In this document: in pieces, positions 1-64,000 of the stretch
How the letters are laid out: each line of letters opens with the position of its first letter
Position numbering within the stretch: position 1 is the first letter of the stretch
Assembly (NCBI GenBank): GCA_965263295.1
Contig: OZ253665.1
Coordinates: forward strand, 1,056,001-1,120,000
Direction: 5' to 3'
Length of the DNA: 64,000 nucleotides
Source: Spirochaetia bacterium
Lineage (GTDB): Bacteria > Spirochaetota > Spirochaetia > SP-2023
The notes under the pieces: generated by a model
Databases searched by the model: none
What the model was told of the DNA's origin: nothing
Seen by the model: the letters and a program-made list of their open reading frames with translations, nothing else
Made by a program: the position numbers and the translations under genes

Positions 1-1
1 C

Positions 2-1618
2 ACAATTACAGGTCATGGAGCTGCTAAACCCATTAATTTGTCTGGGTTTAAAACGACAGCTGAGGCAGCGGATGAATTATTGACAGCCAAAGTGCAATCT
101 TTGAAGCCGAGTGATTTTGGATCCATTGTTAGCCATAATAAACTCCCAAGTGCGATAACAAAAGCTGACATTAAAAGGATTCCTGGTCTAAAAGATTTAA
201 CGGATCATGACATTAAAAAGTTGACTCCTGATGAAGATAAGGGTGAGTTAAGTTTCATTATTAGAAATCATGGACGTGCTAAACTCATTAATTTGACAGG
301 GTTTCAAACTAAAGCTGAAGCTGCGGAAGAAGCATTGACAGCCAAAGTGCAATCTTTGAAGCCGAGTGATTTGAACTCAATTATTAGCGATCAGAAAGTC
401 CCCAGTGAGGTGCTTGCAGAATCAGAAACGGCTAAGGCTGAGATTCTTGGCATCCTTCAAAAGATTCCTGGTTTAGGCTCTTTGGAACGAAATAACATTG
501 AGTTGGGTTCTCCCAATGACGATGCGGGTACTTTAACCGTCACGATTACAGGTCATGGAGCTGCTAAACCCATTAATTTATCAGGGTTTAAAACGACAGA
601 AGCTGTAGTGCAATCTTTGAAGCCGAGTGATTTGAACTCAATTATTAGCGATCAGAAAGTCCCCAGTGAGGTGCTTGCAGAATCAGAAACGGCTAAGGCG
701 GAGATTCTTGGCATCCTTCAAAAGATTCCTGGTTTAGGCTCTTTGGAACGAAATAACATTGAGTTGGGTTCTCCCAATGACGATGCGGGTACTTTAACCG
801 TCACGATTACAGGTCATGGAGCTGATAAACCCATTAATTTGTCTGGGTTTAAAACGACAGAAGCTGTAGTGCAATCTTTGAAGCCGAGTGATTTGGACTC
901 AATTATTAGCGATCAGAAAGTCCCCAGTGAAGTGCTTGCAGAATCAGAAACGGCTAAGGCGGAGATTCTTGGCATTCTTCAAAAGATTCCTGGTTTAGGG
1001 ACTTTGGAACGGAATAACATTGAGTTGGACTCTCCCAATGACAAGGATGGTGAGTTGACAGTCAAGATTACAGGTCATGGAGCTGATAAATTCATTAATT
1101 TGTCAGGGTTTAGAACGACAGGAGATGTATTGGAGTCTTTGATGACTGATAAGGATAAGGCTAAGAGTTATTTCGAAGAAATTATTAGCGAGGATAAACT
1201 CCCAAGTGAGGTAACAAAAGCTGAAATTCTTGACATCCTTCAAAAGATTCCTGGTTTAAAATCTTTGGAAATGAAGTTCATAATAAAACTGGATCCCAAG
1301 TATAAATCGGGTGAGTTAGTTATTACGACTCTTTATAAGGGGGATTTCGGGGTCATTGTGTTGGAAGGTTTTCAAACGACAGAAGGTGTAGTGCAATCTT
1401 TGACTAAGGATGATTTTGAATCACTTGACAAGAAAAGACTCTCAAGTGCAGTAACAGAAGCTGAAATTCTTGATTTCCTTAAAAAGATTCCTGGTTTAAG
1501 CTATTTAACGGATGATGATATTTCTGTGGCGAGCCTTCAAGATCAATTATTAGTTGTAATTTTACATTATGGAGATGAGAAACATATTGTTGTGGGAGGG
1601 TTTATAGTGAAGAATTAG
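2..1618 (+). CDS. 5'-truncated tandem-repeat surface protein (~85-87 aa units, Lipoprotein_17/Mollicutes variable surface protein-like)
   Basis: Frame is open from base 2 (TITGHGAAKPINLSGF) to TAG at 1616-1618. At least six units of the form K(L/V)PS...DDxGxLxVxI...IxLxGFxT. Confidence 0.75.
   Translation, partial: TITGHGAAKPINLSGFKTTAEAADELLTAKVQSLKPSDFGSIVSHNKLPSAITKADIKRIPGLKDLTDHDIKKLTPDEDKGELSFIIRNHGRAKLINLTGFQTKAEAAEEALTAKVQSLKPSDLNSIISDQKVPSEVLAESETAKAEILGILQKIPGLGSLERNNIELGSPNDDAGTLTVTITGHGAAKPINLSGFKTTEAVVQSLKPSDLNSIISDQKVPSEVLAESETAKAEILGILQKIPGLGSLERNNIELGSPNDDAGTLTVTITGHGADKPINLSGFKTTEAVVQSLKPSDLDSIISDQKVPSEVLAESETAKAEILGILQKIPGLGTLERNNIELDSPNDKDGELTVKITGHGADKFINLSGFRTTGDVLESLMTDKDKAKSYFEEIISEDKLPSEVTKAEILDILQKIPGLKSLEMKFIIKLDPKYKSGELVITTLYKGDFGVIVLEGFQTTEGVVQSLTKDDFESLDKKRLSSAVTEAEILDFLKKIPGLSYLTDDDISVASLQDQLLVVILHYGDEKHIVVGGFIVKN
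347..1129 (+). repeat. Three near-identical 261-bp tandem repeats inside the surface protein gene
   Basis: gtgcaatctttgaagccgagtgattt starts at 347, 608 and 869. Diverged units start at 92, ~1130 and 1391. Confidence 0.95.
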
Positions 1619-1672
1619 ATTGTCCCCAAATGAATCGGATTAGTTAATTTTTAAGGATTTATTCGCTGTGTG

Positions 1673-1708
1673 GTCGCCCCGCTTATTTAAAGTGGGGCGG
1701 CTTTTTTT
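1673..1708 (+). terminator. Rho-independent terminator
   Basis: Stem gtcgccccgctt/aagtggggcggc followed by T7, 54 nt after the stop codon. Confidence 0.85.
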
Positions 1709-2191
1709 CGTGGAACCAAACCACGAAAAGCACGAAAGGTGGCGAAAGGGGGACCACGAAAGGGCACGAAATAGGGCGAAAAGGCACGAAATCTAGACGG
1801 GGGATCTGTGGGCGCCAGGGGAAAGCAGAAAAGGGGGCCGAATGAACGACGGGAGCTGCGGGAGGCGTTCAGGCGGGAGGCGCGGTGTTTTAGAATTTTC
1901 GTGTTGTTTTGTATTTTTTAGTGTTTTTCGTGGTTACTCGGCCAGGGACTATGAAAGGGAACCACGAATTGCACGAAAGGTGGCGAAATGTCACGAAATG
2001 GAGGCAGGGGGGCCGGAAATTTTCCTTTGGGTGGCAAGGAGGCAGGAAAAAAGGGCGACGGGAGGCAGGAAGGGCGTTTAGGCAGCAGGCGCGGTGTTTT
2101 AGAATTTTTCGTGTTGTTTCGTATTTTTTTGTGTTTTTCGTGGTTACTTGGCCAGGGACTATGGAGGGGAACCACGAAAAGCACGAAAGGT
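1705..2191. repeat. REPIN/BIME-like array of palindromic repeats (aaccacgaaaagcacgaaa / tttcgtg..tttcgtggtt)
   Basis: Left arms start at 1719, 1960 and 2170; inverted right arms end at 1935 and 2145. A ~90-bp block at 1878-1968 is nearly identical to 2087-2178. Confidence 0.85.
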
Positions 2192-2207
2192 CGGCATCAG
2201 CAACAGA

Positions 2208-3212
2208 CTACAGACAGGTAGTTATTTGTCGCCGAATACGCTCCCAGTCCAAGCCAGGAAAAGGCAGGTCATTTTGCCAACAAGCTGCCTGCAATGTATT
2301 ATATAATAACATTGTGATGGTCATCGGGCCAATCCCACCAGGAACCGGAGTTATATGACTGGCTTTGGGCAATAACGCTTCGTAGTCCATATCCCCGACC
2401 AGGCGGTAACCGCGTTTTCGGCTCCGATCTTCAATACGATTGATACCGACATCTATCAAAATGGTATGCGCTTTTGCCATATCAGCCCTCACCAAACCGG
2501 GGCAACCTGCCGCTGAAATAATAACGTCAGCGTTGAGGCAATGAGCTGCCAGATCTTTTGTATGCGAATTACACTGGGTCACCGTAGCGTCACCTAAACC
2601 CAGGTTAAAGCCTTCATCTGGTTTCTGAGAAAGCAGATGACTGAGGGGATTACCAACGATATGGCTGCGACCAATGACGCAAATATTTTTGCCACACACA
2701 GCCTCAGGGCCCAGGCCGTAAGCCTTCATCAGAGCCAGAATTCCCATCGGTGTACAAGGCTTCAAGCCATGCGCGTGATTGCTAAACAGGGCCCCCTGAT
2801 TTTGTATTGTAAAACAGTCCACATCTTTGGCGGCTAGAATGGTTTTATTGACCTGAGCTTCGGCGGCAGCTTCATTCTGGGACCAAGCTTGTGGCAGCGG
2901 CAATTGGACCAAGACACCGTGACAATTTACCTGAGTTTGAATTTCCTCCAGCTTCTGCAGCCCTTCTTCCAAGACCAAGCTCGCCGGGAAATGATGCACC
3001 GTACTGGCGATGCCCACTCTTTCCGCAGCCCGCTTCTTGCCCCTGACATAAGAAACACTCGGCGCAAAGTCCCCAAATAAAAGGACATCCAAACCAGGCG
3101 TCAGGCCATGTTGCGATTGCAATGCAGCGGCAATTTCCGCAAGTTGCCCCTGGATAACAGAGGCGCATTTGTTGCCGTCAAGAAGTACGGGAGGGGAAAA
3201 ACTTGCAGACAT
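2208..3212 (-). CDS. folD: Bifunctional methylene-THF dehydrogenase/cyclohydrolase
   Basis: Motifs GVLVQLPLP, KDVD, PCTPMG, GRSHIVG, IDVGINR and ITPVPGGIGPMT. Confidence 0.97.
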   Translation of the reverse strand: MSASFSPPVLLDGNKCASVIQGQLAEIAAALQSQHGLTPGLDVLLFGDFAPSVSYVRGKKRAAERVGIASTVHHFPASLVLEEGLQKLEEIQTQVNCHGVLVQLPLPQAWSQNEAAAEAQVNKTILAAKDVDCFTIQNQGALFSNHAHGLKPCTPMGILALMKAYGLGPEAVCGKNICVIGRSHIVGNPLSHLLSQKPDEGFNLGLGDATVTQCNSHTKDLAAHCLNADVIISAAGCPGLVRADMAKAHTILIDVGINRIEDRSRKRGYRLVGDMDYEALLPKASHITPVPGGIGPMTITMLLYNTLQAACWQNDLPFPGLDWERIRRQITTCL

Positions 3213-3300
3213 AAGAATGCTCCTTTACTATATCAATTACTATGTCAATTTTTTTCTTACCGACTCTTTCCGCTGTGACATCTACATGACAGAGTCCCAG

Positions 3301-4359
3301 CTAGAATTCGGCATTGGCAACGCGCAAGGACTGAATCAGCTCATCTAGTCCCCCCTGTACGACGAAGTCAAGCTTATACAAAGTCAAGGAAATTCGGTGG
3401 TCTGTAACACGATTTTGCGGGAAATTATAGGTGCGAATGCGACCAGAACGATCGCCGGTGCCAACCTGGCTCTTGCGCTCAGCCGCACGTTCAGCTTCAG
3501 CCTGTTGCCGCAAATGAGCCAAGAGGCGACTGCTCAACATTTTCATTGCTTTTGCTCGATTCTTGATTTGCGAGCGTTCGTCTTGGCATTGCACGACTAG
3601 ACCCGAAGGGATATGTATAATGCGAACTGCCGAATCTGTAGTATTGACATGCTGGCCGCCGGCACCTGCGGCACGGTATGTATCAATCCTCAGATCTTTC
3701 TCTTGAATATCTACATCCATTTCTTCAGCTTCGGGCAGCACGGCCACGGTGGCCGCAGAAGTATGAATACGGCCTTGCGATTCAGTAACCGGAATGCGCT
3801 GCACGCGATGCGTACCACTTTCATAACGCAACATGCCATAGACCTCTTTGCCCTTGATGCTGAATATAATTTCTTTATATCCCCCCTGCTCTTGTTCACT
3901 GACACTGAGCAACTCGGCAGCCCAGCCCTGCTTTTCCGCATAACGCAGATACATACGATATAAATCCCCAGCAAATAACGCCGCCTCGTCCCCACCCGTT
4001 CCGGCGCGAATTTCCATTATGATATTGCGCGAATCAAAGGGATCGACAGGAACCAGTAACAACTTTAAGTCTTCTATCGCCTGCTTAAAATCTTGCTCCA
4101 GAGTCGGCAACTCTTCTTCATAGAGCGCCAACATATCTTTATCTTTCTCACTCTGCAGGGCTAAGCGAACATCGGCCAACTGTGTCTTCAGATTTTGATA
4201 TCGCTGATATGCGCCCTTCAACTCAATACCCTGCTGATATTGTCGCATCACTTTCGCATAACGCTTCTGATCCTTAATCAAGGCTGGATCCATGGCGAGC
4301 TGATCGACATCTTTCAGCTCGTCTAGCGCTTCATGTACTTTAGATTCAATTCCCGTCAT
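3301..4359 (-). CDS. prfA: Peptide chain release factor 1
   Basis: [16 protein letters not shown] (PxT anticodon mimic), GAGGQHVN and [14 protein letters not shown]. Alternative GTG start at 4365. Confidence 0.98.
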
Positions 4360-4406
4360 TATCACCTAACCGATGGAGAAAATATTTTTCTGGCATATTT
4401 ACGTCT

Positions 4407-6527
4407 TTAACCGTAGAGCTTGCGCTCATTTCCACGTTTCGACGGGACGGCAAAGAACCCATCTTCTTCGCTAAAGGCCCACACCTGGTTGCGGCCATTC
4501 TCCTTGGCCTGATATAAACTCTTATCAGCATAATTCAAAGTATCTGTAAAAGACAGATCCCGCGAACTGCTCGCCAGGCCAATACAAATTGTCAACTGTA
4601 AAGACGCCTCTCGGGTCTGGATAATCATTTGTTCCACCGTGCGCCGGGCACCTTCTGCTACCTGTATAGCCCCCTGCAAAGAGGTATCAGGCAGGATAAT
4701 CAAAAATTCCTCCCCACCCCAGCGCCCGAGGTGATCACTCATACGAAAAGTTGAAACCAGTGAGTTGGTCAAGGACTTTAAGGCCAAGTCTCCGATCTCA
4801 TGGCCATACTTATCATTGATATCTTTAAAGCGATCAACGTCCAGCAAAATCAATGAAAAAATAGAGCCAGAACGTTTCATACGATTAAATTCGTAACTGC
4901 AAATCTGGTCCAGACCCTTGCGATTTAATAGCCCCGTCAGCTCATCTGTAACGGACTGTTCACGCCAGTAATTGACAGTCTCCACCAGTTTGACAAAACG
5001 CTGCTGCACTTCGAGAACCAGGCGTTCGCCCATCGCACTCTCGGCATCCAACGCCTGGATTTTGGCAAGTAACTCTGCATGGGAATAACCCTCCTGCCCT
5101 TCTTTGCCATCGTCGCAGTTGTCATGCCTTTCCACTAGCTCATCAGGAGAGGGCAAACGCTTGACATACTGGCTAATGTGTAAAAAGTCCCTGGCATATT
5201 GAGTCATGAAAAACGAATAAAACAACAACGGAATAAACATAATGGTAAAAAATATAGCAAATAGAAGAACTATATTTATCAACTTGCGTCGATAGTTGCC
5301 ATTCAAAAACTGCGATTTGTCCCACCAAATCTGATTAACCACGCTATCTAAAATAACCAGATTACGCGAAGTCGGTAGCATGTACATTTTCCCAATCGAA
5401 ATCACCTGTGACTTATAGTCATTGTGATACCGTTGATCCAGACTCTCAAAAATATTACTGACAACCAATGGCTTCATGTAACCACGCATCTGCAAGTCCA
5501 TATCCAGGCGCCTGCCACGCTCCTCCTCGCTTTCGGCGCTCAGCAAAAAATCTAGACTCGGATCAGCCAGATTAGGATCACTAGATGGGCGAATTACGGC
5601 CAGAATGGCTGAGGCCATTTCTGAGTAAAAGACATCTCTTTGATTGCTCAATTTACCACTACTCAAGCCATATTTCTCTAAACTTGTTTGATTTCCGTAG
5701 GTTTTAAAAAAATACGAATTATCTTCCGCCTCGTCCAAGGTCAACAAGCTTGTCTGTAATTGATTACGATTACCTTCTATATGATTCAATTGGTTTACAA
5801 AATAAGTAAAGAATTCGTTTGCCCGGTCAAAAACATTGCCCATCTCAATGGATACCGCAAAACGCAGTTCACGACCTTCCATCGCAAAGTCGTAAAGCAG
5901 TAACGTCAATACCGACTCCAAAGTGTGGTGAGAAATACCTAATTGAAGATCATACTGCAAATATGAAGAAACACTGCGATCCTTCAAAATCTTTGCAGCG
6001 TCATAACCCAAATACAATTGAACGTCCATAGGTTTTAAATCGGCAAGGTTTTTCCAACCAGCTTGCTTTTGATCTGCTACCTGCAAGACCTCTCCTGCCG
6101 TGCCAAGCAGATAGTAATAAACCTTCCCTCCTAGATCCAGGCCCTGCAAGTCAGGGTAATCTTTTAAAAATTGCGTATAAAACTCCAGGTATTCAGCATT
6201 ATCCCAGCTGAGTCTAGCATCACCTTGAGCTTCCAGCTCCGTCTCCAAGCGCTCAAGAAAAGCATAAAAGCTTATTAAATGGGAACTGATCTTACTGAGC
6301 CAGAACTGTTTCCAGCTTGAGCTTAAGTTTTCCCAGATAGCTTCGTGCTTCGCTTCCAATTCTTCATCAGTATGGCGAATTCGTTCAATATTGTACTTTT
6401 CATCCGTGAAATAGGCAGCTACAAAAGGACCTATCAGAGCGGCAAAGCCAACAATTACAAACAAAACAGCTAAAAGAGCATATAAATGTAGTTTTGTTGG
6501 CAGTTTTGAATCGTATTTCAGCTCCAT
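4407..6527 (-). CDS. Membrane-bound diguanylate cyclase (TM-periplasmic domain-TM-GGDEF)
   Basis: TDELTGLLNR, DVDRFKDINDKYGH, RxxD I-site (RMSD) and RWGGEEF. Two hydrophobic segments. Confidence 0.92.
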   Translation of the reverse strand: MELKYDSKLPTKLHLYALLAVLFVIVGFAALIGPFVAAYFTDEKYNIERIRHTDEELEAKHEAIWENLSSSWKQFWLSKISSHLISFYAFLERLETELEAQGDARLSWDNAEYLEFYTQFLKDYPDLQGLDLGGKVYYYLLGTAGEVLQVADQKQAGWKNLADLKPMDVQLYLGYDAAKILKDRSVSSYLQYDLQLGISHHTLESVLTLLLYDFAMEGRELRFAVSIEMGNVFDRANEFFTYFVNQLNHIEGNRNQLQTSLLTLDEAEDNSYFFKTYGNQTSLEKYGLSSGKLSNQRDVFYSEMASAILAVIRPSSDPNLADPSLDFLLSAESEEERGRRLDMDLQMRGYMKPLVVSNIFESLDQRYHNDYKSQVISIGKMYMLPTSRNLVILDSVVNQIWWDKSQFLNGNYRRKLINIVLLFAIFFTIMFIPLLFYSFFMTQYARDFLHISQYVKRLPSPDELVERHDNCDDGKEGQEGYSHAELLAKIQALDAESAMGERLVLEVQQRFVKLVETVNYWREQSVTDELTGLLNRKGLDQICSYEFNRMKRSGSIFSLILLDVDRFKDINDKYGHEIGDLALKSLTNSLVSTFRMSDHLGRWGGEEFLIILPDTSLQGAIQVAEGARRTVEQMIIQTREASLQLTICIGLASSSRDLSFTDTLNYADKSLYQAKENGRNQVWAFSEEDGFFAVPSKRGNERKLYG

Positions 6528-6626
6528 CCTTTAAGTCCAAAGGTCCCAGTAAGTATAACAATTAAAATTGCAGCACATGCTATATATTTTTTAGTTCTTG
6601 GGCTAGTATTTTATAATAAGGTTTCA

Positions 6627-7541
6627 TTAGCATTCGGGCAGTCCCAGCAAACGCCTTACGTAGGAACCTGCTTCAAATGCGGCTAACTGATCATATTTCT
6701 CTCCTTGTCCGGCATATAAAACCGGCAACTTCAACTTTTCACTCAAAGAAAAGACAACTCCGCCACCACAATTAGAATCTAACTTCGTCACGACAGCGCC
6801 ACTCAACGGCAAAACCTCGGAAAAGGCCACGGCCTGCACCATGGCATTCTTGCCAGTGGTGGCATCCAGAACCAATAAATTATGTCTTTGTTCTGCGGCA
6901 ATCAAACGATCCAATACCCGATTGATCTTTTCTAATTCCTGTAACAAAATTTTTTTAGTATGCATTCGACCTGCGGTATCGAGCAAAACCAGTTGATGTT
7001 CCCGTGCCAAAGCGCTGGAGACGGCATCGTAGATCACGGCAGCACTGTCACTCCCCTGTTTCTGGGCCACTACGCGAACTCCCAAACGTTGACCGTGAAC
7101 TTTTAGCTGCTCAATGGCTGCAGCTCGAAAGGTGTCTCCCGCCCCGACAGTAATTTTATCTAAAGATATACCAAGCTTCTCGTTAAAATAATGAATCAAC
7201 TTGGCCAAACTCGTAGTCTTGCCCACACCATTTATCCCCAAAAGCATCAATACCTGCAGAGAATCGGCGGAATGAATCCGCTTCTCAAGGCGACCATCGT
7301 TACCTAGTAGAACAGCTTCCAGCTGCTGGGCCAATTGCAACAACAGATCTTCTTCGCTCTGCAACTTTTGTTTAATGGCCTGTTGTCGCAACTCTTCGCT
7401 GAAATTTATGGCCAATGTCGGGTCAATATCGGCTTCAAGCAAAAGATCTTCAAGTTCGTCCAGACTCTTGGTCGAAAACTGCGGTTTTTGAAAAAATTCC
7501 CGCAGGCGCTGTTGCCAAGAGCGTCGATTCAATAGTCCCAT
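6627..7541 (-). CDS. ftsY: SRP receptor FtsY (NG domain only)
   Basis: GINGVGKTT, DTFRAAAIEQL, DTAGR and TKLD. Confidence 0.96.
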   Translation of the reverse strand: MGLLNRRSWQQRLREFFQKPQFSTKSLDELEDLLLEADIDPTLAINFSEELRQQAIKQKLQSEEDLLLQLAQQLEAVLLGNDGRLEKRIHSADSLQVLMLLGINGVGKTTSLAKLIHYFNEKLGISLDKITVGAGDTFRAAAIEQLKVHGQRLGVRVVAQKQGSDSAAVIYDAVSSALAREHQLVLLDTAGRMHTKKILLQELEKINRVLDRLIAAEQRHNLLVLDATTGKNAMVQAVAFSEVLPLSGAVVTKLDSNCGGGVVFSLSEKLKLPVLYAGQGEKYDQLAAFEAGSYVRRLLGLPEC

Positions 7542-7614
7542 TATTTTAATTCCCTTAAATTATCCATTTATTTATAATGGAAACATGGATGAAATGTTCT
7601 CACAACCAAGATCA

Positions 7615-8934
7615 TCAAGAAAACAAAGCTCTCTGATTGCTGTCTTGCGGTTTTTTCCCGTCGCCGATAACTTGATCCAGTCCCAGTTTACTGAGCCACT
7701 GCTCCCATTGCTCCGGACTATCAAATTCGACCTGCAACAACGCTCTACGCGGCCGAACGGAAGAGTTCGCCAGCTGCTCTCCGCTTGGTTCTCCACTTGG
7801 CACTTCACTCAGGTTCCCCTGCAGACGTAATTCTAAATTCAGGTGCAGGGCCTCCGCCAAATGAATTTCCAATTCTTTAATACTAAATAACATGTCGTAT
7901 ACACGCCAGTGCTCTGTGCCAAGCCGGTTCTGGTCTGGAAGCGTATAGCCACTGCGCCCGGTCGCATCGCCTAAATGCGACTTTTTGGCATTAGCCGCAG
8001 GCGTAGCTGGCCCTCTTTGTATACGGGGGCTCAATGTTTGCGGAGCTTTCTTGGGGGGAGCTTCAGCCTCAGGCCCTGCTTCTGGCGCTAAAATTTCAAC
8101 CCCCAGATCAGGCGCTTCACTCCGTGCGGCTGGCTCTGCTTGATTCCATTGCAGGCCGTAACGCTCAACCTGACGCACGGTCCAAGACTCCGCCACGCAA
8201 CGCTCATAAGCCTCAAGCAAGCGTGCTGTGTCCTTAATCATCAGCAGAGCCTTGGCATGGCCAGAGCGAATCTGTCCTTGAGTCAGGCCCTCCTGCACGG
8301 CAGGAGGCAGTTGCAACAGGCGCAAGCTATTGGCCAGCGCCGAACGCCCTTTCCCCAGACGCTTGGCCATTTCGTTTTGCGAGAGTCCAGAGATACGCAG
8401 CAGATGCTCATACGCCAGGGCCTCGTCAATCGGAGTCAAGTCTTCGCGCTGAATATTTTCGATCAGAGCCAGCTCAAAATGCTCGACCTCCGAAACAGCC
8501 TTGACAATGGCGGGAATGCGTTGCCACTTAAGGACCTGGCAGGCACGGAAACGGCGCTCACCCGCAATGATGCGATATTTTACATCATCCTTGGCAAGCT
8601 CGGGCTCAGACACGGGCACAACCAGAATGGGCGATAAAAGTCCGTGTTCAAATATCGACTGGGCCAGCTCACTAATCGTCAACTCGTCAAAATACTTGCG
8701 CGGTTGCCCATCAGACGCACAAATACTGGCCAAAGGCAATTCCTGGATCTGCGTGCCCACAAGCTTATGGGCTTCTCCCGCCACAGCCTGCTGATCTCCT
8801 GCGACGGCATGCTCCCCCTCTTCGTGCCAATCGGCACAAACGTTTTTCTTCATTTGCTCTAAGCGATTACTTAAATCATCAGCGGGGAGCAAAGCCTCCA
8901 GCCCCCTGCCCAAGCCGGTTACGCGTTTAGCCAC
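7615..8934 (-). CDS. parB: ParB/Spo0J partition protein with long low-complexity C-terminal region
   Basis: GTG start after AAGGAGG, overlapping the parA stop. Motifs LGRGLEAL, QPRKYF, IIAGERRFRA and ENIQREDL, plus an HTH. Confidence 0.93.
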   Translation of the reverse strand: MAKRVTGLGRGLEALLPADDLSNRLEQMKKNVCADWHEEGEHAVAGDQQAVAGEAHKLVGTQIQELPLASICASDGQPRKYFDELTISELAQSIFEHGLLSPILVVPVSEPELAKDDVKYRIIAGERRFRACQVLKWQRIPAIVKAVSEVEHFELALIENIQREDLTPIDEALAYEHLLRISGLSQNEMAKRLGKGRSALANSLRLLQLPPAVQEGLTQGQIRSGHAKALLMIKDTARLLEAYERCVAESWTVRQVERYGLQWNQAEPAARSEAPDLGVEILAPEAGPEAEAPPKKAPQTLSPRIQRGPATPAANAKKSHLGDATGRSGYTLPDQNRLGTEHWRVYDMLFSIKELEIHLAEALHLNLELRLQGNLSEVPSGEPSGEQLANSSVRPRRALLQVEFDSPEQWEQWLSKLGLDQVIGDGKKPQDSNQRALFS

Positions 8935-9706
8935 GTGCGATGACCTCCTTTGCCAAGGCCTTGTAACTCCTGGCACCGACACAGTCGGGAGAATACAGGG
9001 AAATGGGCAAGGCGTGCGACGGAGCCTCCGAGAGCCGTACATTGCGCGGAATGATGGTATTAAAAATATAATCTGGGTGGCTGACAAATGTATTGCGCAC
9101 CGAATTAATCACGGCATTGGCAAATTTCGTTCGGCTGTCGTACATCGTGAAGACGATGCCGCCAATTTGCAAGCCGGGATTAACGCCCTGCTGAATCTTG
9201 TAAATAGTGTTAAAAATCATGCCCAAAAGACCTTCAAGGGCCAAAAACTCGCACTGTAAAGGGATCAATACCCGATCCGCCGCGGCAAAGCCATTCAAGG
9301 TCAAAACGCCTAAAGAAGGCGGACAGTCGATCAGAATATAATCAAAGGAATCCTCAATTGGCAGCAAAGCCGTTTTGAGATACTTAGACCAGCCTTCCAC
9401 CTTGGCCAGCTCCACCGTGGCGCCAGATAAATGCAGATTGGCTGGAGCCAGAAACAGGTTTTTAAGGCCGAGCTCTCTGAGCTCAACGATGATCTCCTGG
9501 ATGCCGCATTCACCCAGGAGAACTTCGTACATGCCAACACTTTCCATATCATGCTGACCAAAGTGACTGGAAAGGTTTCCCTGAGGGTCAAAATCAACCA
9601 TCAATACGCGATACCCCTCTAGAGTCAAATATGTCGCGAGGTTTGCGGTTGTCGTGGTTTTACCCACACCACCTTTCTGGTTTGCGACAACATATGTTCG
9701 GGCCAT
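8927..9706 (-). CDS. parA: ParA/Soj ATPase
   Basis: NQKGGVGKTT, DFDPQGN, IDCPPSLG and IPRNVRLSEAPS. Confidence 0.97.
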   Translation of the reverse strand: MARTYVVANQKGGVGKTTTTANLATYLTLEGYRVLMVDFDPQGNLSSHFGQHDMESVGMYEVLLGECGIQEIIVELRELGLKNLFLAPANLHLSGATVELAKVEGWSKYLKTALLPIEDSFDYILIDCPPSLGVLTLNGFAAADRVLIPLQCEFLALEGLLGMIFNTIYKIQQGVNPGLQIGGIVFTMYDSRTKFANAVINSVRNTFVSHPDYIFNTIIPRNVRLSEAPSHALPISLYSPDCVGARSYKALAKEVIARG

Positions 9707-9798
9707 GCCGGTATTGTAGTCAAGTTTCTGGCGATTGCCTAGCGGCAATGCGTTCTACTCTTTCCACTCCTGGCTGGCGATACTTGCCTCAAAAAATA

Positions 9799-9827
9799 TT
9801 GACGGAATTCATCTTCTTTATTAAATT
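9799..9827 (+). promoter_or_regulatory. Putative sigma70 promoter for the small ORF at 9907
   Basis: TTGACG-N17-TAAATT. Confidence 0.5.
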
Positions 9828-9906
9828 AACATTCATTTTTTATATTTTAGCCAAGCATTTAATCTGAAAGAGACCAACTATTCAATTCTAAAAAGGAGCA
9901 TAAAAT

Positions 9907-10035
9907 ATGCAAAAGAAATTCCCTATGTTTGGAAAACCTACATTCTTTAGAAATGGAAAACGGGGAGAATGTTCATCTTTGAAAGAAACCGGCACCTGTA
10001 CTAATCCTGAATGTGGTGCACGTCTTATTAATTAG
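9907..10035 (+). CDS. 42-aa small protein (degenerate Zn-ribbon-like), not in the ORF track
   Basis: AAGGAG RBS 8 nt upstream. Translation MQKKFPMFGKPTFFRNGKRGECSSLKETGTCTNPECGARLIN. Confidence 0.55.
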   Translation: MQKKFPMFGKPTFFRNGKRGECSSLKETGTCTNPECGARLIN

Positions 10036-10136
10036 GTCTAGACAAGCTTGGTGTCAATCTCCCCACCTTGGGACTGGCCATTTTGGCCGCACGACACTGA
10101 CGACGTTGCGTATCGTTTCGATGCAGAGCCACGAGC

Positions 10137-11297
10137 TCATTGGAAACTCGTGCGCCATTCTAGGCCGGCGACAAAGGCAAACTGATTTTGCAGGAAAAAG
10201 ACCTGTTCATCTCGGTAATACTCGCTGATGCTAGCGCGGTAAGACAAACCAAAACGCAGCACGCCAAAACTTTGCCACAGAATAACTTCAATATTCCCTG
10301 TCTGCAGAATGTTGGGGGCATTGTCTTCTGTGTTTAAAAACAGTGAAGCGTTCAAATCTATCTGCAGTCCCGCCAGGGCCTCTATGCCCCCAAAGTGATA
10401 AAAGGGCCGATCACTCAGGCTCATGCCCAGCACCATGATCAAATGGGTCGTATAACCCTGCGGCGACAAAGCAAAAACGTCATAAAGCCCCGCCCCAATA
10501 TCTATGGCAAGACTCAAGAAACTGCGATTGAATAAGCCCTGAAGCAGCTTGTTGCGAAAGCGCAGGCTGCCACCATACGCGACGCTGTACAACGAGTGCT
10601 GAACCTTGCTGCCGGCACTATGCTCAAACGGCAAGTCCCAGTGTAAGCCATAATAAAAAATATTTAGGCCCAAGCTCGGACTAAAGTAGAGGTTCATCTT
10701 GCCCTGCAAAAAAGGGTTGAGGACCGTCATACCGCCTAGCGTGGATCCCTGGTGCAGCCCCATACCCACAGCAATGGCGAGCAAAGGATCTTGTTTGGCA
10801 CTTGTCACCAAGCGCTCACGCAGACTTACGCGCTGCCTTTGATCTCTATAATCCCCCGTAAGTTGCTCCTCGTCCCGAAAGCCGGCAGAAGCTTCCGACA
10901 TACGATGCTGTTCGGCCTGCAAGAACTCGCGTATGCTCGCTTCATAATCGCGAAATAAAGCTTGTTGCGGATATTGGTGTTGTGCTTCAAGGCACAGAGC
11001 CAAGGCACGGTGGAATTCCTGGTGCAACATTCGGTTGCGGATTTCGCGGCTCCACTCTGCTTCCGAATGCCCGTCCGCAAGCGAAAAACTGCGGGATGGC
11101 CCACCATTCTGCCCTGCCTGGCTTGCCGTGTCCGCTTTGCGCACGGGAACAGAATCGGGCCTCAAGCCTTGAGAACAAAGATTGAGCGCTCCGAATATCG
11201 GCTTGCCTGAGCCGGCAAAAAGCATATTTAGCAGCAGGTAGGCCAATAAAGCCAAGCGGGCACTTAAAAACCCGTGTTCTCGGCACACGTCCTTCAT
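10137..11297 (-). CDS. Hypothetical exported protein, possible outer-membrane beta-barrel C-terminus
   Basis: Hydrophobic N-terminal signal-like stretch, a TPR-like helix pair, and alternating amphipathic strands ending near an aromatic residue. ATGA overlap with aat. Confidence 0.6.
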   Translation of the reverse strand: MKDVCREHGFLSARLALLAYLLLNMLFAGSGKPIFGALNLCSQGLRPDSVPVRKADTASQAGQNGGPSRSFSLADGHSEAEWSREIRNRMLHQEFHRALALCLEAQHQYPQQALFRDYEASIREFLQAEQHRMSEASAGFRDEEQLTGDYRDQRQRVSLRERLVTSAKQDPLLAIAVGMGLHQGSTLGGMTVLNPFLQGKMNLYFSPSLGLNIFYYGLHWDLPFEHSAGSKVQHSLYSVAYGGSLRFRNKLLQGLFNRSFLSLAIDIGAGLYDVFALSPQGYTTHLIMVLGMSLSDRPFYHFGGIEALAGLQIDLNASLFLNTEDNAPNILQTGNIEVILWQSFGVLRFGLSYRASISEYYRDEQVFFLQNQFAFVAGLEWRTSFQ

Positions 11298-12142
11298 CGT
11301 CGCAACAGCTCTTGCAGGCCGCCGCTGTGCGGAAACTGCCCGCGACAGTGGCGCCAGAATTCCCTGCGGGCAACCCGTTGCCGCAGCTCACTTGCCGGCT
11401 CACAGGCAGCCAATAGTTGCAAAAACTGGCTGCGCGGCCGCAGTTGGGCGCCAAAGCGCCGCAAGTGAGGCGTCTCCTGCTGACAGTCGATCAAAGCAAA
11501 CCCCCTATCTTGCAAAAATAGGGCCCAAACGGCAAAAGCCACCTTTGAAGCATCCGCCTGGCGGCTAAACATGGACTCCCCATAAAAACAGCGGCCCAGG
11601 CCAACTCCATAAAGTCCCCCGACCAGGTCTCGGCTACCATCTGGCTGCAGCTGCCAAGATTCCACCGAGTGGGCATAGCCGCGCATATGCAAATTGATAT
11701 AAGCATACTGCATTTCAGGCGTAATCCAAGTCGCCGCCGGTCCGTCTTGCCGCGCCTGAGCGCTGCGCCGGGTTTCGGCGCAAGCGACAATTACGTCCGC
11801 AAAAGCCTGGTCCAACGTCACCTGCAATTGCCCTTCCGCAGCGCGGGGCGCAGCTCCGTCTGCAGGTCGCCAAATGCTGCGTCGCATAACCTTGATTAGC
11901 GACTTGGGTAAATGCAAGTTCTGGGGAATCAGCACAAAACGTTGGCGCGGGCACCACCAGCAGATATCCTCCCCGGCGTTATACCAGGGGAAAAGGCCTT
12001 GCCGGTAGGCAGAAAGCAGCAGTCCTGGGGATAGATTGCCTCCCACGGCAATGACATCGCCACAGCGCTCCTCGACCTGAAAGTCCAGGTATTGCCCTTC
12101 TTCCAGTTTGGGGATTTGACTCAAGTCCCAAATACGCCCCAT
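11294..12142 (-). CDS. aat: Leucyl/phenylalanyl-tRNA--protein transferase
   Basis: GGNLSPGLLLSAYRQGLFPW, TWIT, GYAHSVE, LVGGLYG, GESMFS and ASKVAF. Confidence 0.96.
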   Translation of the reverse strand: MGRIWDLSQIPKLEEGQYLDFQVEERCGDVIAVGGNLSPGLLLSAYRQGLFPWYNAGEDICWWCPRQRFVLIPQNLHLPKSLIKVMRRSIWRPADGAAPRAAEGQLQVTLDQAFADVIVACAETRRSAQARQDGPAATWITPEMQYAYINLHMRGYAHSVESWQLQPDGSRDLVGGLYGVGLGRCFYGESMFSRQADASKVAFAVWALFLQDRGFALIDCQQETPHLRRFGAQLRPRSQFLQLLAACEPASELRQRVARREFWRHCRGQFPHSGGLQELLRR

Positions 12143-12252
12143 ATCTCAAAATCTCATCTCAAAATCCCATATCAATCCCATGCCAGGCCGAAGTTGCTCA
12201 GGCCAAACACCCTTTACAGATGGCTTGGATATCCGCATTTGATTCTAGTGTC

Positions 12253-13467
12253 CTATTCAATCTTGATCTGCAATCTTGATCTGCAAGTTTCTCCCGCCGC
12301 TATTTGCCGCCAATAATCCTGGCATTGTGTCAAGCGGCATATTTCCTGGTGCAGATTTAGCTGAGAATTGTGTGGCGGCGCAGCCGCCAAGCTCTTTTGA
12401 GCTCCGGCCAGGCAAATTTCCAGCTTCCACAACAGCTCAGCTATGGCACTGCGGCGTTGCTCGGCACTCAACAATGACGCGGCCACAGGCGAGCACAGCA
12501 GCTCCTGTAGAGCCTCAAGTCGAAAAGGCTCTATGCACTTATATTTGTGCGATAGTTGCGGGAAATTGCAAGTTGCTCCAGCCGCGCCCACGTTCGCAAT
12601 ATTATCGCGCTTAACGACCAGGTAATCGGGACTGTAAGCCACCGCATGAAGAGCCATGAGGCGCAAAAAATACTCGTAGTCCTCGGCAATCTGGATGTGC
12701 TCGGCAAAATACCCCACTTCGGAACAGACGCTGCGCTGCATGAGCAGCGTCGATGGCCCCAAGATACATTTGCGCAAGGCATGCGGCCAAAGCTCGCGCG
12801 GACTGCCCTCGCGCAGATGACGCTGTTTTTTTTGCGACACAATTTTTACATAACGGGCATCCAAGCCGGCCGGCAGCAAGATTTCACGCAGCAAGCGTGC
12901 CAGGTCGAGCGGCCTGAGCGATCTGAGAGAAGCCGAAGAGCTTCCCAATAAAGACTTGAGGCGTTGTATCAACAAACTTTCCACAGATGAGAGCCCGGCA
13001 GTGCTGTTTTTGCCGGAAATCCCGTGAGTGCAAACGCTAAAACGAAGCCACAACTCGCGGCAGTGTAATATCTTGGCTCCAGTTTCGGCAACTCGCCGCC
13101 ACTGTAGTTCCAGCTTGTGTGGCAACCAGACGTCATCACTGTCTAGGAACGCCAGCCACGTTTGACTCGCCGTGCGCATACCGACATTGCGCACAGCCCC
13201 GGGCATGGCAGAATTCCTCGACAAGGTTTTTAAACGCAGCGAGACAGCGGCCTGCGGTTCCGAGGCAAAGCGCGCCCGCAATTCGCGACAGAGCCGTTCT
13301 AAATATTGATACTCCGGGCCAGAACCGTCGTCTATCACTAGAATTTCGCGCGGCAGTACCGTCTGCCGGTAGACCGACAAGACAGCTTGAGCGGTCAGCC
13401 GCGCCCGGCGGTAGGTCGGTATAATGACGCTGATTGGCAACAATTCTACACTGTCAGTTGAAACCAC
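12253..13467 (-). CDS. Glycosyltransferase family 2 with ~65-aa insertion
   Basis: SVIIPTY, VIDDGS, RNVG, AFLDSDDVW and EDYE. Confidence 0.9.
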   Translation of the reverse strand: MVSTDSVELLPISVIIPTYRRARLTAQAVLSVYRQTVLPREILVIDDGSGPEYQYLERLCRELRARFASEPQAAVSLRLKTLSRNSAMPGAVRNVGMRTASQTWLAFLDSDDVWLPHKLELQWRRVAETGAKILHCRELWLRFSVCTHGISGKNSTAGLSSVESLLIQRLKSLLGSSSASLRSLRPLDLARLLREILLPAGLDARYVKIVSQKKQRHLREGSPRELWPHALRKCILGPSTLLMQRSVCSEVGYFAEHIQIAEDYEYFLRLMALHAVAYSPDYLVVKRDNIANVGAAGATCNFPQLSHKYKCIEPFRLEALQELLCSPVAASLLSAEQRRSAIAELLWKLEICLAGAQKSLAAAPPHNSQLNLHQEICRLTQCQDYWRQIAAGETCRSRLQIKIE

Positions 13468-14069
13468 TGCTGGAAGAACTCCGCGACTCCGTTTAAAATC
13501 ATGTTGATGGCAATGGCCACCAGAACCATGCCCATCAAGCGCTCAATTGCGATTAAACCCCGCTTGCCCAGAACCCGGGCGAAGTAAGTCGAGCTGGCCA
13601 ATATCAAGCTGGTTACGGTCCAGGAAAGCAGCAAGGCCAAGAGCCAGTCCAGCCAACGTTGCGGATTTCGATTCATGATCAATACCAAGGTGGCCAAGGC
13701 CGAAGGCCCCGCCACTAGAGGGATGGCCAAAGGCACAATCAAGGGCTCAGAAAAGGCTGCGGCTTCGCCCACTTCCTCCAGAGTACCATCGCCAGCCATG
13801 TACGGGAAGACCATTTTAATACCGATCAGAAACAGCACCATGCCGCCGGCAGCGAGCAGCGCAGAAGTATTAATCTGCAAGACATCGAGAATATAACGCC
13901 CCAAGAACAAGAATATCAATAATACGAACAGGGCAATCAGCATCTCACGAATAATGACTTTCTGCTTGCGCCCTTCGGGTAAGTCTTTAACTACGACTAA
14001 AAAGACGGGAATATTGCCAAAGGGGTCCATGACCACAAACAGCAATGTAGCTGCGGATAACACCGTCAT
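13446..14069 (-). CDS. MarC family membrane protein (YhgN-like)
   Basis: MDPFGNIPVF, VPLAIPLVAGPSA and ERLMGM. Start overlaps the ligA stop (ATGA). Confidence 0.93.
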   Translation of the reverse strand: MTVLSAATLLFVVMDPFGNIPVFLVVVKDLPEGRKQKVIIREMLIALFVLLIFLFLGRYILDVLQINTSALLAAGGMVLFLIGIKMVFPYMAGDGTLEEVGEAAAFSEPLIVPLAIPLVAGPSALATLVLIMNRNPQRWLDWLLALLLSWTVTSLILASSTYFARVLGKRGLIAIERLMGMVLVAIAINMILNGVAEFFQQWFQLTV

Positions 14070-16624
14070 TGTTTTACTCCTTGCTCCTTTGCGGATTCTT
14101 GCAATGCTGCCGGCCCCAGACCTTGTAAAAATTCCTCGTAGGAATACACGCCAATACCCCATTCCGCGGCCTTTTTCAACTTGGCACTGCCCGCCTTGGG
14201 ATCGGCGCACAACAAGATATCCGTGCTTGTGGTCAACGTAGAACTTATGCCATAGCCCCCAGCCCGCAACCTCTCTTCCAGCTGCTTGCGCGGCAGAGGG
14301 CCACTACCCGTCATGCAAACCGTCCGTTTCGCTCCGCCGGCGATGCCCGTCTGTATATCCTGAAGCTGTAACACCGGCAAGAGCTCCTGGAGCAACAACT
14401 GGTTTTCTTTGTGTGCCAACCATTGGCTCAAATTCTCCAACACGCTGTATCGGCTAGCCGGCTCTTTAAAGTCGACAAAATCCTCAATGCGGCGCAATTC
14501 CAAATAATCCGGCTGCCCTCGCAACAGCTCCGCCTCCCAAAGGCTAAAGCCATTTTTCCACAATTCATTGCGCCCCGTCCGGCTGCCCCACAGGCGCAGC
14601 AGCCGGGGCAATGCCTCAGTTGGCGTGACTTTTTTGCCAGTTTGCAGCAATAAATACTCAAAAATCTTCGTCGCTAAATCGCCGGCCATTGTCGACTGCC
14701 AAGCAGACCAATCATACAAAACAATTGGCAGATTTTCCGCCATCGCCCGGCAAAGCCGTTTTTGAAGATCGGCGTTATTATCGTTATCACTGCCAACGCC
14801 AGAGGCATGCGCTTCACTCTGCCCCTGCTGCCACATTGCCGCTGTCTGCTGCAAAAAATTTTCCCAGCGCGACTTACGCCGCAGCTCGCCCAGTTTTTTT
14901 AAACTTTTCTCCTGTATCAGAGGAATGCCTAGCCGCTCAATCAGTTGATGCAAGTTCAGCCGCCGTGACGCTTCCCGTTCGCGGACAAACTTGGCTATTT
15001 TTTTCTCGGCATAACCCGGTATATCGTGCAGGTCTTCTGCGCACAGTCGGTACAAGTCCTGCAAGCTGCGCAGCTTGCCCAGCTCATACAAGCGGCGGAT
15101 GCTCTGCTCTGCCACCTGTTCCATGCCGGCCTGCCTCACCCAAAACAAAATGCGCTGTATCACCTGCTCTGGGCAGCTGCGCTGCGGGCACAACAAGTCG
15201 GGGCCACTCTCTAGCAGCGGGCCCCCACAAGACGGACACCGCGCCGGCAGCAACGAAGCGCCAAACTGGCCGCGCAATTGCCCAGCCAGCTCACTGGCTG
15301 CGGCAAGGCTCAGGCTGCCAGAATTTGGGGCGCTCTCCGCGGCATTTCCGTCTCTGCCCGGCCTCTGGCGACAGCTAAGGTGATTCAGACTGTTGCCCGC
15401 GGCCGCGAGCAGTTGCTTCGGGCTTCCCAGGTTGCGCCGCACGTAGGGAATGACGTCACCAGCCCGCTCAATTTCCAAAACATCACCGCGCTGTAACTTG
15501 AGGCGCAAGACATTGGCATAATTGTGCAGGGCCGCCCGCTCAATCACCGCAGAAGCCAAAGTCAACGGCAAGAATTCGGCCACGGGACTCAGGCGTCCCT
15601 GCCGCCCCAACTGCCAACGCACCTCGCGCAGCAAAGTCGTACCGCTCGCAGCAGGCGGCTTGAGCGCAATGGTGTAATGGTGGTGATGGCTGACCACCCA
15701 CAAATCATCAATGACGGCAAATAAATCACTGTCATCCAGGCACATAATCAGGCCATCCGTCTCGTAGGGCCAAGCCTGACGCAACTCATTTAAATAGAGC
15801 TGGGCATATTCAGCCAGATCGCCAATAAGGCACAGCTTGGGTTCGACAGTATGGAAGCCCAATCGGGCCAGAGCCCCAATCTGGTGAAATTCGCTGCTCT
15901 CCAGACGCTGCCGTGGACATTGGTAAGCGATAAAACGCAGCTGGCGCAGCGCCACCCGATCGTGCTCCTTGCGATTAATCAGCCCGGCACAGATATTGCG
16001 CAGCGGCCGTTCATTGCCACGCACGGTTGCAATATCTTTGGGCACATACAGTTCCCCGCGCACTTCCAGGTCGAGCGACTGAGCCAGAACCTGCGGGATA
16101 TCCTCGACAAAGGGCGCCAAATGGCTGATATTCTGGCCCTGGCGGCCGTCACCCCGAGTGGCGACATAACGCAACTTACCCGCACGATAGACGCACGAGG
16201 CCGAAATACCGTCGATTTTCGGCTGAATGCATAGCGGCGTGTCGCGGCGAAGCTGTGTGCTGTTATCCAGCAGACGCTGGAACCAAGCCTCCACGCCGAC
16301 CACCTTCTTGACCTTGTCCATCGACAACATGGGGACTTCATGCCGTATTTTGTCCGCCCCATCCGGCGCTGCCGGAGCGGCGCGGCCAACCACATTAAAG
16401 TAGGGATGCTGCGGCTGCCATTCGCGCAACTCGTCTTCGAGGCGATCAAACTCGGCATCGCTGAGCAAGGGCTGGGCGCCATTGTAGTAGGCTTCCTTGG
16501 CCTGCTGCAAAAGTTCCACACGTCGCGCAATCCGCTGCAGCAGATCGCCAGACGCAGTGGCCGAGGCTTGAGCTACCTGTGCGGCTTGGCCGGCTGCACG
16601 CGACATGACGTTATACGCTCCCAT
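14066..16624 (-). CDS. ligA: NAD-dependent DNA ligase with two large insertions
   Basis: YYNG..SDAEFD, PMLSM, KIDG, TRGDG, EVRGE, ETDG, RAGDVIP, C4 Zn finger, HhH motifs and C-terminal BRCT. Start overlaps the upstream stop (TGATG). Confidence 0.93.
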   Translation of the reverse strand: MGAYNVMSRAAGQAAQVAQASATASGDLLQRIARRVELLQQAKEAYYNGAQPLLSDAEFDRLEDELREWQPQHPYFNVVGRAAPAAPDGADKIRHEVPMLSMDKVKKVVGVEAWFQRLLDNSTQLRRDTPLCIQPKIDGISASCVYRAGKLRYVATRGDGRQGQNISHLAPFVEDIPQVLAQSLDLEVRGELYVPKDIATVRGNERPLRNICAGLINRKEHDRVALRQLRFIAYQCPRQRLESSEFHQIGALARLGFHTVEPKLCLIGDLAEYAQLYLNELRQAWPYETDGLIMCLDDSDLFAVIDDLWVVSHHHHYTIALKPPAASGTTLLREVRWQLGRQGRLSPVAEFLPLTLASAVIERAALHNYANVLRLKLQRGDVLEIERAGDVIPYVRRNLGSPKQLLAAAGNSLNHLSCRQRPGRDGNAAESAPNSGSLSLAAASELAGQLRGQFGASLLPARCPSCGGPLLESGPDLLCPQRSCPEQVIQRILFWVRQAGMEQVAEQSIRRLYELGKLRSLQDLYRLCAEDLHDIPGYAEKKIAKFVREREASRRLNLHQLIERLGIPLIQEKSLKKLGELRRKSRWENFLQQTAAMWQQGQSEAHASGVGSDNDNNADLQKRLCRAMAENLPIVLYDWSAWQSTMAGDLATKIFEYLLLQTGKKVTPTEALPRLLRLWGSRTGRNELWKNGFSLWEAELLRGQPDYLELRRIEDFVDFKEPASRYSVLENLSQWLAHKENQLLLQELLPVLQLQDIQTGIAGGAKRTVCMTGSGPLPRKQLEERLRAGGYGISSTLTTSTDILLCADPKAGSAKLKKAAEWGIGVYSYEEFLQGLGPAALQESAKEQGVKQ

Positions 16625-17628
16625 CAGTCCCGCACCGGCACATTCCACTGCCGCATCTTATCCGCAATAAACTCGACAAGCTGGCGCTGAGTTTCCTTGC
16701 CGCGACCCTCTACCTTCAAGGGAGGGCCGAAGGCAAAGCGCACGGGATGTTCGGGCTGCAGCAGCGGAATATACTGCAGCGCCCTAGATCTTGACGAACT
16801 CCAAAAATTAGTGCTCAAGGCCACCGGCACGACACTTACCCCGGCCTCTGCCGCCAAACGTACCGCAATTGAATTAAAACGGCTGCGCGTAAAACAGGCG
16901 TTCTCACGCGTGCCCTGGGGAAAAATAATAATGGAACGGCCTTGGCCTTCGTCGTTGGCCCCGCGCAGGATGGCGCAACCCTCGTTTAAAATCTGCTTCA
17001 AATCGTCTAAAGGGTTTCTGCGCTCCAAAGCGATAAACGGCCGTGAACAAATCAGCGGCGCAAAATAGCCCCGCGCCAGAGCGGACTTCACGACAAAGGT
17101 TGTGGGCATGTATGGCGTAATATAACCACAAAGAGTCTGAGTCTCAAGAGTACTCATATGATTGGCGGCAAATACCACCGGAGGTACCGTCGAAGATACT
17201 TCCGAAGATACTTCCGAAGATACTTCCGAAGATACCGACGGGGCCTGTTCTTGCGTCAACCAGGGCTGCAAGCTTTCCAGGCCTTCAATCTCAAACTGAG
17301 CGCCATAGCTCTCAAACAGGCGATTCAGCTCCAAGGCACTGCGGGCCCATAAATAGTCGGTATACAAGCCACGCAAGGCCAGGCCCCGGTCGCGACGCAC
17401 CACCTTCATATAGTTGGCAAACATCGACAGACCTACCCAGCTCGCCCTAAGGCTTCCCGTCGGTTTTCTGCCGCGCTGCCAGTCCACTCGCTGCACAATG
17501 CCGCTGGGGCTCCGGTAAAAACCACTACGCAAGTCAAGCAAAGGTTGGAACTCTTCCAGGCATAACAGTTGCCGCATGCTCGCGCGCGAGCATGCGGCCG
17601 CATTTACGGGTGGATAGGTGGCCTTCAT
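16624..17628 (-). CDS. Lysophospholipid (1-acyl-sn-glycerol-3-phosphate) acyltransferase family
   Basis: NHMSTLE, FVVK, IIIFPQGTR and VVPVAL. Confidence 0.9.
   Translation of the reverse strand: MKATYPPVNAAACSRASMRQLLCLEEFQPLLDLRSGFYRSPSGIVQRVDWQRGRKPTGSLRASWVGLSMFANYMKVVRRDRGLALRGLYTDYLWARSALELNRLFESYGAQFEIEGLESLQPWLTQEQAPSVSSEVSSEVSSEVSSTVPPVVFAANHMSTLETQTLCGYITPYMPTTFVVKSALARGYFAPLICSRPFIALERRNPLDDLKQILNEGCAILRGANDEGQGRSIIIFPQGTRENACFTRSRFNSIAVRLAAEAGVSVVPVALSTNFWSSSRSRALQYIPLLQPEHPVRFAFGPPLKVEGRGKETQRQLVEFIADKMRQWNVPVRD
17191..17235. repeat. 12-bp in-frame tandem repeat (cgaagatacttc x3.75) encoding VSSE
   Basis: Read directly from the sequence. Confidence 0.95.
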
Positions 17629-17661
17629 GGGATTTATACTACAGAGAAGGGCCGTAATAGT

Positions 17662-19311
17662 CTATTCAGCGGGGAAGCGCAGTCCCAGACTGCGCAGGAA
17701 AAATTGGCATTTGGCTTCCTGTTCACGCCATTCAGCCTCCACCTCGGAATCCCAGATCAAAGCGCCACCGACATGATAGTGCAGCAGCCTCGTCGCCGTG
17801 CCCGGCGGCTCTGCCGCATAAAAGCTGCGAATCAGGACATTAAACTCCATGTTGCCGCTGCCATCGATGAAACCCAAGTTTCCGCTATACCAGCGGCGAG
17901 GTTCGCCCTCTAACTGACCAATCAGCTCCATGGCCCGCAATTTAGGTGCCCCCGTAATTGAACCACAAGGAAAGAGGGCCTGCAGGATGCGAGCTAGAAC
18001 CCCGGTTTGCTCACTACTTGTTTGCCCACGACCTGCCAATGCCGGCCGCAAATGCCCGCAGAGCGCCGCTGTCTGCTGCCAGACCGACGGATACGCTTCA
18101 ACGCAAAAAGGCCAACTTTCGCGTGCCCCCGGCTGTACCTGCACACTGGCCGGCTCACAAATCTGGTATAAATCACTGCGCAGCAAATCACAAATCATCA
18201 GCAGTTCGGCACGCTCCTTGGCGCTGGCACAGAGTTCACGGTAACGCCGCCTGTCTTGAGACTGCCACAAGCCACGGGGCCGAGTTCCCTTCATCGGCCT
18301 GGCCCAGATTTTACCCTCAAAAGCTGAATAACGAAAAAAGCGTTCTGGCGAAAAGCAAAGCAGACTGCGTTCCCAATCCGCGAACCCGCCTGCCACCCCA
18401 AAGCTAAAATAGGCCCCATAGGGCACGGGATGCCGGTTGCGCAAGTACCAATATAATTCGATATTATTAGCATCTGAGAGACAGCCTAACTGCAGGCGTT
18501 GAGCCAAATTCAGTTGGTAGGTTTCACCCTGTCGCAGATATTCCTTAACTTGCCTGAATTTCTGGCGGTAGTCGTCAAAAGATAACTCGGCACTCAATGT
18601 CCAAGCATTTGCCGCGCCCAGGGCCGGCCCAAGGCCCGAAACGCGCACTGGAGCCGGCGCGTTTACTTTCGCCAAAGTATATTCTGTGCGTTGATACATT
18701 AATTTATAAGTCAGAGAATCGCTCTCGCCCTGCAAATAAATGTAGCCACGCCGTAGGTCTACCGCCAAAACTGCCGCATAAGCGGCAAAGTCCCACAGCA
18801 GCTCGCTCATTCCCCTTGACCGATCTTCTGTCTCTTCTTTTGGCGCTTGCGCTGCCTGTTTTGTCATTGGCACACTAAAGTAAGGCTGTAACTGGTAAGC
18901 AAATTCGTAGCTAAAAGCACCTACCAGGCCGGCTTGCAAATCGGGAACTTCAAGTTCGGCCTTTCCGTCCTTTAAGCCCTTTGGCGCAGTGCAAGCGCCG
19001 GCATAACGCCGGGCCAGAGTTTCCAAATGCCGCAAAGACTCCTCGGCTGTGCAGTAGCGACTCTGCACCTCCGAGGCGCAATTAAATGCCGTAGAGCGCA
19101 ACTCGCCACAGGCAAAATACTGCAAACGACAATCTGGCCGCATGCCCAAATAGCTGAAACGCCCCAGCTCAAGGTATTGCCCATCGCCGCTGTCCAGCCA
19201 GAAAAAACCGGGCTGCAGTGCATTTTCGGTAAAAAAATGTTGCAAAAAGCGGGGCAATTGCAAAGGCGCAAGCCTCGCCAGAGGCCGCAATGGATCCGGA
19301 GTTTTCGCCAT
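17662..19311 (-). CDS. pabB: Aminodeoxychorismate synthase component I / anthranilate synthase component I family
   Basis: GETYQLNL, SPERF, PMKGTRPR, KERAELLMICDL and FPCGSITGAPKLRAM. Confidence 0.88.
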   Translation of the reverse strand: MAKTPDPLRPLARLAPLQLPRFLQHFFTENALQPGFFWLDSGDGQYLELGRFSYLGMRPDCRLQYFACGELRSTAFNCASEVQSRYCTAEESLRHLETLARRYAGACTAPKGLKDGKAELEVPDLQAGLVGAFSYEFAYQLQPYFSVPMTKQAAQAPKEETEDRSRGMSELLWDFAAYAAVLAVDLRRGYIYLQGESDSLTYKLMYQRTEYTLAKVNAPAPVRVSGLGPALGAANAWTLSAELSFDDYRQKFRQVKEYLRQGETYQLNLAQRLQLGCLSDANNIELYWYLRNRHPVPYGAYFSFGVAGGFADWERSLLCFSPERFFRYSAFEGKIWARPMKGTRPRGLWQSQDRRRYRELCASAKERAELLMICDLLRSDLYQICEPASVQVQPGARESWPFCVEAYPSVWQQTAALCGHLRPALAGRGQTSSEQTGVLARILQALFPCGSITGAPKLRAMELIGQLEGEPRRWYSGNLGFIDGSGNMEFNVLIRSFYAAEPPGTATRLLHYHVGGALIWDSEVEAEWREQEAKCQFFLRSLGLRFPAE

Positions 19312-19327
19312 TCCGCAGGCCAATCAA

Positions 19328-20512
19328 CTAAGGCAGCAAGGATTCGTAGTTGAACAGCTCATTGCCCTGAAAAGGCTGGAACCTGTTTTCCATCAAGCTC
19401 CAATACAAAATCGTTGAACCTCCAGCCAGAGCATCTGCCGATGACGCGCCGGCGAGCTCCTGGTCCACGAGGTCTTCTTCATCCGCCTGCAATACCCAGA
19501 AACTTTGGTAGTAACCAATGGTATCGGCATTGGCCAAGCCCTTAAGTGGCTGTTCCGTATACAACAGACGATAACGGATATCATTGCAACGCCATTCCAT
19601 CGGCTGAATGCGATTAGGCGTCTCGTCAAGCCGGGGGCGCGCATTGCCTCCCAGCCATTTGCCATTCTTTCCGTAGTCCAGATTTTGGCGCCGGGCCAAG
19701 GGTAGCCGGCGAATAAGGGTCGGACTGTTTTGCTCTTCCAACTGTACCGACACGAGAAAATTATCCTTAAACTCAGCGCGAAAACTATGCAAACGAGGAA
19801 TTTCAAAGGGTTCAAATTGCAGGCGCACTAGCTCGGGATCCTGGCGTAGTTGCAGAATTTCACAGCTGATCTGGCTGCCCTTGCCGCCGGTATGGCTGAC
19901 AAAGATCAGTTCCTTGCGGCCATTATAATTGAGGTCCATGCTGTAAATCGCGATGTCATAGCCGCCCAAATAGTTACCCGTATTCCCCTCTTCTGTGCCC
20001 TCTCCTGCCGGAGCCGGAAACAGGTAACGACTTTGCCAACCGCCCGCGCCTTCAATCAAAAGCACAAAACTGCGAATAAAATTGCTGTCCGGCGCAAAGC
20101 GTTCGGCCGCGACAAACAGGTTCCAGCCATCGACATTCTGAATAGGTAGTATGCTGCGAAACTTGCCATTGAGTAATTGTTCCTGCATCAGCTTGCTGCC
20201 CGGTATTGCATAGCGGCGATAGCCGCCGCTAGTGGTCCGCACATGCAGATTTTCCGACACCAGACGCAGGCTCTTTATCGCCTGCAATTCAGGCTGTGAA
20301 AAATCATGGGTACTGTCCCAGGCATAATAGTCCTTCTCATCGCCGGGTGTTTGAAGGCTGGCGGCACAGGACTGCGGCAGTTCAACGGAGGCGGCAGCGT
20401 CTCCAAGCCTGCGAAGCTCGTTACTCTGGCAAGCCGCCGGCAATAGAAGCAAAACAGAAAATATTTTGAATGCTTTTAACAAATACTTCTGGAAATCGCG
20501 GGGCATCTTCAT
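19328..20512 (-). CDS. Hypothetical lipoprotein
   Basis: Basic N-terminus, hydrophobic core and LPAAC lipobox. 394-aa ORF heading the operon. Confidence 0.75.
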   Translation of the reverse strand: MKMPRDFQKYLLKAFKIFSVLLLLPAACQSNELRRLGDAAASVELPQSCAASLQTPGDEKDYYAWDSTHDFSQPELQAIKSLRLVSENLHVRTTSGGYRRYAIPGSKLMQEQLLNGKFRSILPIQNVDGWNLFVAAERFAPDSNFIRSFVLLIEGAGGWQSRYLFPAPAGEGTEEGNTGNYLGGYDIAIYSMDLNYNGRKELIFVSHTGGKGSQISCEILQLRQDPELVRLQFEPFEIPRLHSFRAEFKDNFLVSVQLEEQNSPTLIRRLPLARRQNLDYGKNGKWLGGNARPRLDETPNRIQPMEWRCNDIRYRLLYTEQPLKGLANADTIGYYQSFWVLQADEEDLVDQELAGASSADALAGGSTILYWSLMENRFQPFQGNELFNYESLLP

Positions 20513-20755
20513 GGCGAGGATTGTACAGCAAGCGCCGCATTTTTTTCTAGGCTTGGCATTTTCATTGTAAAAGACAAAACTTAAATGAAGTCAATTTTGT
20601 GCTCTACCAATTAAAAATTTTAAATATTTCTGCACAAAGCTCGTTGAATTTTTATAGGTCTAGCTCCTTTGTTTTACATTGCTTGCAGTGAAGCAAAATT
20701 ATGGCACAAATTGCGGAAAACGACTAAGATATGATGACCGTATTGAGGAGGAGCC

Positions 20756-21322
20756 ATGCATCAGATAATGTTTCGCGGCAAGCATGTGACTTTGGGTTCG
20801 TATGATGGCATTAGCACAAAAGAAATTTGTGCCATCTTGAATGATTTCGAAATACGCAAAAACATGCACCCCGGTGTACCCTTCCCTTTTACCGAAGCCG
20901 AGGAACAGGAATGGCTGGCCCAGAATATTTCGATGCGCAGCGACGCGCGATACACCTTTGCCGTGCGCAAGAATGAAGGTAGCGGCCAGTTAGGGCATTA
21001 CATAGGCGGCTGTGGGATCAACAAACTCGACTGGAAAAACTCGGTGGCGACTTTGGGCATTATGCTGCAGCGCAACTACCTGGGCAAAGGCTACGGCACA
21101 GAGGCGATGCAGCTATTATTGCGTTTTGTATTTGAAGAGATGAATATCAACAAGGCGGCTTTACAGGTTTTCAGTTTTAACCAGCGAGCCATTCGCAGCT
21201 ATGAGAAATGTGGCTTTGTGCAAGAAGGCTGTCTGCGCAGTGCGATTTTCCGCATGGGAACCTACCACGACGATATTTGCATGGGGTTGCTGCGGAGCGA
21301 GTGGCAAGCGGCCAAAGCCTAG
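20756..21322 (+). CDS. RimJ/RimL-type GNAT N-acetyltransferase
   Basis: GAGGAGG RBS, YLGKGYGTEAM and FNQRAIRSYEKCGFVQEG. Confidence 0.92.
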   Translation: MHQIMFRGKHVTLGSYDGISTKEICAILNDFEIRKNMHPGVPFPFTEAEEQEWLAQNISMRSDARYTFAVRKNEGSGQLGHYIGGCGINKLDWKNSVATLGIMLQRNYLGKGYGTEAMQLLLRFVFEEMNINKAALQVFSFNQRAIRSYEKCGFVQEGCLRSAIFRMGTYHDDICMGLLRSEWQAAKA

Positions 21323-21501
21323 AGTCCAACGGTGGCACTTAAGCACTAAATCTTGTTTTTTGCTTAAAATAACCGAAGCTCCACAGCGATTATCTGAAGG
21401 TGAGTGAAGTCGCCGGGGAATCAAATCAATTTAAGAGGTTTAGTTGAACTCCACATTTTTGACATTATGTCGCGCAAAAAATCGTTATAATCGCTAAAGC
21501 G

Positions 21502-21528
21502 AGCCAGGAGCCTAGGCTCCTGGCTTTT
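21502..21528. terminator. Perfect 24-bp palindrome, probable terminator between convergent genes
   Basis: agccaggagcctaggctcctggct followed by T-run. Confidence 0.6.
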
Positions 21529-21561
21529 AATATTGATAAAAAACTTGCCGACTGGCGCAGC

Positions 21562-23760
21562 TTACAACAGACTGTGCAACGCCGAAATGCTAGCCGTAGC
21601 GATGGCCACCATACTCATCAATTTGATCAAAATATTCAGACTTGGGCCCGAAGTATCTTTGAACGGGTCGCCTACGGTATCGCCAATGACCGCCGCCTTG
21701 TGGGCATTGGAACCCTTGCCGCCATATTCTCCCGTCTCAATATGTTTTTTGGCGTTATCCCAGGCGCCACCGGTATTAGCCATAAAAATCGCCAGTGTGA
21801 AACACGCACAAAGCGCACCGATCAATAGACCGAGTACAGCCCCCACTCCCAACAACCAACCAGTGGCAATCGGCGTAAGTACCGCAATGACTGCTGGCAA
21901 GAGCATTTCACGCTGTGCACCTTTGGTGGCGATAGTCACGCAATTGGCATAATCCGGCTTTCCCGTTCCCTCCATGATGCCTGGAATTTCGCGGAACTGG
22001 CGACGCACTTCGTCGACCATTAGCATCGCAGCGCGGCCTACGGCCTTCATCGTCAAACCGCAGAAATAAAATGCCGCAGCCGTGCCGACAAAGAAACCGA
22101 CCAAAGTCAGCGGATTCATAAAGCTAGCGCCAAAATAAGCCAATAACTGACTAAAGCTGGCCCGCAAAGTATCTACCGTTACTCCGTCAAGCTCAAGGCT
22201 CAGCACGCCATGGCTCAAAAGAACCTGGCGTACAGATTGCAGGTACGAAGCCAACAGGGCGAGAGCTGTCAACGCTGCCGAACCGATGGCGAAACCCTTG
22301 CCAATTGCTGCAGTCGTGTTGCCCAAAGAATCCAAGGCATCGGTGCGTTTGCGCACTTCCTTGTCCAGCCCGGCCATTTCGGCATTCCCACCGGCATTGT
22401 CGGCAATTGGCCCGTAAGCGTCCGAAGCCAAGGTGATGCCCAAAGTCGAGAGCATGCCCACCGCAGCGATACTGATGCCATAAAGGCCGTCAAGCACCCC
22501 CGTGGCATTAAACTGCCAGTCGGATACAATGCCAAAAGATAAAATAATACCGACACTGACCGTAATCACCGGCAGAACGGTAGAAATCATGCCATTGCCG
22601 ATACCATTAATAATCAAGGTAGCCGGATCCGAAGCCGCACTGGCCGCCAGGCGCTTTGTCGGCGTGTATTCATTGGAAGTGGCATACTCTGTGCCCTTGC
22701 CCACGACAATACCCACCAGTAGACCGATCAGCACGGCCAGGGAAATCTGCCACCAATTCTCCAGACCAATGAGAAACAACAAGAGGAAGACCCCCAACGA
22801 AGTCCCAATGGTGCTGAAATAAATGCCGCGGTCCAAAGCCCTCATCAGCTCCTTTTGTCCAGCCTCCGGGCGGCTGTGCACCATAAAAATACCAATGATT
22901 GACAACACAATACCCAAAGCGGCAATCAACAATGGCACCAAGGCCGCCTTCCACTGCATATCCAAGCCAGAATAAGCGATTACTCCCAGTGTCCCGGCCG
23001 CCAATATCGAGCCGACATAAGACTCAAACAAGTCGGCACCCATGCCGGCGACATCGCCGACATTGTCGCCGACATTGTCGGCAATCACCGCCGGGTTGCG
23101 CGGGTCATCCTCCGGAATACCTGCTTCGACCTTGCCGACCAGGTCTCCCCCCACGTCGGCCGCCTTGGTAAAAATTCCGCCGCCCACGCGTGCAAACAAG
23201 GCCTGCAGAGAGGCTCCCATGCCAAAAGTCAAAATCGTAGTGGTTAGAAAGCTGAAATCTTCAGAACTATCAATCGACGTCGTAGCGCTCAAGATCAGGT
23301 ACCACAGCGAAATCATCAGCAGGCCCAGTCCGACTACCACCAGGCCCATCACCCCGCCAGAACGAAAAGCTAGAGTAAGCCCGGAGTTCAAAGACTTTTG
23401 CGCGGCAGCCGCAGTTCGTGCCGAAGCCATCGTGGCCGTCTTCATGCCCCAATAGCCCGCCAATGCCGAAAATAATCCGCCACTGAGGAATATCAGTGGC
23501 GTCCACAAGCTAATGGCCGAAACCATAGCCGCAACTAAAAATAAAATCGCGATAACGACAAAGAATATCGCCATCACGCGGTATTGTTGGCGCAGATAGG
23601 CCATAGCCCCGAGGCGCACAGACTTCGCAATTTCCTTCATACGCTCCGTGCCCTCATCGTGCCGGGCAGACCATTGATATAATATAAAGGCCGTAGATAT
23701 TCCCGCCAGGGCACATAGAGGGATGAGCCAAAAGAATGGTGGAATTTGCATTATAGACAT
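21562..23760 (-). CDS. hppA: K+-dependent membrane (Na+/H+-translocating) pyrophosphatase
   Basis: [45 protein letters not shown] (Ala = K+-dependent) and [14 protein letters not shown]. Confidence 0.95.
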
Positions 23761-24125
23761 AGATGGACTCCTTGAATTGTAATTAGCTTATACATTAACA
23801 TAAACATCTGAAATGGCAACTAGTTAGCACCCCAATATATTGAGGTTTACTTTTCTATGCAAACGTTTGACTGCATTTATTCTGAATGAATCTTAAGAAA
23901 CTTCAAGAGCAGCTACCATCCTAAAAATATCATAAAAAAGATATCAGCCCATTTTTGCCAATAAACTATTTGTTTTAGTTGTCTCACAAGAATCATGGCA
24001 ATATTTTGACGCCTTTTGACGCCTGTGGAAAGCCGCAATTAAGCTTCCCTCCATGCATAAAAATACGGGCAAGTTCGCGGCCTTACGCCCTCAATTTTGA
24101 GGAAGTCCCTAAAGAAATATTAAAA

Positions 24126-25511
24126 CTACAGAGAAGCGCGAATCTGTAGAATACAATCGGCCGCCCGCCCACCCGCCTCGCCCGGATGCTGGAATACATA
24201 ACGGCGCAGCTCCGCTAGTTTGCGGCGGAATTCCCCAGACTCCACAGCATCCATACTTTGTCGCAATACAGAATCTAAGCGCCCGATATCGCCCGCATCA
24301 AAGACAGTGCCAAGTTCGCGGCCAGCCCGAATCACCCAAGGTTCGCGCGGCAGTAAATCCATAGCATCATAACCGTCATAATTAAAATCAAATTCGGCAA
24401 TCAACACAGGTCTTGCCATCAAGATCAGGTAGTCATAAATCACCGATGAAAAATCCGAAATCATAGCATCCGCAGCCAGGAAAGAATGGACATTTTCGCG
24501 CTCAAAATCCCAATGAACTGGGGCTAAGCGTTGGGCCGCACAGTAGTCACCGAGCTGCAGCCGCAAATCTCGCAGCAGTTCTCCCTCAGAGAAGGTACTT
24601 TGTGGGTGGGGGCGCACAATCAGTTGGTACCCACTATCCAAGAGCGGGCCCAACAGCCTCATACCAAATTTGGCGAGCAGGCCGTTGGGGCCCCAAGATG
24701 GGGCTACGAGTAAACGAGTGGGGGCGGCAGGCCCTTCTTTTGGCGTTTTAGTCGCGATCCCAGCAGTCTGCCGCAAGACGTCCAGTTTCTGTTGCAAAAC
24801 ATCGAGGTAGGTACAACCCACAATATATTTTTGTTTGCGGGCAATATTTCGCAATGACTCTAAAGCTTCTATGACTTCAAGCTGATGTTCCCCCGAAAGC
24901 AATACGGAATCAAAATAATCCGTGCCAAAGACGCGGTAAGTGCTGCAGTCATCCAAGGCATGGATAATATGGCAATAATGTTTCACCCTCTTTGAACGCC
25001 GGACATGCAGCACATCCAAGCCTGGCGCAGTCATCACACAGACATCGGCCTTTAGAGTGTTCATCTGCGCAAAGGCCGTGTACCCCTTGCCGATAAAGCG
25101 AACTTCAACGTGGCGAAAACCCATACCCGCAGCCGGGTCCTCGGGATCCATGGTCCAGTAGGCCGCGGCAACCCGCCGACGCTCCAATTCGGCGAGAATG
25201 GGTGCAAAGCAATTCCAATACTGCTTGCCCTCAGAAAAGAACACAATACTTTGGGAAGCCAGAGTAGCCGCGGCAGCTTGAGGCGTGACGGTCTGAGCCG
25301 CCATGCGCCCCAGCAGGCCAGCGATTTTAACGCGCAAAGTGAACATGGCGCTGCGCAGGGTAAAATACGCGGTGGAGACAAAGCCGAGCACGGCAGAAAA
25401 TAGCATGCTGCCCGTACCCGGATCCAAATACGCCGCCAGAGCTTGCGGCAACAGGGCCCAAATGACGACAAAGTTATACAGATTGCAGACTGTGCGCAGA
25501 GAAAACTTCAT
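24126..25511 (-). CDS. CDP-glycerol:glycerophosphate/polyol-phosphate transferase family (TagF/TagB-like) with N-terminal YLDPGTGS segment
   Basis: LLVAPSWG, VRPHP and ADAMISDFSSVIYDY. Start uncertain (25511 or 25586). Confidence 0.8.
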   Translation of the reverse strand: MKFSLRTVCNLYNFVVIWALLPQALAAYLDPGTGSMLFSAVLGFVSTAYFTLRSAMFTLRVKIAGLLGRMAAQTVTPQAAAATLASQSIVFFSEGKQYWNCFAPILAELERRRVAAAYWTMDPEDPAAGMGFRHVEVRFIGKGYTAFAQMNTLKADVCVMTAPGLDVLHVRRSKRVKHYCHIIHALDDCSTYRVFGTDYFDSVLLSGEHQLEVIEALESLRNIARKQKYIVGCTYLDVLQQKLDVLRQTAGIATKTPKEGPAAPTRLLVAPSWGPNGLLAKFGMRLLGPLLDSGYQLIVRPHPQSTFSEGELLRDLRLQLGDYCAAQRLAPVHWDFERENVHSFLAADAMISDFSSVIYDYLILMARPVLIAEFDFNYDGYDAMDLLPREPWVIRAGRELGTVFDAGDIGRLDSVLRQSMDAVESGEFRRKLAELRRYVFQHPGEAGGRAADCILQIRASL

Positions 25512-25617
25512 AGCCTTAACACTCCAAACTGCATTCCCGACTGAATTCCCAAACAAAATGGGAAAGCGCCGCCACAAATTCCGCAAAATTGCGCCAGCTG
25601 CAATTCAAGCAAAGCCG

Positions 25618-26367
25618 TCAAAAAACAAAGCCCAGGCGATCTAGAGCCAAAAGCATTCTAGCCCAATAATAATTTTCGGCCAGTTCCGACTTAGGCTCAA
25701 CTTGCCAACTCGGATTAGCTTCAGTCGGGTAATGTCGGTGCAGGGCAAAACCCCGCACCTTCCACTCGCGCCAGAATCTTCCAGCGTCATTGTCAGAACC
25801 ATTGCCATTGCGAGAGCCATTGCTATGGCCCGCGCAGTGGCAATCCACTAGGTCGGCCCATTCCATCTCCAGTTCGGGCCAGCTGACCCAGCGCAAGGCG
25901 CTAACTTCATCCAGCTGTAAAGAAAATGTATCGATATCGAAGGCGAGTGGCAACTGCGCCAGGTAAACATGTTGCCATTCGCAATCAATTAGAGCGTTTT
26001 CATAGCGCCCAAAATACGGCATGCGAAAGAGGAACTGCAAGGCCGAAGCCGCGAGATCGCAGCCTAATTCCTCCTTGAGTTCGCGCAGGGCCCCCTCTTC
26101 AATCGTTTCTCCGTAGCTGACATGCCCCGCGACAGAGACATCCCAGCAGCTAGGAAAGTTGTCTTTCTGTGGAGAACGCAGCTGCAATAGCCACTCAGGA
26201 TCAGATTCGCCGCCCTTTTCAACTTGGCGCCACAGCCAGATCTGAGCCGTCGGATGCCATAAACCCTGCCGATGAACGGCACTCTTGGGCGCCCACTTAC
26301 CGCTGTCAAAACCCGTTGCCGACCATATCGGCAAGATTTCCTCAGAATCGGCAAGGATTTGCGACAT
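25618..26367 (-). CDS. NUDIX hydrolase (IPP-isomerase/YfcD-like)
   Basis: VHRQGLWH, LLQLRSPQK and Nudix box GHVSYGETIEEGALRELKEELG. Confidence 0.88.
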   Translation of the reverse strand: MSQILADSEEILPIWSATGFDSGKWAPKSAVHRQGLWHPTAQIWLWRQVEKGGESDPEWLLQLRSPQKDNFPSCWDVSVAGHVSYGETIEEGALRELKEELGCDLAASALQFLFRMPYFGRYENALIDCEWQHVYLAQLPLAFDIDTFSLQLDEVSALRWVSWPELEMEWADLVDCHCAGHSNGSRNGNGSDNDAGRFWREWKVRGFALHRHYPTEANPSWQVEPKSELAENYYWARMLLALDRLGFVF

Positions 26368-26397
26368 GAGACAAGCTGCTGAATGCGGGTTAAAGCG

Positions 26398-27411
26398 CTA
26401 AACTTTCTTTAAATATTTTTGCGTATCAAAGGCGACCGCCGCGACAATAATTACCCCTTTGATAATATATTGATAAAATACATCCAGTCCCAGGAAGATC
26501 ATGCCATAAGTGATAATTGTAAACAGCAAGACGCCCACCACAGCCCCTGAAATTCGACCGACACCGCCACTGAATGAAATGCCTCCGACCACACAGGCCG
26601 CAATGGCATCCAGCTCATAGCCAAAGCCGGTGGAATTGGTCGCGCTACCGATGCGCGCAGCTTCCAGAAAGCCGCCGAAGCCGTAGAGTAAGCCGCCCAG
26701 AACGTAAACCCAAAATATCGTTCCAACGACATTCACACCCGAAACATGCGCCGCCTCCGGATTGCCGCCGACTGCGTACATATTGCGACCAAACTTGGTC
26801 TTATTCCACAAAAACCACATTAATACCGTTACCATTGCAGCATAAATCACCAGATGTGGCACATATAATGTAGAGCCATTGACAAATTCGGAATAACGGG
26901 GGTCCAGACTGCCAATCGGCTGGGCCCCATGTGGTTGCGCGGCAAAATAGATGGAGAGTATGCCATAAATCACGACCTGTGAACCCATGGTCACGATAAA
27001 GGGATGCACCTTGTAAATTGCGTGGACCAAGCCATTAACTGCGCTAAATGCGGCGCAAACGATCATGGCAATCAATATTGGCAAAATCAAAGGCAAGACC
27101 GGCAGATCGGGAAAGAAGCGGCCCAAATAATCCGGTTTTTGCAATAAGGAGGCCGATATCACCGCCGCCATGCCAACCGTTCGCCCCAGCGACAAATCCG
27201 TGCCTTGTAATACGATGATACCCGCCACACCGAAGGCCAAAATTAAGCGGACAGAAGATTGTACCAAAATGTTGCGAAAAACATTAATTGAAACAAAGTG
27301 TGGTTCAAAAGCCACTATCAGGATAATCAGTAGTGCCATTACAACATAAATGGCGTTATTAATTAATATATGCTTCCAGGAAGCTAGGCCTTTTTTTGAA
27401 GAATCTCCCAT
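26398..27411 (-). CDS. mglC: Galactose/methyl-galactoside ABC permease
   Basis: GTDLSLGR, FGRNMYAVGGNPEAA and YELDAIAACVVGG. Confidence 0.93.
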   Translation of the reverse strand: MGDSSKKGLASWKHILINNAIYVVMALLIILIVAFEPHFVSINVFRNILVQSSVRLILAFGVAGIIVLQGTDLSLGRTVGMAAVISASLLQKPDYLGRFFPDLPVLPLILPILIAMIVCAAFSAVNGLVHAIYKVHPFIVTMGSQVVIYGILSIYFAAQPHGAQPIGSLDPRYSEFVNGSTLYVPHLVIYAAMVTVLMWFLWNKTKFGRNMYAVGGNPEAAHVSGVNVVGTIFWVYVLGGLLYGFGGFLEAARIGSATNSTGFGYELDAIAACVVGGISFSGGVGRISGAVVGVLLFTIITYGMIFLGLDVFYQYIIKGVIIVAAVAFDTQKYLKKV

Positions 27412-27426
27412 CTCAACTCCCAAAGC

Positions 27427-28926
27427 TTATAAATATTTTGTTGCCAGAGTAAGAATCTCATGCTGATTTGTATTCTGCGTTTCGACGATATCAGCCAGGT
27501 AACCATTGCTCATTACCATCATTCGATCTGTGATTCCCAGTAGTTCAGGCATCTCCGATGACACCATAATCACGGACTTGCCCGCTTCCGCCAACTTGAT
27601 AATCAACTGATAAATCTCAAACTTGGCTCCAACATCAATCCCTCGTGTCGGTTCGTCCAGCAGCAAGACATCCGGATTGAGCAACAACCAACGACCCAAA
27701 ATCACTTTCTGCTGATTCCCGCCACTCAGTTCATATATCAGACTCTTTTGACTAGCCGCTTTGATTTTCAAGCTTTTCATTTGTGCATCAGTATCTTTTC
27801 TCATGCCCGCTAAATTTAAAATACCCGCCTTCTTGGCATACGATGAAAGGTTTGCAACTGTTATATTAGCATTTAAATCTGACATCGCAAATATACCGTT
27901 GGCCCGGCGCTCTTCTGTTACAAGTATAAAACCATTTTTAATAGATTTCTGGGGCGTCGAATTGTCAATTTCTTCTCCCTTATAATAAATGCTTCCGCTT
28001 TGCTTTTGTCGCAAACCAAAAATTAATTCGAGCAACTCTGTGCGGCGCGCGCCAATTAATCCATATAAACCAAGGATTTCCCCCTTGAGCAACTTAAAGC
28101 TGACATCGTTGACTCTAGGCGCATATTCACTCATCATGTGATTAAATTCTAAAAGCACTTCACCGGGAACATTCGTCTTGGGCGGAAATCGATGAGTCAA
28201 ATCACGGCCGACCATCAACTTGATAATTTTGTCCATATCCAGATCGGCAACCGGATAAGTCCCCTCATATTCTCCATCGCGCATGATGGTGACGTCATCT
28301 GAGATGCGAAAAATCTCGTCCATCTTGTGTGAAATATAAATGATACTACAGCCATTTTGCTTCAGGGTTTCAATAATTTCAAACAATTTCTCTACTTCGT
28401 GTTCGGTCAAGGACGAAGTAGGTTCATCTAAAACAATGAGTTTCGCATCATACGAGACGGCCTTGGCAATCTCAATCATCTGTCGCTGCGACACCGAAAG
28501 GTTGACCAATTTTACATTTAGATCGACCTGAATCCCCAAACGATCAAACAGATCCCGGGTATCACGGCGCATTTTCCTCTCGTCGACAACTCCCAGTTTG
28601 CCTGGGTAGCGACCGAGCCAAATATTGTCGACAACATTCCGCTGCAAGACTTGGTTCAACTCTTGGTGCACCATTGAGACACCGTGCTGCAGGGCATTAT
28701 GGGCATCTGTAAAATTAAACTCTTCACCATTGAGAAAGAACTGCCCCGTATCCTGCTTGTAAATGCCAAACAAGCACTTCATCAAAGTAGACTTGCCGGC
28801 TCCGTTCTCCCCCATCAAGGAGTGAACTGTAGCCGGCCTTACGTTGAGGGATACATTTTTAAGAACCCGCACACCCGCAAAGGATTTGCTGATGTTCTTC
28901 ATACTCAATAGGTATTCCGCCCTCAT
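27427..28926 (-). CDS. mglA: Galactose/methyl-galactoside ABC ATPase
   Basis: GENGAGKSTLMKCLFGIY, two ABC domains and LSGGNQQK. Confidence 0.95.
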   Translation of the reverse strand: MRAEYLLSMKNISKSFAGVRVLKNVSLNVRPATVHSLMGENGAGKSTLMKCLFGIYKQDTGQFFLNGEEFNFTDAHNALQHGVSMVHQELNQVLQRNVVDNIWLGRYPGKLGVVDERKMRRDTRDLFDRLGIQVDLNVKLVNLSVSQRQMIEIAKAVSYDAKLIVLDEPTSSLTEHEVEKLFEIIETLKQNGCSIIYISHKMDEIFRISDDVTIMRDGEYEGTYPVADLDMDKIIKLMVGRDLTHRFPPKTNVPGEVLLEFNHMMSEYAPRVNDVSFKLLKGEILGLYGLIGARRTELLELIFGLRQKQSGSIYYKGEEIDNSTPQKSIKNGFILVTEERRANGIFAMSDLNANITVANLSSYAKKAGILNLAGMRKDTDAQMKSLKIKAASQKSLIYELSGGNQQKVILGRWLLLNPDVLLLDEPTRGIDVGAKFEIYQLIIKLAEAGKSVIMVSSEMPELLGITDRMMVMSNGYLADIVETQNTNQHEILTLATKYL

Positions 28927-28945
28927 ATTGCCTGGAGCCTCCAAA

Positions 28946-28992
28946 GACAAAGAAAAGAGCTCTGTATTTTATTGCGAGCTCTTTTCTTTGTC
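28946..28992 (-). terminator. 17-bp perfect stem-loop between mglB and mglA (mRNA stabiliser / partial terminator)
   Basis: gacaaagaaaagagctc-N13-gagctcttttctttgtc. Confidence 0.75.
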
Positions 28993-29004
28993 AATTCATG
29001 GAAA

Positions 29005-30003
29005 TTATTTTCCTACAGCAACATAGGGGACACGTACGGCCTTTGAGTCGTCGCTTTCCAATTCCCACTCTGTACCTTCAGTAGGAGCCTTGCCCTGAGC
29101 GACATTCACGGCCAGCTCAATCACAGCACGAGCCTGGTTCTTCCCGTCATTTAAAACAGTACCATTCATTTTACCTTCTTTAATCAGTTGCAAAGCCTGC
29201 TCCAAAGCATCGACACCGTAGATTGGCAGTCGAACATCGGCCGCATCCATGGCCGTAATGGCACCGAAAGCCATACCATCATTGTTGGCAATAACCATTT
29301 CGATGTCTTGGCCGAAGCTGGAAGTCAACCAAGCAGCCATAGTGTCATTGCCGAACTGGGTAGACCATGTCGGATCAGCCTGTAAAGCCAGTTCCTGGAC
29401 CTGAATGCCAGCAGCCTGAATAGCGGCAACAGATTCTGTCGTCCGTGCCTCAGCGTCTGGATGGCCCGGCTCACCTTTCAACATAACATACTGCATCACA
29501 CCATCGCCATTGCGATCCCATTCAGGGTTTGCCTGCCAGTCCTGGGCAATCATCTGACCTTGCAGGACCCCGGATTCGGCAGAGTTGGTGCCAACGTACC
29601 ACACTTTGTCGTACATGTTCATTACACCCGCTTCAGTAGGTTCTTTGTTGTAAAAGATCAACGGAATATCTGCAGACTTAGCCTTTTCAACAATAGTACG
29701 GGCTGAAGCCGGATCGACCAGATTTACCGCCAGGACCTGTAATCCTTTATTGATAAAAATATCTACTTGGTCGTTTTGCTTGGCCTGCTGATTTTCAGAG
29801 TCCACAACAGTCAGATTTACTTTATGCTGGGCTGCATATTCCTTCAGCGCTGGGGCCACAACACCATTCATAAAGTTGTCACCAAAACTGTAAATAGTAG
29901 CGCCCATCTGCACACCCCCTGAGCTGCTACCTCGAGCACTAAGCGAGATGGTACTGGCAACTAATGTTATAGCAACAAGTAGAACAAAATTAATTTTCTT
30001 CAT
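29005..30003 (-). CDS. mglB: Galactose/glucose-binding periplasmic protein
   Basis: Signal peptide, DNFM, KQNDQVD, KGEPGHPDAEART, ANNDGMA and GTVLND. Confidence 0.94.
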   Translation of the reverse strand: MKKINFVLLVAITLVASTISLSARGSSSGGVQMGATIYSFGDNFMNGVVAPALKEYAAQHKVNLTVVDSENQQAKQNDQVDIFINKGLQVLAVNLVDPASARTIVEKAKSADIPLIFYNKEPTEAGVMNMYDKVWYVGTNSAESGVLQGQMIAQDWQANPEWDRNGDGVMQYVMLKGEPGHPDAEARTTESVAAIQAAGIQVQELALQADPTWSTQFGNDTMAAWLTSSFGQDIEMVIANNDGMAFGAITAMDAADVRLPIYGVDALEQALQLIKEGKMNGTVLNDGKNQARAVIELAVNVAQGKAPTEGTEWELESDDSKAVRVPYVAVGK

Positions 30004-30896
30004 GGATTTCCTCCGGATATGATTTTATCCCCTATAATAAGTACCATACAAAATATTTCAACCCTAATTTCCCTTTATTTGCAATAATTTTTTTTCTATA
30101 AAAACTCGAAATATAAAGTATATTAAATAATTTAGTATTAAAAATCACAGTATAATATCCTTTATCATATTAACATTTTAAAAATTACCTAAATGACACA
30201 TTAATATAAGGCCGCTAAAAAATCCGAACACAGGCTAAAAAAACAAGCTGACCCTCAGAATTTAAGTCCGTGTTAATTTCTGTCAAGATATCCGTCGCCT
30301 CTTCCACAGTCTGATTTTTGCCGGCTTTCCACCGCAGCCCTTGCTTTGCTCCTCAAGGCACGGCATGTCCTATCGCTGGATCAATTGTCACTATAGATAT
30401 GACAGTTAATTTACGAAAAATGACAAATGCTCGGACAATACATATTAAGAGTCGCTCTGGTGTAACGCTGTTATTGCCAAAGTCGACATACTGCCAACCC
30501 TGCAAGATTACATGGAAAGTCTGGTATAGTGAATTTTATTTCATCCGATATAATATGCGGCTTATTTTTGCCGTTTTCGGCGTTACCGCGCCAGCTTTAT
30601 ATTATTTTAGTTTGGCGCCATTCTATGTCAATTGCAACTTCTTGAGGGGGCTTAATCCAACACAAGCTATTTGTTAAGCCAGATATAGCTTTCAACAGTC
30701 TCAAATTGGCTCCCTTTTTGTTCAATTTGTTTCTCGCTTAGACTGTCGATCATATTTATACTGTTAATACCTTGGCCAACGAAAACAGGCCCGGAGTCGT
30801 TTGTTTTTCATTTGTGAAGAATTACTAAGTTGAGTCTGTATCAACTGTATGAACCATCTGGAAAGTTATATCGGCTCTGCGTACTTCAATGTCTTT

Positions 30897-30932
30897 GTCG
30901 CCCGTATCAGCGCAGTCGCCCGTATCAGCGCA
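30897..30932. repeat. 18-bp perfect tandem duplication
   Basis: gtcgcccgtatcagcgca x2. Confidence 0.9.
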
Positions 30933-30963
30933 AATGTTTCTAAAATCATAAAGGTGATCGGTT

Positions 30964-33183
30964 ATGAATCGCAGTGATAAAGTAAGGACCTGTCGGATTG
31001 TCCTCTTGCTCCTGCTGGCTACTCTTGTCGTCTATAGGGGCTATCTCCTTATCTACGAAAAAGATTACCGGGCAGTCAACGCCGAAAATATCAATAAAAT
31101 CGTCACGCGCCTCCACGGAAGTAATCGCTACCGGTTCGTCGTTGCCGGCAATATCCAAAATTCCATGCGGCTCTTTGAAAAACGCATCATCCCTTTAATA
31201 CAAGACAACGATGCCGATTTTATGATCTCGCTGGGTAATTCAGTATCTGACGGCAGTGAAGATAAATATCACTTATTGCACCGCGGATTCAGGAAATTGG
31301 GCATACCTTACCTGATGACTTTCGGAGACGGGGAAATGGAAGACTTCGGTTCGAACAGATACTACCGCCATTTCGGCCCCTATCTCTATTCGTTCTCTTT
31401 AGATAATGCTTATTTTATCTTTTTGGATAGCACCGGCAAAACCAACTGGAAATGGCAACTATACTGGTTGAAAAACGAATTGACAGCGGCACAAAAATAT
31501 CCTCATCGTTTCGTGTTTATGAACCAGTCTCCACTTGCCATCCAGGTTTCCGAATCAGTAGAATCTTCCGGCGTCTTAAAAACAGAATTGTGCCAAAGCT
31601 TGCAGACTATATTCTCGCAATATCGGGTGACTGCGGTTTTCTCATCTGGGTATCCCATCTACAACGACAGTGTGCTTCAGGGCGTTCGCTATATTGTATC
31701 GGGCGGCGGCGGTGGTTTATTGCTCAACCACCAAATGCCCTACCAGATTGCAGAAGTCGCCGTAAGCGAGGGGCAGTTCTCTATTGGAAACCTCGTTGCA
31801 ATTGGCCGAATGGGTACATTTCTCGAAAAGCTGGAAATATTCAAACTATACCTGCATTCGTTTTTCTATAAGAACTCTTTTAACTTATTGCTGGCTTTAA
31901 TCACGATCAGCCTCGTTTTGTTGCAACTCCATGCATCTGTTCTGCAAAAAGAGTATTTGTACCGGGACTTCAGTGACGACAAGGAGATTCTAGCCTCCAG
32001 GAAATTGCGCGTGGCTATGTTTACCAACAATTACCTCCCTTTTATCGGCGGAGTCCCCCTTTCTATAGCACGACTTTGTCGCGGACTAGGTCAATTCGGA
32101 ACAGTCGTAAAAGTTTTCGCACCGACTTACCCAAATGCCGCAGAAGAGCTTGAAGAGAGCAATGTCTTCCGGTGTCCCACACTGTTTCGCGATCGTCTGA
32201 CGGGATTTTCTGTTGCCAATGTGTTTTCCCGCAAGATCACAGCGGCGTTTCACGCATCTAAATACGACCTGATACATGTCCATCATCCCTTTTGGCTAGG
32301 TAAAAAAGGGATGCAGATTGCCAAAAAAAACGGCACGCCACTAGTATTCAGCTACCACACCCGGCTGGAGCGCTACATACATTATCTGCCTTTTCCCGGA
32401 GGAACGGCTCTGAAAAACCTCACAGCTCACTTTTTGATTAAGCGCTTTGCCAACAGATGCGATGCGATTATCACGCCTACGCTTTCTACAGAAGAGTACC
32501 TGCGCAACCTTGGGGTTAGCGTCATAATCGAAAATATTCCCAGTGGTTTCAATGCGAAGAATTACAGTGGCTGGAAGCCACAGCAAATAAAGGACTTGCG
32601 CAATCAATACGCCGCAGTTGATGAGCCACTCTTAATTTCTGTCTCGCGCATGGCTAAAGAAAAAAATCTCCATTTCTTAATCGACGGATTAGCCGAGTTA
32701 AAAAAACAAATTTCGACTCCGTTTAAGTGCTTGCTGCTAGGAGATGGGCCGGAAAAAAACCGACTTGAAGACAAGGTTGACGCATTGGGCTTGAATACGA
32801 ACGTCATCTTCACTGGCAGCCTGCCCCATGGCAAAGTCGCAGCATATTACCTGGCTGCCGATCTCTTTGTGTTTGCCTCCACCTCAGAAACCCAAGGCAT
32901 GGTCTTAATTGAAGCTATGGCGGGTGCCTGCCCCGTAGTGGCCGTCCGCTCCAGTGGAGTCAACGATGTACTTAAAGATGGCTACAATGGGGTACTCGTC
33001 GCTGAGGACACAGAAAGCTGGGCGGAAGCAGTGGCCGGTTTATTGACGGATCGACAGCGCCTGCTGCTCTTGGCTGAAAATAGCCGCGCCTTTGCCGCTT
33101 CTTATACAGAAGAAAAGGTCGCGGAAAATGTTTTGAAATTCTATCGGCGGGTCATTGCCCTCCACGAAGCAAAACAAAGATGA
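30964..33183 (+). CDS. Fusion: TM + degenerate calcineurin-like metallophosphoesterase + TM + GT4 glycosyltransferase
   Basis: GT4 motifs FTNNYLPFIGGV, HVHHPF, VSRMAKEKN and ETQGMVLIEAMA. N-terminal Metallophos-fold pattern FGPYLYSF..FIFLDS. Confidence 0.85.
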   Translation: MNRSDKVRTCRIVLLLLLATLVVYRGYLLIYEKDYRAVNAENINKIVTRLHGSNRYRFVVAGNIQNSMRLFEKRIIPLIQDNDADFMISLGNSVSDGSEDKYHLLHRGFRKLGIPYLMTFGDGEMEDFGSNRYYRHFGPYLYSFSLDNAYFIFLDSTGKTNWKWQLYWLKNELTAAQKYPHRFVFMNQSPLAIQVSESVESSGVLKTELCQSLQTIFSQYRVTAVFSSGYPIYNDSVLQGVRYIVSGGGGGLLLNHQMPYQIAEVAVSEGQFSIGNLVAIGRMGTFLEKLEIFKLYLHSFFYKNSFNLLLALITISLVLLQLHASVLQKEYLYRDFSDDKEILASRKLRVAMFTNNYLPFIGGVPLSIARLCRGLGQFGTVVKVFAPTYPNAAEELEESNVFRCPTLFRDRLTGFSVANVFSRKITAAFHASKYDLIHVHHPFWLGKKGMQIAKKNGTPLVFSYHTRLERYIHYLPFPGGTALKNLTAHFLIKRFANRCDAIITPTLSTEEYLRNLGVSVIIENIPSGFNAKNYSGWKPQQIKDLRNQYAAVDEPLLISVSRMAKEKNLHFLIDGLAELKKQISTPFKCLLLGDGPEKNRLEDKVDALGLNTNVIFTGSLPHGKVAAYYLAADLFVFASTSETQGMVLIEAMAGACPVVAVRSSGVNDVLKDGYNGVLVAEDTESWAEAVAGLLTDRQRLLLLAENSRAFAASYTEEKVAENVLKFYRRVIALHEAKQR

Positions 33184-33224
33184 GTCGGTGCTATCTTCGT
33201 TCTGTTACTACTTTAAAAATATCA

Positions 33225-33298
33225 TGGGCCCACCAGGACTTGAACCTGGGACATTCTGATTATGAGTCAGATGCTCTGACCGACTGAGCTATAGGCCC
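33225..33298 (-). tRNA. tRNA-Ile2 (CAT anticodon, lysidine type); CCA not encoded
   Basis: GGGCCTATAGCTCAG...TCTGA-CTCATAA-TCAGA...GGTTCAAGTCC..TGGGCCCA folds as a cloverleaf. The acceptor stem is Ile-like; Ile2 versus Met is an inference. Confidence 0.9.
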
Positions 33299-33360
33299 TG
33301 TTGAATTTGCGTAAAAGTAAAATAAAGTCTTCGAATATGCCCAATTTGATTGTATGAATG

Positions 33361-33433
33361 TAGTGGCGGAGGGACTTGAACCCCCGACCGAACGGATATG
33401 AGCCGTGCGCTCTACCGACTGAGCTACGCCACC
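33361..33433 (-). tRNA. tRNA-Met elongator (CAT); CCA not encoded
   Basis: GGTGGCGTAGCTCAG...ACGG-CTCATAT-CCGT...GGTTCAAGTCCCTCCGCCACTA. Lacks the initiator GGG/CCC anticodon stem. Confidence 0.92.
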
Positions 33434-33445
33434 AACTGGCTGTGC

Positions 33446-33473
33446 ATACTACAAAAAACAATGAAGGTGTCAA
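33446..33473 (-). promoter_or_regulatory. sigma70 promoter of the tRNA pair
   Basis: TTGACA-N16-TAGTAT, 12 nt upstream of tRNA-Met. Confidence 0.75.
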
Positions 33474-33488
33474 GTATATAATTAGTAT

Positions 33489-34925
33489 TCAAAATAAATC
33501 GACAGGAATCAACGGCTTGCCTTCCAGATGCATATGGATATCGAGCTTTTCTGTAAATGTATCACTGTTAAGGGTACCGGTATTGTCAATCATAAAGGGC
33601 GATACATAACGCAGTAATAATTGGTCTTCCCGATTAATTTTGAACAGGAAAGAAAGCTCTTGTCCATCTTCAAATGCAAAAGTCAGCAATTGATCATAGT
33701 CATTGCGTAGCCCCACACCCATTTGATAGGGGAAGAATAAAATACCTTTTGTCGGTCCTCGTTGCAAGAAGCCATCGGCTGCCAGGGCAGATGTATTGGA
33801 CCAACTAAATCGACCGTCAGCCTGGAATTGGATTGATCCGTAACGCTCGGCAGCACTGAACTGGCTACCCTTTTGGAATATAGTGGACAAAGCAACCTTG
33901 CGTTGAGCCAGGGCCTGTTTTTGGTAGTTCTGTAATTCTTCCTTGCCGATATTTTGTAGTCCGATAATCAACTCTTCCCCGTTCTTGGCATGATAATAAA
34001 AAGAAATTTCATCTGCTTTGACAAATATTGCGCGTGCCTGTCTCTCGTTAAAATCAATTTCAGCAGAGTCATCAATAGCAATACTATCAAGATCATAGGG
34101 GATCACCTCTGTGGGTTCTTGCGATGGCTGTAAGTAAAGTTCAATTTGCTCGGTTCCCGTGTTCACATAAAACTGCCCCTTAAACTGCCCCTCGTTGTCT
34201 GACAACATTAGCAGGCGAAGATCAATCATTCGACCACTGCGCAACAACTGGGCATATTTCTTCTGGTACCAGATCCCTTTGAGATTGTCGAAGCCAATGT
34301 CTAGTTCGTCCCGGCTCTGTTCCAAAGCTGCCAGTTTAATCACCTGTTCAGAACCGGACTTTGAACGATTCTCCAGCCGGAGATGGTGATCAAAGACGAA
34401 GCCGCGCACTCCGTCTTCGGTAAGGACTTCGTACCAGCGTCCTTCAAGATTCCCTAGTGTCATTGAATCAGAGGCTCGGTCTAGAATCTTAATGGTTTGC
34501 CGGGGGCGCAAACGATAAACTTGCTGAGCTTTGTGATCTGGCGCAGAGCGCATCACCAGACCTCCAGAATTCATATTGACAGCGTACCAGTCTTCAAACT
34601 GGACAAATTGCTGGCGGTATTCTTCTGCCCTAGGGCGGTGGCGAAAAAAGGCAATCCGGCCAATGGAAATACTGTATTCTTTCCCGTCACGACTGAAAAT
34701 ATAGCTATTGCTAACCCGTGATTCCCCCGATATTGCAATGATATCACCGTTGCTCAATCCTTGCATATTTTGTGCGTCCGGATCTCCCCACAACACAACG
34801 CCGTAACCCAGAATATTTAAACACGACAGGGGGGACAGGATCAAGGCCAACACAGCTAGTATTATTTTAAAGTAAACTGTATATAAGCTAGAAGTTCTCA
34901 ATTTCTTACAAGCCAAATGAATCAT
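33489..34925 (-). CDS. Spirochaete-type SH3-domain lipoprotein
   Basis: LSPLSC lipobox, LGYGVVLW and SH3b pattern LVMRSAP..VYRL..WYEVLTEDGVRGFVF. Confidence 0.8.
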   Translation of the reverse strand: MIHLACKKLRTSSLYTVYFKIILAVLALILSPLSCLNILGYGVVLWGDPDAQNMQGLSNGDIIAISGESRVSNSYIFSRDGKEYSISIGRIAFFRHRPRAEEYRQQFVQFEDWYAVNMNSGGLVMRSAPDHKAQQVYRLRPRQTIKILDRASDSMTLGNLEGRWYEVLTEDGVRGFVFDHHLRLENRSKSGSEQVIKLAALEQSRDELDIGFDNLKGIWYQKKYAQLLRSGRMIDLRLLMLSDNEGQFKGQFYVNTGTEQIELYLQPSQEPTEVIPYDLDSIAIDDSAEIDFNERQARAIFVKADEISFYYHAKNGEELIIGLQNIGKEELQNYQKQALAQRKVALSTIFQKGSQFSAAERYGSIQFQADGRFSWSNTSALAADGFLQRGPTKGILFFPYQMGVGLRNDYDQLLTFAFEDGQELSFLFKINREDQLLLRYVSPFMIDNTGTLNSDTFTEKLDIHMHLEGKPLIPVDLF

Positions 34926-35057
34926 CTCCTAAAATCGCCCTCAGGTGGACCTTTGTACTGGCCTGAAGTAAATCAATTGAAAGCAACCAATTAGCCCTCT
35001 GAGCACGAACATTACTTCAGCTCATTTAAACAATCACTTTATCGGGTGCAGATTTTT

Positions 35058-35091
35058 AAAAAACGAGTAAGGCCTTGACCCTACTCGTTTT
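35058..35091 (-). terminator. Terminator downstream of fprA
   Basis: Stem aaaacgagta/tactcgtttt with an A-run on the + strand. Confidence 0.65.
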
Positions 35092-35124
35092 CGCTCGTTT
35101 GACGAGTGACTTAATATAACAGCT

Positions 35125-36393
35125 TTATTTCAAAGCGTACTCTTTAACCTGACGAGCGAGTTCACGTGCTGATTCGTAACCTTTCTGCAAAACTTCCGGC
35201 AAAGCGTGACCTTGCCACTCGACTTCAGGCAGACAGTCCCATTCAAGGCCCGCGGTCAGCTGGGCGAACTCCTTGGAAGCGCCACCGGACCAGCCAAAAC
35301 CTCCGACGCGCAGGACTTTTTTGCGCTTGACTTCCTTGCGCCCCAGATCATCCAGCAAATGAGCCATGGGAGGGAACATCCGATACTCGTAAGTAGGCAT
35401 GGCACAAACGATGCCGGAAGAACGCCAAGCACTGCCCAGTATATAGCCGATGTCATCGTTAGGGACACGATATACGTGGACTCGAACCCCCTCAGAGTGT
35501 AGGCCTTCAATGACTTTGTCCACCATCTGTTTGGTATAGCCATACATACTGCCCCAGACGACGGTAACCTCCGGCTCAGCCGGCCCTTCGGCATATTTTG
35601 CCAGGCGTATATAAGCGTCAATAATTTTATCCTTTTTGGATCGCCAGACGACGCCATGAGAAGGACAAATCATGCTAATTTGCGGAACTAAAGGTTCTAG
35701 TTTAGCTATGGCCCGGACCACAAAGCGGGAAAACTTAGCGACAATATTGGCGTAGTAACGCTCAGCCTCAAGAATGTACCACTCTTGCTTGGCATCGGAA
35801 ATCTGATCGTCAAATATTTCGTCGACACGACCATACGAGCCAAAGGCATCACAGGAAAACAAAGCCCCGCTGCTTTGCTCAAAAGTCACCATAACTTCCG
35901 GCCAGTGGACATTGGGAGCATGGAAAAACTGCAAAACTTTGCCGGCTCCCAGATCGAGAGTGTCGCCATCCTGAACCTCGACAATGCGCTCAAGAGGTAT
36001 AGAGGCGAACGCCTGGATTCCGGCAACCGCCTTCGGAGTACAGTAGAATTTGGCTTTGCTATTGACGCGAGCCATTACCGGCAGAAAGCCTGCGTGATCA
36101 GGCTCCAGGTGATTAACGATAACGTAATCAATATCATTCAAAGGAAAGCCAACCTCTTCCAACTGCTTGGTATAGCGATCCGGAAAATCAAATAATATCT
36201 GTGTCAAGTCGATGATGGCCTTCTTTTCGCCGCGCACCGCATATCCATTGATAGATGTACCATCCGGAATCGGCCAAAGGCCTTCAAATAGGTAATCCGG
36301 ATCCTCGATATTGACCCCGACATGGAAAATCCCCTCTGAAAGTTCTGTAGCTTTATTCCAGACAAAGCCAGGTAAATCATACGTAGATGCCAT
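35125..36393 (-). CDS. fprA: Flavodiiron protein (FprA, A-type flavoprotein)
   Basis: FEGLWPI, NHLEPDH, HWPE, SCDAFG, PSHG and flavodoxin SMYGYT..GWSGG. GAGGAGG RBS. Confidence 0.95.
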   Translation of the reverse strand: MASTYDLPGFVWNKATELSEGIFHVGVNIEDPDYLFEGLWPIPDGTSINGYAVRGEKKAIIDLTQILFDFPDRYTKQLEEVGFPLNDIDYVIVNHLEPDHAGFLPVMARVNSKAKFYCTPKAVAGIQAFASIPLERIVEVQDGDTLDLGAGKVLQFFHAPNVHWPEVMVTFEQSSGALFSCDAFGSYGRVDEIFDDQISDAKQEWYILEAERYYANIVAKFSRFVVRAIAKLEPLVPQISMICPSHGVVWRSKKDKIIDAYIRLAKYAEGPAEPEVTVVWGSMYGYTKQMVDKVIEGLHSEGVRVHVYRVPNDDIGYILGSAWRSSGIVCAMPTYEYRMFPPMAHLLDDLGRKEVKRKKVLRVGGFGWSGGASKEFAQLTAGLEWDCLPEVEWQGHALPEVLQKGYESARELARQVKEYALK

Positions 36394-36413
36394 TAGCGTC
36401 CTCCTCAATGTTA

Positions 36414-36456
36414 TAGTACTTTGCTATATAGTAACAAGGTACTAATATATTGTCAA
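36414..36456 (-). promoter_or_regulatory. fprA promoter with overlapping inverted-repeat operator
   Basis: TTGACA-N17-TACTAT. Inverted repeat TAGTACTTTGCTA-N5-TAACAAGGTACTA (11/13 match) covers the -10 box. Confidence 0.65.
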
Positions 36457-36526
36457 ATATAAAAATATCAGGTTAACCGAGTATCCAGAGTATTGTCGTT
36501 CCCTAGCTTGTGGTATGTAATATGAT

Positions 36527-37342
36527 TTATTCTTGCATGCCATCTTTGCTTATTTGGTAATATTGTTTTATTATCTCCAGGTCTGCCGCGACCGTCAATT
36601 TCAGATTGAAGATTTCGCCGGGTACTATTTTAATGTCTTCTGAAGGTTGATAATTAAGAATCATGGAGATATCATCAGTAATCGGGAATTTCTGCTGAGC
36701 CCGGCGTTTTCGGTGTTGGGCAAAGGCCAAGCGCAGGGTTTGCAGTTCGAAGCTTTGTGGAGTCTGGCTTTGCATGATTTGGGAACGGTCCAGGACCCGT
36801 GCGACATGATTTTGCTGCCGGACAAAGAGGCTGTCTTGAGCGGGGATGGCGCAGACCACAGCGTTGCAGGCACATAACTGTTGCAATGTATCATCAATCA
36901 TGCGTTTATTCACCAAGGGGCGGGCGGCGTCGTGGATCAAAACCTGTATACGGCGCCGTGGGGACTCGTCCTGCCATTGCTGGCAGAACTCCAACGCCTG
37001 GCAGCTGGAGTCACTGCGTTCTCGGCCTCCCGCGAGAACGTAACTGGGAGCCATTTGCGCGGCGGCAGGATGCCGGTGAATATGAGCCCGGATGGTCTCT
37101 ACATATTCATCGGGCAAGACGAGGCAGACTTTGTGGATTGCCGGGTGTCGGGCGTAGCGTAGCCAACTGTGCTCCCATAGCGGTTTCCCGTCTAGGGGCC
37201 AAAACTGCTTGGGCAGTTGGCCGGCCTCTGGTCCACGGTCTGGCTCTTGACTGGTCGGAGGGACTTGGCTTGCTTGGGCAGCCCGGCGGCCAGTTCCACC
37301 AGCCAAAATAATTGCGATATTTAAAGGCTCTGGGAAATTCAT
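36527..37342 (-). CDS. ispD: IspD/TarI family cytidylyltransferase
   Basis: ILAGGTG, PKQF, GGRERSDS, LIHDAARP, QTPQSF, TDD and NLKLT. Confidence 0.85.
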   Translation of the reverse strand: MNFPEPLNIAIILAGGTGRRAAQASQVPPTSQEPDRGPEAGQLPKQFWPLDGKPLWEHSWLRYARHPAIHKVCLVLPDEYVETIRAHIHRHPAAAQMAPSYVLAGGRERSDSSCQALEFCQQWQDESPRRRIQVLIHDAARPLVNKRMIDDTLQQLCACNAVVCAIPAQDSLFVRQQNHVARVLDRSQIMQSQTPQSFELQTLRLAFAQHRKRRAQQKFPITDDISMILNYQPSEDIKIVPGEIFNLKLTVAADLEIIKQYYQISKDGMQE

Positions 37343-37389
37343 GTTTCGATATATAGTGCAAAGCCGCTTTTTCCGCTAGTATCTCGCCT

Positions 37390-38886
37390 GTGAAAGTAGT
37401 AATCGTAGGCGCTGGCAGTATTGGCTTCCAGTTGGCCCGGCAATTGATCGACGAGGGAAAAGATGTCGCCTTGCTCGAGAAGAATCCCGCAGTGCAGCGT
37501 TATGCCAGCGAGCGTTTGGATTGTAAAGTGGAGCTGGCTTCTGGCACTGATGTCGACGCTCTGCAGGGTGTCAATCTGAACGATGCCGATTTTTTTGTGG
37601 CCCTGACCGATTCGGACGAGGTCAATTTGGCTTCTTCTTACATTGTCGGGGCACAATTCCCGAATTTGATAAAAATTATTCGTATCCGTAACTTAGAGTA
37701 TAAATCAATCCACGTCATTGAGCGCTCAGTCGTCGGGCCGTGCTTTGTCGTTCACCCGCCGCGAGAGACGGCAGAAGCGATTTTAAAGACCATAGAACAT
37801 GGCGCTGTGGGTTATATTTATGAGTTTGCCGACGGGGAGATTCAACTGCGAAGTTTTATGCTCCATGAAGAACAGAAAAAAATTGTCGGCAAAAACGTTC
37901 AACAGCTACGGAATGATTCATCTGTTTCCTTTCTGATACCGTTGTTACGTCGCGACGGGATGGTTTTAATTCCAAACGCTCAAACTGTTTTAAACGGAAA
38001 AGACACGATTTATATTGCTTCAGAGCAGCGTCACATTGGCCACATTATCGAACAATTTGGCCTAGGCGCATTCAATTCCAGTAAAAAAGTTATTATTCTC
38101 GGAGGCGGTGAAATTGCGATTACGGTTGGGCGCCTACTAATGTCCAATAAGGAGCAGCCACCGAAGAAAACCAAAGAAAAGAAAGAAAGAGGTCTTTGGT
38201 ACAGTTTAACTAAGTGGTTTCGCAAAACTATCAGTTTCCAACGTTATAGAATCAAATATATTGAACGCGATTACAATCGCTGTAAGTCCATCAAGTCGCG
38301 GTTGCCCGCTGTCGAAGTCCTGAACGTGGATGTCACGGAAGAAAACTTATTTGAAGAAGAAAATCTGACCACGGCTAATATTTTTATCGCGGCCACGGAC
38401 AACCAAGAGTTAAATATTGTGACGGCTTTATATGCTAAAAATACGGGTATTCGCCGGGCCATTGTATTGGTTCGCAGCAAACAGATGCACAATGTCGCTT
38501 CCAGTCTCGGCCTGGATGTGATTGTCAGTACCAGTAATACCATGGTTAATTCCATATTGCGTCACGTCCACGGTGAAAATGTACACAATATCCAGAGTTT
38601 AGTCGACGGCGATATGGAAATTCTGGAGCTGCAAGTCGGCGCGAATTCCGTCGTTGTCGATAAAGCGCTGAACGAAATCCGTTTCCCCGATGAAAAGACT
38701 ATTATTACATATATTTATCGCAAAGAAGGCACCATTTTGCCCACAGGGTCGACGGTGTTACAGCGCGGTGATCGAGTAATACTGATCACCGATAAGGAAA
38801 GGCGAGAACGCATGGTGCAATTGTTTAACGGTGCCGTTGAGGCGGCTGACGCCGCATCGACAAATGCCACGAAGCGGAATAAATAA
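37390..38886 (+). CDS. trkA: Trk K+ uptake regulatory subunit
   Basis: Two RCK_N/RCK_C pairs (VVIVGAGSIG; IILGGGEIA; ATDNQELN). Confidence 0.93.
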   Translation: MKVVIVGAGSIGFQLARQLIDEGKDVALLEKNPAVQRYASERLDCKVELASGTDVDALQGVNLNDADFFVALTDSDEVNLASSYIVGAQFPNLIKIIRIRNLEYKSIHVIERSVVGPCFVVHPPRETAEAILKTIEHGAVGYIYEFADGEIQLRSFMLHEEQKKIVGKNVQQLRNDSSVSFLIPLLRRDGMVLIPNAQTVLNGKDTIYIASEQRHIGHIIEQFGLGAFNSSKKVIILGGGEIAITVGRLLMSNKEQPPKKTKEKKERGLWYSLTKWFRKTISFQRYRIKYIERDYNRCKSIKSRLPAVEVLNVDVTEENLFEEENLTTANIFIAATDNQELNIVTALYAKNTGIRRAIVLVRSKQMHNVASSLGLDVIVSTSNTMVNSILRHVHGENVHNIQSLVDGDMEILELQVGANSVVVDKALNEIRFPDEKTIITYIYRKEGTILPTGSTVLQRGDRVILITDKERRERMVQLFNGAVEAADAASTNATKRNK

Positions 38887-38903
38887 GCCAGGGTAATCCC
38901 AAA

Positions 38904-40370
38904 ATGAACTTTCGGGTACTGTGTTTAGGGCTTTCTGCGTTAATGTTGATTATTGCAGTACTGATGTTCGTTCCGCTCTGGGTCGCCCTGCTATTCAAAG
39001 AATGGCATCTCGTTGGGGCTTTTCTTGTGCCGATTGGTTTTAGCCTGCTTTTGTTTGGCAGTTTATTGTGGGTTTTATCGCGCAAGCGTAAACTGAACAG
39101 GAGTCTGGTTCCGCACGATGCATTGCTATTAGTATCCTTCTCCTGGTTTTTTGTCTCGGCTCTGTCCGCCTTACCTTTTGTTATCTCCGGCGAAATTCCC
39201 AGTTTTGTCGATGCATTTTTTGAGACAATCTCCGGTTATACAACTACAGGAGCGAGTATCCTCAGTGACATTGAAGGACTTTCTAAAGGTTTACTGTTTT
39301 GGCGTGCAATGACGCACTGGTTGGGGGGTATGGGCTTTATTGTCCTGACCATAGCTCTGTTCCCGCTTTTGGGAATTAGCGGAGCCCAGCTGATGCGGGC
39401 AGAAGCTCCCGGTCCCGATCTCGATAAAGTGACTTATCGTATAAACAATACTGCCAAGCTTTTGTGGTTGATTTATACCATTATGACTTTCGCTGAAACA
39501 CTATTGTTATGGTTGGGTGGGATGAGTCTTTTTGATGCCGTAACGCACAGTTTTGCCACGATGGCCACAGGCGGATACTCGACCAAAAATGCCAGTGTCG
39601 GAGCCTTTAACTCAAAGTATCTTCAATCGGTTATCACTATATTCATGATTTTGGCGGGTTGTAACTTTATGATGTATTATCATGCATTTGCTCGCAAGTG
39701 GGATAAAATTCGGGCTAATACCGAACTTAAAGTTTATCTCTGCATATTTGTCGTTTTCAGTTTGTGTATCGCCTTAACTTTGGACATACAATACCAGCCT
39801 GGCAAGACTTTTGGCGCCAGTTTGCTCGATGCTTCGTTTCAAGTCGCCAGTATCTTGACGACGACAGGTTTTGCCACCGTCGACTACAATCGCTGGCCAG
39901 AAAGCGTTAAGGCTTTGTTGTTTTTATTGATGTTTGTCGGTGGTTCGGCCGGGTCAACAGCTGGGGGTATCAAAGTCATCCGCGTCATTTGCTTGATAAA
40001 AAAAGCGACCCTGGAGCTGCGTTACATGTTGAACCCAAGGGGCTTCTTTCGTATTTCGGTCAACGGCCAATCCATGGGCAGTCTGGTAATTGCCGCGATT
40101 CTGGGGTTTTTAGTTCTGTATATTTTACTGCTATTCCTGACGACCTTGGTACTGACTCTTTTTGGTAGCGATTTGCTGACGGCATTTTCCGGAGCCCTAG
40201 CGATTTTAGGCAATATCGGCCCCGGTTTTGGGGGGTTTGGCCCGGCCATGAACTATGGTCATTTGCACCCTTTTGTCAAAGTTTTTCTTTCAATTATCAT
40301 GGTGATCGGGCGTTTAGAACTTTATACCGTTCTTGTATTGTTGATGCCACGCTTTTGGCGTAGCTTTTAA
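38904..40370 (+). CDS. trkH: Trk K+ uptake membrane subunit
   Basis: FFETISGYTTTGAS, HWLGGMG, TGGYS, TTTGF, GSTAGGIK, GNIGPG and GRLE. Confidence 0.96.
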   Translation: MNFRVLCLGLSALMLIIAVLMFVPLWVALLFKEWHLVGAFLVPIGFSLLLFGSLLWVLSRKRKLNRSLVPHDALLLVSFSWFFVSALSALPFVISGEIPSFVDAFFETISGYTTTGASILSDIEGLSKGLLFWRAMTHWLGGMGFIVLTIALFPLLGISGAQLMRAEAPGPDLDKVTYRINNTAKLLWLIYTIMTFAETLLLWLGGMSLFDAVTHSFATMATGGYSTKNASVGAFNSKYLQSVITIFMILAGCNFMMYYHAFARKWDKIRANTELKVYLCIFVVFSLCIALTLDIQYQPGKTFGASLLDASFQVASILTTTGFATVDYNRWPESVKALLFLLMFVGGSAGSTAGGIKVIRVICLIKKATLELRYMLNPRGFFRISVNGQSMGSLVIAAILGFLVLYILLLFLTTLVLTLFGSDLLTAFSGALAILGNIGPGFGGFGPAMNYGHLHPFVKVFLSIIMVIGRLELYTVLVLLMPRFWRSF

Positions 40371-40412
40371 ACGGGTAAAATATAAAATTGGCGATTTGTG
40401 AATTTTCTCATT

Positions 40413-40456
40413 TTAAAAACGTGTAGTCACAACAGCATGAAATCACACGTTTTTAA
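40413..40456. terminator. Inverted repeat between convergent trkH and rplS
   Basis: ttaaaaacgtgt-N20-acacgtttttaa. Confidence 0.55.
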
Positions 40457-40488
40457 GTGAGCTAGCAGATAGTAATTTATGCTTTAAT

Positions 40489-40848
40489 TTATGCTTTCTT
40501 ACGGCCTACCAGTTCGCGGACACGGGCGGACTTGCCAGATCGTTCGCGCAGATAATATAATTTGGCACGGCGTACGCGACCGCGGCGCACCACTTCAATA
40601 CGTTTAATACGGGGTGAATGCAGCGGGAAAATACGTTCCACACCAACACCGAAGGAAATTTTGCGCACGGTGAATGTCTCGCGAATACCACCATGGCTAA
40701 AACCAATCGTTATACCTTCATATATCTGGATACGCTCTGTCCCTCCCTCTACAATCTGGTAATGGATCTTGACCGTATCGCCGACGCGAAAATTTTTGCG
40801 ATCAGCTACCATTTGCTCTGCTTCCAGAGCAGAAATCATAATGCTCAT
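40489..40848 (-). CDS. rplS: 50S ribosomal protein L19
   Basis: [23 protein letters not shown] and [10 protein letters not shown]. Confidence 0.98.
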
Positions 40849-40881
40849 CTTATCTCCTTTTGTCTCCTTTTGAGTCGTTTT

Positions 40882-41733
40882 CTAATTATCGTTCTGTAAA
40901 GACCGCAGCAAATCCAAGGTTTGGCTATTCAGTTGTCCGCTTTCCTGAGCCCGCTGCAGAAGTTCTGGACGCCGGGCAATAGTACGTTTTAGACTTTGCT
41001 CTAGGCGCCACAAAAAAATCTTTTCATGGTGCCCCGAAAGCAGTACCTGGGGCACTCTTTGCCCGCCAAAAGACTCAGGGCGAGTATATTGAGGATATTC
41101 CAGCAAAGCTCTAGAAAAGCTTTCCGAATCCAGAGAATCTCTATTGATGACACCCTCGCAAAGCCTATAAATGGCATCCGTCAAACATAGACTCCCCAGC
41201 TCCCCAGAAGAGATCACATAATCGCCAATTGACAATTCTAAGTCAACATACTGATCGATAACTCTCTGGTCAATCCCTTCGTATCTGCCGCATATAAAGA
41301 TAATTTCATCTTTAATTTTATTGTTATTATTTAGTTTTTTTATCGTATTAGGGGTATTAAAATTTTGCAGGATTCTTGCCGATTGACTTAAAAGATCAAG
41401 AAACTCGTCATTTTGTACTTGGCCCAGGCGACTCAAAGCCATTGCAAGCTTCTGCTGCATGGGGTAACCGCTCGGCGTGGGGTAGATGCAAAATTTGTCA
41501 CGGGCCTGGACGCTCTCGAGGGCGCGAGCGAGTGGTTCACTTTTTAATAGCATGCCAGCGCCTCCTCCATAGGGAGCATCGTCACAGGCATGATAGGGAT
41601 TATCCGTGGCAAAATCGCGGATTTGCAAGATAAAATATTGAATCAGGCCCTTTTCCACTGCTCGCTTCATAATAGAATTTTGGAAAAAGGATTCAATGAT
41701 TGCCGGGAAAAGGGTTAGGTAAGTGAACTTCAT
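40882..41733 (-). CDS. trmD: tRNA (guanine37-N1)-methyltransferase with ~38-aa insertion
   Basis: DDAPYGGGAGM, ICGRYEGIDQR, SIGDYVISSGE and LLEYPQYTRP. Confidence 0.97.
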   Translation of the reverse strand: MKFTYLTLFPAIIESFFQNSIMKRAVEKGLIQYFILQIRDFATDNPYHACDDAPYGGGAGMLLKSEPLARALESVQARDKFCIYPTPSGYPMQQKLAMALSRLGQVQNDEFLDLLSQSARILQNFNTPNTIKKLNNNNKIKDEIIFICGRYEGIDQRVIDQYVDLELSIGDYVISSGELGSLCLTDAIYRLCEGVINRDSLDSESFSRALLEYPQYTRPESFGGQRVPQVLLSGHHEKIFLWRLEQSLKRTIARRPELLQRAQESGQLNSQTLDLLRSLQNDN

Positions 41734-41742
41734 AAGTGCTGG

Positions 41743-42393
41743 CTACTCGTCATTTTTATTGAGCAAAGCATTAAAATATTCCAAGTGGCGGACTTCTAGA
41801 CGCAGGGGGATCCCACGCTGTATTTGCCCAATCACGCTATCGTGAAAAGGTAGGTAAAGGTATTCCTGGCTATAATGGCGAATGTAATGAGGTGCGAGCC
41901 GGACTTCAAGCAAGAGTTGGGCTCCTCCTTCCATTAGGCCGCAAATCTGCCCCAGAGAGAACTCAGCTGGACTGCCTTTGGGGGCCTCGGAGACATGGTA
42001 GAGTTCGGCACCGATGAGCTCGCGATAGTGAAACTCGCCTTCGGCACAAGGGCTAGCATAATGTTCTTCCACCCAAAGTTCCCAGCCGTGAAAGGGCCTG
42101 ATCTGTTCTGGCGCGTTCCAGGCCCCGCACTTAAGAAGCAATTTATTGCTGCGACCCAATTCGTCTTGCCGCATGAGTAGCATTCCCTCAAGTTCTAATG
42201 CTTGTTTTCTATGATCCCGCGGGTGGCGGACTTCCAGTTTTCGCAGCTGACTCAGGCGGTGTTGGCCGCTGTCATCTGGCTGCAACGGATTGAAGAGGTG
42301 GCAGAGAAACTGTCCGCTCGTTTGATGAGACTTTACAATTCTGCCGATACAGATCAATAAAGGTTCGGTTGGCTCGGCAGGGAACATGACCAT
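41743..42393 (-). CDS. rimM: Ribosome maturation factor RimM (divergent)
   Basis: IGRIVKSH, EGEFHYRELIG and YLYLPF. Canonical position between khpA and trmD. Confidence 0.85.
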   Translation of the reverse strand: MVMFPAEPTEPLLICIGRIVKSHQTSGQFLCHLFNPLQPDDSGQHRLSQLRKLEVRHPRDHRKQALELEGMLLMRQDELGRSNKLLLKCGAWNAPEQIRPFHGWELWVEEHYASPCAEGEFHYRELIGAELYHVSEAPKGSPAEFSLGQICGLMEGGAQLLLEVRLAPHYIRHYSQEYLYLPFHDSVIGQIQRGIPLRLEVRHLEYFNALLNKNDE

Positions 42394-42487
42394 GCAGTCG
42401 TAACAGTAGAGTCAGGAAAGACAGAAGATAATTGCAGACAAGACAAAGCTGCAAGCAATTCAATAAATCGGCAGCTCAATCCGCCGC

Positions 42488-42733
42488 CTAGTCCAGAATT
42501 TCTAGGACATAGCGCTTATCCTGAAAGGCTGTCGCCGCCTGTAACAGGGTGCGCAATGCACGGGCAATGCGACCCTGACGGCCAATAACTTTGCCGATAT
42601 CTTCTTCTGAAACTCGAACTTCAAGGATGACAGAGCGTTCGCCTTCAATAGCTTCAACGCTTACTGCATCCGAGTGCTGGACCAGGGACTTGGTTATGTA
42701 TGCAATAAATTCTGCATATTCATTTGGGCTCAT
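42488..42733 (-). CDS. khpA: KH-domain RNA-binding protein
   Basis: DIGKVIGRQGRIARALRTLL. Confidence 0.95.
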   Translation of the reverse strand: MSPNEYAEFIAYITKSLVQHSDAVSVEAIEGERSVILEVRVSEEDIGKVIGRQGRIARALRTLLQAATAFQDKRYVLEILD

Positions 42734-42751
42734 AGTGTACCTGTACGCTAA

Positions 42752-42997
42752 CTATAGAAAAGAGATGCCGTTTCTTGTCAGCAGGCGTTTTACCGTGTCT
42801 GTAGGTTGAGCGCCCTGCTTCAGCCAGTATTCAGCACGCTCTTTGAGAACTTTGACCTGGTCTTCTTTTTCGACAGGGTGATAGTAACCAATCTCTTCAA
42901 TGGCTCGGCCATTGCGTGCCTTGCGGGAATCTATGACAACGATTCGATAGTAAGGGCGGTGAATAGCACCCAGTTTTTTCAAGCGGATTTTTACCAC
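42752..42997 (-). CDS. rpsP: 30S ribosomal protein S16
   Basis: [20 protein letters not shown] and GAQPTDTV. Confidence 0.98.
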
Positions 42998-43070
42998 AAG
43001 TCTACTCCCTGTATGGATATATGTTTGATGGCTGCGACCGAGCGGCTGCCGCCGGCCCGATTAGTTAGGT

Positions 43071-43099
43071 AGAATAAAAATTTTGCTGGTCCTTGTCAA
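43071..43099 (-). promoter_or_regulatory. sigma70 promoter of the rpsP operon
   Basis: TTGACA-N17-TATTCT. Confidence 0.7.
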
Positions 43100-43297
43100 G
43101 CTGTTTGCTTGAGTGCTGTGGCTCTTTCGCAGTTACCTGCGATTGTACTCTCAGGCCTGCTGCAAATTATTTCCCACCTTTTAATGTAAAATAGAGGCTG
43201 AGGATTGATTGTCTGGCGTCAATTAGCCGTCGTAGGCAAAGAAATAGAACTTTGTATAATTAGGCTCCTTTGCCTGGCTTTACTGTTTTAAAGCCCT

Positions 43298-44515
43298 ATG
43301 CCTAAAACTGGGGGGCCTGTGTGCGACTCATCATCTAAACTGCCTAATACTGCGGATATTCAAGTCCGGTCTGTGCCCTTGGGAGACCGTAAAAAGCTGA
43401 AGCAGTTCATCTACTTTCCCAAGAAGTTATATCGCGGCGAGCTCTACTCTGGCTATGCCGGCGGCCAACGAGACCCGTATTGGGTGCCTCCCTTGTGGCT
43501 TAGTGAGTTCGAATTGTTCAATCCGCTTAAGCATCCGATTCATCGGCATTCACGAATTCAACCTTTTCTGGCCTTTCACGCGGGGCGACTGGTGGGGCGT
43601 ATCGCCGCTATCAGGGATGAGCTGTATATCCAAGTTCGGCAGCGCCAGGTGGGCTACTTTGGCTTTTTTGAGTGCATTGATAATCCAGCGGTAGCTGCCG
43701 CATTGCAACACGCTGCAATCGACTGGTGCCGGGAGCAGGGCCTACGGGAAATCATGGGCCCAGTCAACCCTAGCCCCAACCATATAATCGGTTTTCTCTG
43801 TAATCATTTTGTAGAGCCTCCCGTGGTACAAACTCCCTACAACCCAGAGTACTATTTAAAATTTTTTAGCAATAGTGATGGCTGGGAAACGGAAATGAAA
43901 TTTTATGCCTACCGCATTGATCGCGATGTCCATCAGCCATCTGAAAAAGCTTTTCGAGTTGCCCAATTAGCCCGGCAGCGCAACAAGTACCTGGAAATCC
44001 GCCCGCTCAATCTCAAGGACTTCTCAACGGATGTGGAATATATCCGCCAGATATGGAACGAGGCTTGGCTTGACCATAGAGAGTTTGTCCCTTGGCCTGA
44101 AGATGAATTTCGTTATATGGCCAAGAGCTTGAAGCTGATTGCCAACCCCAAGCTGGCCAAGTTGGCATTTATTAAAGGTGAACCTGCCGGTTTTGTGATT
44201 CCCATACCCAACGTCAACGAGGCTATGATTAAATCTAGTGGCCATTTGACTCCGGCCCTAATCGCCCGCCTATTCAAAGTCCGCAAGGGTGGCGACTGGT
44301 TGCGCCTGGCGATACTGGGCGTGCGCGAGAAATTTCAAAAAGGTGGCATAGAAGCCATAATGCTTTGTGATGCCTATACTACGGGTATGCAAATGGGTTA
44401 CCAGCACGCGGATATGTCCTTCATTACCGAAGAGAATGACAAGCTTTTGAAGTTGCTGGATCATATGAATTTTTGGCGGTATCGCGAATATTGCACCTTT
44501 CGTAAGGCACTCTGA
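43298..44515 (+). CDS. YghO/bacterial ceramide synthase (bCerS)-like double-GNAT N-acyltransferase
   Basis: LKQFIYFPKKLY, DPYWVPPL, FLA..GRLVGRIAA, GYFGFFECID, IMGP, PYNPEYY, P.PNVNE and LGVREKFQKGG. Confidence 0.8.
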   Translation: MPKTGGPVCDSSSKLPNTADIQVRSVPLGDRKKLKQFIYFPKKLYRGELYSGYAGGQRDPYWVPPLWLSEFELFNPLKHPIHRHSRIQPFLAFHAGRLVGRIAAIRDELYIQVRQRQVGYFGFFECIDNPAVAAALQHAAIDWCREQGLREIMGPVNPSPNHIIGFLCNHFVEPPVVQTPYNPEYYLKFFSNSDGWETEMKFYAYRIDRDVHQPSEKAFRVAQLARQRNKYLEIRPLNLKDFSTDVEYIRQIWNEAWLDHREFVPWPEDEFRYMAKSLKLIANPKLAKLAFIKGEPAGFVIPIPNVNEAMIKSSGHLTPALIARLFKVRKGGDWLRLAILGVREKFQKGGIEAIMLCDAYTTGMQMGYQHADMSFITEENDKLLKLLDHMNFWRYREYCTFRKAL

Positions 44516-44555
44516 GGCATATAGCGCGAGTGTATTTTCACTGAGGAGAGATTTC

Positions 44556-45503
44556 ATGAGCAATGTGTTTTTATTTCCTGGCCAGGGGGCCCAATACTCT
44601 GGGATGGGAAAAGATTTATTCGATAGTTTTTCCAGTGTGCGCGAGCTGTTCCATTGTGCCAGTGATATCGCCTCACTGGACTTGCAGGAAATCTTGTTTA
44701 GCGGTACCGAGGAACAGCTGAAGCAGACTAATATTATCCAAATAGGCATTACTTTGGTGAACCTAAGTGTCGCGACCGTGCTGCGCGAAAAGGGCATACA
44801 AGCGCAGGCGACTGCGGGTTTTAGCCTGGGCGAATACTCTGCCCTGTGGTATGCGGGGGTGCTTACGACCGAATCTGTCTTTCAGGCCGTGGTGGAACGC
44901 GGCCGGGTCATGGATCAGTGTTGTCGAAAGTTAAATACTCAGGCTTCACAGCCAGCGGGCATGGCAGCAGTATTAGGCCTGACTTATGATGAAGTGGCCA
45001 CAGCTCTGGCCCCCCTTCAAGCTAAGGGGGCGCATATTTATATTGCCAACTATAATGCGGTAAAGCAAATTGTTATTGCTGGCAGTGGCGCAGCTATTGC
45101 CGAGGCCGACTCTGTCATGCAAGATGCTGGCGCCATGAAGTACGTGTTACTGAAGGTTAGTGGTCCATTCCATACTCCACTGATGAAAAGTGCCGCAGAA
45201 GAATTTAGCCGCTTTTTAAGAGAGAAAGTTCACTTTGCTCAGCCCCAGCTGGCGTTGTACTCCAACGTCACCGGCGAGAGAGTGGCGCCGGGGTCAGACT
45301 TGGCCGAACTGGCTTTACTGCAAATTTATAGCCCTGTATTGTGGGTAAACATTGAGGAGTCGCTGAAAGCCGAAGGTTACAGCCAAGCAATGGAGACGGG
45401 GCCAGGCAGCGTCTTGACCGGGCTCTGGAAGCAATTCTTGCGTAAACAACCCTGTCAAACTTTGGGGACTCTCGAACAAATCGAAAGCCTTGTAGCAAAA
45501 TAA
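44556..45503 (+). CDS. fabD: Malonyl-CoA:ACP transacylase
   Basis: FLFPGQGAQYSGMG, GFSLGEY, ANYN and LKVSGPFHTPLM. Confidence 0.95.
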   Translation: MSNVFLFPGQGAQYSGMGKDLFDSFSSVRELFHCASDIASLDLQEILFSGTEEQLKQTNIIQIGITLVNLSVATVLREKGIQAQATAGFSLGEYSALWYAGVLTTESVFQAVVERGRVMDQCCRKLNTQASQPAGMAAVLGLTYDEVATALAPLQAKGAHIYIANYNAVKQIVIAGSGAAIAEADSVMQDAGAMKYVLLKVSGPFHTPLMKSAAEEFSRFLREKVHFAQPQLALYSNVTGERVAPGSDLAELALLQIYSPVLWVNIEESLKAEGYSQAMETGPGSVLTGLWKQFLRKQPCQTLGTLEQIESLVAK

Positions 45504-45536
45504 AAGTATGGCGATAGACAGCTAACGGAGCCGAAA

Positions 45537-46829
45537 GTGAAGAATCAAAGGATTGTGATTACAGGCATTGGAACGGTGAACCCATTGGGGGGCAACCCGG
45601 AAGAATACTACCAAAATCTCTTGGCGGGTAAGTCGGGAATACGGCGTTGGCAGAGTCTAGACATGAGTAAGCTAGAGTGCCAGATCGGCGGTGATATGGG
45701 TGATTTTGACACTGCTGGCGCTATGGAACCCTTTTGGCCATATTTTGAAGGCCCAACATTCAAGTCTGTACGCAAGCTTTTTCGAGGCACGACTTTCTCT
45801 GCCAAAATTGCTCTGATTACGACGTTGCAGGCATGGGAAGATGCTGATTTCTTTGAAAGACCACCACTGGATCTCAGAGCAGTTAGCCTCCCGGTAGCTG
45901 GACACAACTTTAACTCAAACTATATCTTTGAGAATTACCGGACTTTTATTCAAGACCCGGACATGATTGAGCCATTGTGCAGTGTCGACGCCATTGATCC
46001 GAACCTGCCAGCGGTAGTTTCAGAGGCTCTCGGCTTGCATGGGCCGTCTTTTACGCTTGGCGGGGCATGTGCGAGTGGCAACCTGGCCCTTCGCCAGGGC
46101 TACCTGGACATTCTTTCGGGCGAGTGCGATACCGCTTTAGTTGTGGGACCTCCATTTGATGTCTCACCGGCGGATATTCAGGCTTCGACTATCCTTAGCG
46201 CCGTGGTTGTCAAACCAGAGTATCAGCATAACCCGACAAGCTCGTGCCGTCCGCTGGATAAGGGTCGTTGTGGGTTTCTTTATTCACACGGAGGCGCGAC
46301 GGTGGTTCTGGAGACTCTGGAGCGCGCGGAAGCGCGCGGCGCCAAGATTTATGGGGAGCTCCTGGGTGTGGCGGCTAACGCCAATGCCAATCACCTGCCG
46401 ATTCCTGGCGCAGAACACCAGGAACACGCCGTAAAGAAATTACTGAATATGACCGGGACAGAGCCTGAGCAGATTGATTATATCAACTGCCATGCCACCA
46501 GTACCTACGAGGGAGATTTACAGGAAATATTGGCACTGAAGAATGTTTTTGGTCCACATATCCAAAACATTAAATTGAATGCGCCGAAGTCCATGCTCGG
46601 CCACACTTGCTGGGCATCGCCGCTGGTAGAGACAATTGGCGCTTTGAAGTCTATGGAATACGGCAAGTTGCATCCGACTATCAATCTCGATGATCCCGAC
46701 CCAGAGGTCGAAGGTCTGGAGTTATGCGCCAACAAGGTCGTCAATCATCAGATTGACATAATGTTAAAAAATTCCTTTGGCTTTGGCGGTATCAATTGCT
46801 GTTCGCTGATTAAGCGCTTCCGAGGCTAA
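45537..46829 (+). CDS. Beta-ketoacyl-ACP synthase, atypical (PksF-like scaffold, Cys-His-His triad intact)
   Basis: IVITGIG, GGACASG, YINCHATST, KSMLGHTCW and NSFGFGGIN. Confidence 0.9.
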   Translation: MKNQRIVITGIGTVNPLGGNPEEYYQNLLAGKSGIRRWQSLDMSKLECQIGGDMGDFDTAGAMEPFWPYFEGPTFKSVRKLFRGTTFSAKIALITTLQAWEDADFFERPPLDLRAVSLPVAGHNFNSNYIFENYRTFIQDPDMIEPLCSVDAIDPNLPAVVSEALGLHGPSFTLGGACASGNLALRQGYLDILSGECDTALVVGPPFDVSPADIQASTILSAVVVKPEYQHNPTSSCRPLDKGRCGFLYSHGGATVVLETLERAEARGAKIYGELLGVAANANANHLPIPGAEHQEHAVKKLLNMTGTEPEQIDYINCHATSTYEGDLQEILALKNVFGPHIQNIKLNAPKSMLGHTCWASPLVETIGALKSMEYGKLHPTINLDDPDPEVEGLELCANKVVNHQIDIMLKNSFGFGGINCCSLIKRFRG

Positions 46830-46855
46830 GAAGAAGTGAATGTAGGGAGTCAAAC

Positions 46856-47611
46856 ATGGGAAAACATATTCGCAAGGCTTTTGTCACCGGTGCTTCACGC
46901 GGAATTGGCAAGGGTATAGTCAAGGCCTTGGTCCTCGAGGGCTATGATGTGGCCTTTACATATGTGAGTAAGCCTGAGGTTGCCGAGGCCACGGTCTCAG
47001 AATTACAGGCTCTAGCACCTTCGGCAAAAATTCGCGCCTATGCCATGCAGCTTCAGGACGCAGCACAGATTGAAGCCGTTGTCGATCAGGTATTGTTAGA
47101 TTTTGACGAGATAGGCGTGGTCGTTAACAATGCGGCCATGTTGCGCAACAATGCTGCCGCCCTCATGAGTAATGAAGAATGGGACCAGGTGATTGCCGCG
47201 GATCTCAGCGGGCCTTTTTACGTCATCCGTAGCTTTTTGATGCACATGATTGGCAATCGTTTTGGTCGCATCATTAATATCTCGTCGCTGGCTCAAGACG
47301 GAGTCAGCGGTCAGATCAATTATGCCGCAGCCAAAGCGGGGCTCGTGGGCATGACCAAGTCTCTCGCGCGCGAGTACGGTCCCAAAGGTATCACGGCGAA
47401 TATAGTCTCGGTGGGACTGGTAGACACGGATATGGCCCGCGAACACGCCCAGGACGAGATGGTTCAGCTACTACTTAATTACTGCCCGTTGCGGCGTTAC
47501 GGCGAGATTGACGAGATTGCCAATACCGTGAGCTTTCTGGCAGGAACGGGAGCCGCTTACATCAACGGTGAATCTATTCGTGTAGCTGGTGGCCTGTCTT
47601 ACGTCCCGTGA
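46856..47611 (+). CDS. fabG: 3-oxoacyl-ACP reductase (SDR)
   Basis: TGASRGIG, NNAA, NISS and GQINYAAAKAG. Confidence 0.88.
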   Translation: MGKHIRKAFVTGASRGIGKGIVKALVLEGYDVAFTYVSKPEVAEATVSELQALAPSAKIRAYAMQLQDAAQIEAVVDQVLLDFDEIGVVVNNAAMLRNNAAALMSNEEWDQVIAADLSGPFYVIRSFLMHMIGNRFGRIINISSLAQDGVSGQINYAAAKAGLVGMTKSLAREYGPKGITANIVSVGLVDTDMAREHAQDEMVQLLLNYCPLRRYGEIDEIANTVSFLAGTGAAYINGESIRVAGGLSYVP

Positions 47612-47624
47612 TTTCTGCAAGAAT

Positions 47625-48212
47625 ATGGATAAAGGAGTTGCCATCGAGCGGTGCATTGTGCTGCTCGGTTTGAAACATAGTGGCAAGAGTAGCGTGGGGC
47701 GTTTATTGGCCCCAGGCCTGCATCGCCGGCATTATGATGCGGACCGCTTACTTGAAGAACATTATTTTACCTTGTATCGAAAACGTCTGGGTCTGCGGGC
47801 GATTTATACCGAGTTGGGCAAGTCGGATTTTGACCGCTTACAGCTAAAGGTTCTACAAGATTTCCTTGAACGCGGTCCGGGCACAACGGACTTAGCCCCC
47901 CCCATCCTCTCTCTGGGGGGTGGAGCTGGGGACCTCGCTGAGTTGGGACAATTACTGTACGACAAAAATTGTTTCGTCATTTTGTTGGATGAGCAACCCA
48001 GTCTGTTGTTTCAACGCATCTTAAGAAGTGGTTTACCACCCTTCCTAGGCAATACAGCGACGCCTCAGGAAGCTTTTTCTCGATTTTATAAAATCAGTGG
48101 GCCGCGTCTACGGCGTTACCGTTTGTGGTCTGACCTTGTGTGCCGCTGCGCTCAACGCAGCCAAGAAGTCATAGCCAGAGAACTACAAGATCAGTTATGG
48201 ATTGAAGCTTAA
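47625..48212 (+). CDS. aroK: Shikimate kinase
   Basis: Walker A GLKHSGKSS, DAD and SLGGG. Confidence 0.8.
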   Translation: MDKGVAIERCIVLLGLKHSGKSSVGRLLAPGLHRRHYDADRLLEEHYFTLYRKRLGLRAIYTELGKSDFDRLQLKVLQDFLERGPGTTDLAPPILSLGGGAGDLAELGQLLYDKNCFVILLDEQPSLLFQRILRSGLPPFLGNTATPQEAFSRFYKISGPRLRRYRLWSDLVCRCAQRSQEVIARELQDQLWIEA

Positions 48213-48383
48213 AAAAGTCCAATCTTCAATGCTCGTCTACTTTCTTCGCACGAGTTCGGGACACAGAGTCTTCAAAACTAGCTTAAAGCCTCAGCCCGAA
48301 AGATTGCCGCAAGCTGCATTGCGTCCCGAATATGATTCGAGCAAGTTTGACCACCGGCGGATACAGGACAGCTTCTTTAACAA

Positions 48384-48412
48384 TTGACCTGTCTCACTAT
48401 ATTATATACAAT
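48384..48412 (+). promoter_or_regulatory. sigma70 promoter of the downstream diguanylate cyclase
   Basis: TTGACC-N17-TACAAT. Confidence 0.65.
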
Positions 48413-48527
48413 TGACAGGATTGCTTTTATCTTGGCTCAACTCCTTGTCCTGGAACGCCTAGGGAGTTTGCAAGTTCAGTTCTTGGTGGTCCAAAATCAT
48501 TTGAAGTTAAGGTGCCCGAAAATTGTT

Positions 48528-49637
48528 ATGATTGATTCAGCTTCTGATGCCCACAAGCCTCACGTAAAAACATCGTTCTGGAACCCGCCAGCTTCGCAGA
48601 GTTGCGACGACCACGATTTTTTTAACCTTTTCTATATTAGTATATTGTCTACAGATAGCCTGATAGACTTAGAAGCGAACCTGTTCTCCTTTATGCATGA
48701 AGTCTTACAACAACAGACGTGCCTGTTCTACAGCAATATAGACCAGATTGAGGACAAGGCTGCCTTCGTCTTGCAACGCGGTAGCTATTCAACAAGGCTT
48801 TCAAGGGAGCCCCTCAAAAATATCTTTCCGACAATGATCACGCTAGATATCGATCATGAAGCATTAAAATTACAGAGTCTGCATAACTGTAACGACATAA
48901 ATCAAAATCATGATTTAAGGACAAACTTTTTTTCTGTCAATTCACAGCCCCCGACACATTCGTTCATAACGCAATTTAAAAATTCTGGCAACGATCTTCG
49001 TTGTGGCATGTTGCTACACAATGGCAGAGAAATCCATGGTGTTCTGCTGTACGAGCGCCCATTCCACCACCCGTATTTAAACACTCCGCTACGGCTGCAG
49101 CAATTCCAAGCCTTCTTGTCAATGTCCCTCGCTCACCGTCAGACTCTAAACTATGCGACTTTGGATCAGCTGACAGACCTGCATCGCAAATACTATTTTC
49201 TGAATCTAGTCCAGCGTCAGCTATATAAAAACCATAAAGACCATCAACTAATGATTATTGATATTGATTTATTTAAGAAATTTAACGATACCTATGGACA
49301 TCTAGAAGGTGACAATTGCCTCAAAAGTATTGCTAAAGCGATTAAAAACTCTTTGCGCAATCACGATGTCGCCGGGCGTTTTGGCGGTGAAGAATTGATC
49401 TGCCTTATTCAGAGTAATCTCAAACAAGGCCTTGTTGTCGCTCAACGCATTCACGATACAATTAAGAAGATCAGCCTGCGCAGCTCTACAGGCGATATGC
49501 TCCCTGTGCCGACGGTGTCCATAGGTATCGCCAGCTTCCGACAAGGAGAGGCGTTGAACCAATTAATAGAAAGGGCAGATAAAGCACTCTATCAGGCCAA
49601 ACAGAGTGGCCGCAATCAAACAGTCACTTCCAGCTGA
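48528..49637 (+). CDS. Cytoplasmic diguanylate cyclase (GAF-like + GGDEF, GGEEL variant)
   Basis: DQLTDL, DIDLFKKFNDTYGH, RNHD I-site, RFGGEEL and AKQSGRN. ATG 48528 preferred because the promoter overlaps the TTG at 48384. Confidence 0.88.
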   Translation: MIDSASDAHKPHVKTSFWNPPASQSCDDHDFFNLFYISILSTDSLIDLEANLFSFMHEVLQQQTCLFYSNIDQIEDKAAFVLQRGSYSTRLSREPLKNIFPTMITLDIDHEALKLQSLHNCNDINQNHDLRTNFFSVNSQPPTHSFITQFKNSGNDLRCGMLLHNGREIHGVLLYERPFHHPYLNTPLRLQQFQAFLSMSLAHRQTLNYATLDQLTDLHRKYYFLNLVQRQLYKNHKDHQLMIIDIDLFKKFNDTYGHLEGDNCLKSIAKAIKNSLRNHDVAGRFGGEELICLIQSNLKQGLVVAQRIHDTIKKISLRSSTGDMLPVPTVSIGIASFRQGEALNQLIERADKALYQAKQSGRNQTVTSS

Positions 49638-49681
49638 TTCTCCCCCGGCCTGCAATACAAAATGCTACACCATGAGATGCC

Positions 49682-51070
49682 ATGCATAACAGCGGCACTA
49701 GTTACCTATTAATGCACGACAATCAATATCTGGCCTTTCAAGAACAGATACAGGATGCCCAAATTGATGAAAGCGAAATACTTCCCGACGCGTTTACTGA
49801 TTTCTGGCAAGATTGGTTTAGACTCTCACAGCAAAATTGCAACGACTTCTTTCAGCTATTACAAATCCTAGAACGATTACTATTTCAAAGTGCCGATGAA
49901 CTATTAACTCACGAACTGAGTAGTGCTCTGTGCAAGGCTTTGCGCTTTTGGCAACTACAAATACAACGCTATAATGAAGGCGAAAATCAAACGGACAGAT
50001 TTCTGCACTTTCCTAATGCATCGCAAATTCCCAAACATAACCCGCAAAAAGTTAATAGAACTGATACCGCTGTTCGTGTCAGCCTCAAAGTTCTAATTCA
50101 TACCTGGGAGAAGTTCCTGCAAAAATTTATACCACAGCTGAATCATCACCGCAGTATCATAATGAAAGCTATAGCCGTACCGTATAGTTTTAGCGGACTA
50201 GCAATCATTCAGGGCATTGATAAAGAAATCCTACAACAAGATAGCTCGCTCTCCCCCTACTCTTCCATTCATTCAAACATTAGTAAACAGAACTCCCGCA
50301 ATATTCAGGACAGCGCCATTCAGCACTCCTGGGGCGTAGATCTGCTGACAGCCAAGTTCCAGAAAACTATCGGCAAGTTGCCCCAAGCAGAACAATTACT
50401 CCAAAGTCTGATCCACACCCTGCAGCCCAATGTGCACAATGCCACTTTTAGCGCTGTAACTTTTGAACTATGTGATATTTACCAGCAAATGGAACAAGAT
50501 AAACTTTTTCGGCAACATATACGACATCTAGTGCTGCAAAATCCGGCAAATTGGGATTTTACTCTAGTCGGTGGCCAATTCTGCAGCCAACTATTAAATA
50601 AACTGCCTCATCGGATCCGCAATCACTTTCACAGCAACGATCCTGTGGCCCTGAACTGGGCAGGCCTCTATGCATTGGCAGCTGGAGAATATGGCCCTGG
50701 CGATACATTGAATCGCCAGATGCAGAAAGCCTACTGGGCACAGATCCTACAGCTAAAAAAATCAATCAGTGATCAGAAATTATCCGTCAAGCAACATGAA
50801 AGCCAAAAGAATCTGGGTCTTTTAAAGGAAAAAAATCCGGCCTCAAGTCACCAGACAAGACAGAGCACTAACATAGAATTTTATACCTTGCAAAGAGCAC
50901 AGTTACTAGTCTACTATATTCTAATTTTAGAACATTTAAACTGGGTTCGCAAGTCAGAAAGCTCCCGCCAGGTACTAGAAGAAAATTCAGCATTATGGCA
51001 AAATGTAATGATCGAAATTTATTCGCTATCAGAAGACATATCCCAACGGTGTAGAAATCGTTTTTCCTGA
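49682..51070 (+). CDS. Hypothetical alpha-helical, Gln-rich protein
   Basis: 462-aa ORF filling the gap before greA; no recognisable motif. Confidence 0.7.
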   Translation: MHNSGTSYLLMHDNQYLAFQEQIQDAQIDESEILPDAFTDFWQDWFRLSQQNCNDFFQLLQILERLLFQSADELLTHELSSALCKALRFWQLQIQRYNEGENQTDRFLHFPNASQIPKHNPQKVNRTDTAVRVSLKVLIHTWEKFLQKFIPQLNHHRSIIMKAIAVPYSFSGLAIIQGIDKEILQQDSSLSPYSSIHSNISKQNSRNIQDSAIQHSWGVDLLTAKFQKTIGKLPQAEQLLQSLIHTLQPNVHNATFSAVTFELCDIYQQMEQDKLFRQHIRHLVLQNPANWDFTLVGGQFCSQLLNKLPHRIRNHFHSNDPVALNWAGLYALAAGEYGPGDTLNRQMQKAYWAQILQLKKSISDQKLSVKQHESQKNLGLLKEKNPASSHQTRQSTNIEFYTLQRAQLLVYYILILEHLNWVRKSESSRQVLEENSALWQNVMIEIYSLSEDISQRCRNRFS

Positions 51071-51134
51071 ACAGCTTAGCCCTCTCAGACCAGTGATTAC
51101 GATAGCGATATAGCCAATGGAGGTTCTATATCAT

Positions 51135-53858
51135 ATGGCCAATGACATCCTGCAAGAGATAGAGCGTCAACTTACCGCAGAACAATGGACTCGTACGCCT
51201 ATCGCAGAATTTACCATCGGTAACTTCAAGGATTTTGACCAACTGTTGGAACGGATTTTCGATGCGGGCAAACAAAATGCAGCCAAAGAACTCTGCAAAA
51301 ATTTCCTTGAACAAAATAAAAATAGCGTTATCGCACTATATCTCTGCGGGATCATATCTTTACATCGTCAGCAAATTGATGATGCCTATATGCTTTCTGT
51401 CATTGACTATTTCCACAAGCACAAACGCTGGGGTCTCTGTCGGCACCTCTGTGAGCGCGGCTTGAGTTTCGGTGAAAATGCCGTTATTTTGCGCATTCTG
51501 GCCGAGTGCTGTGAACAGCAAAAACAAGTAGAAGAACTCTACAACGTATGGACACGCCTGGTAAAAGTGGACTACCAGGAGGCGGATATTGTCATGGCTC
51601 TGGCCCGTCATTTCGAAGAGCAGGGCGATACGGCATCGGCCATAGACTTTTATCACAAAGCCGTCAATCGCTACATTAATAACCGTAAGGTCAAAGCGAT
51701 TACCGAAGCCTGGGAGGCTTTGATCCGCCTCGATCTGGATCACATTGATATCTTTGGTCAGATTTCAAGGAAAGTTGCGGCCATTGCGCCTCTACAAGCC
51801 ATCGACAACTTAAACTCGCTTTACGAAGCTTACAAGACTAGCGCCGCCAATAAGGAACGAGTTATTGTGGTGCTAAAGTGGCTGCTTGAACTTGAGCCCA
51901 ATTACCCTCGTACCCGCAAGGCCATAGTCCAGGCTTATCGCGAAATGTATGCCGATCACAGTCACCTTGAAGATTACATTAGATCTTCCAGTCTCGATCA
52001 ATCCTGGCGCAATGTCAGCGAGGCTATTTCTGACTTTGAGAAACACATCTCGTATGACGTAGGCAATTTTGTATATCACAACAATTGGGGCGTGGGTCGC
52101 ATCGCCGAGATCGAAAACGAGAGCATGGTTATCGATTTTTCCAAGAAGCGTGGTCACAAACTGTCAACTCGCATGGCAATTGAAGCCTTACAGAGCCTGC
52201 CAAAGAATCACATATGGGTTCTCAAGAGTGCCGTCAACAAAGAGAAGCTGCATCGACGCGTCAAAAACGACCCGGCCTGGGCGTTGCGCACGGTAATCCA
52301 AAGCTTCAACAATCAAGCTGATATAAAGAAAATCAAAGGTGAATTAGTTCCCCATATCCTGAGTGAAGGCGAGTGGAGCACATGGAGCAAAAACGCGCGA
52401 AAGATGTTAAAAGAAGATGCTTTTTTTGGCGTCCATCCAGAACTACCCAATGTATTTGTCGTCAGGGAAAAACCGATGTCACATGGCGAAAAGCTCGCCA
52501 ACAGTTTTTCTGGTGAAAATGACTTTTTCAAACGACTCAGAATTGCCCAGGAATACCTGACCAGTAATGACGCAGATACCGACTATTTCCTGGAAATGTT
52601 TCGTTATTTCGCATCGAACTTAAAGATTCAGAATATCAACGAACAATATGTCGCTTCGTACTTGTATATCAAGCACTTACAAAAAGATCATCCATTTTTG
52701 ACTATTGAGGCAGAGGTTCCATCTTTTAGTGAAATCTATGCTCAGTTAGAAAAGCCAAGCGAAATTTATGCAAGAATTAGCAATGAAAAGCTGCAGCAAT
52801 TTTTTCTCAACTCCCTGCAAGAAGAGGTGAGCAGTTGGCCCAGCGAAGTGGCGAAGCTCTTTCCGTTGGCACCTAGCGAAATGATTATTGACCTGCTTCT
52901 CGACAATGACCAATTTGAACAGCTCAAAGAGATTGTAGCCAATATCGTCAATCATTTCCGCGAGATGCGAACCGCCTTTGTCTGGCTCATGCAAAACACT
53001 CAGAAAAAGGCTTGGTTTAAAAACTGTCAGATTGCCAGCGAACAGTTAGTCGTCTCCATGCTCCGCCTCTTCGATTTGTCTGCCCGCGATATTTCGAGCA
53101 AGAAAGATGTCCAGGAGAACCGCAGGTCACTGCGCGTACTTTACAAAGTTTTGATCAAAGAAAATTACCTTCGTTGTTTTATTGAAAGTCCAGAGTGCAA
53201 CCTGACTTTTGCCACCCGTATCTATGCTTTGCTGAAAGAAATTGGTCGCATGGATAAAGATATAACCAAACTTGAAGCCAACTGGTTTCAGGACACCTAC
53301 CAACTAATCACTAATCGCTTCCCTAAACTCGACCAGAATACGGGCGAGAGCACGATACCAGACATTATCAGCAGTGCCGGTCAGTTTATCCTTGTGACTG
53401 AATCTGGCTTGGCCCGTCAACGCGAAGAACTGCGCCATATTCTGGAAGTAGAAATACCCCAAAACTCCAAAGAAATTGGCGCGGCCATTGAGTTGGGGGA
53501 TTTGAGCGAGAACGCCGAATACAAGGCGGGCAAGGAAAAACAAGAGGCGCTTAACATTCAGGTCGGCAAGCTGCGCTCTGAAATTGACAAGGCGAAGGTT
53601 TTTAATCCGAGTGACATCAATACCGTAGAAATAGGCTTTGGAACAAAAGTTAATCTACTAAACATGGATAAATCAATGGAAGAAGACTTTGTTATTCTAG
53701 GACCTTGGGAATCGGCCCCGGATAAAGGTGTAATTTCTTACCTTTCGCCATTTGGCAATGCTCTACTCGGAGCGAAAAAAGACGAAGAAGTTTCTTTCGT
53801 AATCAACGAACGAAGATCTCACTACAAAGTCGTGTCCATTGCAAAAGCCGAATTCTAA
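51135..53858 (+). CDS. greA: Transcription elongation factor GreA, long spirochaete form
   Basis: C-terminal GDLSENAEYKAGKE..ILGPWES..ISYLSPFG, large TPR-like N-terminus and FVYHNNWGVG. GGAGG RBS favours ATG 51135. Confidence 0.95.
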   Translation: MANDILQEIERQLTAEQWTRTPIAEFTIGNFKDFDQLLERIFDAGKQNAAKELCKNFLEQNKNSVIALYLCGIISLHRQQIDDAYMLSVIDYFHKHKRWGLCRHLCERGLSFGENAVILRILAECCEQQKQVEELYNVWTRLVKVDYQEADIVMALARHFEEQGDTASAIDFYHKAVNRYINNRKVKAITEAWEALIRLDLDHIDIFGQISRKVAAIAPLQAIDNLNSLYEAYKTSAANKERVIVVLKWLLELEPNYPRTRKAIVQAYREMYADHSHLEDYIRSSSLDQSWRNVSEAISDFEKHISYDVGNFVYHNNWGVGRIAEIENESMVIDFSKKRGHKLSTRMAIEALQSLPKNHIWVLKSAVNKEKLHRRVKNDPAWALRTVIQSFNNQADIKKIKGELVPHILSEGEWSTWSKNARKMLKEDAFFGVHPELPNVFVVREKPMSHGEKLANSFSGENDFFKRLRIAQEYLTSNDADTDYFLEMFRYFASNLKIQNINEQYVASYLYIKHLQKDHPFLTIEAEVPSFSEIYAQLEKPSEIYARISNEKLQQFFLNSLQEEVSSWPSEVAKLFPLAPSEMIIDLLLDNDQFEQLKEIVANIVNHFREMRTAFVWLMQNTQKKAWFKNCQIASEQLVVSMLRLFDLSARDISSKKDVQENRRSLRVLYKVLIKENYLRCFIESPECNLTFATRIYALLKEIGRMDKDITKLEANWFQDTYQLITNRFPKLDQNTGESTIPDIISSAGQFILVTESGLARQREELRHILEVEIPQNSKEIGAAIELGDLSENAEYKAGKEKQEALNIQVGKLRSEIDKAKVFNPSDINTVEIGFGTKVNLLNMDKSMEEDFVILGPWESAPDKGVISYLSPFGNALLGAKKDEEVSFVINERRSHYKVVSIAKAEF

Positions 53859-54047
53859 TCATTTGGTATCAAGAGAAATAACTGTTGCGCCCTCCCCTTG
53901 TCGATACAGTGTCTTTCTTTTGTTTTTCTTATCTCGCTTCAATTTGGCCATGTCCTATCGGCATTGTCGGCACTGTCAAGTCCTTGCCGTTTTGGGGCTT
54001 TTGTTTTTATACTCGTATCTTATACATAGGATTTTGATACCTTAGAT

Positions 54048-54740
54048 ATGAAGATTTTCCTCAACGATGCCGAAAGTCCCTTTGCAAGGTGCTTCATTGA
54101 AATTGCTCACGGCAAGGAACACTCAATTATTGCTGCGCGCCAACAGTTCGGGGACGAAAACAAAAACCTACAATCAAGTGGAGAGTTGGATGGCTCCCCA
54201 CGGATTCTGACCTGGAACTTGGCATCTATTTTCTCTATTCGCTTAATTCTTCGCCAGTGCCAATTTACTTGGGGCAATGCAGAGCCCTGCACATATATAT
54301 TTTTACTACAAAGCAGTATGGTTTCAGCCTCATTGCTGCGCGACAAGCTTCACGAAATACATCAGAAAATTGAGGAGCAATTGTACGGGCAGCTGGTATT
54401 GCTGCGCGAACTAGAAAATCAACGCAGCAAGTTCAGCGGTAACATCCAAGACAATAACCGCCTCGTATTTATTGTTTTAGAAGAGAACAACCCTGTCGAA
54501 CTGTTAGGGGGAAGTATTTACTCGGCGCTGCGCTACTGCTTCCATCAAATGTTGAGCAACAGTAATGACCCTAATATTTTAGGTTTCTACTCACAGAGCA
54601 ATAACTATGAATTATTTAGCACTTTTATTCTGAACCAATTAAAAAAGCGCCCAGAACGCTACATCGGGAAGTGGATCAACTTCAAGGAATCCTGGCTGGG
54701 AAACAGTACCGGCAATAACTTTATGAATCGTTGGAAGTAA
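54048..54740 (+). CDS. Hypothetical protein (degenerate SDR/Rossmann-like)
   Basis: 230-aa ORF with an alpha/beta pattern and no catalytic YxxxK. Confidence 0.6.
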   Translation: MKIFLNDAESPFARCFIEIAHGKEHSIIAARQQFGDENKNLQSSGELDGSPRILTWNLASIFSIRLILRQCQFTWGNAEPCTYIFLLQSSMVSASLLRDKLHEIHQKIEEQLYGQLVLLRELENQRSKFSGNIQDNNRLVFIVLEENNPVELLGGSIYSALRYCFHQMLSNSNDPNILGFYSQSNNYELFSTFILNQLKKRPERYIGKWINFKESWLGNSTGNNFMNRWK

Positions 54741-54744
54741 TTAT

Positions 54745-55995
54745 ATGAGATATCGTCTGCTCAGCTTTACTAGTCTCATTAGCGCTTTAGTGCTATCACT
54801 TATCTTCGTCAGAGCCAGTACCGCTAGCGAGATAGACCGAATTGGCCCAATCCTATCTATTCTGGCAGGCTATATAACCCAAGGTGTCACAATACTAACC
54901 ATCCTCCTCCTACTGACCAGTCTGTGTATTTCAAATAACCGTCTATTGCGTGGGCGCAGCTTCTGGAGGGCTATCCGCTATTTTTTTACTTCGGCTATAG
55001 CCATTTATTCATTAAGTCAAACCATTGCTTTTTTAATTAGTAAATTACCCTTCTTGCCTGGCGACCAGGTACCCGATATTTCTCACATCCATAACTCACT
55101 TTCAGTTTTCGGCCTAAATGCTGAAACCTGGGAGCAAATTCAAAACATCCAGGGATTTTTTTCCTGGGCGTTTACATTTTCCCAATTGAACAACAATCAC
55201 TACATAATCTGGATTGCCACCGCCTCTGTCTTGGCTTTTGTGATGCTGCACGACATGGAAGTTGCCGAACCTACCTATAATCTGACAGACTCAATTAGCC
55301 GTCTGTCTTTCCGGCTCCTGCAAAACCTTTCCGCTCTGCTGACTATTTACCTCGCTATCTATACCATATATATAGTTTGGCAAATTCGCAGCAATGCTCT
55401 TCTCGGTTTTTACATGGGATTCTTCGTTCGCCTGATTGTTGTAACTATCTTGTTATTTATGCTAGCACCTCTATTTCTGTTCTTTGTCTACAAAGATAGA
55501 AACTCACCTAAATTTTTTTGGCAAAGCTTTTTGAATATATTTACCAGTTTCCTCACAGGTAACGCCATGTTCAGTATGGGAGTCCTAATTGTCGAGCAGA
55601 AGAATCACCTTGCAATGCCACGCGACACCAGTGGCATTCTCAACCCTTTAAACCTTTTATTACTGCGCCCTGGCGCAGCGATCGTTCTGGCCTATTCTTT
55701 CATTACCTATTATTCTAGCAATACGCGCTGGCAATTGAATTTTTTCCCAGAAGTATTTTGGTTAGTCATCATTCCCATTGGCTTTGCCATTGTGATTGGA
55801 CTATTTTCCATAACTAATTATTTTATGGTGTTGCCTTTTTATTTTGTTTTATTCGGACTGGGAACAACCGATACTTTTGTTATCATGACCCCGGTACTTT
55901 TGCTGGGTCAAAGTTTCGCAAATTGTATTGACCTGCTGAGCTGGAATCTGTCAAATTATATTTATGACAGATTTCATAATCAAGCCACAGAATAA
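54745..55995 (+). CDS. Polytopic membrane protein, possibly a divergent dicarboxylate/amino acid:cation symporter
   Basis: About 9-10 hydrophobic segments; weak resemblance to spirochaete DAACS proteins. Confidence 0.55.
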   Translation: MRYRLLSFTSLISALVLSLIFVRASTASEIDRIGPILSILAGYITQGVTILTILLLLTSLCISNNRLLRGRSFWRAIRYFFTSAIAIYSLSQTIAFLISKLPFLPGDQVPDISHIHNSLSVFGLNAETWEQIQNIQGFFSWAFTFSQLNNNHYIIWIATASVLAFVMLHDMEVAEPTYNLTDSISRLSFRLLQNLSALLTIYLAIYTIYIVWQIRSNALLGFYMGFFVRLIVVTILLFMLAPLFLFFVYKDRNSPKFFWQSFLNIFTSFLTGNAMFSMGVLIVEQKNHLAMPRDTSGILNPLNLLLLRPGAAIVLAYSFITYYSSNTRWQLNFFPEVFWLVIIPIGFAIVIGLFSITNYFMVLPFYFVLFGLGTTDTFVIMTPVLLLGQSFANCIDLLSWNLSNYIYDRFHNQATE

Positions 55996-56046
55996 ACACA
56001 ACGATATGGGTAACCCAAAACAATAATTGTAGCGTGAGTTTAACCT

Positions 56047-57993
56047 ATGCTAATGCGCTCCCCGCGTAGATCCCGCAATTCCATGATAGCTAGACTAATT
56101 TATTTCATTTTTGGGTGGTTGTACCAGATCGGTCGCTTTACCCTCCAAGAATTCCGCCAATTCTTCAGTGTGCCTAAAAGTGAACTTTCGAAAAACTTCT
56201 GGCTGACCACACGTTATCATATTAATAGTATGGGACTATGGTGCGCCGTCGGCATAGCTGTACTCCACCTGATTTATTACATTGTAGTTCTCTCTTCCCC
56301 AGAAAATCTTCCTGGCCTTGATATTAAAATTGACGAAGAAGGCGGCCTGACCGCCTTACGCAACTTCAACTATCGAACGGCCCACCTTCTCCGAGCATAT
56401 GGATTCCACCTGATTGGCGCGGCACTCTTCACCTTGTTTCTGATCTTCTGGCTTTATATTCATTACGCTTATGGCAATCTATCAAAGCGGATGTCTCTGC
56501 TATTTTGCATCATCTACATAATTGGCAGCAATGTGGAAAGCTTAAGCAGCCTTTCGACATCTTTTGCCGACCTGTGGCTAATTATGACACCGATTATCAT
56601 TATTCCGACAGTCGGCAACTATCGCTCATTGCCTCTGCTGTTGATGAATCTGCTGCTGCATCACCTGTTTGTCAGCTACCAGCCTGGCCCCTATGACATT
56701 CTAACCAGTGTTGCGACCCTGTTTATTGCCGTCTTCATCATGATGATGCAAATGGAATATTATCGCCGTGAAGTATGCCTGCACGAATCGGCCAGCCGCT
56801 TGCGCGAACGCGCCTTAGAAATTGAACTGATCAAAGAAAACATGGACAGTGGCCTAATGCTACTCGACTTGGATTTAAAAATTCGTTCCAACTACAACGA
56901 CATGTGCATTAAGTTACTACACAAAAGTAACTTACGTGGCAAATATTTTCCCCAATTGCTGCGCGACATCGTCGAAGAAAATCAGTATTTTATCAACTCA
57001 ATGAATTATAGCGCGGATCCAGAAGGCGACGAATATAAGCTTGGGGAACTCAATGAATGGGAAGAACGTGTCAAGCATTACTTTGAAATGCTGAAGGCCG
57101 AACAATTAGACGATGATGAACTGGCTTCAATTGATCCTTTGAAATACATCAAGATTTATTCTTACGAAGGGCGTAGCTACGTCAGCTTCCATGTTTCATC
57201 CATTAAGGTTCACGAAAGAATTCAGTATTTTATGGTGCTGCTTAGCAATGATACCGGCAAAGTAGCTGGCCGTTATCGCATTTTGGAACACGAAAGAAAG
57301 CATCTAGAGAGCGCACAGCTGCTATTTGCGCTCTCGCATGGCAGTCCGACTAAACAACTAGAGATGCTGGAGAACTTTGCGCATAGTTATCTGGAGCTCT
57401 GTAAATCTGTCTTGACAGAAGCCCGCGCTACCATCCCGCCCAAACAGTTGATTGAAAAAGTTTGCCAGCATCTCGTAATTATGAAGAATATCTTTTGCGA
57501 GTTGAATCTGGCCAATTATGGAGAGCATGCCGAAGGACTCTTAAAAAAGTGCCATGATTTTTTACAGATAGAACTTGAAGACACTAGCAATGCTATCATC
57601 ATCATTAACAAATTGACACAGACGCGTTATATCGAGCTAATCGTTGATTGTGAACGCTTCTTGCATGAACTGCGTTCCTTGTTTAGTATCGCGACATTTT
57701 TTATTCGCGAGCCGCGATTGGCCGAGGAGTTGCAGGCACTAAAGCAAGCTCTGCACTACGGCCTGAGCCGTGATACCCTACAAACTCAACCTATCGTTAA
57801 TTTTTACGACACACAGCTAAGCCAAGAATGCCAAATGTTTATCAATTTGTATACTGCTTTTGAAATGCTACTCAGCCAGCATGACCTACAACAAGATTTA
57901 AAACGAGTAGAAGAGCGTTTTGCCCGCCAACAGAGCATTAATAGTCACGCGGTGTCGCAGGCGCAAATGCAATCCGAAGCGATTGACAAATAG
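56047..57993 (+). CDS. Membrane sensor-like protein: multi-TM + PAS-like + degenerate HPt-like helices
   Basis: About 5-6 TM segments, then IKENMDSGLMLLDLDLKI...FMVLLSNDT. No HATPase domain. Confidence 0.6.
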   Translation: MLMRSPRRSRNSMIARLIYFIFGWLYQIGRFTLQEFRQFFSVPKSELSKNFWLTTRYHINSMGLWCAVGIAVLHLIYYIVVLSSPENLPGLDIKIDEEGGLTALRNFNYRTAHLLRAYGFHLIGAALFTLFLIFWLYIHYAYGNLSKRMSLLFCIIYIIGSNVESLSSLSTSFADLWLIMTPIIIIPTVGNYRSLPLLLMNLLLHHLFVSYQPGPYDILTSVATLFIAVFIMMMQMEYYRREVCLHESASRLRERALEIELIKENMDSGLMLLDLDLKIRSNYNDMCIKLLHKSNLRGKYFPQLLRDIVEENQYFINSMNYSADPEGDEYKLGELNEWEERVKHYFEMLKAEQLDDDELASIDPLKYIKIYSYEGRSYVSFHVSSIKVHERIQYFMVLLSNDTGKVAGRYRILEHERKHLESAQLLFALSHGSPTKQLEMLENFAHSYLELCKSVLTEARATIPPKQLIEKVCQHLVIMKNIFCELNLANYGEHAEGLLKKCHDFLQIELEDTSNAIIIINKLTQTRYIELIVDCERFLHELRSLFSIATFFIREPRLAEELQALKQALHYGLSRDTLQTQPIVNFYDTQLSQECQMFINLYTAFEMLLSQHDLQQDLKRVEERFARQQSINSHAVSQAQMQSEAIDK

Positions 57994-58087
57994 AAGGTTT
58001 TCTTTTTTGTTCTTACCTGTCAAATAAACCCATAGAATTCAGACTATAATATTCGCCATATGCAAATTTTGAAGAGGATCACCCGTG

Positions 58088-59992
58088 ATGCAGCAGCGCA
58101 GCCATTATTGTAACTTACAAACCTTGAATCAGGACTCAAGTTGGGAAACAAAGAGCCAGGCTCATCCTGACCTCAAAGCCTTGATCGGACAAAATCTGAG
58201 TTTCAACGCTTGGATAAAAAAAATTCGACGTCATGGGGCTATCAATTTTGTCAATCTGCGCGACCGCTACGGAGAACTCCAATTAATTATCGACACCGAA
58301 CTCTATCCAGCCCTCAGAGGAGACGCAGAGAAGCTGCGGTTGGAATCTTGTATCGCGGCCAGCGGTATATTGCAATTCCGCCCAGAAAATATGCAGAATC
58401 CCCAAATGCCAACCGGCAGGGTTGAGCTGCTCGTCCACCAGCTGGAAATCCTCAACGCTTGCGAACCGCTGCCCTTCATGTTGCAAAAGGAAAAAGAGCA
58501 GCTTGGCGAGAGTGACGCCAATGAAGCGCTGCGCCTTCAATACCGCTACCTTGATCTCCGCAGTGACGGCATGCAACGACGTCTGATCCTGCGCCATCAG
58601 CTCAAACATCAGATCCATAGTTTTTTGCACCGGCATCGATTTCTCGAAGTCGAAACCCCTACGCTAATCCGTTCCATGCCCGAAGGTGCGCGCGACTACT
58701 TGGTCCCTTCACGCATTCACGATGGCAAGTTTTATGCGCTGCCCCAATCTCCCCAACTGTACAAGCAGCTCCTGATGGTCGGAGGTCTGGATCGTTACTA
58801 TCAAATCGCCCGCTGTTACCGCGACGAAGATGCTCGTGGAGACCGCCAGCCCGAATTTACGCAACTTGACCTGGAAATGAGCTTTGTTCGCGGCCAAGAC
58901 GTGCAACAATTAACGGAAGAGCTGCTGGCAAGCATCTGGGAAAAAGTTTTTAACCAAGAACTTAGCCGGCCATTCCCCAAACTAAGTTACGAAGACGCAA
59001 TGAACCATTATGGCAGTGACAAGCCCGATCTGCGCAACCCCCTACAGCTGCACGACTTTGCCGATTTTGCCCGAAATTCTGAATTTGGCGTATTTCGACA
59101 ATGCCTGGCCAGTCACGGCAGCATTAAAATGCTGGCCGTGCCCAAGGCCAGTGAATACTGCAGCCGCAAGGTGATCGCAGAGCTGGAAGAGGAAGCGGGA
59201 AAATACGGCGCCAAGGGCCTGGCCTGGACTCGCGTTGCAAGCAGTGGCTTCAACGGTGGCGTGGGACGCTTTCTCCAAGAACAGTTTAGCGCAATTTCCC
59301 AGGCCCACTCACTGCAAGCAGGCGACGTACTGTTTTTTGGCGCCGGCAGTTGGGATACGACATGCGAGGCCCTGGGCGCAGTCCGCAAAAAGCTGGGAGA
59401 AGCCTTGAACTTAGTCGATAAATCCGCTTTTGCCTTTACCTGGGTCGTCGACTTTCCACTCTTCGTGCCAACTGGTAAAGAGGCTGACAATGCCGGTACC
59501 GATGATACCGGCTGGGCTGCCGCTCACCATATGTTTTCCATGCCCCACGTCAAACACATCGACGAGATGGAACGGGATCCAGGAGCCGTGCGCGGCGACA
59601 TATACGACTTAGTACTAAATGGTTACGAACTGGGTTCGGGCTCAATACGAATCCATCGTGCCGACATTCAAGCCAAAGTTTTCGATATCGTGGGCTACCC
59701 CCGAGATCTCGCCGAAGAGCGCTTTGGCTTTATCCTTGAAGCTTTCCGCTACGGTGCCCCGCCGCACGGTGGCATTGCGCTAGGTCTTGATCGTCTGACC
59801 ATGATTATGGCCGGGCGAGAAAGCATCAAAGATGTCATCGCCTTCCCCAAAAATAACCTGGGCCAATCGCCGCTCGACGGCTCTCCTGGCACGGTGACAG
59901 AGGAACAAATGAACGAACTAAAAATTGCTAGACTTGAAAGTCAACGTTTAGCCCGTTTCCCGAATAACGAGCCAGACGCAGCAAAACAATAA
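58088..59992 (+). CDS. aspS: Aspartate--tRNA ligase (possibly non-discriminating: RRHG)
   Basis: LRDRYG, EGARDYLVPSR, ALPQSPQLYKQLLM, RQPEFTQLDLEMSF and GAPPHGGIALGLDR. Confidence 0.98.
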   Translation: MQQRSHYCNLQTLNQDSSWETKSQAHPDLKALIGQNLSFNAWIKKIRRHGAINFVNLRDRYGELQLIIDTELYPALRGDAEKLRLESCIAASGILQFRPENMQNPQMPTGRVELLVHQLEILNACEPLPFMLQKEKEQLGESDANEALRLQYRYLDLRSDGMQRRLILRHQLKHQIHSFLHRHRFLEVETPTLIRSMPEGARDYLVPSRIHDGKFYALPQSPQLYKQLLMVGGLDRYYQIARCYRDEDARGDRQPEFTQLDLEMSFVRGQDVQQLTEELLASIWEKVFNQELSRPFPKLSYEDAMNHYGSDKPDLRNPLQLHDFADFARNSEFGVFRQCLASHGSIKMLAVPKASEYCSRKVIAELEEEAGKYGAKGLAWTRVASSGFNGGVGRFLQEQFSAISQAHSLQAGDVLFFGAGSWDTTCEALGAVRKKLGEALNLVDKSAFAFTWVVDFPLFVPTGKEADNAGTDDTGWAAAHHMFSMPHVKHIDEMERDPGAVRGDIYDLVLNGYELGSGSIRIHRADIQAKVFDIVGYPRDLAEERFGFILEAFRYGAPPHGGIALGLDRLTMIMAGRESIKDVIAFPKNNLGQSPLDGSPGTVTEEQMNELKIARLESQRLARFPNNEPDAAKQ

Positions 59993-60006
59993 TTGCGACC
60001 TCGCAA

Positions 60007-61371
60007 ATGGCAGCTCTCGTTTCTTTTAAACGCCCTTTCCGGGTACTGCTAATTGGTGTCGGAACCGTTGGCGGCGCCGTGCTGCGAATACTTCAGCAGC
60101 AAAGAACCGGGCAGGCAAATGCTTCAGTAGAAGTTGTGGCAGTGATGTCGCGGCATGTGACGCAACGCTTACAAAGACAAGCCCCGGATTACCTAAAATG
60201 GCTGGGCAAGTCCCAAATATTTAACAACTGGGACGAACTGCAGTGTGCCCTTGCCCCAGCAGCAAATTCAGCTATCGGCAAACTGGATGCCGTAATTGAA
60301 TTGGCAGGAGGTGTTGACAATTGCCTGCCGATCTATCGTTACTTCCTACAGCGTGGCATTCCGATAATTACCGCCAACAAGGCCCTACTGGCCGAATGCG
60401 GCACTGAGTTGTTCCCTCTTGCCCGTCAAAACGGGACTTCCATTGCATGTGAAGCTAGTTGTGGCGGCTGTATTCCCATCTTACAAACCCTACTCTACGG
60501 CCTGCGAACCAGTCGCATCCATGAATTCCATGGGGTATTAAATGGCACTTGCAATTTTATTCTCTCTCAGATGGCGGCCGAAGGCCGCGACTATGCCGAA
60601 GTATTACGCGAAGCCCAGGCCAACGGCCTAGCCGAAGCTGACCCTTTTCTAGATATTGCCGGCATCGACACCGCCCACAAGCTAGCGATTCTCAGCATGC
60701 TCAGTTTTGGTCACAGCCTAAAATTACAAAATATCCCGACCGGCGGCATCAATGACCTGAAGGCAGCGCAAATCGCCACAGGTCGGCAATTAGGCCTGAG
60801 CCTCAAGCTGCTAGCCTCTGCAAAATTCCTCTCGGAGCAGAGTGCCGTCGCCTTGCGCGTGGGGCCATGTTATATCCCCCAGAATACGACAGATTATCGG
60901 CAGAAACTACATCTGGACTTGACGGCCTCACCGCTGGCTAATCTAGCTGGCAGCTTCAATGGCATCTCTTTTTATGGCGAAAACGTCGGCCATATTTACC
61001 TAGAAGGACACGGAGCCGGCGCCAGTGCTACTGCCGCAGCTGTGCTCAGTGACCTTCATCAGCTGGCAAATGGCAGCTATGCTCCAGCTTTTAGCGAATT
61101 TCCCAACTGGCCGCGAGCAGAAAAAATACAGGACCAAAACAAGTGGAATCAATTAGAGCAAAACTGGCTGTTATTCATCGCACCAGAAAATGCGGCATTG
61201 CTAGAAAACTCGTTGCATTTGCTTTTCACTCAGGACGACAAAACCGTCTTCTGCGCCCCGCAGCACAGCGAAGCTCAACTACAAGATCTACAACAACGCT
61301 TGGATATTAACTTTGGCTATATTCCGATTCTGCAACTACCCCAAGAACGATTAGACGGAGACCTTCAATAA
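60007..61371 (+). CDS. hom: Homoserine dehydrogenase
   Basis: GVGTVG, ITANKALLA, EASCGGCIP, NGTCNFIL, AEADP and GHGAG. Confidence 0.93.
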   Translation: MAALVSFKRPFRVLLIGVGTVGGAVLRILQQQRTGQANASVEVVAVMSRHVTQRLQRQAPDYLKWLGKSQIFNNWDELQCALAPAANSAIGKLDAVIELAGGVDNCLPIYRYFLQRGIPIITANKALLAECGTELFPLARQNGTSIACEASCGGCIPILQTLLYGLRTSRIHEFHGVLNGTCNFILSQMAAEGRDYAEVLREAQANGLAEADPFLDIAGIDTAHKLAILSMLSFGHSLKLQNIPTGGINDLKAAQIATGRQLGLSLKLLASAKFLSEQSAVALRVGPCYIPQNTTDYRQKLHLDLTASPLANLAGSFNGISFYGENVGHIYLEGHGAGASATAAAVLSDLHQLANGSYAPAFSEFPNWPRAEKIQDQNKWNQLEQNWLLFIAPENAALLENSLHLLFTQDDKTVFCAPQHSEAQLQDLQQRLDINFGYIPILQLPQERLDGDLQ

Positions 61372-61489
61372 TAAGTTGAAAGTTATGCCCCCTTTTATCG
61401 CATCGCCTGGAGAGCTGAAATGTCATCGGTTAAAATCTTGGCAAAGATGACAAAGTCGCTTAACCCACTATCCCAATTATCTTAGGCTC

Positions 61490-61518
61490 TTGACTTTGCT
61501 TTACCATCGAGGTATATT
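61490..61518 (+). promoter_or_regulatory. sigma70 promoter upstream of hyp-fliA
   Basis: TTGACT-N17-TATATT. Confidence 0.65.
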
Positions 61519-61552
61519 AAAAGATAATAATCGGTAATTGAGTACGGGAACA

Positions 61553-62071
61553 ATGAAAAAATTTTTTGTCCTCCTTCCTTTCGGTCTTTTGGGTGGCGTG
61601 ATCACCTTTCTAGGGGGGCTTGCGGGAAAAGTTGAATTTTCGATCCTAGCAGTTCGCAGTTTGCTGGCTGTGATCATCTCCATTGTATTTTTATTTGGCT
61701 TGCTCCTCCTCCTTTCCCGCACCCTCTTCCAAGGTGTAGATATTTTTCAAACTAACAATGGCAAAAGTCGCTCAAAAAATAGCAACGCCAAGAAACATTT
61801 TTATTCTCAATTTTTAAAACTCTCAAATCAAAATAAACCTAAAAATGATATAAAATCACGTGACAACAGCGAAGAGGGGCTCTCAATTGCAAACCATAAA
61901 CATCAAGATGAGAACACAGTCTTGAATGTCAGTGAGTCAGAGAACGAGGTGGCTTATAAATCCCCAATTATTGGTAAAAAAGAGTTAGATACTGCAGAGA
62001 GCCAGTTACGCGAAGCCGATACCAAAGAACTTGCCAATCTGGTACGGCATTCCATGAGCGAGGGGTTATAG
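61553..62071 (+). CDS. Hypothetical two-TM protein of the type found upstream of spirochaete fliA
   Basis: Two N-terminal TM helices, charged linker and C-terminal DTKELANLVR. Stop overlaps the fliA start. Confidence 0.75.
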   Translation: MKKFFVLLPFGLLGGVITFLGGLAGKVEFSILAVRSLLAVIISIVFLFGLLLLLSRTLFQGVDIFQTNNGKSRSKNSNAKKHFYSQFLKLSNQNKPKNDIKSRDNSEEGLSIANHKHQDENTVLNVSESENEVAYKSPIIGKKELDTAESQLREADTKELANLVRHSMSEGL

Positions 62072-62859
62072 TGGAAGAGAATATTATCGACGGCATCCCC
62101 GAAGAATCTCTTTGGCAACAATATTGCAAGAATCGAGATATAGAGACACGCGACAAAATCATTACCCAATACGCGCCCCTGGTAAAATATGTCGCTGGCA
62201 AAGTTTCCGTGGGGCTGTCTCCGTCGGTCAGCTTTAACGACCTGGTCAGTTTCGGAACTTTCGGCCTACTTGACGCGATTGAGAAGTTTGACCCAGACAA
62301 GCACGTCAAGTTTAAGACCTATGCAGTGACGCGCATTCGCGGTGCTATTTTTGACGAACTGCGAGCTATTGATTGGATACCTCGTTCAGTGCGCCAAAAG
62401 TCGCGCGAAATCGACGAACAAATCCAATATCTAGAACTGCGCTACGGGCGCCCGCCAACGGACGATGAAATTGCCCAGTCACTCAATATGTCGCAGGAAG
62501 AATTTAACCAGACTCTGCTGAAACTCAGCAGCACTTCCATGCTCTCTTTGAACGACATGTTGAGTGTGACCGACGATGAGAGCCTACCTCGTATTGAAAC
62601 GGTGCGCTCGCCAGATCGCTACCAACCTGAAGAAGTCGCTGAACGCCAAGAAATCCGCCAGGTTATCGTCAATGCCATCAATGAGCTACCTGAAAAAGAA
62701 AAAATGATCTTGGTCTTGTATTACTATGAGGATCTTACCCTCAAAGAAATCGGTTCTCTACTTGAAGTCACGGAATCTCGGGTCTCACAGCTGCACACCC
62801 GAGCTGTGATGCGACTACGCAATATCCTTTCCAACAATCGCAAAGGCATTACAGGCTAA
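62071..62859 (+). CDS. fliA: Flagellar sigma-28 factor (FliA/WhiG)
   Basis: YAPLVKYVA, KFKTYAVTRIRGAIFDELRAIDWIPRS and LTLKEIG..VTESRVSQLH. Confidence 0.96.
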   Translation: MEENIIDGIPEESLWQQYCKNRDIETRDKIITQYAPLVKYVAGKVSVGLSPSVSFNDLVSFGTFGLLDAIEKFDPDKHVKFKTYAVTRIRGAIFDELRAIDWIPRSVRQKSREIDEQIQYLELRYGRPPTDDEIAQSLNMSQEEFNQTLLKLSSTSMLSLNDMLSVTDDESLPRIETVRSPDRYQPEEVAERQEIRQVIVNAINELPEKEKMILVLYYYEDLTLKEIGSLLEVTESRVSQLHTRAVMRLRNILSNNRKGITG

Positions 62860-62883
62860 AACAGCACTAATTCTCTCAGCGCT

Positions 62884-62910
62884 TCAGTTATTATCTTGCC
62901 AAGCCGATAT
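62884..62910 (+). promoter_or_regulatory. Putative sigma-28 promoter
   Basis: TCAG-N15-GCCGATAT, compared with consensus TAAA-N15-GCCGATAA. Confidence 0.5.
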
Positions 62911-62952
62911 TCTAGATATCTAGGTTTGATTTTTTAATAGGTACAACTTAAG

Positions 62953-64000
62953 ATGTCCATGAATATCACAGAATTTCGCAATCTTATTGCAGAGCAGTTT
63001 GAACTTGACCGCAAAGTAAAACGCCATCACATGTCAGGACGAAACTTGGATGAGCTGCTGCGCGAAGCCTCCCAGCAATTGCATGTCCCGCTCAAGCAAT
63101 TGGACTATGAAATTGTGGAACGCGGCAACCGCGGTTTTATGCGTATGGTTAGGCCAAGGGATTTAAAAATCCTGGTTTATCGCAGTGAAGTCGACCGGGA
63201 AGCTGACCAAGTACAATTTGCCGACGATATGGTAGCCCAACAGGAAATGTTTGCACCGACTCCGGCTAAAATGTTCCTGCAGGTTCGACCTGATGGCGTC
63301 TATCTTAAGCTGAAAGCACCCAAAAACAATGGGAGACCTATTGCGGAACAAGACGTACTGATGCAGATCAATCGCCTGCTAGGACAACAAACAAAACGAC
63401 GTTTGCTGCGCGAGCTATGCCGCCAAGAATTCTGTGGATATACCAAGGTTGCAGAAATTGACCACCTCCCCAAAGCAGACGCTCGTGTCAATATACAAAT
63501 TTCCCAAGACCGTATGCAAGCTAAGATGATCGTAACAGAATCTGGCGACTACGGTGCTCATTTACAGTTCTCCAATTTGTTGGATATTTTAAATGACAAC
63601 GGTATCAATTACGGTTATGACAAGCAATTCCTTGAAGATTTCTGCGATGAACCAACATACAACAAAGCCGTTCCTATTGCCTCGGGTAAAGCTGCCATCA
63701 ATGGAATTGATCTGCGCATTGAGATTCTCGATAATCCTGATACTAATACCGCCTTACAGGAACAGGGAGGGAAGGTTAACCTGCGTTCAAAAAGAAACTT
63801 GCGTATTGTAACCAAAGGCACAGCCATCGGGATATTGCACGAGCCAACTCGCGGAGAAGTCGGCTACGATGTTCTAGGAGAAGAGCTGCTACCTAATCCT
63901 GGTTCTGCGCGCCCTTATACTATTGGCATTGGTTGCCACCTAGATCCTAGTACCAAAGAAATCCTTGCCGATACTTCAGGCGAAGTTGTTTTTGACGAAG
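62953..64000 (+). CDS. 3'-truncated FapA/DUF342 protein with N-terminal Jag_N-like domain (not in the ORF track)
   Basis: MSMNITEFR..LDELLREASQQL..LDYEIVERG, then ISQDRMQA, GINYG and GKVNLR..GEVGYDVLG. Runs off the end of the window. Confidence 0.85.
   Translation, partial: MSMNITEFRNLIAEQFELDRKVKRHHMSGRNLDELLREASQQLHVPLKQLDYEIVERGNRGFMRMVRPRDLKILVYRSEVDREADQVQFADDMVAQQEMFAPTPAKMFLQVRPDGVYLKLKAPKNNGRPIAEQDVLMQINRLLGQQTKRRLLRELCRQEFCGYTKVAEIDHLPKADARVNIQISQDRMQAKMIVTESGDYGAHLQFSNLLDILNDNGINYGYDKQFLEDFCDEPTYNKAVPIASGKAAINGIDLRIEILDNPDTNTALQEQGGKVNLRSKRNLRIVTKGTAIGILHEPTRGEVGYDVLGEELLPNPGSARPYTIGIGCHLDPSTKEILADTSGEVVFDE

Follow-up and report, generated by a model that had tools for sequence, protein, structure and literature searches.

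Four co-oriented genes in the 64,000-nucleotide stretch of spirochaete DNA analysed here (the window) correspond, by gene order and homology, to the 5' part of an eleven-gene operon. We judge that this locus is probably the 5' fragment of a type II pathway in which a methyl-branched, and probably iso, acyl-ACP would be joined to an amino acid and the resulting base N-acylated, giving a sphingolipid-like ceramide analogue. The proposed membrane lipid would most likely be of an undescribed kind. The argument draws on gene content, gene order, the orthology of scattered parts and active-site residues, from which we infer the seven biosynthetic steps given below.

The ORF coordinates (Table 1) confirm an earlier sequence-only reading that described four genes on one strand with intergenic gaps of 40, 33 and 26 nt, and the four motifs it noted in gene 1 are present at residues 59, 99, 119 and 180. 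It was also right that the window holds no spt, ACP or dehydratase gene: the genome (G000) has two ACPs, two FabZ and four oxoamine synthase (AOS) genes, all outside the window. Positions 42000-49000 were unbroken on contigs from two of three sequencing runs, representing two studies, which does not support an assembly artefact as the origin of the locus. One of these contigs had 152 differing letters in 7001, and the other was near-identical and is perhaps the source of this DNA. One contig of run X5 starts within KS, its loose end resembling an adapter; nothing was drawn from it. The region held 14 promoter-like sites against 5.8 +/- 2.5 in shuffles, a count that gives no evidence of function. 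A fifth ORF on the same strand, shikimate-kinase-like and absent from the sequence-only reading, also follows fabG at two other loci (L056 and L127), and HMGS occupies its place in intact operons; it is a genus-level neighbour outside the conserved operon.

Table 1. Features of the locus (window positions) and related genes elsewhere in the genome (G000 positions)
Feature	Position	Strand	Remarks
Promoter-like site upstream of gene 1	43233..43260	+	consensus match only: 10/12, 16-nt spacer
Gene 1, YghO/bCerS-family tandem-GNAT	43298-44515	+	405 aa
Gene 2, FabD	44556-45503	+	315 aa; Acyl_transf_1 (PF00698) 103.5 bits
Gene 3, ketosynthase (KS)	45537-46829	+	430 aa; GTG start; ketoacyl-synt match
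Gene 4, FabG-like SDR	46856-47611	+	251 aa; adh_short match
Shikimate-kinase-like ORF	47589-48212	+	PF01202 48.8 bits; 23-nt overlap with fabG
ECH1	G000 530697
HMGS	G000 531526
FabZ2	G000 1463895
FabF2	G000 2209615
AOS	G000 2226032
Donor-type ACP	G000 2227714
FabL-like ER	G000 2228085
ECH2	G000 2228956
Cysteate synthase/CFAT pair	G000 2385931-2388884		adjacent genes, unlinked to window

The full gene order is GNAT-fabD-KS-fabG-HMGS-ECH1-ECH2-ER-ACP-AOS-fabZ, the last gene being FabZ2. This order is complete, fabZ included, in two spirochaete genomes from a different family to that of the window (G309 and G357, loci L104 and L105) and in a metagenome contig (L198), and a further metagenome locus (L237) has the same order up to AOS, where the contig ends. 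The adjacency of GNAT, fabD and KS, a point of synteny that the sequence-only reading had proposed to survey, recurs outside the genus. ACP adjoins AOS at 47 of 57 loci, the others being mostly incomplete, and FabF2, with its catalytic Cys intact, travels with the operon. The remaining operon genes are all kept in G000, at four other loci, and each of ten queried enzyme and ACP genes of the operon at locus L058 has a counterpart there (33-70% identity). HMGS, ECH1 and AOS are retained in all three congeners (59-89% identity), and all four genomes of the genus keep the pathway genes despite their dispersal. No description of the operon was found in the open-licence literature; the main text of a Black Sea study makes no mention of spirochaetes, and its supplementary tables could list such proteins.

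Gene 1 belongs to the YghO family, as first proposed from its motifs, with full-length homology to E. coli YghO (30% identity over 384 aa, E 1e-48). This protein, which we take to be the bCerS orthologue, stood in for Caulobacter bCerS in our comparisons. In E. coli NZ_CP172331, yghO adjoins spt-acp-epimerase-FAAL, and an E. coli sphingolipid operon is regarded as homologous to the Caulobacter operon. Pfam, NCBIfam and single-sequence PDB searches with gene 1 returned nothing, and a profile search gave weak GNAT matches. The best fold matches of the predicted structure (pLDDT 92) were tandem GNATs (7q3a, E 2.6e-14); the first ~13 residues of the model are uncertain, with residues 1-13 below 50. 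Gene 1 has no transmembrane helix (highest 19-residue hydropathy 1.08), like bCerS, which is a peripheral cytoplasmic protein (PMC11087976). In a tree of 75 rows, built by quick search with SH-aLRT support only, gene 1 grouped with all four other GNATs that precede fabD-KS (98) in an operon-linked clade that spans families, and E. coli, Sphingomonas and Roseomonas YghO-type proteins formed a 99-supported clade that excluded it. A YghO homologue is present in all 18 genomes of the close HMGS clade, against 132 of 400 overall, the former being kin and not independent.

A GNAT lies upstream of the operon at only 2 of 18 genome loci and 2 of the 17 metagenome loci in which 2 kb or more of sequence precedes KS; a third genome locus, L115, has a distant GNAT paralogue on the opposite strand. 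The 15 informative metagenome loci without it, together with the commonness of YghO homologues in Spirochaetota (133 of 401 genomes), would suit a GNAT that is a functionally unlinked passenger beside a fabD-KS-fabG set that provides (iso-)fatty acids generally for phospholipids. The same can be said of gene 2 as the sole FabD, and of a second cassette clade, in whose examined loci AOS is missing and an acyltransferase comes next. We consider this very unlikely, given the operon-specific GNAT clade found across families, the frequent ACP-AOS adjacency and a canonical fabH-fabH-fabG-fabF-fabZ-fabV set with acpP elsewhere in the genome. This is the second fab set that the sequence-only reading had thought worth seeking, and its premise that Borrelia and Treponema pallidum lack de novo fatty acid synthesis is inapplicable to this organism, which has full FASII. 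In view of this set, and of a KS that is not a FabF equivalog, ordinary FASII was rejected as the role of the window genes. None of the three genomic findings named beforehand as contrary (no spt-like gene, no other fab genes, unconserved adjacency) was made.

Gene 2, a malonyl-CoA:ACP transacylase, scored 230.8 bits against TIGR00128 (cut-off 260.9) and is the single FabD found in this genome, as in each of six other genomes tested. It must therefore also supply ordinary FASII, and the locus does not have "its own" FabD as had been claimed. The best NCBIfam match of the window KS was PRK07103 (304 bits, below the cut-off of 445), and it scored 277.8 against the fabF model (cut-off 493.75), for which the gene at 380543 scored 541.3. 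It retains the catalytic Cys178-His319-His356, with Cys178 present in all 28 aligned orthologue rows (some duplicated), and forms its own clade separate from FabF. At the mouth of the long acyl channel, where FabF is rich in glycine, it has bulky residues, which argue for short substrates. The window KS is related to PksF-type enzymes and is probably a chain initiator making acetyl-/acetoacetyl-ACP. The window FabG scored 225 against TIGR01830 (cut-off 298), is 49-60% identical to operon FabG elsewhere and matches the housekeeping FabG at 381814 far more weakly (144 bits); it is a putative 3-oxoacyl-ACP reductase and/or 3-keto-base reductase.

HMGS, ECH1, ECH2 and the donor ACP of an HMGS beta-branching cassette are all present. 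The best solved relatives of HMGS, ECH2 and the ACP are 8s81/CurD, PksI/CurF and CurB, respectively. ECH2 exceeded the PRK07110 cut-off (252.6 against 215), and cassette families were the best matches of the ACP and ECH1, both below cut-off. HMG-CoA reductase was not found in the genome, and a mevalonate role for HMGS was therefore rejected. The chain-elongation module of the sequence-only reading is no plain elongase but part of this branching cassette, most of which lies beyond the window. The donor-type ACP, HMGS, ECH1, ECH2 and related stand-alone KS resemble the bacillaene AcpK/PksF/PksG/PksH/PksI, curacin CurB-F and virginiamycin sets; unlike those, they lack a modular PKS and an acceptor ACP domain, and are coupled to FabG/FabZ/ER/FabF2, AOS and GNAT. 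The condensation-incompetent KS0 is defined as a KS that has lost its catalytic Cys (PMC11522927). The window KS does not fit this definition, whereas the aligned motif of two plasmid cassette KSs contains Ala or Ser instead; a third that was sought, L268, could not be read as one ORF and is not in the KS tree. G000 has three KSs and two ACPs, all free-standing, and no modular PKS was found there. The only ACPs found there are AcpP and the donor type, and G309, G357 and G407 have two each. AcpP or the donor-type ACP itself would have to act as acceptor. The same source describes CurD taking acetoacetyl-ACP(D) as acceptor with 3-fold lower efficiency (PMC11522927), which indicates that one ACP can serve as both donor and acceptor.

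We propose that FabD would load malonyl onto the donor-type ACP (step 1) and that the window KS would form acetyl- and acetoacetyl-ACP (step 2). HMGS, ECH1, ECH2 and the FabL-like ER would convert these to a saturated acyl-ACP with a beta-methyl branch, in the simplest case isovaleryl-ACP (step 3), and FabF2, the window FabG, FabZ2 and ER would elongate it to a long iso-acyl chain (step 4). In Myxococcus, the alternative isovaleryl-CoA route (Aib) passes through HMG, methylglutaconyl, dimethylacrylyl and isovaleryl and primes iso-fatty acids; the same chemistry is proposed here, but that route is CoA-bound and these parts are of the ACP-dependent polyketide type. The genome also encodes a Vor-like oxidoreductase that could yield branched starters from leucine, which weakens the need for an isovaleryl route. 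The cassette might alternatively act repeatedly or mid-chain, so that AOS and GNAT would receive an isoprenoid-like chain with internal or multiple methyl branches. Two Cys-intact condensing enzymes, the window KS and FabF2, do accompany the operon, and the Vor-like enzyme could already provide iso starters. With the KS channel entry favouring short substrates and a single, donor-type ACP in the operon, we regard this as highly improbable.

The best solved relative of the operon AOS is S. multivorum Spt (260 bits), and its scores lie far below all three NCBIfam Spt cut-offs (313.5/640, 268/500 and 232/670). Its PLP motifs are intact, and Ala-Pro replaces Ser81-Arg of the S. multivorum enzyme. 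In a quick tree search with SH-aLRT support only, it fell on the Spt/CFAT side (96), outside the Spt clade and sister (94) to AOSs adjoining YghO genes, some of which also adjoin ACP. In G309 and G357 it is the only AOS found apart from Kbl. Assignment as BioF or Kbl was rejected, since the genome has a separate gene for each, next to bio genes and tdh. An E. coli spt-locus epimerase query gave no CerR match at E 0.01 in this genome (92.6% complete), four further queries gave a best E of 1.7e-5, and an lptF2/G2 paralogue had no match in the genome. The search for spt, cerR and acpP that had been suggested yielded an Spt-like AOS and an ACP of its own, and neither CerR nor a canonical Spt. This PLP enzyme would join the chain to a small amino acid (Ser, Ala or Gly), giving a 3-keto base (step 5), and the window GNAT would amide-link a second acyl chain (step 6). 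A FabG-like SDR would reduce the keto group, or it may stay oxidised because CerR was not found (step 7).

Such a pathway would resemble Spt-bCerS-CerR (Caulobacter, and spt-acp-epimerase-FAAL-yghO of E. coli) in its YghO-family N-acyltransferase and its PLP oxoamine synthase adjoining an ACP. It differs in that AOS and GNAT fall in clades apart from Spt and proteobacterial YghO, CerR and lptF2/G2 have no match, no FAAL adjoins the genes, and a linked branching cassette is proposed to make the acyl chain de novo. In Pseudomonas fluorescens MYb115, SgaAB makes PKS-derived sphinganines (PMC12134224), with a dedicated chain-building system likewise supplying an oxoamine synthase, but SgaA is a single iterative type I PKS, whereas the system here is dissociated (type II) and includes a branching cassette and an N-acyltransferase.

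The product could instead be a signal or specialised metabolite, namely a small N-acyl aminoketone that diffuses or is secreted, and no bulk membrane lipid. CqsA-type AOSs produce aminoketone signals; the matches of the operon AOS to these were weak. An AOS that forms its own clade outside Spt, with CerR and the lptF2/G2 paralogue not found, would suit such a product. HMGS cassettes are known in polyketide pathways (PMC11522927). We think such a product unlikely: the free ACPs and KSs are unaccompanied by a modular PKS, the operon loci compared have no recurring gene for transport, tailoring or resistance, and the genes were retained after dispersal in all four genomes of the genus. A PlsC-type acyltransferase comes after one related cassette, and this points to a membrane lipid.

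The sequence-only reading of a dedicated acyl chain, built and amide-linked to an amino-lipid, is partly supported, with a branching cassette in place of the plain elongase, and the putative cysteate synthase/CFAT pair adds a second possible acceptor. The GNAT might in this genus mainly N-acylate capnine, a sulfonolipid base made by that pair, the cassette's part being limited to the supply of iso-acyl chains. The cysteate synthase scored 321.1 against TIGR03844, 3.8 bits under the cut-off of 324.9; the best solved relative of the next gene is cysteate-C-fatty acyltransferase 28eh (318 bits); CFAT was found in all three congeners; and gene 1 is the only YghO homologue found in G000. Sulfonolipids are N-acylated by iso-fatty acids (PMC10191378). 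CFAT occurs in only 3 of 18 close-HMGS genomes, however, and G309 and G357, where the GNAT is inside the operon, yield no match to CFAT at E 1e-85, and the gene pair was not found in them. YghO proteins from the CFAT-bearing f20 genomes also form a different clade, and we consider a mainly capnine-directed role improbable, though the GNAT of G000 may serve both acceptors. The proposed ceramide pathway would share with sulfonolipid CapA/CapB(SulA)/CapC an AOS condensation on acyl-ACP, SDR reduction and iso-chain N-acylation; the operon AOS, however, belongs to a different clade from CFAT, and the CapA/CapB-like pair of this genome lies elsewhere.

If the ceramide reading is true, sphingolipid-type synthesis reaches spirochaetes by a route that screens for Spt, bCerS and CerR may miss, because the AOS forms a clade of its own and CerR was not found, and a polyketide beta-branching cassette serves a membrane lipid with a KS that breaks the KS0 rule. 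A far-reaching extension, to which we give little credence, is that in spirochaetes and other anaerobes a stand-alone, ACP-bound HMG-synthase cassette with a Cys-retaining KS installs internal or repeated methyl branches, giving an isoprenoid-like ceramide by polyketide logic with its own AOS and ceramide-synthase clades, and that the genus also makes capnine sulfonolipid via one shared N-acyltransferase. The intact eleven-gene operon could be expressed as one piece, which makes the product directly testable, and the branched amide lipid predicted here could be sought by environmental lipidomics. The scattered copy would be a pathway that outlasted operon break-up within one genus. As an observation that we do not count as evidence for the operon, one cultured spirochaete is reported to contain iso-C15:0 and an unidentified aminolipid (PMC4511686).

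ORF coordinates confirmed the four genes of the locus and the gaps of 40, 33 and 26 nt between them that the sequence-only reading had described, and the motifs it reported in gene 1, the YghO-type GNAT, were found at residues 59, 99, 119 and 180. The window covers positions 1056001-1120000 of the source genome (G000), a single contig of 2.41 Mb. Among named organisms, Ca. Haliotispira prima is the nearest relative (identity 78% for gene 1 and 87% for the ketosynthase, KS), and the locus stretch was spanned unbroken in two of the three sequencing runs compared, from two studies. Window position 45575 is the start point of a contig from run X5, which has an adapter-like loose end there.

Loci of two named MAGs (L058 and L059; KS orthologues, 54%) carry fabF2-KS-fabG-HMGS-ECH1-ECH2-ER-ACP-AOS-fabZ2-PPTase as one operon, in which HMGS, ECH1 and ECH2 form a beta-branching cassette, ER is a FabL-like enoyl reductase and AOS is an alpha-oxoamine synthase. 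The L058 operon genes from fabF2 to fabZ2, ten in all, were each matched in G000 at 33-70% identity, in scattered positions; the L058 PPTase query had no match there, and a different PPTase query did match. With the HMGS of L058 as query (threshold E 1e-40), 32 matches came from 401 Spirochaetota genomes: G000, 18 close (58-70%), 10 at ~40% and 3 at ~32%. The KS-to-AOS order was kept in 14 of the 18 close loci; the other four lie on small contigs and are truncated or partial. In two genomes of another family (G309 and G357) the order is GNAT-FabD-KS-FabG-HMGS-ECH1-ECH2-ER-ACP-AOS-FabZ2, the 5' end of which is exactly the four genes of the window. Among 73 metagenome loci retrieved with the L058 AOS, 57 held the operon AOS, 47 of these with ACP and 46 with ER; 20 loci reached KS, and FabD was present in nine of the 17 with at least 2 kb upstream and GNAT-FabD in two (L198 and L237), although these counts overstate independence because seven loci resemble near relatives. 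HMGS, ECH1, AOS, GNAT, FabD and KS are present in all three congeners (59-89%), and how far the operon has been dispersed differs between members of the genus. The window almost certainly belongs to this HMGS-AOS operon, of which we found no description in listings of open-licence papers.

Features of the locus and of its counterparts in G000
Feature	Position	Strand	Size	Remark
Gene 1, YghO-family GNAT	window 43298-44515		405 aa	
Gene 2, FabD	window 44556-45503		315 aa	
Gene 3, KS	window 45537-46829		430 aa	counterpart of L058 gene
Gene 4, FabG	window 46856-47611		251 aa	counterpart of L058 gene
Shikimate-kinase-like ORF	window 47589-48212			overlaps fabG
HMGS + ECH1	G000 530697-532770			counterparts of L058 genes
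FabZ2	G000 1463895			counterpart of L058 gene
FabF2	G000 2209615			counterpart of L058 gene
ECH2-ER-ACP-AOS	G000 2226032-2229804			counterparts of L058 genes
Cysteate synthase + CFAT-like gene	L140:7932-10885 = G000 2385931-2388884	-		sulfonolipid (capnine) pair

Several neighbouring genes were also observed. The shikimate-kinase-like gene at the fabG end is kept in two congeneric loci and occupies the HMGS position of intact operons. A Fur-family regulator gene of G000 (L017:11806-12315) ends directly before ECH2-ER-ACP-AOS and was not seen there in G001. A few kb from fabF2, an ORF of 1459 aa (L020:11584-15963) contains long tandem repeats that are near-perfect; a second reading frame stays open through them for 762 aa. 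In G309 the intact operon is immediately preceded by genes for a Vor-like oxidoreductase, a butyrate-kinase-like protein and a phosphotransacylase (L104:155-5007), which do not occupy this place in G357.

A second, canonical fab set does exist in G000 (fabH-fabH-fabG-fabF-fabZ-fabV at 378844-384978, with acpP at 2181470). Its FabF passes TIGR03150 (541; cut-off 494), which the window KS does not (278); the top NCBIfam score of the latter is to the PksF-like PRK07103 (304; cut-off 445). On these comparisons the window fab genes, FabD excepted, are distinct from the housekeeping set. The sequence-only reading had given the locus its own FabD, but a single FabD was found in each of G000, G001, G002, G003, G309, G357 and G407, and FabD is therefore shared with housekeeping FASII.

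The closest solved relatives of the cassette proteins were beta-branching components: 8s81 and CurD (HMGS), PksI and CurF (ECH2) and CurB (ACP). No HMG-CoA reductase was found in the genome. As a separate observation on whole-genome G000 (L267), IspG is present, yet DXR likewise had no match; isoprenoid entry is perhaps by a DXR-like II enzyme or an overlooked gene. In known cassettes, as described in an excerpt of PMC11522927, HMGS works on an acceptor ACP and the KS is condensation-incompetent. The operon differs from this canonical arrangement: Cys178-His319-His356 of KS was kept in 28/28 aligned rows (some duplicated), whereas Ala or Ser replaces the catalytic Cys in two KSs from plasmid cassettes, and G000 has two free ACPs only and no modular PKS that we could find. 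The window-type KS forms its own clade in a careful tree of 20 rows. It has His-Asn-Phe-Asn in place of the FabF glycine-rich stretch, which we take to line the long acyl channel. This KS is probably an initiating enzyme, making acetyl- and acetoacetyl-ACP. CurD takes acetoacetyl-donor-ACP as acceptor at one third efficiency (excerpt of PMC11522927), so one ACP could do both jobs. HMGS, ECH1, ECH2 and ER would then produce isovaleryl-ACP, to be elongated by FabF2, FabG, FabZ2 and ER. Since a Vor-like oxidoreductase was found, starters derived from leucine and a mid-chain methyl branch are also possible, although for the former no E1 dehydrogenase was found in the genome.

A related cassette occurs in the ~40% HMGS clade, of which 7/10 loci were read. 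Two loci of this clade (L130:4488-12690 and L131:5994-14635) hold KS-methyltransferase-FabG-HMGS-ECH1-ECH2-ACP-PlsC-type acyltransferase-ACPS, a candidate branched phospholipid pathway; neither AOS nor ER was found in the stretch. This suggests that the cassette provides branched acyl groups to membrane lipids through outlets that can be exchanged.

Four AOS genes were found in G000: Kbl, adjacent to tdh; BioF, close to the bio genes; the operon AOS; and a gene resembling cysteate-C-fatty acyltransferase (CFAT). In the operon AOS the PLP residues are intact, and its closest solved relative is S. multivorum Spt (260 bits). This Spt-like enzyme nevertheless scores far below the Spt cut-offs. In a quick tree of 43 rows it forms its own clade (support 100), separate from Spt but on the same side as Spt and CFAT (96), and its sister group (94) is made up of enzymes encoded next to YghO genes. 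It has Ala-Pro where S. multivorum Spt has Ser81-Arg, a loop near the substrate (excerpt of PMC10196870). The AOS of ACP-AOS-YghO triplets in family f42 (L035, L043, L047 and L050) forms a clade that is sister to the operon AOS and not to Spt.

Gene 1 had no Pfam or NCBIfam match; its alignment to E. coli YghO (30% identity over 384 residues, E 1e-48) bears out the family assignment of the sequence-only reading, with the E. coli protein as reference. In an intact E. coli locus, yghO is next to spt, acp and the genes for an epimerase-family protein and a fatty acyl-AMP ligase. The predicted structure (pLDDT 92) matched tandem GNATs and the sequence has no transmembrane segment, in agreement with bCerS as a peripheral, cytoplasmic protein (excerpt of PMC11087976). 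YghO homologues occur in 133/401 Spirochaetota genomes, one of them in G000. In a quick tree of 75 rows, a 15-row clade (SH-aLRT 98; context missing for seven rows) holds the window protein together with those of its three congeners and the four other GNATs preceding fabD-KS. This clade is separate from proteobacterial YghO, from the GNATs of CFAT-bearing genomes and from those next to CFB-type Spt genes.

All 18 close-HMGS genomes have a YghO homologue, versus 132/400 overall. However, a GNAT lies upstream of the operon in 2/18 genome loci and 2/17 metagenome loci, which counts against an obligate link; the YghO proteins of six further close-HMGS genomes checked in the GNAT tree were outside the operon clade, as were those of G027 and G058. 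The AOS genes of G309 and G357 are the operon AOS and Kbl only, with no CFAT match, leaving one plausible base for the operon GNAT there. In G000, a cysteate synthase (321.1; cut-off 324.9) sits directly before the CFAT-like gene, whose closest solved relative is CFAT; such genes occur in 20/401 Spirochaetota genomes, including 13/14 of family f20. As capnine is N-acylated in sulfonolipids (excerpt of PMC10191378), the single G000 GNAT may serve two bases, capnine and the operon AOS product.

We consider it likely that the locus product is an N-acylated branched long-chain base. Judged by its genes, the operon works like the Spt-bCerS pathway, but stands outside the three-gene Spt-bCerS-CerR pathway: genome searches of G000 found no CerR, and the AOS lies outside Spt. 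The interpretation offered by the sequence-only reading is supported in part and is extended here. The Bacteroides 3-ketosphinganine reductase is a FabG-like SDR. The window FabG could take this part; an excerpt of PMC11087976 describes the Bacteroides enzyme as distinct from CerR. In SgaAB, a dedicated synthase likewise feeds an AOS (excerpt of PMC12134224).

Other Spt-like/YghO arrangements were also observed. Natural fusions of ~780-795 aa occur in G404 and G405 (L101:1429-3816 and L102:1456-3789), which hold the HMGS-AOS operon besides, and the order Spt-like, GGDEF protein, unknown gene, YghO (L135:9813-15139, L136:63-5319 and L138) recurs in several spirochaete families.
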